This document shows positions 1 through 64,000 of a stretch of 64,000 nt of DNA, piece after piece. Under the pieces are notes generated by a model. It had not been told where the DNA came from. It did not search any database and saw only the letters and a program-made list of their open reading frames with translations. A program made the translations under genes and the position numbers. Numbering within the stretch: the stretch's first letter is position 1; each line of letters opens with the position of its first letter. Source of the DNA: Dimorphilus gyrociliatus (lineage: Eukaryota; Animalia; Annelida); NCBI GenBank assembly GCA_904063045.1, contig CAJFCJ010000022.1:703812-767811 (forward strand), given 5' to 3'.

Positions 1-1707
1 TGCTTATAAAATTCATATCTTCTAGCATGGCGATAAAAGCCTGAAATAGAGAAGAATGACGATAATTTAGAAAAGAGGGGAATGAGAGAAAGAAAGAATT
101 GCAGATTTGCAAGACAGATAGAAATTGAAAGAACAATATACAATATATACAATAAGGGGAATGCATTACTGTACGCTGTATACTCTATACTGAATACTGA
201 ATACCAAACATATGAAAGGTAGAAAATATCAATTGTACAATCAGCATAGGCTGCTTTATAGTACAAGTAATATACTTTATTCTGTCTACAGACCAGATTA
301 AGTACTCTGTACTGTATAATTTACAAAGGGTCGATTAGATAATTACTCTTCCTAGTAGGGTTTTCTCCCTTAATTAGATAACGGCACCAGAATTAATTAC
401 CATTAAACTAATTACTAATAAAATTAGATTTTAATTTTTATCTTACCATGGCCATTTCATTTTCGGAAAGAATTCTCGGTAGAAACGACAACGAATCAAG
501 TTCCGGATGAATTTCTTTCACTGAAGGATTCTGATTTCTGGTGAGTTGTTGATAATCTTCCGTACATACCTAAATGATAACGGCGATGAAGAGGCGGAAG
601 GGGAAAAAAGAGGGAATTTTAAAAATAAGACAAAATTGAGAGGCTGGCCCAAGATGAATAGATTAATAGTTGGAGCCGAGCACGTTGGTCTAAAAATAGA
701 GATAATCACCTGCATATGATAAAGCATCAACTCGTTGGATAATTGAGTTCTGTGTTGCGATTCTCTAACTTTTTTGTAGAGGATACTCTGTGTTGTCGGT
801 ATTAAAAGGGGGAAAAGAAATGTCTTTAAATACTGAATACGCCTATTATTCCCTATTGTATAGCCCAAAAGTAAAATAATGACTACTTACGTGCATTATG
901 CTTATGCAGCAATAAACGGAGAAAGCCTGGGCAATTTCAATGTCGTTAGCAGTGAAACCGGCGGCGTTGATTTTATTACATAATTGAGCTACTCCAACGA
1001 CAACGTCTGAAATATCAGTCTTGTTTATTATATACAATTCACCGTTATTCAATATGGTAATTTCTATCATACTATTTTCATCCTTAATGGGAAAGCAGAG
1101 TATATTTCTCGTTCGGAAACCCGTACTCTCATCAACGCCTCTATAGAAAAGGTCGTGTGAATAGGCATCGTCTATGTTGAGTATTTCTCCTAATTGAATA
1201 AACAAAAGGCTGGTAAAATGTTCGTTTCTAGGCTAAAAGTATCACAATGACTACCAGTCGTTGCCACGTGGCCAGCTATTCCTTGAGATGCAGGTATACG
1301 AATTTCATTGCGGCTCTCCTGTCGGTCGTTCTCTCCGCTGTCGAATACTTTGGCGACGAGTTCATCGGTTTCCTTCTCCAAAAGAAAGACCGAACATCTA
1401 AAGGAGAAATAACGAATAGTTTATCGTTTTAGACGGCGTGCAAATGCATCCATAAGAGGCTTACGACGTTAACATACTACAATCATGCACCAGCCTTGGC
1501 TTATTACTGGAAAATTTAATGTAAAAGAATTCCCTGTAGGCTAAACATAATCAGAAAAATGCATGCCGAGTCAGCACTACAACACGAGTTATAGGATCCT
1601 GTTATATCAACATTATTCTCCCCCTCTCTCCTCCTTTTATGTTTTCATAATTAACCACCATAACGATTTCTTATCGATCTATGCCTAGATTGATAATCGT
1701 CTTCTCT

Positions 1708-1755
<48 letters not shown>

Positions 1756-4700
1756 TTCGTTACCGACAAAGTCGAAAGCATTTTAAATTCATTACTGCTT
1801 ATTATAATTCCTTTAAAAAACATTATCCTCTCAACGGAGACGATTTAAGGACTCTTTACTTATAAAACTCTACCTTTTAAAGTGGCTTAATACTCGGGGA
1901 AGAAAGGAGTAAAGAGAAAAAGAATTACTTGGGTCGATTCTAATACCTCTGCACAGCACGAATCTTGTCTAATAATCGACCGATTAACACTCTTTCACTC
2001 TGAGCAAAGTGGGCGGAGCCGCCTACGTACACACGAAAAGAATAACTTTTGTATTCTCTATTATGTTTTATCGCTAGAGGGCCAACTTTTCTGAGCGTTC
2101 CGTTATGCTATTTTTCAAGCGTTATATCCTAGTCTCTTATATCTATCAAACTCTGCCCCATTTCCCGTCTCTTCCCCTTGCCTACCCCTAAAGACATAAC
2201 GCTATGAAATCCCTATAGCGTACCTTTCAGCTTTGGTAAGATTCTTTGCCTCTTGCATAATTCTTCTCAACAAAATCGTTAGGTCATCTGCAAAAGAGAA
2301 GGGTGTTTTTTTTTTAAATAGAAAGTTCATAAAAGTCGGTAGTGACGTCATGTCGTCGAAATGACATTCAAGAAAATGTTGCGATATTTTATCAATCCAA
2401 TTTTGCATAGGAAAATGCCATTTCGACAGTGAGCTATTTACCTAAATGAGTAAACAAATTTCTAGCCACCTGCAGCATTGTCTGTAAGAAAGAAACAATA
2501 AGTCTCCAAGAAAATTTTAACTAGCCAATTAGAGAGTCTACACCTGCGTCTTATTCTTCAAGAATCTCTCGTTTTGCAGCATTAACGTTGAAGTTAATAC
2601 GGACGATGTGTACTTAAAACACTGACCAATTTGTTCAACGTCTTTTTCGTTGAACTCTCCACTTCTTTTATTTATTAGACAAGCAATAGCAACCACTTCG
2701 CTTGTATCAAGAGTAAGGACGGGAGCGCATAGCATTGATTGTATTTTCCTATTACAAATCACCTCCATCTGCTCTCTAAACTCTACAGGAACGTCCATCG
2801 TGTACATAGGACGTTTTTTAGAAATCATTGAATAGAACGGCGAACTATCTACGGCGTAGCGGACTTCCGGCTTAAGGATCCTTTCTCCGACAACTTCGCA
2901 GAACCATTCCCTATCATCAGAGGAGAGTAGTAGTAGAAATCCACTTTCGGAGAAAGTCTCACGAGATAGCTGAATAAAAATTACAGTCTATAATTAATCT
3001 CACTTTTTTCGGTACTATATTTCAATGCTATGTAACGTTAGGAAGACTGGAGAGAATAAAAAAAACACCACTTGATAAACTTACGTATCTGATTACTTTA
3101 ATTTGCAGCGTGGAAGCGTCTTGATCATGCAGATCGGCTGCAACAAAATCAGTTTTATTATACGCCAGAAAATATTAATATAACAGTTTATATGCTATAT
3201 TTATATATATCTTGTCTGTCTTTTTATATAGAGTGTATATTCATCCCCTTCTCCCTGTTCCCTTACCACATAAATTTAGTATTCTATCTGCGTTGGAAGG
3301 ATGGGTATTTTTCTGCCGCCGAATTCTCTTATGACAAACAGCAATCTGTGAAAAGGAAAGAGAACACAAACTGCAAAAAGTTAATCGATATATTTTTATA
3401 AACTTTTCCCTAACTATCACTTAACCTAAGATTATTCTACTTGACATTTAGACCTTTTTCCCTTCTGCTTCTTCTTCCTACCCTTCCCCTCCATTTCGAA
3501 TAGCTATGTATCTAGCACCAGAACTATAAGACGAGTCTTATTGAAACAATCGTCACGTTCAAATGTTCAATTAGCATAGAATGGGAGAGTTCTAGTTTAA
3601 ACGACACCAATGATAATGTTTCTCTCTTTCAATATAAACAGTGTGTGTCACCGATTCCGACAATTGCCGCAAGAACGATAACGACGACGACGACGATGAT
3701 GACTCTAATTCAGATTGTTATTCTTCTTTTTACAGTAGGTACCGAGGAAAAAAATTGATTACTCGCTTGTCGAAATTCAATCAAGTAAACGGAGACGAAT
3801 AGCGAAATTAAGAGAAGGCGTCTCTTCACGTCACTATACAAAATTTTAGCCGTGAAAAATGTATCACTCATCTTATTAAGTTTTAGCAGGCATAAATGAT
3901 TCATTATCTTTTCTAAAAAATTGATTAAACTGAAGAGAAATAGAGCAAAGCTGGCTGCTGCGTTAAATAGCTCTGCCCGAAGCTACATGACTTCTATAAG
4001 TGCTATTTAGCCTTCAAAATACTATACAATGAACGTTTAATGCTTTTTCTTCTTTCTCCCGCTTTTTTCCCCATTCTCCCGTCCTTCCTCTCTTTTTCTC
4101 TTTAGCCTCTACTCTCGGCTTTCTTCTACCTTCTAGGAGAGGAGTGATAAAAGTAAGCCCTTCTCTCTCTCTCTCACTTGCTCTCTTTCTCATTCAGCTT
4201 GAAAACTTTTCAAAAACGAAATTATCAATAATCACCAAATTCGTTTGGAATGTAACGGAAAAGTAATAATATCATAGTTTAATCGAATAATGGGGTGGAT
4301 TAACACTTCTCAAGGGAAAATAAATGCACACACGCTTTCAGAGTTTGTTACTTTCCCTCTTCATATATACTTACGTGCGATACTGTCTTCCGATTGCATT
4401 CTACTATTTCCGTTACAAATGACTTTTGTAACGATTTAAGCAATTAAGATTTAAGATCACTGCTAATTAATTGTTTAACGCCCATCTTACACGCTAATCG
4501 TGTAATTTCATCATCTGTTTCTCTTTGATTTTATCAAATCAATTATCTTTTCCATAAAATAATCCGTCATAAGGTTTTTATGGGCGATTGCTCGCATTCC
4601 AAACATTCCTCGTCTTAAAAACCTTTTAGGAGGACTATAATGGACGGAACTGGAGAGTCGGTAGGTTGCCCTAGGAAGGCGGATGGACGAACGGAAGTAC

Positions 4701-7451
4701 GCTTAGATACCTATAAATTATACAAAATGTTTTCCTTTTCGTGCCTATTAGCAAGAACATACAATTGGACAATTGCGGGTTAGCAAGGCAGGCCAGAGAT
4801 TGATACGCGATTTGATTGATAGAGGATTTTGGATAAAGAAAAATGGCATAAATTTGAATGCATGAGTGAGAGAGAGAGAGAGAGAGAGAAAAGAAGTAAG
4901 GCAAAAGCGTCTTTTGTCTACGTTTTCTTGCTATTTGCAATAAACAAAGTTAACCCAATAGAAAATCGATATATCTAACTTTTTTTAATTTACAATCTCC
5001 TGGTGGGATAAAGATTCGAGTTGAACGGTTGGAATATAGAAGAAGGGCTAAAAGTTGCGCTATGAGCTACGAAATGTAAAGCCATATGAAGCTAGGCTCA
5101 TTTCCACTTAGGACTAATAGCAGTGTATATATGTATAGAAAGTAAATAATGTGCCCTTAATGAGGTGCACGACGCTAGTCCGTAACGACCCGACTAGAGT
5201 AGGGGAGGAAATTGAGTCCAGGTCTTCACCTCTCCTGAGGGGTATTCGATTATCAAGGCATGGACGTGATGAATGTCTTTTTATGTTGATAGTGAAATAG
5301 GACTAATCATTCTCCATAGCAAATGGTGTTTTGAATAAAAAATCTGTCTCGTTTTCTGTTTTTTTCTCTCTCTCTCTCTCTTTCTGTCAATCTCTCTAAC
5401 TTACTATAATATTAATATTAATAATAATATTAATAATGATATTAATAAGAACAAAAATTTTTACTATCGTTATTATTATTATTATTATTTATAGATTGAT
5501 TAATAATTGATTTAACGAGGGAAATATTCTATTGAAAAATTCCTTTTTTGTCTCACTCATCGCCTAAAACCGTTGATTATTATGTAAAGTAGTTATTTGA
5601 AGCGAAATATGTGTGTATGAAGTCGGTAAGCGACACAAGTTCCCGAAGGAAAATCACTCTTGACAGTTTGTCAATTCATAAAACACCCTTAAGGTATATT
5701 CCTATAGCACGACTGATCTGCTCAAAGACTCGAAAAACTCCTATATGCAATTTTATTGAAGCTATTCGATTGCCCATTTAGCAGTAAGTTTGATTGATTA
5801 ACCCGAGAAATTTTCCTATAATATACAATTTTTACTAACCTGTTTTTCGATAAATTCCAAATGATTTTCATCCTCTTTTGTCAGGGCATTGGAGACAAAC
5901 TGTATAAATATATCAACAATATATCAACAAATAAACAAATCAATATTATAGATATGGCAGTCGTATGTGAATAATCCAACAAAATTTAATCTCTCCCTCC
6001 TTCCCTCTCTATACCAGATTCTTAATATCTTTTCAAAGGCCTACTCGTATCTATCCGAATCTGTTAGTTTCTTTCATCTGCCATCTTAGCACGCGTCACG
6101 CGCACCTCTTTAAGAGTAATCATTTCCAGAGAAACTCGAAAGGATTTCTTTAAAATTTCCGTCGCAAGTCAAGTTTCTATGGTAACTGACAAACATCAGC
6201 CTCAATTTGCATAATTCGAAAATACGTTTATCGATAGTCGTCGTAAGAACGTTTGAAGAAAAAATTTTCCCTTAAATATCTTTCTTGCATATGCTATACA
6301 GACGTCTTTATACGGTATAAATTTACGATTAACTTACCGCTAAAACTGCAACAATTGCGTTTGTTTCTAGGCAGATTATGGGGCTGCAGTAAACTGAAAT
6401 GGACGAAAAGGTTCCGTTACTAAAAGCTGACGTATTGATAAAAACAAAAATAAAAAGAGAGGAAAGACAAAGCAACAAAGATAGAAACAAAGAAAACAAC
6501 TAAACGTAAAAAAGAGAAATGAGCAAAAAGACAAAACAAAGAAATGGCTTTTTTTTTTTGCAGTAGGAAGAAGAGTAAGGGTAATCATTTTTGTTGTTAT
6601 TGTTATCTCGATTATTCGTAGTGATAGGGAAGAAAATAGTCTCTTACCCTAAACTAATAACGAAAGAAATGAGGAGAAAAAGAGAAACGATTGGAACGGC
6701 GAAGAGAAGAGAGACGGAGAGTAAAAAATCTAATAATAAGTATATGCTGTAAAACAAAGTTCTATAGAGATTGTTGTATTTACAGTCTGCTCTAAATGCA
6801 AACTTTTTAATGGAAATACAATTAAAAAAGGCTGATTATATATACAGTATTATGCATATTGTGTATATTATGTACACTATATTATCTCTACAGAATCTAC
6901 AATTTCTTTAGTTGTTCCCTTAAAAATCATCTATATTCTTAATACGCTATATACTGTATATACATAAGGTATATAGTTATGAATAACATTTGTTTATACA
7001 AATATGGACACTTATTATAATGTTGACTTTAATAGTGATTCAATATTTACAAGGGTTACATGTATATATACTTGTTTAAATATACATAATGTATACATCC
7101 TTATTTACATTTATCGAAAATAGTATTCACCTCGCTCAATGAAATGATAAAGGAAGGAAAGAGACGAATGAATGGATGAATGAACGGTTGAATGCGTGTA
7201 TGTATGTATGTTTGTACGTTTGTCTCTTTGTCTCTTTTTATTTACTGTATAAAGGTATATACGAATAGGTGGATGGACGGACTGATAGATAGATAGATAG
7301 ATAGACAAATATATGAATAGGTGAAAGAATTCATGACAATTAAAAACATGTTGATTAAAAAGACAATGTTACTAGTTGAACAAAGTTTTATTTAACTTTT
7401 AATTACACTGTGCTTTATTAGTTTCTACGAGTGATATTCTCCCTCTCTGTG

Positions 7452-7484
<33 letters not shown>

Positions 7485-8752
7485 TGCAACTACTACATTC
7501 TTTCATTTAAGACATGTTTTTTCTGCAGATTGCACCATAATTATAGCATATTTAGAAAAAAAAAACTGATTGAAACTATGAACTATAACTGTGTTTAATT
7601 ACGTCTATAAAATAATTAGTGTTGAAATAATCCATCTACTTTTCGTCTGCATCTAACAGAGCATATTACATGTAGTATACAGTATATATACTTTATATAC
7701 AGTATACACACAATATCCATACACTAAACCATCCAATCATTCTCTTTATATTGAATATTAACTGGTTTGTTAAGGCGGTGCATTATTCTCGTAGATATTC
7801 ATAACTTATGAATCGAACATTTTACTAGTCGGCTTGTATTGACTCTTTAAGAGTTTATAAAATATACAATGCACGCCTACCTATTTTATGCTCTTCACCG
7901 TTTACACAACCCTACTTCTATATTGCAAATTCGTTATCGACATTTCTGCTGAGGTTAGATAATCTTAGCATAAACCTATAATCCCGCTATATTTTTTCAT
8001 CCTTTTCCTCTGTTTTATTGTCTTCGTCGTTATTGTCGCTACGTAATATTCTTCCTGCCTAATGTTGCTTTTTCCGTCCGCTTCTCTCTTTTCCAAGTCA
8101 ACTTATGCTTACTGAATGAAAAGTCTATTGTTTTTCTTCTCTTCTCTCCTACTCGAGTTCAGAGAATATACAATATTCGGCTTCTATTTGTTTCCTACAC
8201 ATATTTTTAAGGTTGAGAAAATTCGAATGGTCTAGTTGATTGATATCAGATCATTAAATAATCGAGTAGTGCAGCTAAGATCACATTAATAATTAAAAAT
8301 AAGAGAGGGGGTGGAAAAGGGTGGAGGGGGAAGAAATCGATAGCTCTACGCCTTTTACTATTGATAGAGTGAGGCAAAAATGTTTGATGTGTCGACAAAA
8401 AGGAAGAAAGTAGAGTTGAATTATAAAATAGAGAGAATAATAGAGCGTACTGTACGAAACCAATAAAAAACAATTTATTGGTCACCCGCTTTCTTATGGA
8501 TTTGCTAGTGAAAGACTGAAGCTGTGCAAAAACTGTGCTCTAAGATTGCGATTCTTTGCCATTAGAGCATTAGAATCGACTTGATTTATTAATTAGAATA
8601 AATTCTTCAAATTGCAATTCCCTTGAATGTCGTTCAAAAGTTCTCTTTACACTATTCATTTAGGATAAAATTCTTCCAATAATTATTCTTCATCTTCTTC
8701 GTTTATCTATCAATCAACCAATCAATCCGTATATCCGTCCATCCATCCATCC

Positions 8753-8789
<37 letters not shown>

Positions 8790-11700
8790 ACTCTCTATCT
8801 ATCTATCTATTTGTCTATATCTGGCTTTGTCTTGCTATTGCTCTTCCTCCACTTGTTTCCCTTCCTTCCTACCATTCCAAATATTTGCTCCATTCCCCAC
8901 CCCTCTCAGCTACTTTACTACAATTTTTCCCTTGGCCTTCCTCGCCGTAATTCTTTTCCCTAACCCTTTTCTCTCCGTTTTTCTCCCCTCTACCCTCTCA
9001 ACATTTCAGCTTACCCGTTAACCTTTGCTTCGACTGATTCATAGTCAAATTAGCCCGTTAAAGTGAGTATTGAACTTTTCAAAAGCGGGACATTACCGTT
9101 GATAAATTAGCTTGAGAGTCTTAATCTTTGATGTTTCCATCCGAAAGATTTATATTATCTTAAGTACAAATGTAAAACTCTGACCTCGGATAGTATCTTG
9201 GGAATTCTAACCGGGCGTTCTATTAAAAAGTCCTAATAAGGTCAAATGACTTAACTAAACGGGTGTCATACTGCATTTTTTTCCTTTCGTGCTTTTTATT
9301 TTGATGAATAGAAAAATCTCGGAAAAGAAGTCAAGTAATAAAAGCGAAATGGACGGGAAAATGAAAAGGATATTCTAGCTAGTTCTTTTCTTTTCTTTTC
9401 TCTATTCCTTTTCTATTTATCGGCGTATATCTCTTACTCTCTAACAATGATCAGCCATCAAAACATTTGATTATCGACGATCAAACAAATCCAATCACGT
9501 CTCACGATTCCTCCTACTCTGTCCCTCTTTGTCTATTTACTTCAATTAAATCAAATACAAACAAAAATTGACTCTTTTATAACAAATGATTAGGTCGCGA
9601 TTTCAAGAGTTTGCCCTGGAGCAAATCAAGTGAGAAATCATGACAAACAAGCCATGCAACTGCAAGAAATTTTGGTTCTAAACACCTGCGCCATTAGAGG
9701 GAATCGGTGGAGGGGATGAGGATAAACAAGTAAACAGAAAATGTTTATAATAAGTACAAATTTTTCACGGACGAAAATAACAATTTTTCATGCCTAATAA
9801 AAGAAATAAGAGTAAACTGCTTCTTCTAATCTCCTCTCTCTCTCTCTCTCTCTCTATTCACATTTACCCCATTTTTTCTCCCACACCTATTCCTAACCTC
9901 TTGCGCTACGTGAAATCTTGTAAAAGCCACACTACTGAATAAGAAATGGGATTCCATGAAAAAGATTAAGAGCCTTGTAAAGGAGATAAATTAACAGCAA
10001 AAGGACGACTTAAATTGTTTAAAGAAAAAAAAAACTTGTAAACGAGCGATTATCATGTTTAGGGGTCAATCTAATACAAACTAGACAAAGGGAGTAAGAT
10101 AGGAGGTCATTGCCAAATAAAGGAGCTCTTTCATAATATATAAGCTATATACTATATAGAATTTATTATATGTATATATATATATAGTATATATGTATTA
10201 CAACCTTCAAAAGATTCTGATTGCGAATGTATTTCGGTATCGGATAAAAAAGTTGAAAAGAAGCTGCGAGTATCGTGTGTAAAGCCGAAAATTAAGAACG
10301 TCCTCAACACGCTTCACTTGAAAAATAAGCGAAATAATCATTTTCTCTGTCAACTTTATCGTTGGTAAGGCGATAACCCTTGAAATTACAAACGTGTCAG
10401 CCTTCTTATAGCCTCTGTTAGAGAGTAGGGGAATAAGGAAAATAGAGGGGAAGCGGATTTCTCTTCTCACCATCGACTATTGCACAAAAAGGCGATACGA
10501 CGGAAAAAGACTAGCTGAGGGTTAACAAGAGTAGTATAAAAGTCTAAAAGGAATCTTTGAAATATTACAAACGTGTTTATCAAAGTTGGAGGGGTTAGAC
10601 TGAATCATCTTTCTAAAGAGAGAGAGAGAGAGAGTGAGAAAGTAAGGAAGACTTTAAAAGTGGAGTAGAAGAGAATATACAGTATACAAATATGGAAAAA
10701 TAATATTTTTGAAGAAAACAAACCAAATAGGAAACATGCTTTTAAAAAATTAAATATTAAACTTTGAAATATTGGTGTTTTGTGTTAAGAAACAGTTTAC
10801 ATTATAATTTTCCTTTGTTCCCCTCCTCCACAAAAACTTCTTGTATCAACAAAAAATCAATTGAAAAGAAATTAAGGGATAAATTTAAACAAATAAATAA
10901 AATACTTTTTCCTGCTTTGGATACAAAGACAGATTAGAGTGATGGAGAGTGTGTGTTTGTAGATATGTTTGCACATGTGTGCGATGGAGAGACACTGACA
11001 GAGAGAGAGAGAAAGGATGGATGAATAGATGGCTGGATAGATGAATGAATAACTATTAAAGAAAATGAGATAAATAATTGATAATAATCATAATATTAAT
11101 TACAATAATAATAAAATAACGAAAAAACAAATCAACGAATATACATTAAGTAGTCAAGGGGATTAATAAATAAATAAACAACTAAATAAATAAATAAATA
11201 TAAACACAACCTCGTTTCGCCGTCCACCGTCTCCCTCCGCTCTTCGCTGCGCAACAGCAAAATTGTGCAAAGCCCGGCAGGGCTACTGCAAACAGTACAG
11301 TAACATTTAAAAAAAAATACAAAAGACAGCAGAGAAAATTGACTAAAGCTAGTTTTTTCTTGGCTCGACTGAGCCGAAAAAAAGATGCTATTGTATCGTA
11401 AGATTTCTATATTCGAACCCTTCGCAGACATAGTTTTTGACTTGGGAAGAGGAAATATGTAAATATATATTATATATACAGTATATATATATATATTAGT
11501 TATATTCTCAGTCAGTAGATAGCAACAGTCATAAATCTCTTAACATCAACTATAAAACTTGAATAAGATAACACGAAACGTGTTGAATTCTTTCAAGTTT
11601 TTCTATTTTTTCTCTGCTTGAACATCTTTCGTATAATGTATATATAAACACACCAGTATGAGCTTTATAAATATACATATTAATATGTGTATTTATATTT

Positions 11701-13275
11701 TTCTATGCAAAAATCTATACAAGTCGGTATAGCAATACTGTATATTCAGTATTCCAATATATTACTATACGGCATATACACTCTTATGCATATACAAATA
11801 CAGTATAAAAAAAATAGCATATAGCATCATCAGTGCATCTACCTAAATGTGTGTAACCCGACTTTATTTACGTTTACGTATAAATATGTACTGTACGTTC
11901 TACAAGCTAAATATAAGCTTATATACACACCCCGGCCGCAATCCGAAGCCGACTGCAATAGACCGCAAAGAGGGTCGCTCGCCTCCAAATTACTTTTCTC
12001 CACCCGCCTGCAATCGTCCATTGCCTGTCTGCGAAAAAAAGAGACGCCGCTAGTAACGGTTGATTGGCTTCGAAACTATCAGGCAGTTGTATTGATCGCC
12101 TCTCACTCGGTTTTTTTTTCTTTTTTTTTTTTTTTGACTGGACTTTATATGATACGTTTGTTGACGCTGATAAATACACTCTTTCCCCCTCCTTTTACAA
12201 TGAAATAAGTGCAAATAAGTCAAATAAGGAACGGATAGAAAAGGAATAAGGAGATAGGGACGAAAAGGATGAGAATTGACACTAAAAATGACATCAATAT
12301 CATGCAAACTGCCTCTCTATCGTTCAATTTCGTCCTTGTCCTTACACTAAAATGTTTACCGGAAATTAAGTGAGCTACTTGATATCCACATTATTTTATT
12401 AGGGAAGTCAAAGGGTTTTATATATATATAAAAAAGAAATAACTATGTATATAGAAAAGAGGGAAAAGGAGGCTTTAATTTCTCGTAATCAATCTGTAAA
12501 CAAGCTTTTACAGAGGGTGTGAATGAAATGAAATGTAAGGGGAAAAAAAAAGAGGCAGAGTACCTTTATTCTATAGTGTGATTAATTAATAATTGAAAAT
12601 GATTTCTTTTAGGGAAGTAGGAGGTGGGAAGGAATAGTATAGCATATATAAAAAATATCTATACTGTATATTGTATATAATTGATTTAAAATGCTTCTTT
12701 CTAAAGAATGATTTACCGATTTATCATTATTTGAAAATTTGTATTAATGGATTTTTCTTTGCTTAATGATGCGTTAATTCAAGGTTTTAATTGCTAAGCA
12801 TTCGTGCTAAAATTTTCAACAAATCTGTGATCAACTTACTTTGCAATTCCAGTTGATGGGAGTGTATGTTTAAAGGCTCTATTCGATTGTAACTCTCCAA
12901 ATTCATCAGGAATTCTAACGTAAACGACGACATCACTCTGCAAAATAGCCAAACAAATATTACATTAATGATAGAAGATTGCAAAGAGTATGCGTATACT
13001 TTCTATAGACATTACACACACCTCTGTGCACACTATATACATACCTACTTTTATCTATACCTTAGCTATATATTTTGCAAATAGAATGCATTGTATAGGG
13101 AATATGATTGTTTATAGGATATAAATACAGTTGTACATTGACAGACGCCTTGGCAGACGGACAGACAAACAGCCCACCAGCAGGCTATTGATGTCTGTAC
13201 ATATATAGATAAATATAGTTGTAGAACTGCATAGATAGTATTATTAAAACAGAAAAAGAGAGAGCAGGGTGGTAT

Positions 13276-13317
<42 letters not shown>

Positions 13318-13836
13318 CCGAGAGAGGAAAAGATTGACAGGCACAGAGACCGACTTGAAGAGAGAGAGACAGAGAGAAATAAAGAAGAAAAAAAGCCCAT
13401 TGAATTAAGTTAGTTAATAAAGATATTTGTATAGATTGTCTATTTAATAGAGAACACACTCGACTAAATGGAAGTAAAATGCCTAAGAATTTGATAATTG
13501 ACAAATATTTTTGCAAAATTTCTTTTAGATTTAATAAGATTATAAAAGAAATTTTATGCCAGCATGAAAAACTGCTCCCGCTGACGAGTTTGTACTTGAA
13601 TTATTAATAAACTCGTAATTCACCGTATATAATTACCTCTGTAAGTTTATAGTAATAATCGATATAAATACTAATAATAACGCTTGAGATTACAGCCAAT
13701 AAATTAACCGTTGAATAAATCGTTTCTCGCTTCGTAAACACATTTGGTTTATTCCTATGACGCACGAAATCAGGGTCCTTTTCCAGAATATATCGGACCA
13801 AATAATTAGTTACATATTTTATATGGCTTCACAACG

Positions 13837-13876
<40 letters not shown>

Positions 13877-15959
13877 AAGCTTCTCCCCCTTTTTTCTCTC
13901 CCTCTCCTTCTCCATCTCACACGCTCTCTTTCTTTTACTTCTTTCTTCACATCTCCTTTTTTCTGCTTTTCTCTACTTCTCTCCCTCATTCTCTCTCAAT
14001 CTCCTTCGTCTTCTTCCCTCTACAACTCATTACTCTCCTTATCAATCTATCTTTGCAATAACCTTTTGGTTTAGGCGTAAAATGAAAAAAACGTCCAACT
14101 ACCTTATAAGCAATAGATGCGTCTAATTTGCAATTATTGTTCTTGACCTTCGACGTAAGTCATTACGCAAACGAAGAAAATCTAATTAGGAAGGACGCCT
14201 CGTATTTTTTTTGTCATCAAATATACTGTACAATCAAAATCTGACAAAGCAGCGTCTGTAGACGATTATAAACACCATAAGGACAAACAAAAGAGGCCAG
14301 GATTGGACAAATGTTTATGTGGATTGGTTGGCGAAATAAGAGAAATGTGAATAACTTTACTTCTCGTTTGGAAGTAGCAGAAAACAACTCTCAATTAAAA
14401 ATAGCTGAAGAAGTCGTGTGACCATATTGATTGTGCAAGAATAATAAGAGAATAGTATATTCAACTTACAAACTATTAAAGGAAATGGAATAAAGCAAAA
14501 CGAAAATTAAGGAAATATCATACTCTGTTGTTCTTAAGTTTAGTCGACAATCTTACGAAGAACCCTTTGCTAACATGATATAATACATTAATACAGCTTT
14601 CTTCTCTTCTCTTCTCTCTCCCTCTTTCAAACTCTCACTCTCTCTCCATCTATCCGTCTCTAAATCTCTAAATCTCGCTCTCTCTTTCTCTTTAAATAAC
14701 AACTCTAGTGCTTTTTTTCTATAGCTCTCTTCCTATTTCCTCCATTTAAGCATTTCCCTCTAACTACTAAATAAAAAGAGGAAAATCTATCGGCCATCTT
14801 TTAATAAATAGAACTGTACGGATAAAACATACGGTTTGAATAGATATCTAAAGGAACTGTGCTTGGGGCAATTAATTATATTTCCCTCGGGATGATTATA
14901 GGATTTAAAGTGACTGCTAGCTGCATGTTCTCCACAGAGTAGGAATGAAATCAGAGAAAATCTGGATTCCTTTACAAGAGTATGAAAATTATTGATTAGC
15001 TAGCACAAGTTAGAAATGTCGGCGAAAACATCAATGGAAAAGCTCGAGCAGATAAATCGAATAGAAATCGTACTCTTATTAGGATTGTAACTTTATTTGC
15101 AGCTGCATTCCACAGATATCTTTATTCACTTTTTTCTTCCTTTTATTATCCTACTAATTTTCTATAACAAGTTGGCCAGGGTTAGTCTTTTTTTGCTTTG
15201 AAATCAATATCTTTATATTTGATAGCTAAAAAGACTCAATCCTTTCTCCTCCTATCCACCTCTTTATTTTTCTTTCTCTCTGCTTGTCCGTCTCTGTCTC
15301 TGCCTCTACCTCAGCCTATATGTCTGATTATGACTCTCTATTTCTCAGTCTGTCTATCTGTCTAACTGTCTAACTGTCTATTTCAGTCTGTTCCTGTCTC
15401 TGTTTCTGTCTGTCTTTTTCTCTTTCTCTCACTGTTTTTGCGTGTGTTCGTCCACTTGTCCCCCATTTCAGTTCCTCTATACGCTCCGTTCCCCTTCCTC
15501 TCCAACTCATTTTCTTCCCTCACTAATCACCTGTCTATCTATTTCTATCGCTTCTTTCTCTTATATTCCTTCTCGCTCTCTAATTTTCTGCAAGACATCT
15601 TTTTTGCTCGCTTACCTTTCTAACTCATTTTTTTTCTGCCTTTGATTCGTTATGTTAAACGTTATAGATCCTTCGTCCAGTAACCGAGTCAACTGCACTA
15701 GGTTGTAATCTCACTCTCTCCATACCACTCAATCCCTAATCACCTATTTACTTATTTATGAAACAAACAGTCTACGGGATCCGGATCGATAACAAACTAT
15801 TTGCTAAACAGTCGATGATAAGCCGGAGTATCGTATATACAAAAATATATAATCGGTTGAAAAGCATATTTCAAAGTATCTATATGGAAGGATAAAACTT
15901 GGAAATAGCTTATTGTTCTCTCTCTTCATCTTACTCACTCGCTCATTCACTCACACGCT

Positions 15960-16003
<44 letters not shown>

Positions 16004-16305
16004 CAGCCTATCAGTCTCCTCTCTCCCTCTGTTTCTACCCTCTTATCGTGGCTGTGTGTAGATAGCAAAGCGGACGACTAAGCTTATAAGATCAGGTATA
16101 TCTGATCTGAATATGACTGTTTTGTAATATGTGCTCGTCAACACATCCTTCTATCTGCAATATACGTATATATCGCACAAGACAGCTCAATTTATCTAAT
16201 TAAGGAGAGAAAAGAGACAAAATAGGCGATTGAGATAGAGAGAGAGAGTTTGACGGCAAAGAAAACAAGTAGAATAATGAAAAAAGTAGAGAGAAAAAGA
16301 GAGAG

Positions 16306-16336
<31 letters not shown>

Positions 16337-19300
16337 TGGGATAATGGATAATAATGAAAACGTTTATTTAATATTCAAGAAATATAATTAGATGTTATAT
16401 TAAACGACCCTTCACAATACGTTTGATGGAAGAATACTTCCGCTTCTATTAAAACATTTGTATATTTTTATCCTTTTTATGTCCTATAGTTTCGTAAAGG
16501 TAAAATGCTTCTTTGTAACTATAGTTACCGTATATACATCTACATTTCTACCTTTCCATGTTTTAAGCCCGAATCCATATTACAAGTATATGTGCAGAAA
16601 TTGTTTACGTTACAAGGCATACATACAAATATAAGTGCGTACGGTATATACATATACACGCACATACATATTAGTATAAATGTATATCAGATATATGTGA
16701 TATACAAGATATATGCCATTATTAAAATGTAGAATACTATCTAGTAGATGCGTGTTTTTATTTTAAGTATAATGAGTGGAAGGTGAGAAGTGAGAGAGAG
16801 AGAGAGTGAGAGAGGAAGAGAGAGAAAGTGGGAATGAGAGAGAAAAACAAAAATACAAATTAAGTGTATTTTTCCCTTTCGAATAAGAGAAATAGGCAGC
16901 TGAACATAAAGAAATAATTTTTGTTTTTGTCTTTTCTCACTCGACAAAAAGACGTAAATATAAAAAGAAAACTAAATTGAATGGATCAGACTGTACATGC
17001 ATCTCTGTAAGTGTTTTTTTTTGTGAAATTATACTCTATTTGTATACAATTGTCAGAATAAAGAGATTTTACATATTTTTTATATAGTATATGTTCCACG
17101 TTTGCATGCACTCTGTATATTGTATACACAATAGATAATATTTATGGATAGATTTCAATTTGTGTGTAACTCAAACAGTCTGTTAATATAGTTGAATAAC
17201 CCTAAGCCTAAAATCGACCCTTATAATATATTATTACTTGTATACTCTATATATACATATATATATTTATAGAGAGAGAGAGAGAGCATATATACTCTAT
17301 GCATTTTGCACATGCGCAACACATAATACACTAATATAAATGCAAGTGTGATTTATCATTCTCTTTCTCTTTTCACTTATCCACTCGGTCACTCACTCAC
17401 TCACTTGTCCATTCATTCATTCATTCATTCATTCATTCATTCGTGCGTGCGTTTATTCCCTCATTCACCCCGCTTTGCCTGTCTCTCTATCCATAGCTCT
17501 TTCTTCGTCATCCTTTCTAACTATGTAAGTATTGTATACATAAAAATAAAAGAAAAGCGTTTTTTATATAAATAATTCACACATAAGGACATAAGTAAAT
17601 ATGTAAATATAAGCGAGAATAGACGAATATCAACATATACACAAATATATTTGTATATAAATAAGTGGAAATTGAATGAAGAATGGATATGTATTGCAAA
17701 TGTAAATGTTTTTAATTTTCGTTATCATGCATACGCAATTCATAATGCAATACATACTTAATACGCATTCATCAACACATGTACAAACACATACATTCAC
17801 ACATACGTATATTCTGTATATACATATAGATACACATGTGTGTACGCACGTTCGTACAGATGTAGTCATTCTCCTTTACATTCGAATAAATCTATTAGAC
17901 GCCGTATATTCTATAGTGGCATTATATTATATACAGGGCGATGAAAGACGTATTTAACTAGAATAATAGAAATATACCTTAGACGTGAATTGAAATGTCG
18001 CCAATAACGATATCGGCAACAACAACAATAACAACAACCTTAGCAATATAATTACTTAACAAATACATGATGCACCATTTATCAAGGTTAGGCTAGGCTT
18101 ATTCAACGTCCGTATTATAAATTTTCAGCCTATTCCCTTTCATGGAGTTTAACTGTTTTTGTTTAGCGGCGTATTGTTGTTATTGATCTTATTAAACAAG
18201 TGTATAGGCCTGAGCCAACATATTCAGAGTCCTTTATAATAATAATACTCATTGCCATTATCTATTCTTCATAGGACTAGAAAGAAATAGAGAAAAAGGG
18301 GGACGATAGTTGGGAAAGTATAAAAATAATAAATTTTTCATTAGCCCTATATCTCTATATAATTTCTCTTTCAGCTCCTAAGCCTTATTTTGTTCAAAAA
18401 TATACAAAATTTCTTTTCCAAAGTCGTACATTTTTGTATGTTTATCGATTGGCCTAGATATTCTGATGTTGCGTCCCGTTAATAGAATCGTCTCTTCCCT
18501 CAAATTCCCCTGCTATTCAAGAGTCGATCTAGTTAGATTATTTACTTTTTCTCCTACTTTGTATGCTAGTTCTTGTTCTTTTTTTTTTAATTCTCTTTTT
18601 TAACTACAACTATTACTCATTGCACTCTCAACACACTGTTCGTTCATCTCCACCAACGCTGTTTACTACTTGGTACTTACTATTAACAACTGATGGTCTT
18701 TCGAATTGTCTGCCTCCTCCTCGAGATTGTAAATTCTTTTTGCGTTCAATTTCAGATTATCAATCGCACTAATCATATTTTGTTTGTTCAAACAAGATAA
18801 AAAGACTTTATGAAATAATAGAAAAACTATATATAATTGCACGCTTTAACCTTTCAATAGGAAATATACGTTCTGAAAGCCAACCGCTTCCCTTTTTTAA
18901 ACGTAAATCTTCTCTGTTTACAATTTTTCAGGCTTTTCCTATATCTCCCTTTTCTCTTTCCTTACGTCTTTGAGCGGAAAAAAACCATGTGATAACTTAA
19001 TGTAATGGCGCATAATTTAATTAGTCGCCGAACTAAGGCCTATTGCATGGGATATTGGATTATGAATAAAACGAAGTGGATAGCTGGGAAACAGGTTAAT
19101 CCCCGCAATATATATACATATTCTATATCTTTATGTACTGTATATTTGCAGTAGAGCGTTGTTATGTATAAAAACTGTATTTATCACTCGACTTAACGGT
19201 TTATACACGCTGTGTTTTTTGCAGCTCACACGCTAACTGCTTCTGCACTCCCGCGTGTGCAGGCAGCAATAATCCAATGCAAATATATACAGCGACATTT

Positions 19301-19899
19301 AATATATGGCCGGATTATTAAGGTTAATGATAATAATCCGGAATCTTTTAAGATATGCTAATTATAGTCATTCATTTTATTCCCTTTCCCTCGTCTCCTT
19401 CCATTCATTTCTCTTCTCTGCGTTTTTCTATCAACGTCACGTCACTCCATTAATCAAACGATTGAAAGGTGAGGAAATATTGGGAATTATGTAATTCTGA
19501 TTACGAAAAATCAACTCTATTTGACGAGCGGCAGAGGAAAAATTACATAAAAACAATACTCCACTCGATTTACAATGTAATGAAAACTTGGACTAGAAGA
19601 GCTTCTGTTCAGAGTATATTGAAACAATTACCTTCCATCGCCAGCACCCTAACTTGTAGTATCTCTATTATAATAAAAAGAATAAGCCTACTCTTTCTTT
19701 AACGATATACCTTAAAATCTCAAAGAGAAACATATAAGCCTAATTTGTCTTTGATCTCTACCGAATTTCTTTCCTCGTTTTATTATTTACAATACGAAAA
19801 CGAAAGATATTTTGAAAACGAATCGAGAGCTCAATATGGGTTTGGAGAATTTGAATGCGATAGGATGAGATCGAGAGCCTTAACAGTCTGAATGAACAA

Positions 19900-19930
<31 letters not shown>

Positions 19931-20100
19931 AGAAAGACGGAAAGAAAAACCAGACAACTACACTAGTTACTTACCACGCCTTTTAAAGCGGCTTCGATAG
20001 CTTTTTCTCCGACCTCCTGCAAGTTTTCTAATGTTTCAACACCGCTCAACTTTAAAATGGAATCCTGTAAGTCGCAGAGAACGCACCTGTCCGCCGTCAT
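1..20100 (-). CDS. Pde2: cGMP-stimulated 3',5'-cyclic nucleotide phosphodiesterase, PDE2 family (multi-exon; 3' end with the catalytic domain lies outside the window)
   Basis: Phase-consistent GT-AG exons on -: 3085-3137 ([17 protein letters not shown]), 2544-2969, 2442-2481, 2224-2287, 1255-1397, 1073-1189, 891-1006, 710-787, 447-569, 1-40 (truncated). The spliced product aligns colinearly with PDE2A GAF-A/GAF-B, e.g. [52 protein letters not shown] and [26 protein letters not shown]. Upstream exons at 19975-20100, 12840-12937 and 6338-6426 match the PDE2A N-terminus; one or more linking exons are unresolved. Confidence 0.93.
1716..1753. repeat. (CT)19 microsatellite in a PDE2 intron
   Basis: Direct reading. 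One of dozens of (CT/GA)n arrays in the window. Confidence 0.95.
6338..6426 (-). CDS. Pde2: Probable PDE2 N-terminal exon ([29 protein letters not shown])
   Basis: Open frame between TCAG acceptor(s) and a GCG|GTAAGT donor. The peptide resembles PDE2A [20 protein letters not shown]. An alternative in-phase acceptor (ATTTCAG) lies inside the exon. Confidence 0.6.
8738..8810. repeat. Compound (TCCA)n-(TCTA)n microsatellite
   Basis: Direct reading. Confidence 0.9.
12840..12937 (-). CDS. Pde2: Probable PDE2 N-terminal exon ([32 protein letters not shown])
   Basis: TTTTGCAG acceptor and AA|GTAAGT donor. It joins in phase 0 to exon 19975-20100 and resembles PDE2A [27 protein letters not shown]. 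Confidence 0.75.
13277..13312. repeat. (AG)18 microsatellite
   Basis: Direct reading. Confidence 0.95.
19975..20100 (-). CDS. Pde2: Probable first coding exon of PDE2 ([42 protein letters not shown])
   Basis: ATG at 20100 in an open frame; GTG|GTAAGT donor. Resembles PDE2A [36 protein letters not shown]. The frame is also open upstream to about 20203, and an internal TTACAG acceptor at 20065 could serve an alternative 5' exon. Confidence 0.8.
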
Positions 20101-21655
20101 ATTCGATTCTGGTGAATGCCTAATTGAAACGCCCTCTGGTGGTTGACGATGAAAAAATCGAATCCTTATGCACTGTATACTATACCGCCCCGACTGCTTT
20201 TAATTCCTTGCCGGAGATTGGCGTTTATTGCTAAAATTTTATTATATTTCTTGTCTTTCCTACTTTTTTGCGGCACTTGGAAAATTGTTTTATAGAAATT
20301 TTTCATTTCATCACCCAAATGACGAGTGCTTTTAAGCCAAGTATTTGATGAGGGTAAACAGATACTTTTTAATAGTTTTTGCTACCCTCTGTCCCTCTAC
20401 CTTCTCCACTCTCTAGCTCCAATCTCTCTAAATTTCCTCCACTCGACACCTTTCTCTTTGTCCTTATAGTTTTCTATCTATTTATCTCTATCATCTACCT
20501 ATTTATCAATTCATCTATCTCTCGGTCTGCTTCTCCCTTTCTTAACCCTTTCCCATTCTCCCTACAAGACCAATTCTCCGTTATGTCTACGCCTCCGTGG
20601 TTTTCTCTATCAATTTTCCTTTCCAGTATAAACCCCCCGTCTGTTACTTTTTTCGACCCCTACCCCTCAGCCGCCCCGCTCGCCCGCTCGCCCACCCCCC
20701 TCGCTCCCCCTCTATCTCTCTCTTTCTGAGTGACGAACACTTGCTGGGCATGCCATCTATCGCCAAAAAAATTTAAACTTAAATTAGATAACGCATTCTC
20801 AATTAGTAATAAGATCTTGTTTGATGAATTAAAATAATCATTAGATATTCTCTAAGAATACAAACAATGTGCGAGGTTGGTTGGATGAAAGGCAAAACTG
20901 AGGATCAACTGTCAGGGGCAACCCTAAAACCAATGAAATAATTTTGTAAATGAAAAGAGAAAAGTGGTAATTGTTAGGTGGAGTTCTGTTTAGTCCATCG
21001 GAGAAAACATTTACACAAACTCGAGCAATTAAGCTCCTTACAATTTACATAATTGATCCGTTTTATGATGTAGAAAAACTTTTCTAGCACTAGACTTTGA
21101 TTTCTCTATCAACAAGCGATAAGATAAGCAGGCGAGAATATGTAAATATTCAACAAGATTTTACCTGCTTATATCTCTTCTTTCATACTTGTAACTTTTT
21201 TCTTGCCCGATAAACTTTTCTTTTATCCCTATAAGTTTTTTTCTCTATTTCTCTCCATTCGTCTTTCCACTCTTCCTTCCTTCTTTCTTTGTCTCTTCCC
21301 TATACACTTCTCTTGCTGTCTCTTGACCTCTTTCCCTCTTCATTCCCTCCTCTAACTTAACTCATCACTTTCAATATTTTATCTTTTTTTCGCACGATTT
21401 CTCTTACTTTCGCCTCCTACTCAACTTTTACTTTTTCTAATTGAATTAATCGTACCAATACTCGTCTCCTTAAATGTTTCGCTCGTATTAGATATAGTTA
21501 ATACTTTATTATAGTAAAACGTCCAACGTCGAAACTTTCTTATTTGCCCATCTGCTGGCTTGAGTGTTTTTTTTTTTTTTATTTCTATGCTTGCCCTTCA
21601 CCCTTCTCATTCAGAGATATAGATACACAGTATGTATATACAATATATATATACA

Positions 21656-21695
<40 letters not shown>

Positions 21696-21959
21696 TTATT
21701 TATTTATTTCTATTAACACATTCTTTCTCTCTTCCCTCGTTCCTCTCTCCCGTGCCCCTTTACCCCTCCCCTCCCTCACCACCCCCTCTCTCTGTCACCC
21801 ATATTTTCATTCATTCATTCTTTCATTCACTGGGCATTTTTCAATATCAATGTCAGGTTTTGTTTTCAGTTGTAATTATAATATTTTCTGTATATATATA
21901 TATTTATATATGCAGTATATACAGTATATTTGTTAAACTGAGGGTTAGTTTATTTTGTT

Positions 21960-21978
21960 CAACGCCACCTGACGGCCT
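21960..21978 (-). promoter_or_regulatory. CTCF-like site (reverse), between PDE2 and trh
   Basis: The minus strand reads AGGCCGTCAGGTGGCGTTG versus the consensus TGGCCACCAGGGGGCGCTA. Confidence 0.5.
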
Positions 21979-23387
21979 AAATAGTTCGAGACGATTAGGA
22001 AGTCTCAAGGTTGTGAAACTCTATGGTATTTTGCTAACAGTATCGCCATCTATAGCTCATATGGAAAGAAAAGAACTTGTGATATTTCTTTATGTAAATA
22101 TGCTTTGAAAGTGGCAAATATTCAATTCATTTGGGGCTTAGAAGGTAATTTGAGGGGGTAGGTTGACGACCGACCGAGTGAGAAAGAGATACAAAGACAG
22201 AGAGGGGACGAAGAGACAGAAAGGCAAAGACAGAAAAGAGATAGAGCATTTGAAAGCGAAGCAAAGACAAGGTTAATAGAATGTTACCATAAGCCAAATA
22301 TTACTGACAATACGTAAATATGTAGAGGACATATAGAAAGCACATAAAATACATATATATGTTATATACGGTTTGTTGAATATAGCGGACTATGTACTAT
22401 CTGTCAATAATATACAGGACATGTATTATACGTTTAAAAGCTTGTTTATATGTGTAGGTTAAAGGATATACACATTCTAATAAGAGAAAGAGAGACAGAG
22501 ACAGAGAGAGAGAGAGAGAGAGAGAAAGAAAGAAAGAAGAAAAAGTATGTATTTGGTAAATGAATGGAGTCTACAGATAGATTGCCATTGTATTTGTTCG
22601 TCGTCTACGTATAAAAGGAGAAGGGATTATAGATAAAATTATATGTGTATATATAGAGAATATATTGTATAAATGGTACATTCTATAAAAGAATATATAT
22701 TCTATACATAGTGAATGTGTGGCTTTGAAGCACCTTAGATATTGCTTACCGCGCACTAATTACACATTCTCTCTCTTATGGTGATGATATACTTAAAAAA
22801 TATGAGCTTTTATACACCTTCTTCTATTCTATTCATAAAGGTATCGTTTGCAGTATTAGTCAATTTCATATCCCACGTGATGTTGTCCAATCCTCTCTTC
22901 TTTTTTTTAATTATCGCATATTACCATTAAATAAATTATTCGACTTAAATTTATAGGCCAAAAGAGAGAAGGGAGATTAGCAGCCGACGGATAGAAATAG
23001 CGAGAAAAGGGGAGAGGAAAAGAGGAAGCAGAAAAGGAAAGAGATACTAAATAGAAAAGAAAAAAGAGATGATAGGCCTGAAGGTGTATTAAAAACAAAG
23101 CAGGCTATAGACAGGGAATATCTGTTTAGAAAAATAGTTGCCTTTCAACTGAATTGAACGATAAAACAGCGAAAGAGAGAATGAAAGAGTTTTTATTAAT
23201 ATAGTTTGAAACGTATCGATTGTAAAAGCTAATATATCAATATATCACCCCTTGTCTTTATTAAATATGATAAATAACCGTTTGGAATTATAGAATTAGA
23301 AAACACTGGCCAAATTGATCGCGTTAAAAGAATTCCGGACGAAAATAAGATTTATCGTTCAGATAATCTTATTGTCGTCAAATTTCG

Positions 23388-23403
23388 TCTACAGAGGGCG
23401 CTA
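23388..23403 (+). promoter_or_regulatory. CTCF-like site (forward), between PDE2 and trh
   Basis: TCTACAGAGGGCGCTA has a strong 3' core (CAGAGGGCGCTA) and a weaker 5' half. Confidence 0.42.
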
Positions 23404-23700
23404 TCCGAAATACAAAGGAAATGAAATAAATAGAGTGTTGATCACATTTCCAGGAAACGAAATAAACTCTTTTCATTCCTTATGAAAAAGCCGGGAAAGG
23501 AACAAGTCGAACGAAGAGAATAGTAGAGAAACTGTGATGCAAGGGGTAGAGAGTCTAATACTAGTTATAAAGAGAGAAACGATTACGTATATCATTCATT
23601 CCTCCTTTATTCGTTATGTAAATAATACACTTTTATACACAAAGTTTCTCGTACTTTTCGAAAATTTACCACTATAAGTTAAGCAACTTTTATCCTCTTC

Positions 23701-23721
23701 CTCTCCCTCTTTCTCTCCCTC

Positions 23722-23774
<53 letters not shown>
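23701..23774. repeat. Long interrupted (CT)n polypyrimidine tract
   Basis: Direct reading; about 74 nt without a purine. Confidence 0.95.
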
Positions 23775-23777
<3 letters not shown>

Positions 23778-26700
23778 TCCATCTCTATTCGTCTTCTTTT
23801 ATTATTTTATAATTTCTAACCTATCCATTAGGTAATTGACAAACGCCATTACATACATTATACAGATATAGTATTTAGTTGTTGCTATTGTTGCTGTTTT
23901 TTTTTTATATTGAAGAACAATCACTCTTCCTTTAAATTATTAATAAAAACTATCGACTAGTTGAAAGTTAATCATGAAATGAAAGTGAAAAATCTGTTAA
24001 ATTGGCATTTCAAAAAATTAAAAATGAAAATCAACTAAAAACAAACAAATGTTAAATTAATGAATTTTTACATCGGCCTCTTTTCTTTCTTTCTCGTTTT
24101 CTTCATCTCATTTCGTTACCCTGCCACTTTCTCTCTCTTTCTCTAGCTCTTATTGTTATCAATAAATTCTGTAAGCCTTTTTCCCCCAACGTTCTCTGAC
24201 ACCCCGAGAGGAATTTACAGCCAGAGAGGTAATTCATTTCAAAAAGATGGCGCTACCGAAAAGCGTAAAAAATGAAAGAGAGAGGGAGGAAGGGAGAGAA
24301 TGCAAAAATATGAATAGACACAGAACGGGGGTACGACACGGGAACGGAGAAATGTTGGCCTGAAAGAATAATTGAACAGTCGACTGTGTGCGAGAAACGG
24401 AGAAAGAGAGGGATAGTGAAGGGGAAATAGAAAAAAAAGATAAAGATTAGACGCCTCGCGTGACGCCGGACAACAAGTGCTTCGTCGCTCCGATAAAATT
24501 GGTTTATCGTCCACGCTTAGTATTAATTCCCTTTTTACAATAGCCCAGTTCTGTACACTTTTGGGGGCAAAGGATTAAAAAAGGCATCGGCCCCCAAATT
24601 AATTTGATTTTCGTTCAATAGGGAAAAAAATGTATTTTCATGCGAAGCAATCCGTCGATTTATCAGAATTATACAGGTTGCCGAATAGGTTACATTCGTC
24701 TAACCTCTAACCTCCAGCAGTCTTTTCGTATTACTGCTTATAGCTGTTCAAACTTTGTTGTTTATAGCCGGGGTTACTTTAACGAAAAACAGAAGAGGTC
24801 GGCAGGGGTTAATTTTTGCATTGCGAGAAGAAGGCGGAAGAAGAGGGAAAACCGACGAATGTGCTCGATTAAATTAGGAGCAATTGAGTATTTTGAATTA
24901 CTAAGGAAAGAGGGTAAAGAAGAATGGGGAAGGGGGAGGAAAAGATGAAAGAATTTTCCAGTAAAAGCAAATATGAGTTTGGCTAATATTGATTTATTAG
25001 TATGTGTTTTTAGGGGCTTCTTTCAAGCAGCCTATCGTCAGCTTAGACGGACTTTTGGGGTAAATCTCTGTCAATACATGAGCCGAAATATATTAAAGAA
25101 ATTCCCTGTTATTACATACTCCTTATATATATCTTAAATATATACACATGATTTAATTTTTATTTGAGGATTTTTGTAAATCTCTTTTGATGATGCCGAA
25201 ACTGAAATGTCCATCTAGAGAAGGAAGGGAGTAAGGCAATTAAGTAGGTAGGTAGGAGAGTTGAAAGATGTAGAAAGAGGAGAAGAAAAGAGGCAGAGAC
25301 AAAGAAGAAGAGAGGGAAGAACAAGAAGAAGAAGAGGAAGAAGAAGCAGTATATACAGTATATGTATATATATATATATATACATACATACAGTATATTT
25401 ATATAAAGAAATATAAATTCTCAAATATAAACAGATGTTGTTTAATCAAATAAATTTCTACTTCTTTTTTCGCTCCAAATTAATTTAGACGTTAAATGTA
25501 AAGTGTTGGGAGGGGGCGGTTTATAGCCTTCTTCTAAATCTCACCACCAATGGATGAGCGTATGCAAATAAGACAGATGCCTGTCTATTACACGCTTCCC
25601 TTCGCTTCTGCTACACAACTAAAGTATTTTTTTCTTAATTCAATTCAGTATTACGTAATCTGTCTTTTTATCTCTTACTCTCCCGCTCTTTTTTTCCCTG
25701 TCTCTCTCTCTCTCTGTCTGTCTCTCCCCTTCTCACCTTCTGTCTCTAAGCCTATTTTTATATTTAGAAATTATTAGCATAAACAAGATAAATAAGCAAT
25801 CAAAGAAAATGAATTGAATTGAATTTATTTGAATTTTTGCTCCAAATTGCAAAAGTAGCTTTCTCATGCTATTCGTTAAAGTTCAGAATATTACTTGTTT
25901 TTTTCGTTGTATTTAAAAGAAAAAGAAAGAGAAGAAGCAGAAGAAGAAGAAGAGACGAAAACTTGAAATAGACAGTATATTGAAAAAGTGAATAAATAGT
26001 TTAGTTTGCAAAAGCTGCTTTAGATTTTTGATTTGCAGATTCTTTGTATTTTTCGTTTGGAAAATGTCTTTTGAATAGAATACATAAATATGACTTTTGG
26101 CAATAAACTATACTTTTATATGTATGTATGTATGCATACATATACTATACATACTGCATTATACAATATACGTGCTGTATTTGCACTTTATATACAGTAT
26201 ATACTGTATACATCTTGCGTACAGCATATAAACTATATAAACTTTTTACTCAATATATAAAAATGTGTAAATATACTTTTATATCGTATAGTGTATATTT
26301 AAAAAGTTATATATTAATGACTGTATTTACTGTACTCTTTGTCATTCTCATATATGTTAATATATAAATTTATATATTCTGTATTTATATTACTTATATT
26401 TGTCTTATGTTTTTATGTATCTTTTATGCATTTTCTCTTTTCTTCCCTTTCTTCAGTACACCTTTCGAATACTGTATATTAGCGTTTAGACACAGCTCAT
26501 TCTGCATTGCACCATTTTGTATTCAGCCGTCTATTATTCTAATATTAGCTCTCTATATCAATTGAATTAGCCATTAAATCATAACAAGCGAAATTACATA
26601 ACAAACTCTTACAATCGGCTGCTTAATACATTTCTTTTTTCATTTTACTGCAACGCCATACAGGTTAAGAAGCATACTGTATCCCTTTTACAGAGTATGT

Positions 26701-27426
26701 GCTTGTGTTTCGTGTATATGCGTGCGTGTGTGTGTATGAGTGTGTGTCTATGTGGCGATTGTGTACGTAATGCGGACGTACGTGTCTTTTGCGTTTGTGT
26801 GTAGAGTTATGTGGCGATGTGCGAACTATAAACATCAATATAAATATATCTTTATAGTTTTTATAGTAAACCTTTCTTTCTAATTATCTTTCTTTTTGTG
26901 TTTTTTCTTTGCAGTGTGCGTGAATGCGTGATTGCAATGATATTTACTTTACATGTGTCGTATAGAGTGAAAAAGTTTGCTTGTAACACGTGCTTCTCAA
27001 TTCTACGAGAATAGAATGTTGTATTGTTGTTGTTTGCTCTGTTTGATATGAAAATAGATTTAAATAGAAAGGGGTTAAAGGTTATAATCTTTTAGTTATA
27101 TATTTGTATGTATGTATCTGTGTATGTTTGTTTGAGTGTTTGCTTTGTATATACATATATAAGTGTAACAGTTAACTTTTGCATGCACAACATTTACGTC
27201 AATAATCAAAAAACGTAAAAGAATATTAGTTTGTTTTTTTTGTTTGTTTGTTTCGTTAACGAAATAACAAAGATGAATGGGGCGTCTATTTTTTGTTCTG
27301 TTTTCCTTCTTTTGTTTGTTCCAATTTAACGCCGACTCATCAAATTTGATAAACACAAATTAATTACAAGAAAATGAAACTCAAAAATATTTAATGGCTG
27401 TAGAGTTTAACCATAAAATTAAATTT

Positions 27427-29095
27427 TCACCAGCTAGCATTAGTAGGTGGCTTATGGTGGGCAGTAGGCGGAGAAGGGGCGTAAAAGGATGGGGGATAAT
27501 ACCCTGCACCGTATCCCCTCTCGTAGTTGAACGTCTGACTGGGTAAAGAAGAAGCATAAGATTTGAAAGCGTCGTAACCATGACAATATTGATCCGCCGA
27601 ATAGTCCGGTGTGGGATAAGGCGGCACGTACGATTCGGTATAGTTATTAGCCAATGCAGTTCGACTAGAGTAATTACTGCGGATTACTGATTCTCGATTG
27701 GCGTAAAGTGATCTCAAAAGATGCGACGCAGGGAGAATACCGGGTGTCTCTTCAGTTGGTAGATGGCGGTTCATTGCCTCTTCTAGATCCCTAACTGACG
27801 AATTAGGAGCGGCGTCACCAACACCAGGAGATACTTTGGCCAAATCTTGTTGAGAAGGTGTCGACACAAGTTTGGTTGGAGATGTTCTTTTTTCTTCTTC
27901 TTCAAGCTCTTCATCCTCTTCTTCCTCCTCCTCTTCCTCCGTATTTTGGTGAAATTTTCTTCCTCTCTTCTTTGGCTTATCCATTTTCCTTCGACCAACA
28001 CCTAGCGTTTACGTTGTTTTTTTTAATTCATTAACATATTGTAAACAAACAGAGCGCAATTGTCTCAACCGTCAAATAATATTTAAACAAAACACAACAC
28101 AAGTATTTATTTCCTCTTACCTTTCTCTTCTTCTTTGTACAACACCTCCAGCGCTTCCGTTACTGGACCGTCCTTGACCTTAGAGGGCTCCGGTGTGACC
28201 GACGTTATGGGTGATGCAAACGGTAATTGACGACTATCTAAGACGCAGTTGCCCCGCTCGACTCCACTTAATGAAGATAAAATTGAATTTATACAAGGGA
28301 CAAATTTTTACCGACAGGTGGCGTTACCTGAGGACATAATTGACAGCAATGATATTTTGTTCGTCGCTGTGCTTGGAACTGTAGACGGCCGTTGCGCAAG
28401 TTTGAAGCCATACGTAACCTCCACTCTTGTTCAAGAGCCGGTAGTAATCGGTCATCACTTGACCTTTACTGAGCACTATAAACATAAAGAAAAAGCGTCT
28501 TTATTTAATAGAAAGATAAAGGATAAAGGGAGTAAATAACATTGAAATAGCACCACGAGGCTTTTAGATTGAAAAAGTAAAAAACAAATAGATATCTAAA
28601 TTAACGAATAAAAAGATAAAGAAAAAGAAGAACAAGAACAAGAACAAGAACAAAAAGAGCAAGACTGCCGATATTTAAAGTTAATTTTACATTGACAATT
28701 TATATGTTAAACAAATAAAAGAAACGCTGTTCGGGAACAACCACCGTTATTTGACCTTTACGTAAGACTAATAGCGGGAACAGCGGGACGGAAAACAAGT
28801 AGAAAGAAACATGGCAGAGCCGATTGGCTAAAAGAGACGCCGCCTTTTTAGGCCTAAACCAGGCGTTATTGGTAGACGACTCACGTAGGCGCCGCGCTTC
28901 CGTCGCAATTCTGCATGCGAGCAACGGTCGGCCTTTGGGATTTTTCCGTGCATATATACATTGAATATTTACATTTATTACTTGCTTTTTCACGTTTTTA
29001 TTGACATTCCGTACCATGTCAAGATTTCTATTCTATATTCGATAACGAAATAAAATTACATTGCACAATCAGTTGTTCCGTTTCTCATCATTTCT

Positions 29096-29135
<40 letters not shown>

Positions 29136-32100
29136 GTCTTTCCTTCTCCCCGTTCCTACATCCTCCTCTTTCTGGTCAGGGGAATGAGAGAGGCTCTGAG
29201 AGCAAGAGAAACTAAAGAGTATTAAATAGAAACTGCGTGCAGTGAAGTACAATGAACTTGTTGGCGATTATCTCATAATCAGAGTTATAAAATATGATTA
29301 TTTAAGAGAATTATGGTCCATATCAATTTTTAAACAATCACTTGCTTAATGATAATTGAAAAAGGAAATGGTAAAGTGATTGATCGCAAAAAAATTCCTT
29401 TTTCATTAAGCACCGTAATAAAAGCTATAAATGTCGTCTGGAACTAGGCTCTGATCGCGTGACGACATTTAAACACAAATTTCTTCCATATTCCTCATTT
29501 ACATATGCTCTAAATGTACGTAAAGTGGACATGCAAAAGTAATTTGTACTAAGAGTTGAATATTAAAGGGGATAATAACCTCATTTATCCCGGATCACGT
29601 TCCATTTTTTTTCTCTTTTGCTCTCTTATACTTTACGCTAAGCAACTCAGCTCAACTCTTGCTATTCAACAGTCTTCTTCGCGCTGTTCAGACAGCGTTT
29701 ACTTTATTCAATTCCGCCCTATATGTTTCTTTTTATTTCACTCATTAAATACCATAAAAAATACAGGCGCAGTGTTTTACTGTCAGGGACCGTGTGCATT
29801 TATCCTAAATCTGCTATAGATCAATATCACTTAATCACCGTTCCCCTCGGGTAAAGTTTTTCCTATAATTGCGCAGGGGAAAATGGCAAAACTATAAAGG
29901 TAAAGAGAGTGATTGAGAGAAATAGGGAGTGAGTGAGAGAGAGAGAGAGAGACACAAGAGTTTGGATGGAGAGATTGCAACAAAGTGTCTAAACAAATAA
30001 ACAAACTAAACACACTAGTGGGAGGAAAAACGTATGAAAAATGTTGCCACCCACTTTTTATCCAAATGAAAATATTAATTAGTTTATAAAAAATTCAAAA
30101 TAATAGACTATCAATCACTTATCCAATTTTCGCAACCCTCAGAGGTGACCTCCTCCTAGAGGCAGGGGTCATTTTTACCTTATAAATATTCTATATACTC
30201 CAACTAGACGCTCTCTCTCTCTCTCTCTCTCTCGCTCTCCTCTCTTAAAACACCTGATAATGTATAATAATCCACCACTGGTACTCACAGTCTAAGTGCG
30301 CCTTACGTAACTTCTGTCCATCCTCTGCATGGCAAAGAGAATATAAAGTGACGCCGTTCATCTCGTCTACGCTCATGTCCATCAAGTCGGCTATTCTTGG
30401 TTCAACGTATGTTACTTGAAAACCTTGATTTAAGCGGCTGACGAACATGTCCGAGTCCAAAGGTAATTCGTTGACTGTGGGAGGAGGTAGAGCTATAGCC
30501 ATTCCCACAATTCCTAATAAGGGTCTCTGTGATGCCTTTCTAGGTAATGAGAAAGTGAACTGGTGTCTAAGGCGAGTAAGAATTTGAACGACCCTATTAT
30601 TTGGACAAAAAAAAAAGACTCGTAAGATAATTGTTGAATGATTAGTTACTGCATTTTTTGGCCTACCTGTAACCGTTACTCTTAACATGAACGCCTCTCT
30701 TCGTTAGCGTCGACTTCATTCGAACGCAAAAGGAACGTTCGCTGGAACGCTTAGTTATTGTTTGTCCGACGATAGCCGTCGCTGTAGACAAAAAACGATC
30801 CATCAAAAGGGTAAATCTCTATCCAGGGCATTCACTTTGTATTATTCGAAATCTCGGAAAGGAGAGAGAGAAGAGACAAAATATGCGTAAAGGCGTAGAA
30901 AGACTATACTATCTAAATCTCTTCTTTTCTCTCCTTCTTTCATTTTCTTATCATTTATCATGCACCCCCCTTTCTGCCTTAGATTATTCGACCAAGTTTA
31001 TTGATTTACACTGACGTAAAGAGAGAACTATTAAGAAAGGAAGAAAGAAGAAAAGAGGCAAAGAAGAAAGGAAAAAAAGGTTTATTTTAGGATTTTCCCT
31101 TCTCTGAAAGAAAAAAAACGAAAAAGAAAAGCGTTACAGTTAAATAATGCCTCCTACAACTATCCTACACCGACGTAAAATAGAACGATTGCTTTATCAG
31201 CGACGCTCTAGCGATATGACAGATGAGCTAATTAAATGATGTGTACAGTTAGCGGGGGCGGCCGACTTTCGTTGACCCGCGTCCGGTCGGCTGGACGTCA
31301 GGGGCGTCTAGTGCGTCTATTGTAGATGCCCTGAGCGGACAAGGCTGCCCCTAGGGCTGTTTGTCGTCACGCCTTTGACTGAGAACACGGTTATGACGCC
31401 GAGTTTTTTATTGGCCTTTACTCCTCTCAATCAGTAAACGACTATAAAATGGAAACATTACGTATACACTATCTAGTCGACGTCCAATTCCGCCTATTTA
31501 CTCCAAATAACGACTGTCTTTATTAGATATGCAGTAAAGGAGATAGCATATTATACATTACTCATGTTTCTCCAGGACAAAAGGGGTCAGATCAAGATAA
31601 GAAAATACGGTATTTCTATACCAGTATATACAGTATATATATTATCTAGACTAAAAACTCTCGTTTAGAATCTAACGTCGTCGTGGAGCGTCAACTCTAG
31701 ACGCTCCGTGCCGAGAATTAGCAAAAGCGACGGCCATTAAGCGTGATTACTTACCTTTGTCGGCGGGCGTCGGTGACGTCCTTTCGTCACCGTTTCTGGG
31801 CGACGGCAAGGAGACTCCATTCGGTGCGCATAAACCTAATTGTTCGGCCACCTCCTGCTGATCGGCTTGGTGAATATAGTCGAAAAAGTTACTTCCGGTC
31901 ATCTCAACCTATTTTAAAAAGCAAGCGAAAAAATAAGCAACCGTAATAAACAAAAAAAATATAGGGTTAAACAAACAACTTTTGTAGTTGTCGACCGTAG
32001 GTCATCTAGACCAGCAACAGGCGGAACGACGCGTCACGCAGGCGTCACATCGTTACGAGCCTCGTGACGCCCGTAAAACGTTGCTTATCTGAGGCGCGAG

Positions 32101-35100
32101 TTCGGCGAGCGGCAACAAAGAGACGTCTATTACGTTCGCCGCCGTCATTATGGACAGGAGACGCCCCGAGAGACGCCGCAGGAAATAAGAGCATTAAGCG
32201 GCGTCTCGGGCTTGTTTGTGTCAACAACTTCGTGTTGCAAGGGGTCAAATTGTTTTTTTTTTTTCTTACCTGAGAGAGGCCTAAATAAATTGAGACGGTT
32301 TCCGAAATGTAAAGGAAGCGGCCGTCTGTTGTGAGGGCAAAGGCGAAGCCGTCAAGGCTCTGTTCAAATAAAAAAGAAAGATGATTAAATATCCTCGAAA
32401 ATACGGTCAGTCGAATTAACAAAACAAACAAAGAAGAGCGTATTGTCAATAAAACAAACAGAACAAAAACGGATAGTATGATAGTGGAGAAGGATAAGAA
32501 TGAGAAGGAGAAAGAGAAGGAGAAAGGAGGGACGAGAGAGGAGAAAAAGGGGGAAAAAATTGAAACTGTTTCAATAATTACTGTCGTTGTTGCACAAATA
32601 ATAAATGATAATGAAAGAAAAGGTTTTTTTTAGAAAATCTTCTGGAAAATGACTAATTCTTCTCTTTTTTCTCCAAATTATACTCAATCATAGTTTACTT
32701 AATGCAGATGGAATAGTTTTGTAATGGCCAGAGAAAGGCCGAATGAAAAAGGCATCTTATAAACTGCCAGCTCTTTACGCCCTTTATCTTCAGCCAGATT
32801 TTTAATTTCCATCATATTCTCTGTCCAGATTTTACAGGATGATGACATTATGACCCCGGCCATCCCCTCTTTTCATAACTTACATCCGGTCGTTACAGAG
32901 GATTAGCGCACCTTATCAGCGCTGTCCTTTCATCTCATCCGTCCGTCTTGTGTACACATGAAACGCCGGACCGTCACGCTTGATCGACGCTTTTTTCGAT
33001 TTGCGTCACCGACTTTGATTTACGACGTCAGCTGCCCGCAACGCTATTGACAGTAGTGTCCAGTTCGGGGCGCAAGATCGCTATCTTTCACCAACTGCAT
33101 TTCTATACGTACTCGACCGCAATTTTTTACCAGCCAGCTCCAATCTATATGTATATTTTTTCCGCTTTCCACCCTCATTTTTTCTTTACCCTTTGCTTTT
33201 TTCCCTACTGTCCACTCATTTCTTATTCTCCCTTATTTCTCTTATTTCACTTTTGTGAAAATATAATATACAGAGCGTCACTTCTCTTCTCATATTGAGT
33301 ATCTATTTCTTTCTTTAATATTCCTATCAACCATTTCATTTTTTATTCATCTATTCCATCGCTAGATATTTTATACTCTCTTTTTCCTTATGATTCCTCT
33401 TCTTCCTCTTTTTTATCATTCCTTTTCCCTCCTTCCTTCCTCTTCCAAACCCCTAATTTCCAGTTCACTCACTATCCCCTCTCCGTCTTCCCCTCTATTT
33501 TTCAGTGCTATATCGGTCTTTCAACCTTTCCCCTCCTCTTAACCCCTCCCTAAAAAACGCACTCGAACCCTTAAATAACTATGATTAACTACAATAATCC
33601 TATATCCCCTTTAACGACCGGATTGTCGAAAACTTGTATGTGCAGTTGTTGCATTTTTTTTGCAGTATATTGTTGCAGATTAACCTAAGATGAAAAACGG
33701 GCGAGGAGTTGGCGCTGATAAAGTGCCCTAATCCTAGTTCCATAATGACTGCTTTCTAATAAAAGTCCCTGTGGGAAAAAAATGAGCACTGCAATTTTGC
33801 AATTTTGTTTTGCTGTTTATCCTCAGATGCTGGTAAGGACAAGGGGGTGAAGAGGCTGATTAGAGAAGAGTTTGAAGAGAAGAAGAGGAGGAGGAGGAGG
33901 AAGAAGATCGAAGATTTTGATAATTTAATAGTTAATTTTTTTCAACTATTAAATATTTTGTATCAACAAACGAATGAAAATAATAATAATAGAGACTTTA
34001 ATAATGGAATTATTATTAAAGAGATGCCAAAATGAGAGAAGACAGATTTCTGTTTTCATCTTTCTCTATTAAAAACTATCTCATAACCATTCGGTATGTT
34101 TCCTCAATAATTAATTAGTAATTGATTAATTAATTAATTACACTATTAAATTCTCAATCCACAGAAATCCAAGGGGTATATACGTAACAGAATGGGTATA
34201 TGTATCCATTTTCATCCTTGTCCTTCTCCTCCTCATTCACATTCTCCTCATCATTTGCTCCATCGTCAAACTCATCCCCTCGTCTGCTTCTCTATTTTCA
34301 TTTGCTCCTCCATTTCTTTTCCGTGGCTTGAAGAACATCTAAGAATGTATAGATAGTACAATTCTTATCTTTTGCCTTATTCTCTTAGGATTGCCCAATT
34401 TAAAATTCTCTTTTTTTTTCAAAGCTTTTAGTCAGAGTATACCCCTCTTCTTCTCGTACAGGCCTATATAATAGAACATCTGTCCGACATGGCGTTCCTT
34501 TTCCGATTCGATTACGTCGCTCATTAGACGCCCGTCGACGTTCGTTTCTCGGGAGACGTCGCTGACGAAGACAATGTCCAGGCAAGGACTCTTATAAATA
34601 AAAAATAGACTTTCATGCAAGTTTTTTCAGCATTGACTTTTCGCGGCAAAAAATTTATTCAGAGGGCGTCTACGGGGCGGTAACGCGACTAGTCGTCGAG
34701 CGGATTGCGTTCGCCCTTCGTGACCTTGACCTTTTGATTTTCGACGCCTTTTCTTGTTTAGCGGTCGCAAATATTTGGAACAGCGTGAAATTAGAAAATA
34801 TCTGCCATAAGACAAAAGATGTAAGACGGAGAAGGAAGAAGCCAAAGTAGGCAAACAGATAAATGAACTTTAGAACAAACAAACAAACATTTCGATGACG
34901 ATTATTAAAGTAAACATAAACAATAAGAAGATAAAAAGTACGAAAATGACAGTAGAGAATAGGTAAACAAACAAGACAACTAAATAATAACGAAGACTAA
35001 ATGACTAAGAAAAAAGTATATACCTGTAAAATATGAGTTCCCTGTTGCAAGTCGAAAGTTTCAATACCTAAACTTCTATTTCGGCGTCCCTGAACTGAGG

Positions 35101-37705
35101 CTGACGAATGGAAAAACAAATGAAATCCCTAAATAAAACGAATGTTTCAAAACATCTACAGTATATATACAACTTATAACCAGCCACATTGGAGAAGATG
35201 TAGACAGTCTTTAATTGAATGGGATAAGAAAAAGAAGGATATAAAAAGAAACGACTACCGACTTAAGAAGAGAATAAGCGTTGTAAAACGGTATTATTAA
35301 ATGGACTATAAAAAAGAAAGAGTAGTCCGTACGTACTCTTTTTTTTTTATATATATAAATTTTATAGATGTATATAGACCATTTAAATCTGTGTAGACGC
35401 AGGAACATAGATAGATGCGCTGCATTTTCACATATAGATATATATGGGAATATATCTGAATGGATAGCAATAAACTAATTTAGTTGACGGATAGTTGTAA
35501 AAAGAAAGCAGTGTTTTCGTCAACCGACGCTACTCTCTCTCTCTCTCTCGCGCGCGCGCTTTGAAGAGAGAGAGAGAGAGAAGAAAGAAGCGAGGATAGC
35601 GGATGAAAAGAAGAAAAAGTACACTGCATTAACTAAAAATAAATTGGCATCATTCTGAAAATTGAATGGAATAAAATCCATAATAAATAAAATTTATTTA
35701 AAGAACGAGCCGCTTTTTATACAACAGTTCAAAAGGACCGACTTTTCTCGCCTAATCACTGGCCTACAGTCCGCTCACCGCGTTAAGGTCTATGTAAATT
35801 TTTTTCCATTCTTTCTCGTTCGGGGAGGTTTTCTGTTTTGTTTTCGTTCTAAGTATTTTTATTGCTGTTGCGTCCGGGGTGGGCGCGCTTGATTTACGCC
35901 GCATTACGACTAACGACCGAAAATGAATGTCAACGGACGCACGGATTAGTTTTTTTCTTATCCTCATAAAAAAAGAGGACAAACCTTGACCTTCGGGGCT
36001 CGTTTACAACATTACTTCCAATCTAAAAGACAAACCTTTCTTACATCCTTCGCTCGTCCATGGCGGATCGCCATGGGCAGAGAAGTCGCGTAACTTTAAG
36101 TAAGAGATCGTCAAACGGATTATAGACGCCTTATCGAGTTGAGATGTAATGGCGCCCGGAAGCGGAAGCATTTTAGCCAATTCATAAAATTCGTAGTTTT
36201 CCTTTCCCCTTCTCGACCTAGCAGCATCCCTCGATTTTTCCTTGCGTAACTCCAAAATACTAGGATGAATAGAGTAAATAGTTAAATTTTACGAAGAAAG
36301 AGAAAAAAGTATGGGAATGACAATTGAACGAGAGAAGAGACCAGAGATAGGAGGCCAAAAAAAAACCATTCAATTTTTAAAGCGGAAAGAACGAGAAAGA
36401 AAGAGAGAGAGAGAGAGAGAGAGAAAAGAAATAACTAATAATAAATAACATTGGCACTTCCTCGTTCTAATTGAAAATTCGTCATGTTTATAACGACTGT
36501 TTGTGACTTTGACAAAGACGACGACAATACATCATGTTTTTTTTTTTTTTAAAGCACTTCCGATTTTTCTGTAATGGACATTTTTATTTTACGACTGGTG
36601 TATTTGACATTGAAAAAAAATATACGTGGGTGGTATTCTTCAAAATATATAAATATAACTTTATATATATATCTTTATATGATAATAATAAAATTCTTTT
36701 TTCTATTTTTAAACATTCTCATTTCTCTCTCTCTCTCTCTCTCAATATAGATTACATGCGTTTTGAACACTTATTTATATCCTACTCTAACCCATTATCT
36801 ATATACATATCTCCTTATATATCTCCTTATTTATCTCACCATCCATCTATACTTCCATCCATCTTTTTTTTCGTTTCTTCCTATTCTCTCTTTCTATCTG
36901 TCTATCTATCTCCCTCCCTCCCTCCCTCGCTCCCTCCCTACTTCGCCAAGTCATTTCTTAAAAAAACACCAGAAAGTAACTATTTAATTGGCTTCTAAAC
37001 CATTTTAGATCGTCTTAACTTGCTTAATAATAAATAAACAGCTGTTTTTGACTGTTGCTGACAAGGAGAACGCGATAAGAATGTCCATTTGTAATTATAG
37101 GCTTTTACGCTATCTCAAGTAGTGCAAACTTAATTTTTTCTCTAGAAAATTATTTCTAACTACTGTTTCTGACAAGAAAACGTGAGTCGAATCCTACGTG
37201 GCCAATTTAAATTATTTCCTCCCTTACTTTTCCTTCTTATCCCAACATAAAACGCCGCCTAACGCAAACAAATTAATATTTTTTCCTCAATGTTCTTAGC
37301 GCTCTTTTAAATCAAAAACCCGACACCTTGATAATGTTTCCCTTTCTTTCTTTTTTTTTCCTCGTGTAGTTCTTCCTCTCTTTCTTTTTCGTCTCTTCCT
37401 CCCCGTCCTCCATTTTCTCGTGTCGAATCATAACATTTGCGTTATTCGAAACGTTAACAGTGCAATCGTCATATTTTGCCAAATTAACAACTTCAAACAA
37501 ATATATGCAAATACGTCAAATACCCTATACACATTGCACTGATTCCTTATGGTTATAAAGAAAAACCTTAAATAAACTCTCTTTCTACAAAAACTTTAAG
37601 GTTTCAATTTTAAAAATATTCATAACGTTTCCGTTGTCTTTTTTGTCCTACCAATAGAAATTCCTATGTCTATTTGTTTTCCTATCTATTTATCCTTTTT
37701 TCCTC

Positions 37706-37737
<32 letters not shown>

Positions 37738-38339
37738 TATCCCAGGTGTTTTCTTCTTCTTCTCCCCCTCCCCCTTTTCTCTTATTCGTACAAGTCTAGA
37801 TATTTTTGAACTATTTATCGCTTTAAGAATATCTCCTTAAATCTCTCCTTCTCGTTTTCTTCCCTATCCATTCATTCATCTATCTTACTATCTGTCTGTC
37901 GGTTTGTCTCGTTTTTTCGCTCTTTCTATCCTTCTTCCATTCTTCTAGCTCACATTTTTGACTGCCTATTCATTTTCGTTTATTTTCTCGCTAACCGAAA
38001 AAGTCTATAAAGCTGTCTTTCTTTCTTTCTTTCTTTCTATTTTTTTCTCTTCTTCTCTGAACCCGAAGGCTGATTTTGGCCTTTTTTGGGAACGTAAAGT
38101 ATAAACGAAGCGCTCCGTTAAGATCTCCTTCGAAAATCCTCGATTGACAGCGCGAATGCGTAAGATTCTGATAAGGACAAAATTTTCACAAACCCGTCGA
38201 AATTCGTTAAAGCCGGTGCTGGATGCTGGAAAACTTGCGATGGAGCATGATGAAGCATATGATGGCTATGGTGATGATGATGATGATGATGATGCATTGC
38301 AGCGGCCGCCGCTATACCGTATTCACACAACGACGACAT
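27427..38339 (-). CDS. trh: Trachealess (NPAS1/NPAS3 orthologue) bHLH-PAS transcription factor, 10 coding exons, 659 aa
   Basis: Exons 38194-38339, 36036-36259, 35024-35100, 32270-32359, 31755-31908, 30667-30781, 30289-30593, 28328-28475, 28121-28266, 27427-28001 total 1980 nt; all introns are GT-AG and all phases match. The b[37 protein letters not shown]...[14 protein letters not shown] is Trh-type, not Sim-type. PAS-A (QGTHILQ|SLDGF), [23 protein letters not shown] ([26 protein letters not shown]) and the C-terminal [10 protein letters not shown] are present. Confidence 0.96.
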
Positions 38340-38430
38340 TCTATAGCCTTATAACTGAAAAACTCCTCTACTCCTGCCCACTCTTCATTACGTATGCCAC
38401 ACCAATAGCCACTCAGCAAGGCAAATAAAG

Positions 38431-38449
38431 CGGCCACCAGGAGGCGCTA
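38431..38449 (+). promoter_or_regulatory. Near-consensus CTCF site just upstream of the trh start codon
   Basis: CGGCCACCAGGAGGCGCTA matches the consensus TGGCCACCAGGGGGCGCTA at 17/19 positions in an AT-rich background. Confidence 0.7.
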
Positions 38450-38707
38450 ATTGCCAGACACTATATTTTACAATTTTTTCCGTCTCATAGACATTTATAT
38501 ATGTTCTTTAATGTTTCGTTATGTAACGTAAATTAATATCCTTCTAAATTATTGTAAAACAAGTTCCTTTGAAATTAATACGCCTATTTTTCCGATAAAA
38601 AGCCTATTAAATTTTGTAGAAAAAAAAAATCTACATTTTTCATGCATTCAACATTTTCCAACATTAATTTCACATTATTTATTTTACTTTCTCTCTCTCC
38701 TCGCCCT

Positions 38708-38750
<43 letters not shown>

Positions 38751-39475
38751 GTTAATTAGTCAATTTCTTCTTTCGTTCTCCCTACTCCTCCCTCTCTTCC
38801 TCCTCCTCATTCCTCACTAAAACCAGTTTTCTGTAATGATGCTTATCTTCTTCAGCTCATTTCTTCGTTAATTAATTACTCGTCCGTTACTCTATTAAAA
38901 TCCCAAATTGTCTTCTTTCGATCTTCCCACTCCTCCCTCTAAATGCAACTTTTTATTTCTCTTCTTTCTCTATTCCCAACTAGAAATGTTATTTTTTTCT
39001 TGGCAAACTTGAATTTATTCTCATCACACGCTCGCGAACCTCATCTCCTATTCCGACTACTGTTACAACTTGTAAATTAGACGGTCGGCCGTCTCTTAAT
39101 TCATCTTGCAAATCTTTCAAGTTATTGAACTAGATTTGGGAAAAATAGAAGAGGCTGCATTCTAAACTAGGTTGACCCAATATAGGCACTCGTATTTTAT
39201 ATGCTTATAACGAGGCGTCGATAGAAATCATTTAATTACACCCAACTTTATCATGATTTATAGCTCTGACAAAATCGTTCATTTTGCCCACTTTATTATT
39301 ATCTTTAATTTCCGTTTCCTGGGCAAAATTTTACCCCTTTACCCTGTTTCTTTATATTTTTTCCTCCATAGATGTCAATGTTCAATCAATTACAAACAAC
39401 GCTAATGACATCTGTTTTCATTTCGTTTCTCCCTTTCATCCACTTGACATTTCTAATACTTTTTGTTGTTAGTTT

Positions 39476-39506
<31 letters not shown>

Positions 39507-39968
39507 ATCAACATCAACAACATCATCATCGCTATTGTCTTAGTCAATGTACTCTTATTCTCTGCGTAAGACGACTCTAGAATGAAATTGCTATCGTAAA
39601 AACACGCTTTCTAATTTATCGAAGGGCGAGTATGTTTCTCCCTATTGCTTTTCTCTGACTGACCAAATCTATTAAAAATTCTCAGACAAGTCGAGTAGAT
39701 AACAAGATGAAAAAAAGTAACGCGTAAACGCCTGGCAAGCTTTACACTAGTTGGCGATGCATAACGTCTCGCCAGATTGTACAAACAGGGCAAACTTCTC
39801 CGTAAAATGATGTCGTGCTCGAGTTGGACATATAATTGCTTACGTAAACTATTCGTTGTCGGTGGCACGACCGTATCATTGTTACAACTCTCGTTACGCA
39901 ACGCTAGAGGGTCGCGCATTTTTTTATCCGTATTATACGCATTCGCTGCCCGATTTTAGGGATAGAGA

Positions 39969-39983
39969 GGCGCCATCTGACGG
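39969..39983 (-). promoter_or_regulatory. CTCF-like site (reverse) upstream of trh
   Basis: The minus strand reads CCGTCAGATGGCGCC, fitting CCASYAGRKGGCRS with two 5' deviations. Confidence 0.55.
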
Positions 39984-40161
39984 ATCCCGATTTGTTCTTT
40001 CCCTACAGATCAAATTTAATAGAAATTAAGAGTATGATGAGAAAAACGACGTCACTGGCCGTCTGCTAAGAGTTTTCTCTCTCTTTCATCGTTTATTTTA
40101 TTCTTTTTGACAAATTGTACAATTTATCCGTATTTAGACAAATTCCCTTATCCTCTTACAG

Positions 40162-40173
40162 TGCGCATGCGCA
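40162..40173. promoter_or_regulatory. Perfect NRF1/Erect wing palindrome TGCGCATGCGCA
   Basis: Exact 12-bp match to the YGCGCAYGCGCR consensus; the only one I saw in the window. Confidence 0.55.
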
Positions 40174-40991
40174 GCAAATGTTTTACAAGATTAACTTTTA
40201 AGCAAGTTTAGATGTATAAAGGAGAATTTAAGCTTGTAGACATAGAGAAGAGACGATTAAATGTGTGAAAATTGAGCGAAATTATATCCAGACATGAATA
40301 ATGTATACTATGTAACCTTTTTATTTGAAAAAATCCAATTATATAAACTCTAAATAGCTGCGCCTCCGACATAATTACGAATACTTTGACAGTCATTCAG
40401 CAATGGTAAATATCAATAGCCAAAAGAACACCCTCCTAATTAGGGCTATGCACAGCCATTTTCTCACAATAACCACCCAACAAATGACAAACACAATCTC
40501 AATCTGCTTTTAGTTTAATTCAATTTGCCGAGAGCTTAGAGGGAATGGCTCTCCTATCACACAGAGAAGGGGAGAGACAGAAAGAGAAAGCATAGTTGAT
40601 AAAGATAGATGAACTGATAGATTTAGAGTAAAGTAGACAAATAGCCAAACAAGCCAACTAACAAACTATCTTCTTGAAACAAATCTAACCAAATTATTTC
40701 ATTGATTTTGTTTTAGCATTAAATTCATAACAAATTGTAGAAAGAGAAAAAGAGAGAAAAGATTGAGAATAATAATAATAATAATAATAGTAATAATAAT
40801 GATAATTAACTAATATTAATAATAACCAGACTAATTACAAAAACAACAACAATAAAACAAAAAACATTAAACAAACCATGAATGTCTTTGACATCTATCG
40901 TCGTAGGTTGATTGAGGATAGTGGACAAATTGAGGACCGTAATAGCCGTCCGTATACATTATTTATATTTCTCTTTCTCTTGCCCGCTCCT

Positions 40992-41003
40992 TCACTCACT
41001 CAC

Positions 41004-41045
<42 letters not shown>
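40992..41045. repeat. Compound (TCAC)n-(CT)n microsatellite
   Basis: Direct reading. Confidence 0.9.
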
Positions 41046-41048
<3 letters not shown>

Positions 41049-43827
41049 TACTCTATACTTCTCTCCTTTTGTCTACTTTTTACAAAATTCTCAACGCTTC
41101 TATAACAAGAAATCACAAACTTTTCAAGTTTACCTTTATTTATATGAAGGTGAGACAGGGGCGGAGCCTGAAGAGGCGGGAAGAGATGGAGACATTAAAC
41201 AGGAAATAATTTGATGCTATTTTGACTAGCAATTTACAAGTGTCACTTTTTCCCTTCTCGTCGTCTCTTCGACACCTCGACTTTATTAAATTAACTACTG
41301 CCTTTGTTCAATTAGACGCTACTTTTTAGCGTGTCGACAACTCAGTAGGGACCTCATGACGTCAGTTTATAAGGGATTTAAATTTCTAAAGTGTTCCCTC
41401 TGAATAAACTTGTCAGCGTGTGCCTACTTTTATTCAAGTGTTTATCTTCTCTTGTTTGTCTGTCGCCAGAAAAAATAGTTGTTTGTTTGTTTGTTTTATC
41501 AGATTTACAAGTTTTTCTTTAATTCTTCGTTCTTCCCTCCCTCAACAACAGGTGAAAAATAAGGTCTATTCCCTTTCGCTACTGTATATTTCTAACTATT
41601 AACTAGCTCTCAACTTTTCTCTTTCTCCTCCTCCCATCTCTCTCTCTCTCTATCTATCTATCTGTCTATATAGCTATTGGTCTATCTATTCGTCTATGCC
41701 TGTCTGTTTTTCTCACCACACGTGCTCGAGCGCAAGCAAAAGCACGTCCCACTGTCTTCTACCTTTTTACAACCAATAATGCAAATCAAACTAAGTCACG
41801 TGCGCCGGTACTCGTGACATTGACGCTTCCGCCGTTCCGGCGTCGTTTTCCAGTTAGACGCTCGTTAAGTTGTTGACGAGCGGGACGTCTAATTATTTAG
41901 TCGTCGAAACCCTAGACGCCCACCCATCGTAGAGCCGATTAAGAGGAAATTTTCTTTGTCGTTATGAGCTAAAAACGAAAATGATTGGGGAAAAATCGAC
42001 ATTCTTTTGACTATCGACGCCCTGCGGAGACTGAATAAAAGAATTTCCTTGTAGAGTGTGGCTCTTAACTAAACAACTTTAAGCTTTTCCTTCAACTTTT
42101 TATATACTTTACTTTGGACTCTTCAACTGTAACTCTAATTAATTTAACTCTGACTCTTAAACTTTCTTTTTCACCCTCTGCTTTCCGCTTCACAAACAAA
42201 CTTAACAAGGTCAACACAGATGATTTTAGCAGGCCTTTCTCCCTTCTATTTTTCCCTTTCTTTTCTCAAGAGCATTCTCTTTCTTATTAAAGAGACTGGA
42301 CAGACAGACGGGAGAAATTCCCTTTTCTACTTAATCCTCCACCCCAGTGTCTAATATCAGCTTTCCCGATGTGGAAGTTTAAGTAACGCCATCTGTAACG
42401 AGGGAAGGAGCGGCCGGTTCGAGAAGATCAACGAAGAAAGGTGGAAGAAAATGGAAGACAGAAATGAAGACAGAAAAAATGAACGACCGAGTGACTAAAA
42501 GAAGTAAATGAATAAGAGGGAAAAGATTGTTTTTGTGTATATAAGGAAATAATTAGAGTAATATAAAGAATGAAAGAACAGGATGATTAGATCTAATTTG
42601 CAAGAAATAATACGTTAATATGAGTAGACATAATCGTGAGGATTAGGAAAAACACGTAAGTAAATGACCATAAAATAGCCCGTCAGTTAGCATTCCCTAA
42701 ACAAGCTGAATCTTTTTGTCTATCATTTACCTTGTCCGCCCCGCCCTCCTTCCCTCTTTCTTCTTCTTCTTCTTCTTCTTCTTCTTCCTCTCCTTCTCCG
42801 CTTTGTTACTAACGAATCACATGAATATGCGCAATTTATATTGTTTACTTTTTGAAAGATTTCTTCGAAAATGTGTATTAGAGACGAATAAAAACTATGT
42901 AAAGAATACTAATAGGCCTACCGGGACAAGAGAAAGAAAAAAAGAAAGATAGAGAGAGGGAACGCATCTCTCTTCTCTCCCTTTTTAATTCGATTTGAAT
43001 ACGAAAAAAGAAGAAAATATCTATAAAAGCTTTTGTTTCGTCTTTTCTAATGAGAATATCGTCCAATTTCTATACTTTCTATACCGTAACATGCCATTGC
43101 GATATATAAATATTCACTTGGTCTTTTGACCTCTTCTTAGTCAGTACCTCTTGCCATCTGTTGGCTATAAATGTATTCAACTTCCTCTTCAGGGCAGTTA
43201 ATATCCAAGTATTCGAAGAGTTTCTCGTTTTCAAGAGCATTAAGGAAGGTGCTGTAGTCCTATAGTGGGAGAGGGAAAGAGAGAAAAACAAATTGAAAAT
43301 AGACGCCATAATCGAATAGAGATAGATACATTCATTCTAATGGGTTGAATGTTTTTTGGTTAGTAACAACTTACGCCACGGTTTATATCGCCGTTGAATA
43401 TCTGAGGAGGACTTAGCAGCATGTCTAATAGTTTCTCTTTTTCTTTTACAGTTTGAGGTCTACCAACGTCCACCTCGACGAAAGAGATCTTCTTCGACTC
43501 GAAAACTCTCTTTATATGATCTTGATGACTTTTCATCTAGAATCATTTGATAGAATTATCATAGCTAATCTCTTTTCGAGATAATTCCCTCTTCCCTCAT
43601 TAATTTACGAAACAAACCTGTAAATTACCACAGTCTTTCGAAACCAACAGTTTTAAGACCATCCTTTACGGCGAAAACGAAAAAAAAAACTACTAGTGCA
43701 GTTGATGCTGCATCTAATATTTGGATTTTCTATTTTTATACACGGATACATAAGATACTCGGCCGACACCACACACATACACACATACACACGCGTATAA
43801 ACGTAAAAAAACTTTATTCTTTGATCG

Positions 43828-43843
43828 TAGCGCCACCTATTGT
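43828..43843 (-). promoter_or_regulatory. CTCF-like site (reverse) between trh and snail
   Basis: The minus strand reads ACAATAGGTGGCGCTA versus CCACTAGGTGGCGCTA (2 mismatches). Confidence 0.45.
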
Positions 43844-44108
43844 ACTTTGTTTCTTTTTTATAATTTATCTCCCTCACCCATCCCCAATCAGTCGTTTCCG
43901 CGAAATGTTAATTATGTCTTAATAGGAAACTCAATTATGCTAAGTTTGTCTTTCCTCTTTAAAATCGACCTACTTCTATTTACGGCCAAATCGCAAGAAA
44001 AGTGTTATGCCCATAGTGGAAGAAGTGCCCGTTAGTTGTCGCCCTCTTCCCCTCTCTGGTCTTTTCCATACTCGGTAGATGTCGCTCTCTATTGGTTTAA
44101 AACCCTAT

Positions 44109-44110
<2 letters not shown>

Positions 44111-44145
<35 letters not shown>
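44111..44145. repeat. (GA)17 microsatellite
   Basis: Direct reading. Confidence 0.95.
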
Positions 44146-44148
<3 letters not shown>

Positions 44149-44355
44149 GAGATAAAAAGAATTTCACTGTTGAACACTGGAAGTAAAATTTGAACAGAAA
44201 CATCGTCCATTGTAAACAGTTTTATTAACTTTTTGTTTATATTCTCATGTTTTTTTTTAAAAAAAAAAGTTCTTTTCTTTTGCGAAAAGAAGAGATTTTT
44301 CTAAGCAAGTACCCTTCGCCATCTACATCAAAGTTGGAAGGTGCCTGTGATGTGG

Positions 44356-44374
44356 TAGCGTCATCTAGCGGTGA
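44356..44374 (-). promoter_or_regulatory. CTCF-like site (reverse) between trh and snail
   Basis: The minus strand reads TCACCGCTAGATGACGCTA; the core is one mismatch from CCGCTAGATGGCGC. Confidence 0.5.
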
Positions 44375-47142
44375 AGAAAAAGACTTGTAAAAGTTCTAGT
44401 TAGTTAAAGCGAGAGAAGATGGCAATCAATTTTTATTAGAAAATTAGGCGTATAAAAATAGGAGTAATCTCTAACAAACCTAGCAAACATTTGATTTCAT
44501 CCATATTCGCTAGTGAATCAGGCTAATTTGTTGATTGGAGCAAAACGCGCTTGATGCAGTTTTCAAGAGGCTACTGCATCTGTGCGCTCGTTTACGCTAA
44601 TTTCGTTACTGTCCAGTTCCAGCTTTATGCGCATTTACTACGGGCAATAAAATCTATATATCAGCGTCCAAGTTTTTTTAGACTATTTTTTCATTCTTCA
44701 CGCAGAAGAAAAAATCTTTGGCACGTAAATGAAGTTACAAATTTTGTAGCTACTTTGTTTATCGTTTATATCGTCCTAGACGACTGATTTTTATAAATCG
44801 TTTAACTTTCTTTATCTCTCTTTCTTTCTTTCTTTCTTTCTTTCTCTCTCTCTCTCTACCTCTTCGCTTAAATTCAACTCGATTCGTTTACGACCAGTTT
44901 TCGTCGCCCTTCATAAATCATCTATTGATGGAGGAGAGAAAAATTGATCATCAAATGGAGAAATGGAGAATATATCTAATTTTTGTCTACACCAATCCTT
45001 TTGAAGACAGATTTAGAGATTTAGAGAAACGGCAATATTCGGGGAGAAAGAGCAAAGAAGAAAAAGAAAAATACAGTAAAAAAAGGATAAAAGCAGGTGT
45101 AGTACAAATAAGAAGAGGAGGAACAGGATTTCTATGGCCAAGTGCAGTCTGTAGAGCACGTGCAGAAATTTTGCAGTTGTCCGAAATTTATATTCATTTG
45201 CGTCCAAGAGAATTTTTTCTGTACCTTACTCTAATCATTTGGTACAGTTTCTATGGACATTGTAGTAAATATATTGAAGGCATTGAAGGTATTGAAAAAT
45301 TCCTCTTTTCTCTATAACTAATCAACCGCAAACAGTTGTAGTGTTGTTAATGGGTACATTTTGCAAGTTTTATCTAATATTTCTTAATCAAAATTGCCTA
45401 TAATAGCCTAATGATGCGCATAGAGATGGACTGAAAAAGGCGGGAAAGGAATAAAGAAATGCCGACGGCAAACTTGGAGACGTTTGTCAACGCGATAATC
45501 TATCATTCGTTTGATTATTTTCGTATACAAGTGTTTATAGTTTGCTCGTAGAACGTTCTCAGCTTGATTTATTGATTTGGCAGTTCCCGTAAAATGCAAT
45601 TCCAATTCTTTCATTTTTCTCTTTTTCTACTATTTTCTTTCCTTCTTCCTTCCTTCTCTAGCTCTTCCATTAATTGTAATAAATAAAAAAAATGGTCAAA
45701 ATTCTACTCAATCCTTCCGCCGCTCCTCCCTTTTAATACACTACTACTTATTCAATCGCTTCAAAATCACTACTGAAACAAGCAAACAAATAGGCCTAAT
45801 TTTGGAATTAAATGCCATTCCAATTACTGTAAAGACGGAAAGAGAAGATAGTTTTATTTTGAAAAGATCCACTAAATCTTTTTTCTCGCTCTTTTCTTCT
45901 TCCTAGACGGAATGGTTGAGCTAGTGAGTGATCTAACACGGAGCGATATTGGCTTTTACCTATTTTCCTCTGTCTGCTTGTTCGTCTCTTTTTAAAACTT
46001 TCCCTCCTAAAAGGAAAACTGACGACGTGTAACGGGATTACATAATATCACAAAGTGATGTAATAGACGGGCTCAGCTGGCGCGCGAGGAGTCAGAAGAG
46101 GTCGATGTCTGCTAATTTCTTGGGCAAACAAGTGAATGAAATTGTGGAAAATTTGATTTGACGAATCAGAGAGAATCGGGCGTGAGAATGAGTTGAGATT
46201 TTGTTTTTCTACTTTTATTGTGATACGTGTGCGGAGGAATTTTTCAGAAAAAATATAATAAATCAACCTGCGAACGTTGCACGTGCGATTTCGAAATGGC
46301 GCACGCTCCAATACAACTGTCGGGCCTTATCAGCTGTCGAGAAATGTATACATACATTTTTCCAGTCTTCTTTTTCTCCTTCTCCCAAAAAATCTTTCAA
46401 CTATTCGCAAGAGAAAGGGAAGAAGAAGTGACCAACGCAACAGCTACTACCCAACTCCGAAACTAAAAAGTCCCAGGAGGAGGAGAAATTTTTCCACCTT
46501 ATTTACCAAACATCGCCGCATCATTAGACTCTACGTTAATGCAATTCTTAAAGAGCAAACCGCTCAATGTTTCTATTGCAAAATACTGCACGCTCACAAA
46601 AACAATTTTACAAACGCGCAGTCTACTTCTTTGCCACAGTCCATCTCTCTCTCACCCTTCTTGCATTGTCCGCAACTTTTCGTTACTGTCAATCAAATTA
46701 TGCATCTTCCAACCGTCCCTTCGTCAACCTATTATTCCATCTATCCATCCATCCATCCATCCTTCTCATCCAGAATGATGCGAAATTGAAAAAACACACA
46801 TAAACACTCGCGTACACACATACACAGACATACGTATACAAACAGAGTCGAATTTTCGCAATAATAAACGCTTAGTGTAACGAATAAGGCAATTAGAATA
46901 AATTGAGCTACTTTATACGCTTACAGAAGCGGTTTGATCTTTTACAGTCATTTGCGGTAAGCACGTGCAAAACTGACAAACGCTTCTGTTCATCTATGGG
47001 AAAATACGAAAATCGGCGCGAGTAAATTGAATTTAGTATAGAAAGACGACTATTCGCCGTATTTTGACAATTCCCATAATATTGTTTAGTCAAGCCACCT
47101 GCGGATTTTTTTGGCGAAAACTAAGATTTTCGTCGCTGCTCT

Positions 47143-47243
47143 CTGATTGGACAACATTTTTAATCAGTCGGCCGATTCCCATACGCTGATTGGCTGTTGG
47201 GTATTCTATAAGAGCCGCCTCGTGCTTAGATAACGGTATAGTT
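47143..47243 (+). promoter_or_regulatory. Putative snail core promoter: two CCAAT boxes, TATA-like box and Inr-like element
   Basis: CTGATTGG at 47143-47150 and 47186-47193, TATAAGA at 47207-47213, ATAGTT at 47238-47243 (about 33 nt after the TATA), ATG 27 nt after the putative +1 (47240). Motif arrangement only; no transcript evidence. Confidence 0.5.
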
Positions 47244-47266
47244 ACGCCCAAGGCAGTCGGTATCTT

Positions 47267-48807
47267 ATGCAGAAAATCATCGTCAAAAGTGCTATGGAGG
47301 AGGAGGACGAATTTATTGACGTCGTCTCTACTGAGAAGGAAATACCATCGACACCAAAAGAAAAAACGCCAGGTAGACGTCAATTTCTTTATTTTCTCTT
47401 TGTGCAATTATTTTCTAATTATAGAGTAAACTATAATTCTAGACTTATAAATCTTGATAAATAGCGGTGAGAACGGAGAAATTTGTCCATCAACCTCGGG
47501 TTTTCATTAACTTTTCTTTTTTCTTTTCCACTATGACCGTTCTCCTTTCAGTTTCTTCATTTCATACTATTTCGGATTGTATATATTTCTATCTTCTGTA
47601 ATAATTATGTTCATTTCGTCTTTGCTATATCTTGCAGCATCTCTAGCTGTGTTGTTCTCTCTTGAAACCTCTCCCTCTCCCATTTCCCCCTCCAATTTCT
47701 CCTTTAATAACCATATAGAAAAAATTATACATGGCGTGTTAAGCCTACATTTACATATATACTGTATATACAAATTAGAACATTAATCAGCGGCTTTATA
47801 GAGAATAAAGAGTCGGAGTTAGAAGAATATAACAAGTACGCGTGCGTAGGTGTGGCGGTGTGGCCGTGCGAGACGAATTGAATAATTGAATGTTATTTCT
47901 TCGTATATACACACTCTATACTTGTATATTGTATATTGGATTTATTCGACTCGAGTGCCGTTACGTTCTTCTCGTGTATTCTATGTATTCAAGGTATTAA
48001 ATTATGAGAGGGAGGGGGCCCAGAGAACCGCGTCGAGAGGGAAATTGTTCAAGATTAACCAGTTTCGTTCGTTTGTTCGTCGGCCGTTCAAGCAAACATT
48101 TTTCATTTCATTTATGATCAATCATTCAACGTTGTTTTCTTCTTTCTTTCTATCTAGCCGTCTTCCGCATTGCCGATATTTTATCGAAACCTAGCAAGCC
48201 CGACGAAATATACAACTTTTGGAATATACCTCGACCGCCACCTCCGTTTTTGATGAACCCCTACTTTCAGTCACACCTTCTTCCCTATCAAATACCTCCA
48301 AGATTTTATCCTTCACCGCCTTTTAACACGGAAGTCCGTAAAAAGAAGCCAGAAGTTGCATCGGCAAATATCAAATATACTTGTGAATCTTGCGGTAAAG
48401 CCTACGCAACTTTTAGTGGCTTGTCGAAGCATAAACAATTCCATTGCTCAGCAGAACACGGTAAAAAGGAATTGTCCTGCAAATACTGCAATAAAACCTA
48501 CACATCTTTGGGGGCTCTTAAGATGCATATAAGAACGCATACGCTACCGTGCAAGTGTCGATTGTGCGGAAAAGCTTTTTCCAGACCCTGGCTTCTGCAA
48601 GGTCACATTCGTACTCATACAGGAGAGAAGCCGTTCAGTTGTGCACATTGTGGAAGGGCGTTTGCGGATAGGTCGAATTTAAGAGCTCACCTCCAAACTC
48701 ACTCAGACGTTAAGAAGTATTCATGTTCAACTTGTTCAAAAACTTTTTCTCGAATGAGTCTATTAACAAAACACAGAGATTCTGGCTGTATTGGATTGGT
48801 TCGATAA
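47267..48807 (+). CDS. sna: Snail-family C2H2 zinc-finger repressor (snail/escargot type), 2 exons, 251 aa
   Basis: Exon 1 47267-47372 (in-frame stop upstream; CCAG|GTAGAC, phase 1) and exon 2 48158-48807 (polypyrimidine-CTAG acceptor, phase 1) total 756 nt. Five fingers carry Snail signatures [53 protein letters not shown] and FSRMSLL. The zinc-finger call is near certain; the exon 1 join is somewhat less so. Confidence 0.94.
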
Positions 48808-48854
48808 TTATATACTTTTATATATTTGGTGCTTATCATCATCTTTACTCTCCC

Positions 48855-48856
<2 letters not shown>

Positions 48857-48886
<30 letters not shown>
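48857..48886. repeat. (CT)15 microsatellite in the presumed snail 3' UTR
   Basis: Direct reading, 50 nt after the snail stop codon. Confidence 0.95.
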
Positions 48887-48889
<3 letters not shown>

Positions 48890-51096
48890 CCCGCTCTTTT
48901 CCGTCGATTCCTATTCATTTCCATTCTAGATGAGCAGATAAAAAATTTGGGAAAAAACAATGAAACTAAAAACAACATAATTTATATAGAAAATGAAATT
49001 GGAAATGAATAGATTAAAAGAAACTTGTACATTTTGTAAAAATTCAAAACATAAAAAATGAAACAAATATGCAGTCGAATAATAAAAATGAAGAAAAAAA
49101 ATGCCAAATAGAGAATAATCAATTTAGAATTTACAGTAAAAATCGTATTTTAAAAACACTTAACAAAATATATAACAAAACTGGAAAAAAGAGTTAATTT
49201 ATCAATTTTTTTCTATTTTTCCAGTTTTGCAGTAGATTCTCTCACTCTTTTCGGACAAAAAAAAATGTCAAGAAATGTTCTTCTTATTTCTTCTTTGTTC
49301 AATATAATAAACTTAAGTTTGTTAAAATTGACATACAAACAAAGCATGTAGTAGAAAGAACCAAACAGGACATAGAAGAGAGACTTGGTCGACCTTTAAC
49401 GATGCTTTTTCTCTTCTTTGTTGGTGAAAAATTATGTTATTGAATTAAAATTTTTAAATGGAGAATTTTGAATTGAATTGAATTATTCTATTTTTAGTTT
49501 TAAGCAAATTTTTAAAATTCAGTCTCTTGTCATTTTTCCGGCCATCTTTCTCTAATCTTCTCTACTTTCAGTAGGCAAGGAGAAAACGAGAATATTTTAT
49601 ATAACTGTATATGTTTGTACTTGGAAGAGAGGATGGAGAGAGAGGAAGAGAGAACAGGCTACTAATCCAAACAGAAATATTGTTTTTGTTTTCCTTTTAC
49701 CTCCCCAACATTACTAGTTTGCCATTTATAATAAAGTTCTTAATTCGATATATTATCGATACGATTTGACATAGAAAAAGACACGTGATTGATTACGAAA
49801 CGAGCAAATAAACTGGGAGAGTTTTTATTACACAATCAAAAAGGTTTCGTAATCGTTGAAAATGTTAGCGTGTGCGTCTGTTTGATGGCGTGTGTTTAAG
49901 TGTATCTGCTAAATTTTGTCGGCCGCTCCAATCTCTCCAGGAGGAGAGAAAGAAAGATGGAAAGAAAAGATAGAAGGAAGAAGAGTACAAAGAATCTTAT
50001 ACAAACCATTAAAGAGATGTCTGCACAAATGTGCACATTTCTTTACAACATGTCTACCGTAAATAAACAAACAAAGACTAACCCCTCAACGCAACTTTGT
50101 AGACGTCGGCTACAGTTTCCACTTGCGCAAGAGAAACATTCGATAAAATCAAGCCACCCAATGCAATACGCGGTATTATCCACCTAATCCTTATAGATGG
50201 AGGCGTTGACAGCTTATTGACTCACCTGCATAATAGACGTCCGAATGCCTGTCGCGATGTCTATGCATAAATCGATACGATTAACTATTCGAATTGCGAA
50301 AACAGTGTATATTTCTTGTCCGTCCATGTAGAACAGGTGTTGCGTGGTGTGGGAGGAGGCAATAGAGTAAAGAAAGAGGAGAAAGGGCAATCGAAAGAAA
50401 ATTCTCTCCTCTCATTTTTTCTCACTTTCCACCTCCTCGTATCCCTCCCCCCTCTCTTTCTTTCTTCCCACCTTTCCTGCTTCCGTCCGTAAAACATCCG
50501 AAACGGATCGCTACTGCCGTTTTCTTTCAAAATGACAAGTTGACAAGAGTTAACAGAGATAAATAGATAGATAGGCAGATAGACAGATAGACAGATCGTG
50601 TGAGAAAAAGATAGATAGAGATGGACATAGAGGGAGCGGTGGAAGAAGGTGGGAACGGAGGGCGGATTTGAGAACGGGAAGGAGGGAGAAAGGAAGAGAA
50701 GGAGAGGGGGAAGAAGACGAAGAAGAAAAAGAAAAAGACAAGGTGAAGCACTAATAATCGCTTCGATTATCAAATTTATTCGTCTGCGTTGCAGATTAGA
50801 TTTTACTTGGAAAAGCTTTTTTTTCTTTATATTATATAGGCCTTAATTTGATTCGTGTAACCTATGGGGTTCTTGCATCTGCTTAGTGTTTTCATCTGCT
50901 TTACTTTTTTTATTTGTTTTCTTTTAAGACATATACCGAATGATATTGTTTTAACTTCAAATCAACTTTATTCGTATCGCTTTTAGGTCTTTTTTTTTTT
51001 CATTTCATCTTCTTATTCTTCTTCTTCTTCTTCTTTCTTCTATTAGTAAATATTCTCTTGTAGCCATCGGTTCGCTTATCCGTCAGTCCGTCGGTC

Positions 51097-51119
51097 CATT
51101 CATTCATTCATTCATTCAT

Positions 51120-51155
<36 letters not shown>

Positions 51156-51180
51156 CCGCCCGTCCGTTCGTCCGTCCGCC
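51097..51180. repeat. Graded tetranucleotide array (CATT)n to (CATC)n to (CGTC)-like units
   Basis: Direct reading. Confidence 0.9.
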
Positions 51181-53440
51181 TATCCGTCTCTCCATTCGTT
51201 CGTTTATGCCCTTATTTATTTTTTTACCGTGTTTATTTATACAATTTTATTCAAATTACTTTACATCATCTTGGATAAATTCTTGGAAACATATATTATA
51301 TCGAAAATCTATTTGTGCATATGTACATTCACAACTGCTACAAGACAATAAGACAATAAAGCAGGTTAGCTTCCAAGAGTACAGAGAGAGAGAGAGAGAG
51401 AGAGAGAAAGAATCGCTGCTTAATCCAATTACAAAATCTGTTTGCTTTAATTAAAAAGAACAGAGAATTTTATTCTTTTACTTTTGATAAATGTATTTTT
51501 AATGAAGTAAAAATATAAAAACATAATAATAATAAGAATATTCGTGTAAAAAAGAAACAAGAAGCCTCCTCCCGAGAATTCAATCAAACGCCTCTTGCTA
51601 AAAAACGTTTGCTGCAGCTGACAAACATCAAACGCTTCAACAGGTGCGGCCGTTTTAAGCGGCAATTAAACGCTGCCGAAACGGGCGTTTGATGTCTGAC
51701 AGTGGGAATATTTAGGATACGAACGAAATTCTTTTATTCCCTATCGTTCTTGGAAAGTTAATGAGAAGATAAATAGAGAATGAAAAGGGAGGGGAGGCTA
51801 ACACGGCTTGCAATCCACTGAAGATTAGGTCGAAGGCGGTGACTTTACAGGGCTAAAACGAATAAGAGAAGAACGGACTATCGAGCTAGAGAGAGTGAGA
51901 GACATGGTTAATATCGGAATGCTATAGAGAGAAATGAAAATGATTTCCGTTGGCAAACTTTTTCTCTCAGACAAGGATACGAGAATAAGAAAATACGAGC
52001 AAATCTTACAAATGATTATTACAGGTGCCAATGAGTACTAGGAACAGTTGGAAACAAATAATCCAAGTTTCATTAATGAAAGTTTACGTAAATTAAATAA
52101 AATCCGGTCGACAATTTATGTAAATGAACGCCTCGAAGCGTTAAATTGAACACCAGCTATCTCGGCGGGACGTCACTTTTGGACGACTATTAACCGAGTA
52201 GATCGTGCAGATAACGCCAGCTTATTGTTGGATTACGTCATCGATTGGATTTAATTTCTAGATTATGAGAATTTTCATTACAAGAATATTATAATTATAT
52301 TTAACGTTCTATTTTTTTCTTTTTTATCAAAAACTTTTCATTTCGTGAAATTCAATAGGAAGAAAACTTTTACGCGCCGTATAACCATACGCCTTTCCCC
52401 TTTGTATCTGTGACTCCCCTTCTCTCTCTCTCTCCCTTCTTCCATATCTATATCTCTCCTACTCTTTGATCATTGAGCTCTACTCTTCTCATTCCCCCAA
52501 CACCTAAATATATGCAGTCGATACATGTGCGTCTATTGAACACCAGCATTTGCCACTTGAATATTCTACGCCATACAACAAACAACCACCATTTTATCAA
52601 TATTATCCGTTCATTCATTCGTTCGTTCATCTATCCATCTCTTTAAAATTTTCAAACTTGTCCATCTTCCCTTTTATATTCTCCAAACATGTCTCATCTA
52701 TTCACTCATTCATGCGCTTGAATGCTTACTATTCCCTTAAACGCTTATATCCTGCTGATTCTTATGTAAATGTATTAGTCTAACGCCTAAGCAGTAGAAA
52801 TGACAACAGTCCTTTTTGACGGCTTGCTCATTTCTTACACTGGCTAATCTCGTCGCAATTCATCTCTCCGCAGTCTCCCCTGACGTCATAGATTGTTGCG
52901 TAAGAGAAGAGATGAAACGTGTCTATATATAAGTTTTGGTATTCGTTACAAGTTACAGGTTATATTACGTATACCTACTGAAAATATATATATATATATA
53001 TATATGCTGTATATATGTGTGTGTACTGGCAGTGTTCTTTCGCTACTGTATAAATATATCGTTTCTATAATTACACTATGGTGTAATCTTATTATGTCAC
53101 GCTGGTAACAAAATTTCATAAAATTTCTCATCGTTCACGGATTACACATGTATAAACTTCAAAATCGAACTTGTATATGCAGCATCTGTATGTTCGATGA
53201 TACTTGAACAATAAAAGAGATGCGCAGGTTGCGGAAATCTTGTTCGAACCGATTATGCAAATAAAGATTATGTTAATTTGACCAGATGCATGCTTTGAAC
53301 CTTGTTTACATTTTATCGGTACAACTTATCGATTGATTCTATTATATCTTTTACATGTTCAAATGAACAATATAGATTGGTGTAGTCAAACTACACGTAC
53401 TCTTATCTCTTGCTTGGAGAATTTTCATTCCTTGGTGTTG

Positions 53441-53455
53441 TGGCGCCATCTATTG
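53441..53455 (-). promoter_or_regulatory. CTCF-like site (reverse) between the convergent 3' ends of snail and RXR
   Basis: The minus strand reads CAATAGATGGCGCCA, containing the AGATGGCGC core. Confidence 0.4.
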
Positions 53456-53495
53456 CCTATTTTACTCGTTAAACAGGAAGATAGCTTTACGGAGG

Positions 53496-53528
<33 letters not shown>

Positions 53529-53743
53529 TTCTATGCGAATAATTTGATGAAAAAATTTGCAATTGTTTGTCGCTCGTTTCTTTTACTTGACAAGAAAATT
53601 GAATGGAATTTTTATATCTTAATTTTCTCTTTATTATTGATAAAACTAAGCGTAAAATACGAAAATTGAATGGATTAATATCGTTAAGTGTGAAAGGTCG
53701 AAGGTGAGAAGATGCTTCTTTTGTTTCCTATTGTGTCGTTGCT

Positions 53744-55161
53744 TTAACTTTTCCCGTGGCAATGTTGATTGTAATCGAGAATTTCGATAAGAAAATTATC
53801 TATAGGTGTGTCACCGATCAACTTCAAAAAGAACAAGTGTTCAATACACTTTAAGCCTATCGATCGGAGAGTAGGCAATCGGAGGAGAAGCATAGCAAAC
53901 CGACCGGGCTCTTTTGGATATTTTTGCTTACAATATTCTTCCAGATTGCCGTAGACCTTTTCCCTGAGAGATTCAATCTTTCTAGCGTCTCTTAGACCCT
54001 TCGCGTCTGGATTAAAGAGAATAATTGTCCTGAGACATCCCAATTCGGTCTTGTCCATTTTCATATGTCTCATTTTAGCGACTAGCTCTGTTAGGACCCT
54101 GTCGAATACAACACCAACGCCCGCCTGATGGGCGGAGGAGCGATGTATATGGAGACCAGTTGAAAGCAAAAGACCTTCCTCGACTGCCACACTTCTATGG
54201 CAAAAGTTGATGATAAGTAATTCATTCCAACTAGACTTGAGGAGGGCAACCTATTAAAAAGTAATGGATAAGAGAAAACATAAAAGTGGAGTAAATGGTT
54301 AAATGGATGCGAGAAAGGATAGATCGATAAATAGATATAGATAAATGAACCGATGAATTTCAAAGGAGAAAGAGTGATAAAAGAGCAAAGGATAAATAGG
54401 AGTTTTGTTATTTAGATATCGTTCGTTTAGGAGACTAAGCTTTGGAAAATAGTTTACTTGCCTGATCTTTAAGATTTAAATCAATAAAATGTGGAATTCT
54501 CTTTGCCCAATCGACTAGTGAAACGAGTTGGTGGTCGGCCGCTTGGCAAATGTTTTGAATGGCGTTATCAGGGGCATCTATGTACGTGTCATTAACCGGC
54601 TCAACCGCTAGTTGAGCATTCAAAATCTTTTCGAGCGGCATATCAGAATTAACTGACGTGGAAGATTCCACTTGATCTTCATTATTCTTGTCCTTAGCCT
54701 TCTGCCTCTCTTCCTGAACAGCCTCTCTTTTCATACCAATTCTCAGGCATTTCGAGTAGCGACAGTACTGACATCTGTAACTCAATACGATTAGAAATAT
54801 TGAAACGATTTTTGAACGATTTGACTAGAGGGGTGAAGAGAAGGAGTAGGGCGTTGATAAGGAAGATGAGGTTAACTAGAGATAAGAGAGTTGATGAAAT
54901 TTGTTAAGAGTACAGTGAATGGGCAAGACAAGATAGAAATTAAACTGAAATAGAATGAAAGCAGACAGTCACCTGTTTCGTTGTCTTTTATCGACAACGC
55001 AGTTCCTTTCGTCCCTGCAGACATATGTGAGATCCTTACGAACCGTTCTTTTAAAAAATCCCTTGCATCCTTCGCACGAGTAAACTCCGTAGTGCTTGCC
55101 AGACGACCTATCTCCACAGATGGCGCATAGATCTTTCGAAGGGGAAATTTGAATTGGAGGA
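53744..55161 (-). CDS. RXR: Retinoid X receptor / ultraspiracle (NR2B) nuclear receptor, DBD and LBD exons; 5' end not located
   Basis: Exons 54973-55161 ([62 protein letters not shown]), 54462-54774 ([25 protein letters not shown]...[17 protein letters not shown]) and 53744-54250 ([12 protein letters not shown]...[14 protein letters not shown]...FLIEILD). The P-box CEGCKG, T-box and AF-2 are RXR-type. Confidence 0.97.
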
Positions 55162-55771
55162 CTAAAATGTGACGATATCGATGAAGAAGAGGGAGAGAGG
55201 GACGGAATAGATCCTGGAGATTTTAAATCGCTCGATCGATTATTTATTAAATCTGAAAAATAAAGAATCTTATTATTTTAATCTTGAAGAAAGCTAATCT
55301 CTCTCTCTCTCTGTTACTGGCATCATTGTAAACTACTCAGACTATCTTATATACCTAGTAGATACGGTTATAGAGAAAATATTTTCTAATATATATACTG
55401 TATATCAGTTGGAAAAAAGTATATTTTTTATACGAGATGCTCTCATTATGACGTTCTTAAGTACAGCGTGTAGCCTTCTAAAACCGAACAAATATCGATT
55501 GCAATTTAGATTACGCCTTGTCCCCAATCTAGGACAACGCGTGAATCCTGACTGACCCTTAATTTTAGGGCTAATTTCATTTTTCGGCCCAAAATATTTT
55601 TCTTGTTACTACTCAACGAAACGTAAATAGTTCGCTATATAATTAAATTAACAATGAGAAAAGAGGCTAAGAGTCGGAGAGAGATAGAGGCAGAGATATT
55701 ATTTAAATATCCATATAGAGCGTATATACTATCTATATAGGAAGAGAAAAAAAAAGTTACGTCACACCTAC

Positions 55772-55817
55772 CTACTTGACCCATGAGGTCCGAGTGAGGT
55801 GAAGACATGAGGTAGCT
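55772..55817 (-). CDS. RXR: Candidate RXR A/B-domain exon (LPHVFTSLGPHGSS)
   Basis: CCTTTTTAG acceptor and AG|GTAGGT donor. It ends in phase 2, as required to join exon 54973-55161, and is Ser/Pro/Gly-rich like RXR A/B regions. It is short and no upstream partner exon was identified. Confidence 0.45.
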
Positions 55818-55944
55818 CTAAAAAGGAGTATACTCTTTCAATACCGTCAAACAAGGAGTATTTAGAATGTAGAAAAAGGGTCTTCCACCAATACTACATA
55901 TGAATATAAATATAGCCAATATCTATATTGAACTATATGCATCC

Positions 55945-55975
<31 letters not shown>

Positions 55976-58900
55976 TACTAATATTTATATATGTATATAC
56001 AAGATATTGTAGGTAAGAAACGAATGTATTCTTGTCCAATCTTCCCTGTTGTTGGTATTTCGTTTGTCTATCTTCCACTCTTTGAATAGTCTTGCTGGTG
56101 CTGAATTGAGAAAATTTGTTGAGAATGAATCGAAGTAAATAAAGGATATTTAGGAAAAGAAGGAAAATCAATAGGTAAATATCAGCTGTGTACAAGTGTA
56201 GCGCTCGGTAGTGACTGCATAAACTATAAAGAGAGATCGCTGCATGGCGCCTGAATATAGGCGTAGTCTGCAGGTGAATTACAGGCCTCTTTTCTATTCA
56301 GACCTAACAAAATACGAATTTTTTCATCTCAAAAGGTTTTTTTTGTGTTGTACTGGCATCTGGCAACTTGGGAACCTGTCACAATCTGTCGCTTTTTATC
56401 GCCCACAATTTTAAGCCCTAACCCCCCCTCCCCCCCAACTTCCCCCCTTACCCTCTCTCTCTCTCTCTCGCTCGTTCTCTGTCTGGCTGTCTTTCTCTAC
56501 TTTTCTTTCGCTTCCCTGGCCCCACAACTCTTGGACCCTATTTATAAACCAAAATATTAGAATGCATGCTTGTACCGCTATCTGTATGCGTGTGGTGCGT
56601 ATGCAAACAGACAGGCTCGTGTATACTTACTGCTGTACATGTATACATGCATGTATGCATGCATACATACGCATATTTGTAAGCAGACGCCCACACCGAA
56701 CACTATTAGCTGTGCACAGTCGTAGGTGAATTTAATAAACAGTTGGCTTTGTAACATCAAGTTGACAACTTCTACTCGTTTATACGTATTTATACAGATT
56801 TGTACAAATATACATATATTCATAGTGCACGTATAACAAACATTTTGCATAAAATAATACGGTTAAAATGTGTACGTATGTATGCATGCGTGCAAGCTTG
56901 TCTGTCTGTCTGTCTGTCTGTCTGTGTGTGCGTGTGTGTCTGTATAGGTACGGTTGTGTTCATATAAGAGGCACCACATAGAGAGCCAGATAGGTAGATA
57001 GGTAGATGGAAAGAAATAGATAGGAAGCGTACAATACTGTATATTTTGCAAATAAAACATTACTTATAATAATACATACGGCAAAGCTGATGGTGACTTT
57101 TTCGCTCCCCGATGAGTTGCCCTTTTCTTTATTAATTAGAGCTTATCCTTCTCTGTTATTTTTACCACCTTCTTCTTCTCTCTTCATTCCCTAGTTAAAG
57201 TAGACCGAATGAGGCGTAAAATTAGTGTACAATCAATTTTTACATCATCAATCTGGGCAAGCGAACCGCCGTTATTTTTAGCGCCATTATTCATAACCCT
57301 CTTTGTATTACGGTTGGTGAACAATGCGAGGCTTTACGTTGAGGTGAAACTGCAGATGGCGACACGCTGCCTAGATGCCGACGGACAGGAGGCGTGCGAG
57401 AGGGTGAAAAGAGTTACTCAAGGGTTGACTAAGCGGTTGTTGGATCCGTTTCTTTTCCTACTTTCAATCTTTCTTTACCTTTTTACCATTTCGCTTTTTC
57501 CTTTGACTTTATTTATTGCATTTTATTTAAATTCGTTTATTCTTTCAGATGGAAAATTAAATGTTTATAAAACCTTCGAAATATCAAATTTTAATGACTT
57601 TTCTCCTTTCTCTTTTCCATAAACATTTTACTCTTCAAAAGAGAAAAGAAGATGAGGAAGAGGAAGGGATAGATAGATAGATAGATAGAATATATGTATA
57701 TTAATTGATTACTTTCTCTCTTTATTTCATTTTCCAATTTCCTAACTCTCCAAGTTTGTCACCGTTTACTTTCTTTAATCTCATTAACCCTCTCTTCTTC
57801 ATCCTTCTCTTACTTACCATACTCGTACTCTTATATCTTCAATAATTAAAACTACAACCTCATAATTTTAATCTAAACATTTAGTTAGCCTCCACCTGAA
57901 CTATGTCCTCGTAGTTCTTTCCATCGATAGATGGCGACTTTAACAATGGGATATTGTGTATAGTATCGCATTAAGGGAGTTTGCCCAAAATTGGTTTGAG
58001 AAAGGAAGAAAAGAAAAGGCTCGTTCAAACTCCCAACGGAATAAAGTTGATTAATTGTAAAACTTTGTATCGTAATGGGTGGTAGCTGAGTGGATTGTAA
58101 AAGCAGGGGCGGGGGACTGACTGGCCGGCTGACGGTCAGTTGATCCGACCGATTGACGGAGAAGACGGAAGATGGCGTGATGAATCAAATTTAAGAGCTG
58201 TTGGAGTAGGAAAGGCAATGGAGGGCATGCGTTCCACTCATAGTTGTATAGCCCTATGCGTATATTCATAGCAGCAATTCAATACGGAATTGAACAAAGT
58301 CACGAATTCCCAGGCAAAGCTGATATGTTGCATTTACCCGCCAACAACAACTAGACTTTATTACGAAATAACAATTAATTATTAATTAATACTCACATTG
58401 GCTAGTTGTTAACTTGAATTGTGTACGTTGAAGAAGGTTGTAAAAGGGCGGTTGTTATGACTGCCAATGGTGGGCGGGATTGTACATAGAATTCTTATGA
58501 GTTATGAAGAAGGAGAAGAAAAGAAAAGATAAGGCTAATTAATTATTCGAGAGGTGGAAGGTCGTATCGGGCAATTTTTAATTAGTCAACCCGTCCAATT
58601 ATGAATGGCGTCGTTATTCGAGAAGTCAGTGGCAGATCGATAAAAAAGGTAAAGAAAAGAAAGTCAAGAGTTAAATCGACTGCCTTACATCAATCACCAA
58701 ACAAAATTGACTGATTTGGCTCATTGAAGCGCGGCCAGAGATTTCAATGCTCAGAAATATACTTTTTCCCCTTTCCTTCCCATTCAAATAAGAGGGAGGG
58801 AGGGAGGGGGAGAGAAAAGAAAAAGAGAAAAACAAGTCTTTACAGTGTGTAAGAACGCAAAATTGAAAGAATAATGAATCAAATTTAGGGCGCAACTGTT

Positions 58901-59889
58901 AAAAGAATGAATTAAAATGATTTATTATAATTGTTTATCGGCCAAGAACGCCTTAAAAGGCGTCACCATTTGTTTCATAAACAGAAAACAGGCAACGTGT
59001 CACTTTGACCATATTTTTAAGTAAGGGTAATTTTAGACGGAAACAGGCGCTACTCATATTTTACGCCTGCTGTCCACTCAATGTTTGTCTTATAAACGGC
59101 TCCTACCCGACTTCTAGAGGCAGTTCTTTACGCATGATTTAACGTAGATTAGGTTACCATAAGTGTTGACATCGAAAATCGTCTGTATAGGTTCTTATTT
59201 CAGATTAGAAGAGATGAGAGAAAGAGAGGAGTATGAGGCCATTTTTAAAGAGTAGAAAAAGGCGTAATATGATACGAAGGTGCTCGAGCGAAATTTGAAC
59301 GTTTGCGATTGATAGCATTCAAGCCAGTTTAATGAAGCAGTCAATTCAAATTTTGATTAACGACGGAGGACGTGCCGTAGGTTTACATTTACAGTTTATT
59401 TTCTTTTTTTTCTCTCTATTTTCTTATAAGGTTGGTGTGGTTTTTTTTCCGCCGAATGGCGAAAAGGTGCGTGAGCAAAAAAGGCAATGCAAAAATGTGT
59501 CTTTTGACCTCTCTTCTCTGAACAGCCTCTTTTTTTTTTCTTTATTATTTTTCCTCTTCTCTCTCTGTAGTTTTTCTCCTTTTGCAAAATCTTTCTTCTT
59601 TCTTCTTTTCCCTTTTATACTGTATTTATGTACACGCACATACATATACCGTATATTAATATATTTTTTCACTATTCCACTTTCCTCTTCTTCTCCTTCT
59701 CTTATCTCTATCCTCTAATATTCTCTCTCTCGCATCGTTCCCCTCTCCTATCTCTTTTTGCTTAAATGATTACCCCTAAAATTTTACGCCACGAAACCTC
59801 CTCCACTTCCGTTTCAACAGTTGCGAAGAAAGCGTCAACTGGCAGTCGATGTCCTGCTGAGTGGGCGGGGCTTGGCGTCTATCTCTTAC

Positions 59890-59957
59890 CTTACACGACC
59901 GAATCACCTATGACCTCCTCCGACTTTGGCAGGCGAGTGGAGTCGGTGTTGCGGAAA
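59890..59957 (-). other. Candidate non-coding 5' exon of RXR in a GC-rich promoter-like island
   Basis: Consensus donor AAG|GTAAGA at 59890/59889 and TTTTACAG acceptor at 59958; all three frames contain stops. A GC box (GGGCGGGG, 59863-59870) and an ETS-like CGGAAGT lie nearby. Its position is downstream of the SoxE stop and upstream of the RXR coding exons. Confidence 0.35.
59904..59916 (-). promoter_or_regulatory. DR1-type nuclear receptor response element AGGTCA-T-AGGTGA
   Basis: The plus strand reads TCACCT A TGACCT, one mismatch from a perfect DR1. Confidence 0.45.
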
Positions 59958-60871
59958 CTGTAAAACGGCCTAGATGATTAATAAGTTGGTCAGAAAATGA
60001 TAGGAGGACAGTTTTCTTTTCAACAAGCCTGCCCATCTGCGTTGGATCATAGAGCTCCGATATCAAAGAGCCACTTGTTTCCACCATAAACTGCACGTTA
60101 TTTGCCGCCTCTTTCTTCCTATCCTTCCCTCTGCTTCGTCTATTAATTTGGCAATCGGCGATTTACTATCTTCTTTTATTTTCTTTCCGCCCCAACATAT
60201 TCTAGGCCATTGCCTAAACTTTTTTCATGTTCACTGACTGTTCGGCGCCTACATTTGTTCTGTTTTGTCCCCTCACTCACTCACTCACTCTTTCTAGAAT
60301 TGGCACGAGACGACTACTCGTAACACTGTACTTCGTGCCGTAATTCGCAACATGCGTAGAATTGGATTAGCATTGGCCGATTTATATCTATGAATTAATT
60401 TACAGATCGCGACCTTGCTGTGTGCGCGTCTCTACGAATCCAGTGCATATATTGATATAGTATTATTATTGAGTATGCGTGAACGTCTTTTGGTTTTATG
60501 GAACAATATACTTTTCTTATTTATTCTTGTGTCATCTCTTATGTACAAACAGTGCGACGCAAAATAATAAAAAAATGAACAATATGATAAACATAAAAGG
60601 CAAACAAATAACGATAATATAAGGATAATTCATTGCTTTTTTTTTTACTCTTGTTTTTCTTCATAAAGGCAGACGGAAAGGAAAATGAGATAAAAAATAA
60701 CTCTTAGAGATTTACACTGATGGTGCTACTGATATCAAACATCAAATGAGGAGAATATATAATATTCTCTACATTTACGGCAAAAGATTTTATTAAAAGA
60801 GTAAAAGGAAACCAGAAAAAAAGATATTAAGAAAGAAACTTATTCAAGACAGTTGCCTCTCTTCATATTGT

Positions 60872-62525
60872 TCATTGTCTACAGTAGGCACTCGTCGAAC
60901 TGGACGAAGATGTTGTCCATTGAGCGTGGCTTTGACCTTGGCCGTATTGAGCCATACATTGCGGGTACATTTGATAATCGTCGAATTGCTGCTGGTGATC
61001 TTGCGTTGCGTAATTTCTCATCGAAAGAATTGGAGCAGTTGGAGGTGTTTCGTACTGTTGGTCGTAAATCTGATGCGACTGCGTACCCAACCTGGGACCA
61101 AGAGGATTTGGCCAGTAGGGTGGTGGAACGGGAAATTGAGGTTGTTCCATAATTGGCTCGACGTCGTCCGCTTCGTAATCATCTTCGTAATTTTGAGGTT
61201 GTTGTACAATAGGCTTTGACCGATTACTGGCTGGAGCTGAAAAGAAGAAAAAATGATAAATAGAGGGTAAAACACAGTGTAAATAAGTCACCTCTCTCTC
61301 TCTCTCTCTCTCTATAGCAGAGAGTGAGAACGAGCGAAGAGAAGAAAAGGTAAATGGATAAATTAAAAAAAAGTAGGGAATAGCAGTGATAAAAAAGAAA
61401 AACGTATAAAATTTCTCTCTTTCTCTCCTAATTGATTATTTAAAGTTTATAAAATGATGTTCTTTTCAAACTTTATCTATCTTTTTTTCTCCTAATTCAA
61501 CTGAAAAGTTGATAGGCCTATAAATACACTAATAAAAAAGCACACTAGAAAAGTCAACATAATGCCTGCAGATAAGTTAAGATAAACATTCCGAAATACT
61601 CAGTCAAATACGCTTCATCTTTGAGCAACGTGATGCGGAATGTTCTCTCTCCTTTACAACGTCTATCCATTTCAAAGGTAACAGTTTGACGACCTGATTC
61701 CAAGGTCATTTACGCTCCGTCGTCAACTGGCCATTCTTTTAAGATCAAATGAAATAAAAACGCGGGTGGTCCAACTTTAAGACTTCCGTAGGCGTCTTAT
61801 CTGAGCAACTTATCACTATCAGTAAAATTTCTTATCTGAACATTTGAAGGCTGTCAATCAATTGAATATTTGTGCAAATAAGTTGTTTTTTCGTTCGTGT
61901 TTTCGATGGATGAGAGGGGATTTTCAATTTTTTTCGATAAGATTAAAAAAATTCCCCTACTTAATTCGATATAAGGGCGCTTCTTTTCCTTTGGTTTTTC
62001 TTTCATTCTCTTCTTCAACAGAATATGGCGTAAAAGAATTTTGTAATTTTTCTCATGTTATTCTTACGCCCTTGCCTTTTTTCTCTTCCCTTTCCTCTCC
62101 GCATATATTAGTATATACTAATATATATATATATATATACTCTATACTATACGCTCTATATATATATATATACATATATATCTACCTATTTATCTATACA
62201 TCTAGCTATCTTGCTATCTATCTATCTATCTAACTACTCGCTCTCTTTTTCTCTTGCTCTCTTCCCTTCTATTCCTCAATTCTTATTTGAAAATAATACT
62301 CTACCTTCAATGGGCGGAGAAGTCCTGTTTGACGACTGGCACTCGTCGACCACCGTCGAAGAGGGACTCGAATCTTGGAGGGGAGTTGTTGCCGTAGAAT
62401 TGACACTCTTTGGAGGCTTTCTCCTTCTTGGCTGATATTTGTAATCGGGATGGTCGACTTTGTGCTGAGTACGTAACTTTTCGGCCTCTTCGATAAAAGG
62501 TCTCTTTTCTTCGTCGGAGAGCAAC
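60872..62525 (-). CDS. SoxE: SoxE-group HMG-box transcription factor (Sox8/9/10, Sox100B-like), last two exons; 5' exon outside the window
   Basis: Exon 62305-62525 starts in phase 2 at the SoxE-typical intron position (W)R|[36 protein letters not shown]. It joins in phase 1 to exon 60872-61236 (P/Q/Y-rich tail, stop at 60872). No RPMNAFMVW-coding sequence was found in 62526-64000. Confidence 0.92.
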
Positions 62526-64000
62526 CTAAATAGGCAAAAAAACGAAAAGAAAATAAGCAAATTAATACGAGATTAAAAGACAGATTTGACGCCCAACTAG
62601 ACGTTTTTCTTTCCATTTAAAAAAAAGGCGATAAAAGGGGAAAAGAAAGCAAAATTTGACGGATCGAATAATCTGACGGGTGCTAAGTCGATCTATCCTA
62701 TTCTAAATCAACAACAGCATTTGTTGGGCGCGCGACGCTGAGCAAACATAATGAAATTGAATAAACACCTTCCTATTTTCATCTGAGTATAGAAATTGAA
62801 ATGAAATTGAAATTTTTCTTTTGGCAACTTTAACAAAAAAATAAAAAAAATACTTAAAAAAAAACGTTTCATTTCGTCTTTCTCTTCGGCACGAGACCGA
62901 CCAGCTTGATAACTTTCAACAGACCGCTAGCCCCTGCTCATTTAGCCAGTCATCTAATACTCTTTTATCCAATAGGATATATCTTATAAAAACACATCTT
63001 CCTACCCTCTCTTCCCTGTTACAATGCTATTAAACACTACCACTGTTACTGCTACTATCTCTACTTCTAACAACACCCTCTAATGTCCTAGATACTATGC
63101 GGTTTTGTGGTGGTGGCGGCGGCGGTTGTAGCCTAATCGCTTGGGCAAGATTCTTTTTTCTGGAATGTTGTATACATGTATTACGACATCAAAGTCGACA
63201 ATCGGTTAAATATTTATGTCGGGGATGGCGGAAAATTTTTCGAGAGTCTGCGGGTCAACGAGGTTATTGGAGTTGGCCGAGGACGCTGAGAAGACGGATC
63301 GGTTTGCTTCGTTTGATGTTTTGCCGGTACGGACGATTAGGTTTTCGAATAGAGTGTAAACTTACTGACATTCTTGCAATCGAATACGATGTTGGGGTGG
63401 CTAGGGTGGAGAGGGTGTGGCTATTTAAAGAAAGGACACGCGTGTTGTAATAAGGCGCAATTTGTTTAACGGAGACGTTTTAATCAGTTTTACCTGTTTA
63501 TTTTCAATGTAAAGTCTGTAATGTACAATAATGCACAGTAATGTACATATGTAAATACGCTGGTTTTATCTCGCTCTCTCTCTCTCTCTTTCTTCCCTCA
63601 ACGTCCCCCCGTCCCACCGTCCCCCGAATAAAGTACTCCACTACCCTTTTAGTCTATATATTGTTTAAAATGTCGTCCATCGCCCCTTTCTCTTCCGCCT
63701 TTTCCCTCAAATCAGGAATCTTTTCCAAATTAAAAAAGACAACTTTTGCACTGGTTTAAGTCAGCGCCCCAAAATATTTCACGTCAAAACGATTTTATCA
63801 TTCAATATAAAAACCACTTGACACCGCGTCATAACATCACGAACAACGCCGCTGGAGACGTTCCTAAAATCCTAATACAAAAACTAAGACACTCGCACTC
63901 TTCATTATTTACTCTCGACATCTTACTCGCGCTATCATTCCCCACTCCCCTCCCTTTTCTTCACTCATTCTCAGTCAGCTGGGCTTCGCACATTCCGCTG

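What the first reader, a model, noticed from the sequence alone, without database searches (positions are those of the whole stretch)
47267..48186. Snail with an apparent co-repressor swap: SNAG degenerate, no CtBP motif, but an eh1 (Groucho/TLE) motif
Seen: the predicted N-terminus is MQKIIVKS instead of the SNAG consensus MPRSFLVKK. The Pro-Arg and Phe are lost and only the hydrophobic-V-K tail remains. An upstream in-frame stop and adjacent promoter motifs suggest this is the real start. No PxDLS occurs in the 251 aa. Exon 2 begins with FRIADILS (48163-48186), fitting the eh1 consensus FxIxxIL. Known: Snail proteins repress via SNAG-LSD1/CoREST (needing the free N-terminal PRSF that mimics histone H3) or via CtBP (PxDLS); eh1 recruits Groucho in homeodomain, Fox, Tbx and odd-skipped proteins. 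I do not know eh1 as part of the standard Snail architecture. Inference: this lineage rewired Snail repression to Groucho, which would change its range and mechanism. This is my best candidate for something undescribed here.
Basis: partly seen in the sequence, partly recalled or inferred. Interest (0 to 1): 0.72.

Follow-up and report, generated by a model that had tools for sequence, protein, structure and literature searches.

The report
Annelid Snail gene with Groucho-type motif
This is the annotated Snail repressor gene of the tiny annelid Dimorphilus gyrociliatus; it lacks the usual SNAG and CtBP docking sites and carries a well-formed, species-conserved eh1 (Groucho-docking) motif, a plausible but untested co-repressor swap that already has precedents in related zinc-finger proteins.

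Summary
The window encodes DgyrCDS13005 of Dimorphilus gyrociliatus: 251 aa, two exons (47267-47372 and 48158-48807) and five Snail-type C2H2 fingers. A spliced transcript contig uses the 47372|48158 GT..AG junction. An orthologous locus from a related species (L001, dS about 1.45) keeps the start codon, both splice sites and the reading frame.

The N-terminus is MQKIIVKS. No MPRxF-type ORF lies upstream, and there is no PxDLS. FRIADIL (residues 38-44) fits the eh1 consensus and sits in a predicted disordered region.

The motif is unchanged in the related species despite four synonymous changes in residues 36-47. Residues 1-47 are more constrained than the 48-108 linker (1/47 against 8/61 changes, one-sided p=0.04).

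Caveats:
- A strict eh1 match arises in about 1% of shuffles of this N-terminus, and a looser match in 3%.
- No deeper orthologue could be found.
- Groucho binding is untested.

The idea is not new. C. elegans CES-1 (Snail-like) and Drosophila CG15269 scored as eh1 candidates in Copley 2005. Bilaterian Fezf lost SNAG and carries an eh1. SNAG was lost about 11 times in the superfamily.

Verdict: a likely lineage-specific eh1 acquisition (about 0.5), a new variant of a known kind, of moderate interest.

The parts
47145..47214 (+). Core promoter: two inverted CCAAT boxes (GATTGG at 47145-47150 and 47188-47193) and a TATA box (TATAAGAG at 47207-47214).
   Evidence: Read directly. All three elements are conserved in the related species L001. 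Transcript contig depth is 0 in 47016-47209 and about 55 in 47210-47403.
47267..47372 (+). Exon 1 coding part (residues 1-35 plus the first base of codon 36). It encodes MQKIIVKS, an acidic [10 protein letters not shown] patch and a TP-rich stretch. An alternative start lies at 47294 (Met10).
   Evidence: Only one amino-acid change (A9V) against L001, with about 10 synonymous changes. A 2-nt indel just upstream of ATG1 breaks the frame there.
47373..48157 (+). Intron, 785 nt, GT..AG, phase 1.
   Evidence: Skipped by an X2 contig. Not alignable to L001, whose intron is about 1250 nt, while both splice sites are kept.
48158..48807 (+). Exon 2 coding part (residues 36-251 plus the stop codon).
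   Evidence: Identical to P0001/DgyrCDS13005.
48163..48186 (+). eh1-like motif FRIADILS (residues 38-45).
   Evidence: Amino acids are identical in L001, with 4 synonymous differences estimated across residues 36-47, three of them within these eight codons. Lies in a region with pLDDT below 50 and no secondary structure.
48193..48381 (+). Proline- and aromatic-rich linker and basic patch (residues 48-110). This is the least constrained part of the protein.
   Evidence: 8 of the 10 amino-acid differences to L001 fall here, dN 0.066.
48382..48789 (+). Five Snail-type C2H2 zinc fingers (residues 111-246).
   Evidence: Pfam zf-C2H2, 5 stretches, E=5.8e-28. Invariant finger columns are shared with named Snail/SNAI2 proteins. 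AlphaFold pLDDT 72-91.
48808..49149 (+). 3' UTR (approximate end). Contains a (CT)n tract near 48850-48890.
   Evidence: X2 contig depth is 54-79 up to bin 48956-49149, then falls to 4-7. Sequence.

Best explanation
This is the expressed, two-exon Snail-subfamily gene of Dimorphilus gyrociliatus (DgyrCDS13005). Its five C-terminal zinc fingers are canonical, so it most likely binds E-box-type sites as other Snails do (inferred from family knowledge).

Its disordered N-terminal part has lost the canonical SNAG hook. Pro2, Arg3 and Phe5 are gone. Gln at position 2 would also keep the initiator Met, which is incompatible with the histone-H3-mimic mode of LSD1 binding (inference from the published SNAG-LSD1 mechanism). 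It has no CtBP motif.

The only recognisable repression motif is FRIADIL at residues 38-44. I take this to be a functional eh1 motif that docks as a short helix into the WD40 pore of Groucho/TLE, making this Snail a Groucho-dependent repressor. The motif most likely arose within the dinophilid lineage by ordinary short-linear-motif turnover.

Shown: the gene model, its expression and splicing, the absence of SNAG and CtBP motifs, the presence of the motif, the disorder, and purifying selection.
Inferred: Groucho binding and its role in repression.
For: - Identity and model.
- Splice and transcription.
- No MPRxF-type ORF on the + strand near the gene; the only loose match in the window is MPKNL at 13479, 34 kb away.
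- Promoter, ATG and splice sites are conserved in L001, with a frame-breaking indel just upstream of the ATG.
- Motif quality: a strict eh1 match occurs in only 1% of shuffles, and F.I.[DNES]IL in 0.05%.
- Accessibility: residues 1-108 are predicted disordered.
- Selection: dS 1.45 and dN 0.026 overall. Residues 36-47 have 0 amino-acid changes and 4 synonymous changes. Residues 1-47 have 1 change against 8 in residues 48-108, one-sided p=0.04.
- Precedents: CES-1 eh1 plus a UNC-37 interaction, and CG15269; Fezf with SNAG lost and an N-terminal box gained; repeated SNAG loss.
- A conserved eh1-like motif in two nemertean Snails.
Against: - By composition alone it appears in 1-3% of shuffles.
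- Conservation could be tested in one relative only, and it does not single the motif out from the rest of residues 1-47 (p=0.33).
- The N-terminal 110 aa has no detectable relatives among 1.84 billion representatives or in the word search.
- Other Snail N-termini carry eh1-like matches at about the chance rate: 5 observed against 3.4 expected.
- AlphaFold predicts no helix for the motif in isolation.
- There are no binding or repression data.
Confidence: 0.5

Rival explanations
1. Chance hydrophobic patch. FRIADIL is a fortuitous match inside a conserved N-terminal region. This Snail represses by other means, for example through its fingers, unknown motifs or competition for E-boxes.
For: - 1-3% of composition-preserving shuffles give an eh1 match.
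- Other Snail N-termini match at about the chance rate.
- The motif is no more conserved than the rest of residues 1-47.
- There are no deep orthologues.
Against: - The match is to the strictest form of the consensus, including Asp at position 5 and Ser after the motif (0.05% of shuffles).
- It is under purifying selection at near-saturated dS.
- No alternative repression motif is present.
- Eh1 candidates have been reported in Snail-related proteins.
Confidence: 0.3
2. The motif is functional but serves another partner or role, such as a degron, a nuclear export or localisation signal, or part of a larger conserved N-terminal module. That module would include the acidic [10 protein letters not shown] patch, which resembles a SUMO-interaction motif.
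For: - The whole of residues 1-47 is constrained, not just the motif.
- A similar acidic [FY]-[IV]-[DE]-[IV] patch occurs near the N-terminus of Capitella and Lottia Snails.
Against: - FRIADIL does not fit the usual export-signal spacing (my own reading of the sequence).
- Eh1 is the best-described ligand class for this pattern in transcription factors (Copley 2005).
Confidence: 0.12
3. The N-terminus is mis-modelled. An upstream exon supplies a canonical SNAG, so there is no co-repressor swap.
For: - Only one transcript contig shows the 5' part, and contigs cannot show transcript starts.
- One X2 contig has an unexplained 255-nt loose end at 48134.
Against: - No MPRxF-type ORF lies upstream on the + strand.
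- Conserved CCAAT and TATA elements sit 50-120 nt upstream of the ATG, and there is no contig depth upstream of 47210.
- An in-frame stop lies upstream, and a 2-nt indel just before the ATG separates the two species.
- The loose end has no AG acceptor and is absent from the window.
- The public annotation uses the same start.
Confidence: 0.03

Closest known systems
Snail subfamily of the Snail/Scratch superfamily (e.g. Lottia goshimai Snail1, amphioxus SNAI2, Tribolium Escargot)
   Same: Five C-terminal C2H2 fingers with the Snail-type sequence, a basic patch before finger 1 and a disordered N-terminus. Identity over the fingers is 65-85%, and the best database hits are all Snail, SNAI2 or Escargot.
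   Different: No canonical SNAG-1 (MPRSFLVKK), no PxDLS, and an eh1-like motif instead. The protein is very short, at 251 aa.
C. elegans CES-1 (Snail-like) and Drosophila CG15269 (Snail-related outgroup)
   Same: C2H2 repressors of or next to the Snail superfamily with an eh1 candidate. CES-1's is N-terminal, scored 11.2 bits and CES-1 was reported to interact with UNC-37/Groucho. CG15269 scored 10.6 bits (Copley 2005; Kerner 2009 uses CG15269 as outgroup).
   Different: They belong to different subfamilies and phyla, and their motifs are not positionally homologous, so the Dimorphilus motif would be an independent gain. I did not have their sequences in hand to align.
Fezf (Fez family zinc finger)
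   Same: A related C2H2 family with the same inverse pattern. Non-bilaterian members have SNAG. Bilaterian members lack it and carry a conserved N-terminal box (Irimia 2010). Copley 2005, citing Levkowitz 2003, reports an eh1 motif essential for repression in zebrafish Fezl.
   Different: In Fezf the exchange is ancient and conserved across Bilateria. Here it is seen only in Dimorphilus and one close relative.
Insect Snail/Escargot with CtBP (PxDLS) and Ebi (PLKKR) motifs
   Same: Snail proteins that replaced or supplemented SNAG with other short co-repressor motifs. The beetle hits carry PENLS/PEDLS pairs.
   Different: The co-repressor differs, Groucho rather than CtBP or Smrter. The Dimorphilus protein has neither PxDLS nor PLKKR.

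Membership tests
Snail subfamily (Snail/Scratch superfamily) | Four to six C-terminal C2H2 fingers with the Snail-type sequence | tested here: met
   Pfam zf-C2H2, 5 stretches. Invariant columns are shared with named Snail proteins. Top hits are Snail, SNAI2 or Escargot at 257-282 bits.
Snail subfamily (Snail/Scratch superfamily) | Groups with Snail rather than Scratch | tested here: inconclusive
   All named best hits are Snail-type. Fingers 1-2 read ...[13 protein letters not shown] and ...[12 protein letters not shown], as in the aligned Snails. No tree with Scratch sequences was built because none were in hand.
Snail subfamily (Snail/Scratch superfamily) | N-terminal SNAG-1 (MPRSFLVKK); ancestral but often lost | tested here: not met
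   The N-terminus is MQKIIVKS in both species. There is no upstream MPRxF ORF. Kerner 2009 infers about 11 losses, so absence does not exclude membership.
CtBP-dependent Snails | PxDLS-type motif | tested here: not met
   No P.[DN]L[SRT] in the 251 aa.
eh1-motif, Groucho-dependent repressors | Match to the eh1 core F-x-I-x-x-I-L | tested here: met
   FRIADIL at residues 38-44 matches both the strict and the ELM-like pattern. It appears in 1% and 3.2% of shuffles respectively.
eh1-motif, Groucho-dependent repressors | Lies outside the DNA-binding domain in an accessible, disordered region | tested here: met
   AlphaFold pLDDT about 45-50 and no secondary structure for residues 1-108.
eh1-motif, Groucho-dependent repressors | Motif conserved among orthologues | tested here: inconclusive
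   Identical in L001 at dS about 1.45, but so is nearly all of residues 1-47. No more distant orthologue was found.
eh1-motif, Groucho-dependent repressors | Motif-dependent binding to the Groucho/TLE WD40 domain | not testable with these tools
   No complex prediction or experiment is available here. The presence of a groucho gene in this genome rests only on unchecked first-reader notes.
SNAG-LSD1/CoREST repressors | Free N-terminal Pro-Arg-Ser-Phe that mimics the histone H3 tail | tested here: not met
   Residues 2-5 are Q-K-I-I. That this prevents LSD1 binding is inferred from the published mechanism and was not tested.

The most novel reading that the evidence does not exclude
The SNAG degeneration may not be an accident of one gene. 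It may be part of a lineage-wide shift in Dimorphilus. Unchecked first-reader notes report a second Snail gene whose SNAG 'degenerated into an eh1 motif', and a Gfi gene with an internalised, degenerate SNAG. If all SNAG-family repressors of this miniaturised, compact genome have given up the LSD1/CoREST hook and moved to Groucho, that would be a coordinated co-repressor rewiring. It might be linked to loss or change of LSD1/CoREST.
Probability: 0.1. Interest if true: 0.7.

Novelty: new variant of a known kind. Interest (0 to 1): 0.36.

Why it matters
Snail proteins are central repressors in mesoderm formation, epithelial-mesenchymal transition and neurogenesis. The co-repressor they recruit affects their mode of repression, and Groucho, CtBP and LSD1 are different kinds of co-repressor. 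A bona fide Snail that uses an eh1 motif would add a clean, recent example of co-repressor exchange by short-motif turnover, in a tractable annelid with a compact genome. Together with CES-1, CG15269, Fezf and the nemertean candidates, it would suggest that Groucho recruitment is a recurrent solution after SNAG loss. It would not overturn current understanding, because such turnover is expected and has precedents.

Tried and rejected
- Tandem paralogue: tblastn of the protein against the window found only the gene itself.
- Upstream SNAG exon: a six-frame scan for MP[RK].[FWYL] found only one unrelated site, at 13479.
- Relatives of the N-terminus: a word search of residues 1-105 and 1-47 and a full HMMER scan of residues 1-110 returned only self and a 32-aa exon-1 fragment (P0122). 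They also returned a spurious 2736-aa tandem-repeat protein, P0121 (124 bits summed over many weak repeats; BLASTP E=0.26 per repeat)..
- Metagenome scan: it found two Snail loci (L003, L004=P0005) that share only the linker and the fingers and have no eh1.
- Second Snail paralogue: I could not fetch it. It is known only from first-reader notes, and the protein searches list only the best 120 hits. The findings search by sequence was blank.
- Source organism of L001: I could not identify it. The run accessions appear in no paper in the library.
- X2 loose end at 48134: rejected as an alternative exon. There is no AG acceptor, and its 27-nt end is absent from the window.
- Structure: AlphaFold of the monomer added only that the N-terminus is disordered.
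- General Snail feature: rejected the idea that eh1 is common in Snails. Observed 5 of 119 against 3.4 expected.

Full report
**What is there**

The region 47267-48807 on the + strand holds a two-exon gene. Exon 1 (47267-47372) begins with ATG, 12 codons after an in-frame TAG, and reads MQKIIVKS followed by an acidic patch and a TP-rich stretch. It ends before GT. Exon 2 starts after AG at 48158 in phase 1, so codons 48163-48186 read FRIADILS and the frame runs on to a stop at 48805-48807.

The joined 251-aa product is identical to the public protein DgyrCDS13005 of the annelid Dimorphilus gyrociliatus (P0001). The exon-2 product has five C2H2 fingers (Pfam zf-C2H2, E=5.8e-28). Its best relatives, at 257-282 bits, are proteins named Snail, SNAI2 or Escargot from insects, molluscs, a nemertean, hemichordates and amphioxus. 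In an alignment with 13 of them the finger columns are almost invariant, while the N-terminal parts do not align at all. tblastn finds no second copy in the window.

**Is the gene model right?**

- Transcript evidence: run X2 is served as contigs and its kind is not on record. Depth is about 100 over exon 2, about 55 over the exon-1 bin, 5-13 in the intron and 0 in 47016-47209. That pattern is typical of RNA. One contig joins 47372 to 48158 with GT..AG. Only 28 letters lie on the exon-1 side, so I do not rest on it alone.
- Orthologous locus: the search for relatives of the N-terminus produced a 32-aa exon-1 fragment (P0122). Its Logan contig L001 (4266 bp, SRR23372229) proved to be the orthologous locus of a related organism. 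Exons and three upstream blocks are 83-87% identical, and the intron is unalignable.
- What L001 keeps: in both species the two inverted CCAAT boxes, the TATA box (47207-47214), the roughly 50-nt leader, the ATG, CAG|GT and AG|CC are kept. A 2-nt indel immediately upstream of the ATG breaks any upstream frame.
- Upstream SNAG exon: a six-frame scan found no MPRxF-type ORF upstream on the + strand.

One caveat remains. ATG1 has a poor context (C or T at -3), whereas the ATG of Met10 (47294) has G at -3 and +4 in both species. Leaky scanning could give a protein starting MEEEDEF. Neither start gives a SNAG.

**State of the known repression motifs**

- SNAG: the N-terminus lacks Pro2, Arg3 and Phe5 of the SNAG hook. 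From the published SNAG-LSD1 mechanism I infer that it cannot bind LSD1 in the canonical way. This was not tested.
- CtBP: there is no PxDLS-type motif, whereas the beetle Snails in the hit list carry PENLS/PEDLS pairs.
- How unusual is this? SNAG loss is common. Kerner et al. 2009 infer about 11 independent SNAG-1 losses, and Platynereis Snail2 has no SNAG. Among the 120 hits only four start with MPR[SA]F, and none of these is a spiralian.

**The eh1-like motif**

- Match and background: VFRIADILS fits the strict core F.I..[IL][LIM] and an ELM-like pattern. In 200,000 shuffles of this protein's own 110-aa N-terminus, the ELM-like pattern appears in 3.2%, the strict core in 1.0% and F.I.[DNES]IL in 0.05%. 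Among the other 119 Snail N-termini, 5 match the loose pattern (3.4 expected) and 1 matches the strict one (0.2 expected). Eh1 is therefore not a general Snail feature.
- Structure: AlphaFold predicts residues 1-108 as disordered, with pLDDT about 45-59 and no secondary structure. That is the usual setting for a short linear motif, but it is no positive evidence for binding.
- Selection: against L001, dS is 1.45 and dN 0.026 over the whole gene. The two organisms are well diverged and the protein is under strong purifying selection.
  - Residues 36-47 have no amino-acid change and four synonymous changes.
  - Residues 1-47 have one change (A9V).
  - Residues 48-108 have eight changes, and the fingers have one.
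  - The N-terminal 47 aa are more constrained than the linker (one-sided Fisher p=0.04).
  - The motif is not distinguishable from the rest of residues 1-47 (p=0.33).

**Search for deeper conservation**

This search failed. Residues 1-105, 1-47 and 1-110 have no relatives in the word-indexed or exhaustive protein libraries, apart from P0122 and a spurious repeat protein. A metagenome scan gave only Snail loci that share the linker and fingers and lack eh1. Capitella, Lottia, Littorina, Argopecten and other spiralian Snails in hand have no such motif. The motif therefore looks derived within the dinophilid lineage.

**What is already known**

- Copley 2005 (PMC1310626) found that the highest-scoring eh1 match among C2H2 proteins of fly, worm and human is the N-terminus of C. 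elegans CES-1, a Snail-like repressor reported to interact with UNC-37/Groucho.
- The supplement of that paper also lists Drosophila CG15269 at 10.6 bits. Kerner 2009 uses CG15269 as the outgroup of the Snail superfamily.
- Irimia 2010 (PMC2942887) describes non-bilaterian Fezf with SNAG, and bilaterian Fezf without it but with a conserved N-terminal box. It cites the proposal that SNAG losses in Snail/Scratch accompany the gain of other co-repressor motifs.
- Copley, citing Levkowitz 2003, notes that zebrafish Fezl has an eh1 essential for repression.
- I found no paper describing eh1 in a Snail-subfamily protein proper, and nothing on Dimorphilus snail.

**Verdict**

My best explanation, at confidence about 0.5, is a lineage-specific gain of a functional Groucho-docking eh1 motif in a Snail that had lost SNAG and never had CtBP sites.

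The main rival, at about 0.3, is a chance match inside an N-terminal module conserved for other reasons. A different function for the motif gets about 0.12, and a mis-modelled N-terminus about 0.03.

This is a new variant of a known kind. Interest is moderate.

**Leads from other first-reader notes (unchecked)**

The same genome is said to hold a second Snail gene with 'SNAG degenerated into an eh1 motif', a Gfi with a degenerate internal SNAG, and a groucho gene. I could not fetch those sequences. If they are confirmed, the more interesting reading is a genome-wide move of SNAG-family repressors away from LSD1.

Noticed in passing
P0032 residues 144-157; P0023 residues 152-165: The Snail of the nemertean Tubulanus polymorphus and a related transcript share an eh1-like motif 27-28 aa before finger 1 (KLPFSVESLTADL and RHPWSIESIMEETR). 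The surrounding N-terminal sequence is otherwise poorly conserved. P0095, from an unidentified animal, has LNPFSIHALLSDD. These may be independent eh1-like motifs in Snail-subfamily proteins.
   Followed up: partly
window 47297-47329 (residues 11-21): The acidic patch [10 protein letters not shown] is conserved in L001. A similar [DE]n-[FY]-[IV]-[DE]-[IV] patch lies near the N-terminus of Capitella (DEEQDYVDIE) and Lottia goshimai Snail1 (MEYIEIDV). It may be a spiralian Snail motif, and it resembles a SUMO-interaction motif.
   Followed up: partly
window 46006-46370, 46467-46615, 46834-47266: Upstream non-coding blocks are 86-87% identical to L001, although dS is about 1.45 and the intron is unalignable. 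They are likely conserved promoter and enhancer elements of snail.
   Followed up: partly
window 47294 (Met10) versus 47267 (Met1): The second ATG has a much better initiation context (G at -3 and +4) than the first, in both species. Two N-terminal isoforms by leaky scanning are possible.
   Followed up: no
window 48134: One X2 contig matches from 48134 onwards but carries 255 unrelated letters before it. There is no AG acceptor, and the end of the loose part is absent from the window. It is probably a chimeric contig at the T/C-rich tract.
   Followed up: partly
window 48205-48459: A 255-nt contig from a marine metatranscriptome (X1) covers this stretch with four differences. The three listed (C>T at 48264, 48276 and 48336) fall at third codon positions. 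This is an environmental variant of the same gene.
   Followed up: partly
window 53744-54785, minus strand: Exons of a nuclear hormone receptor lie here (Pfam Hormone_recep E=2.5e-21, and the end of zf-C4). The ...[10 protein letters not shown] stretch after the DNA-binding domain looks RXR/USP-like. This is the gene next to snail on its downstream side.
   Followed up: partly
window about 41000-53500: Snail sits alone in roughly 12 kb with no other long ORF. That is a large gap for this compact genome and fits a developmental gene with extended regulatory DNA.
   Followed up: no
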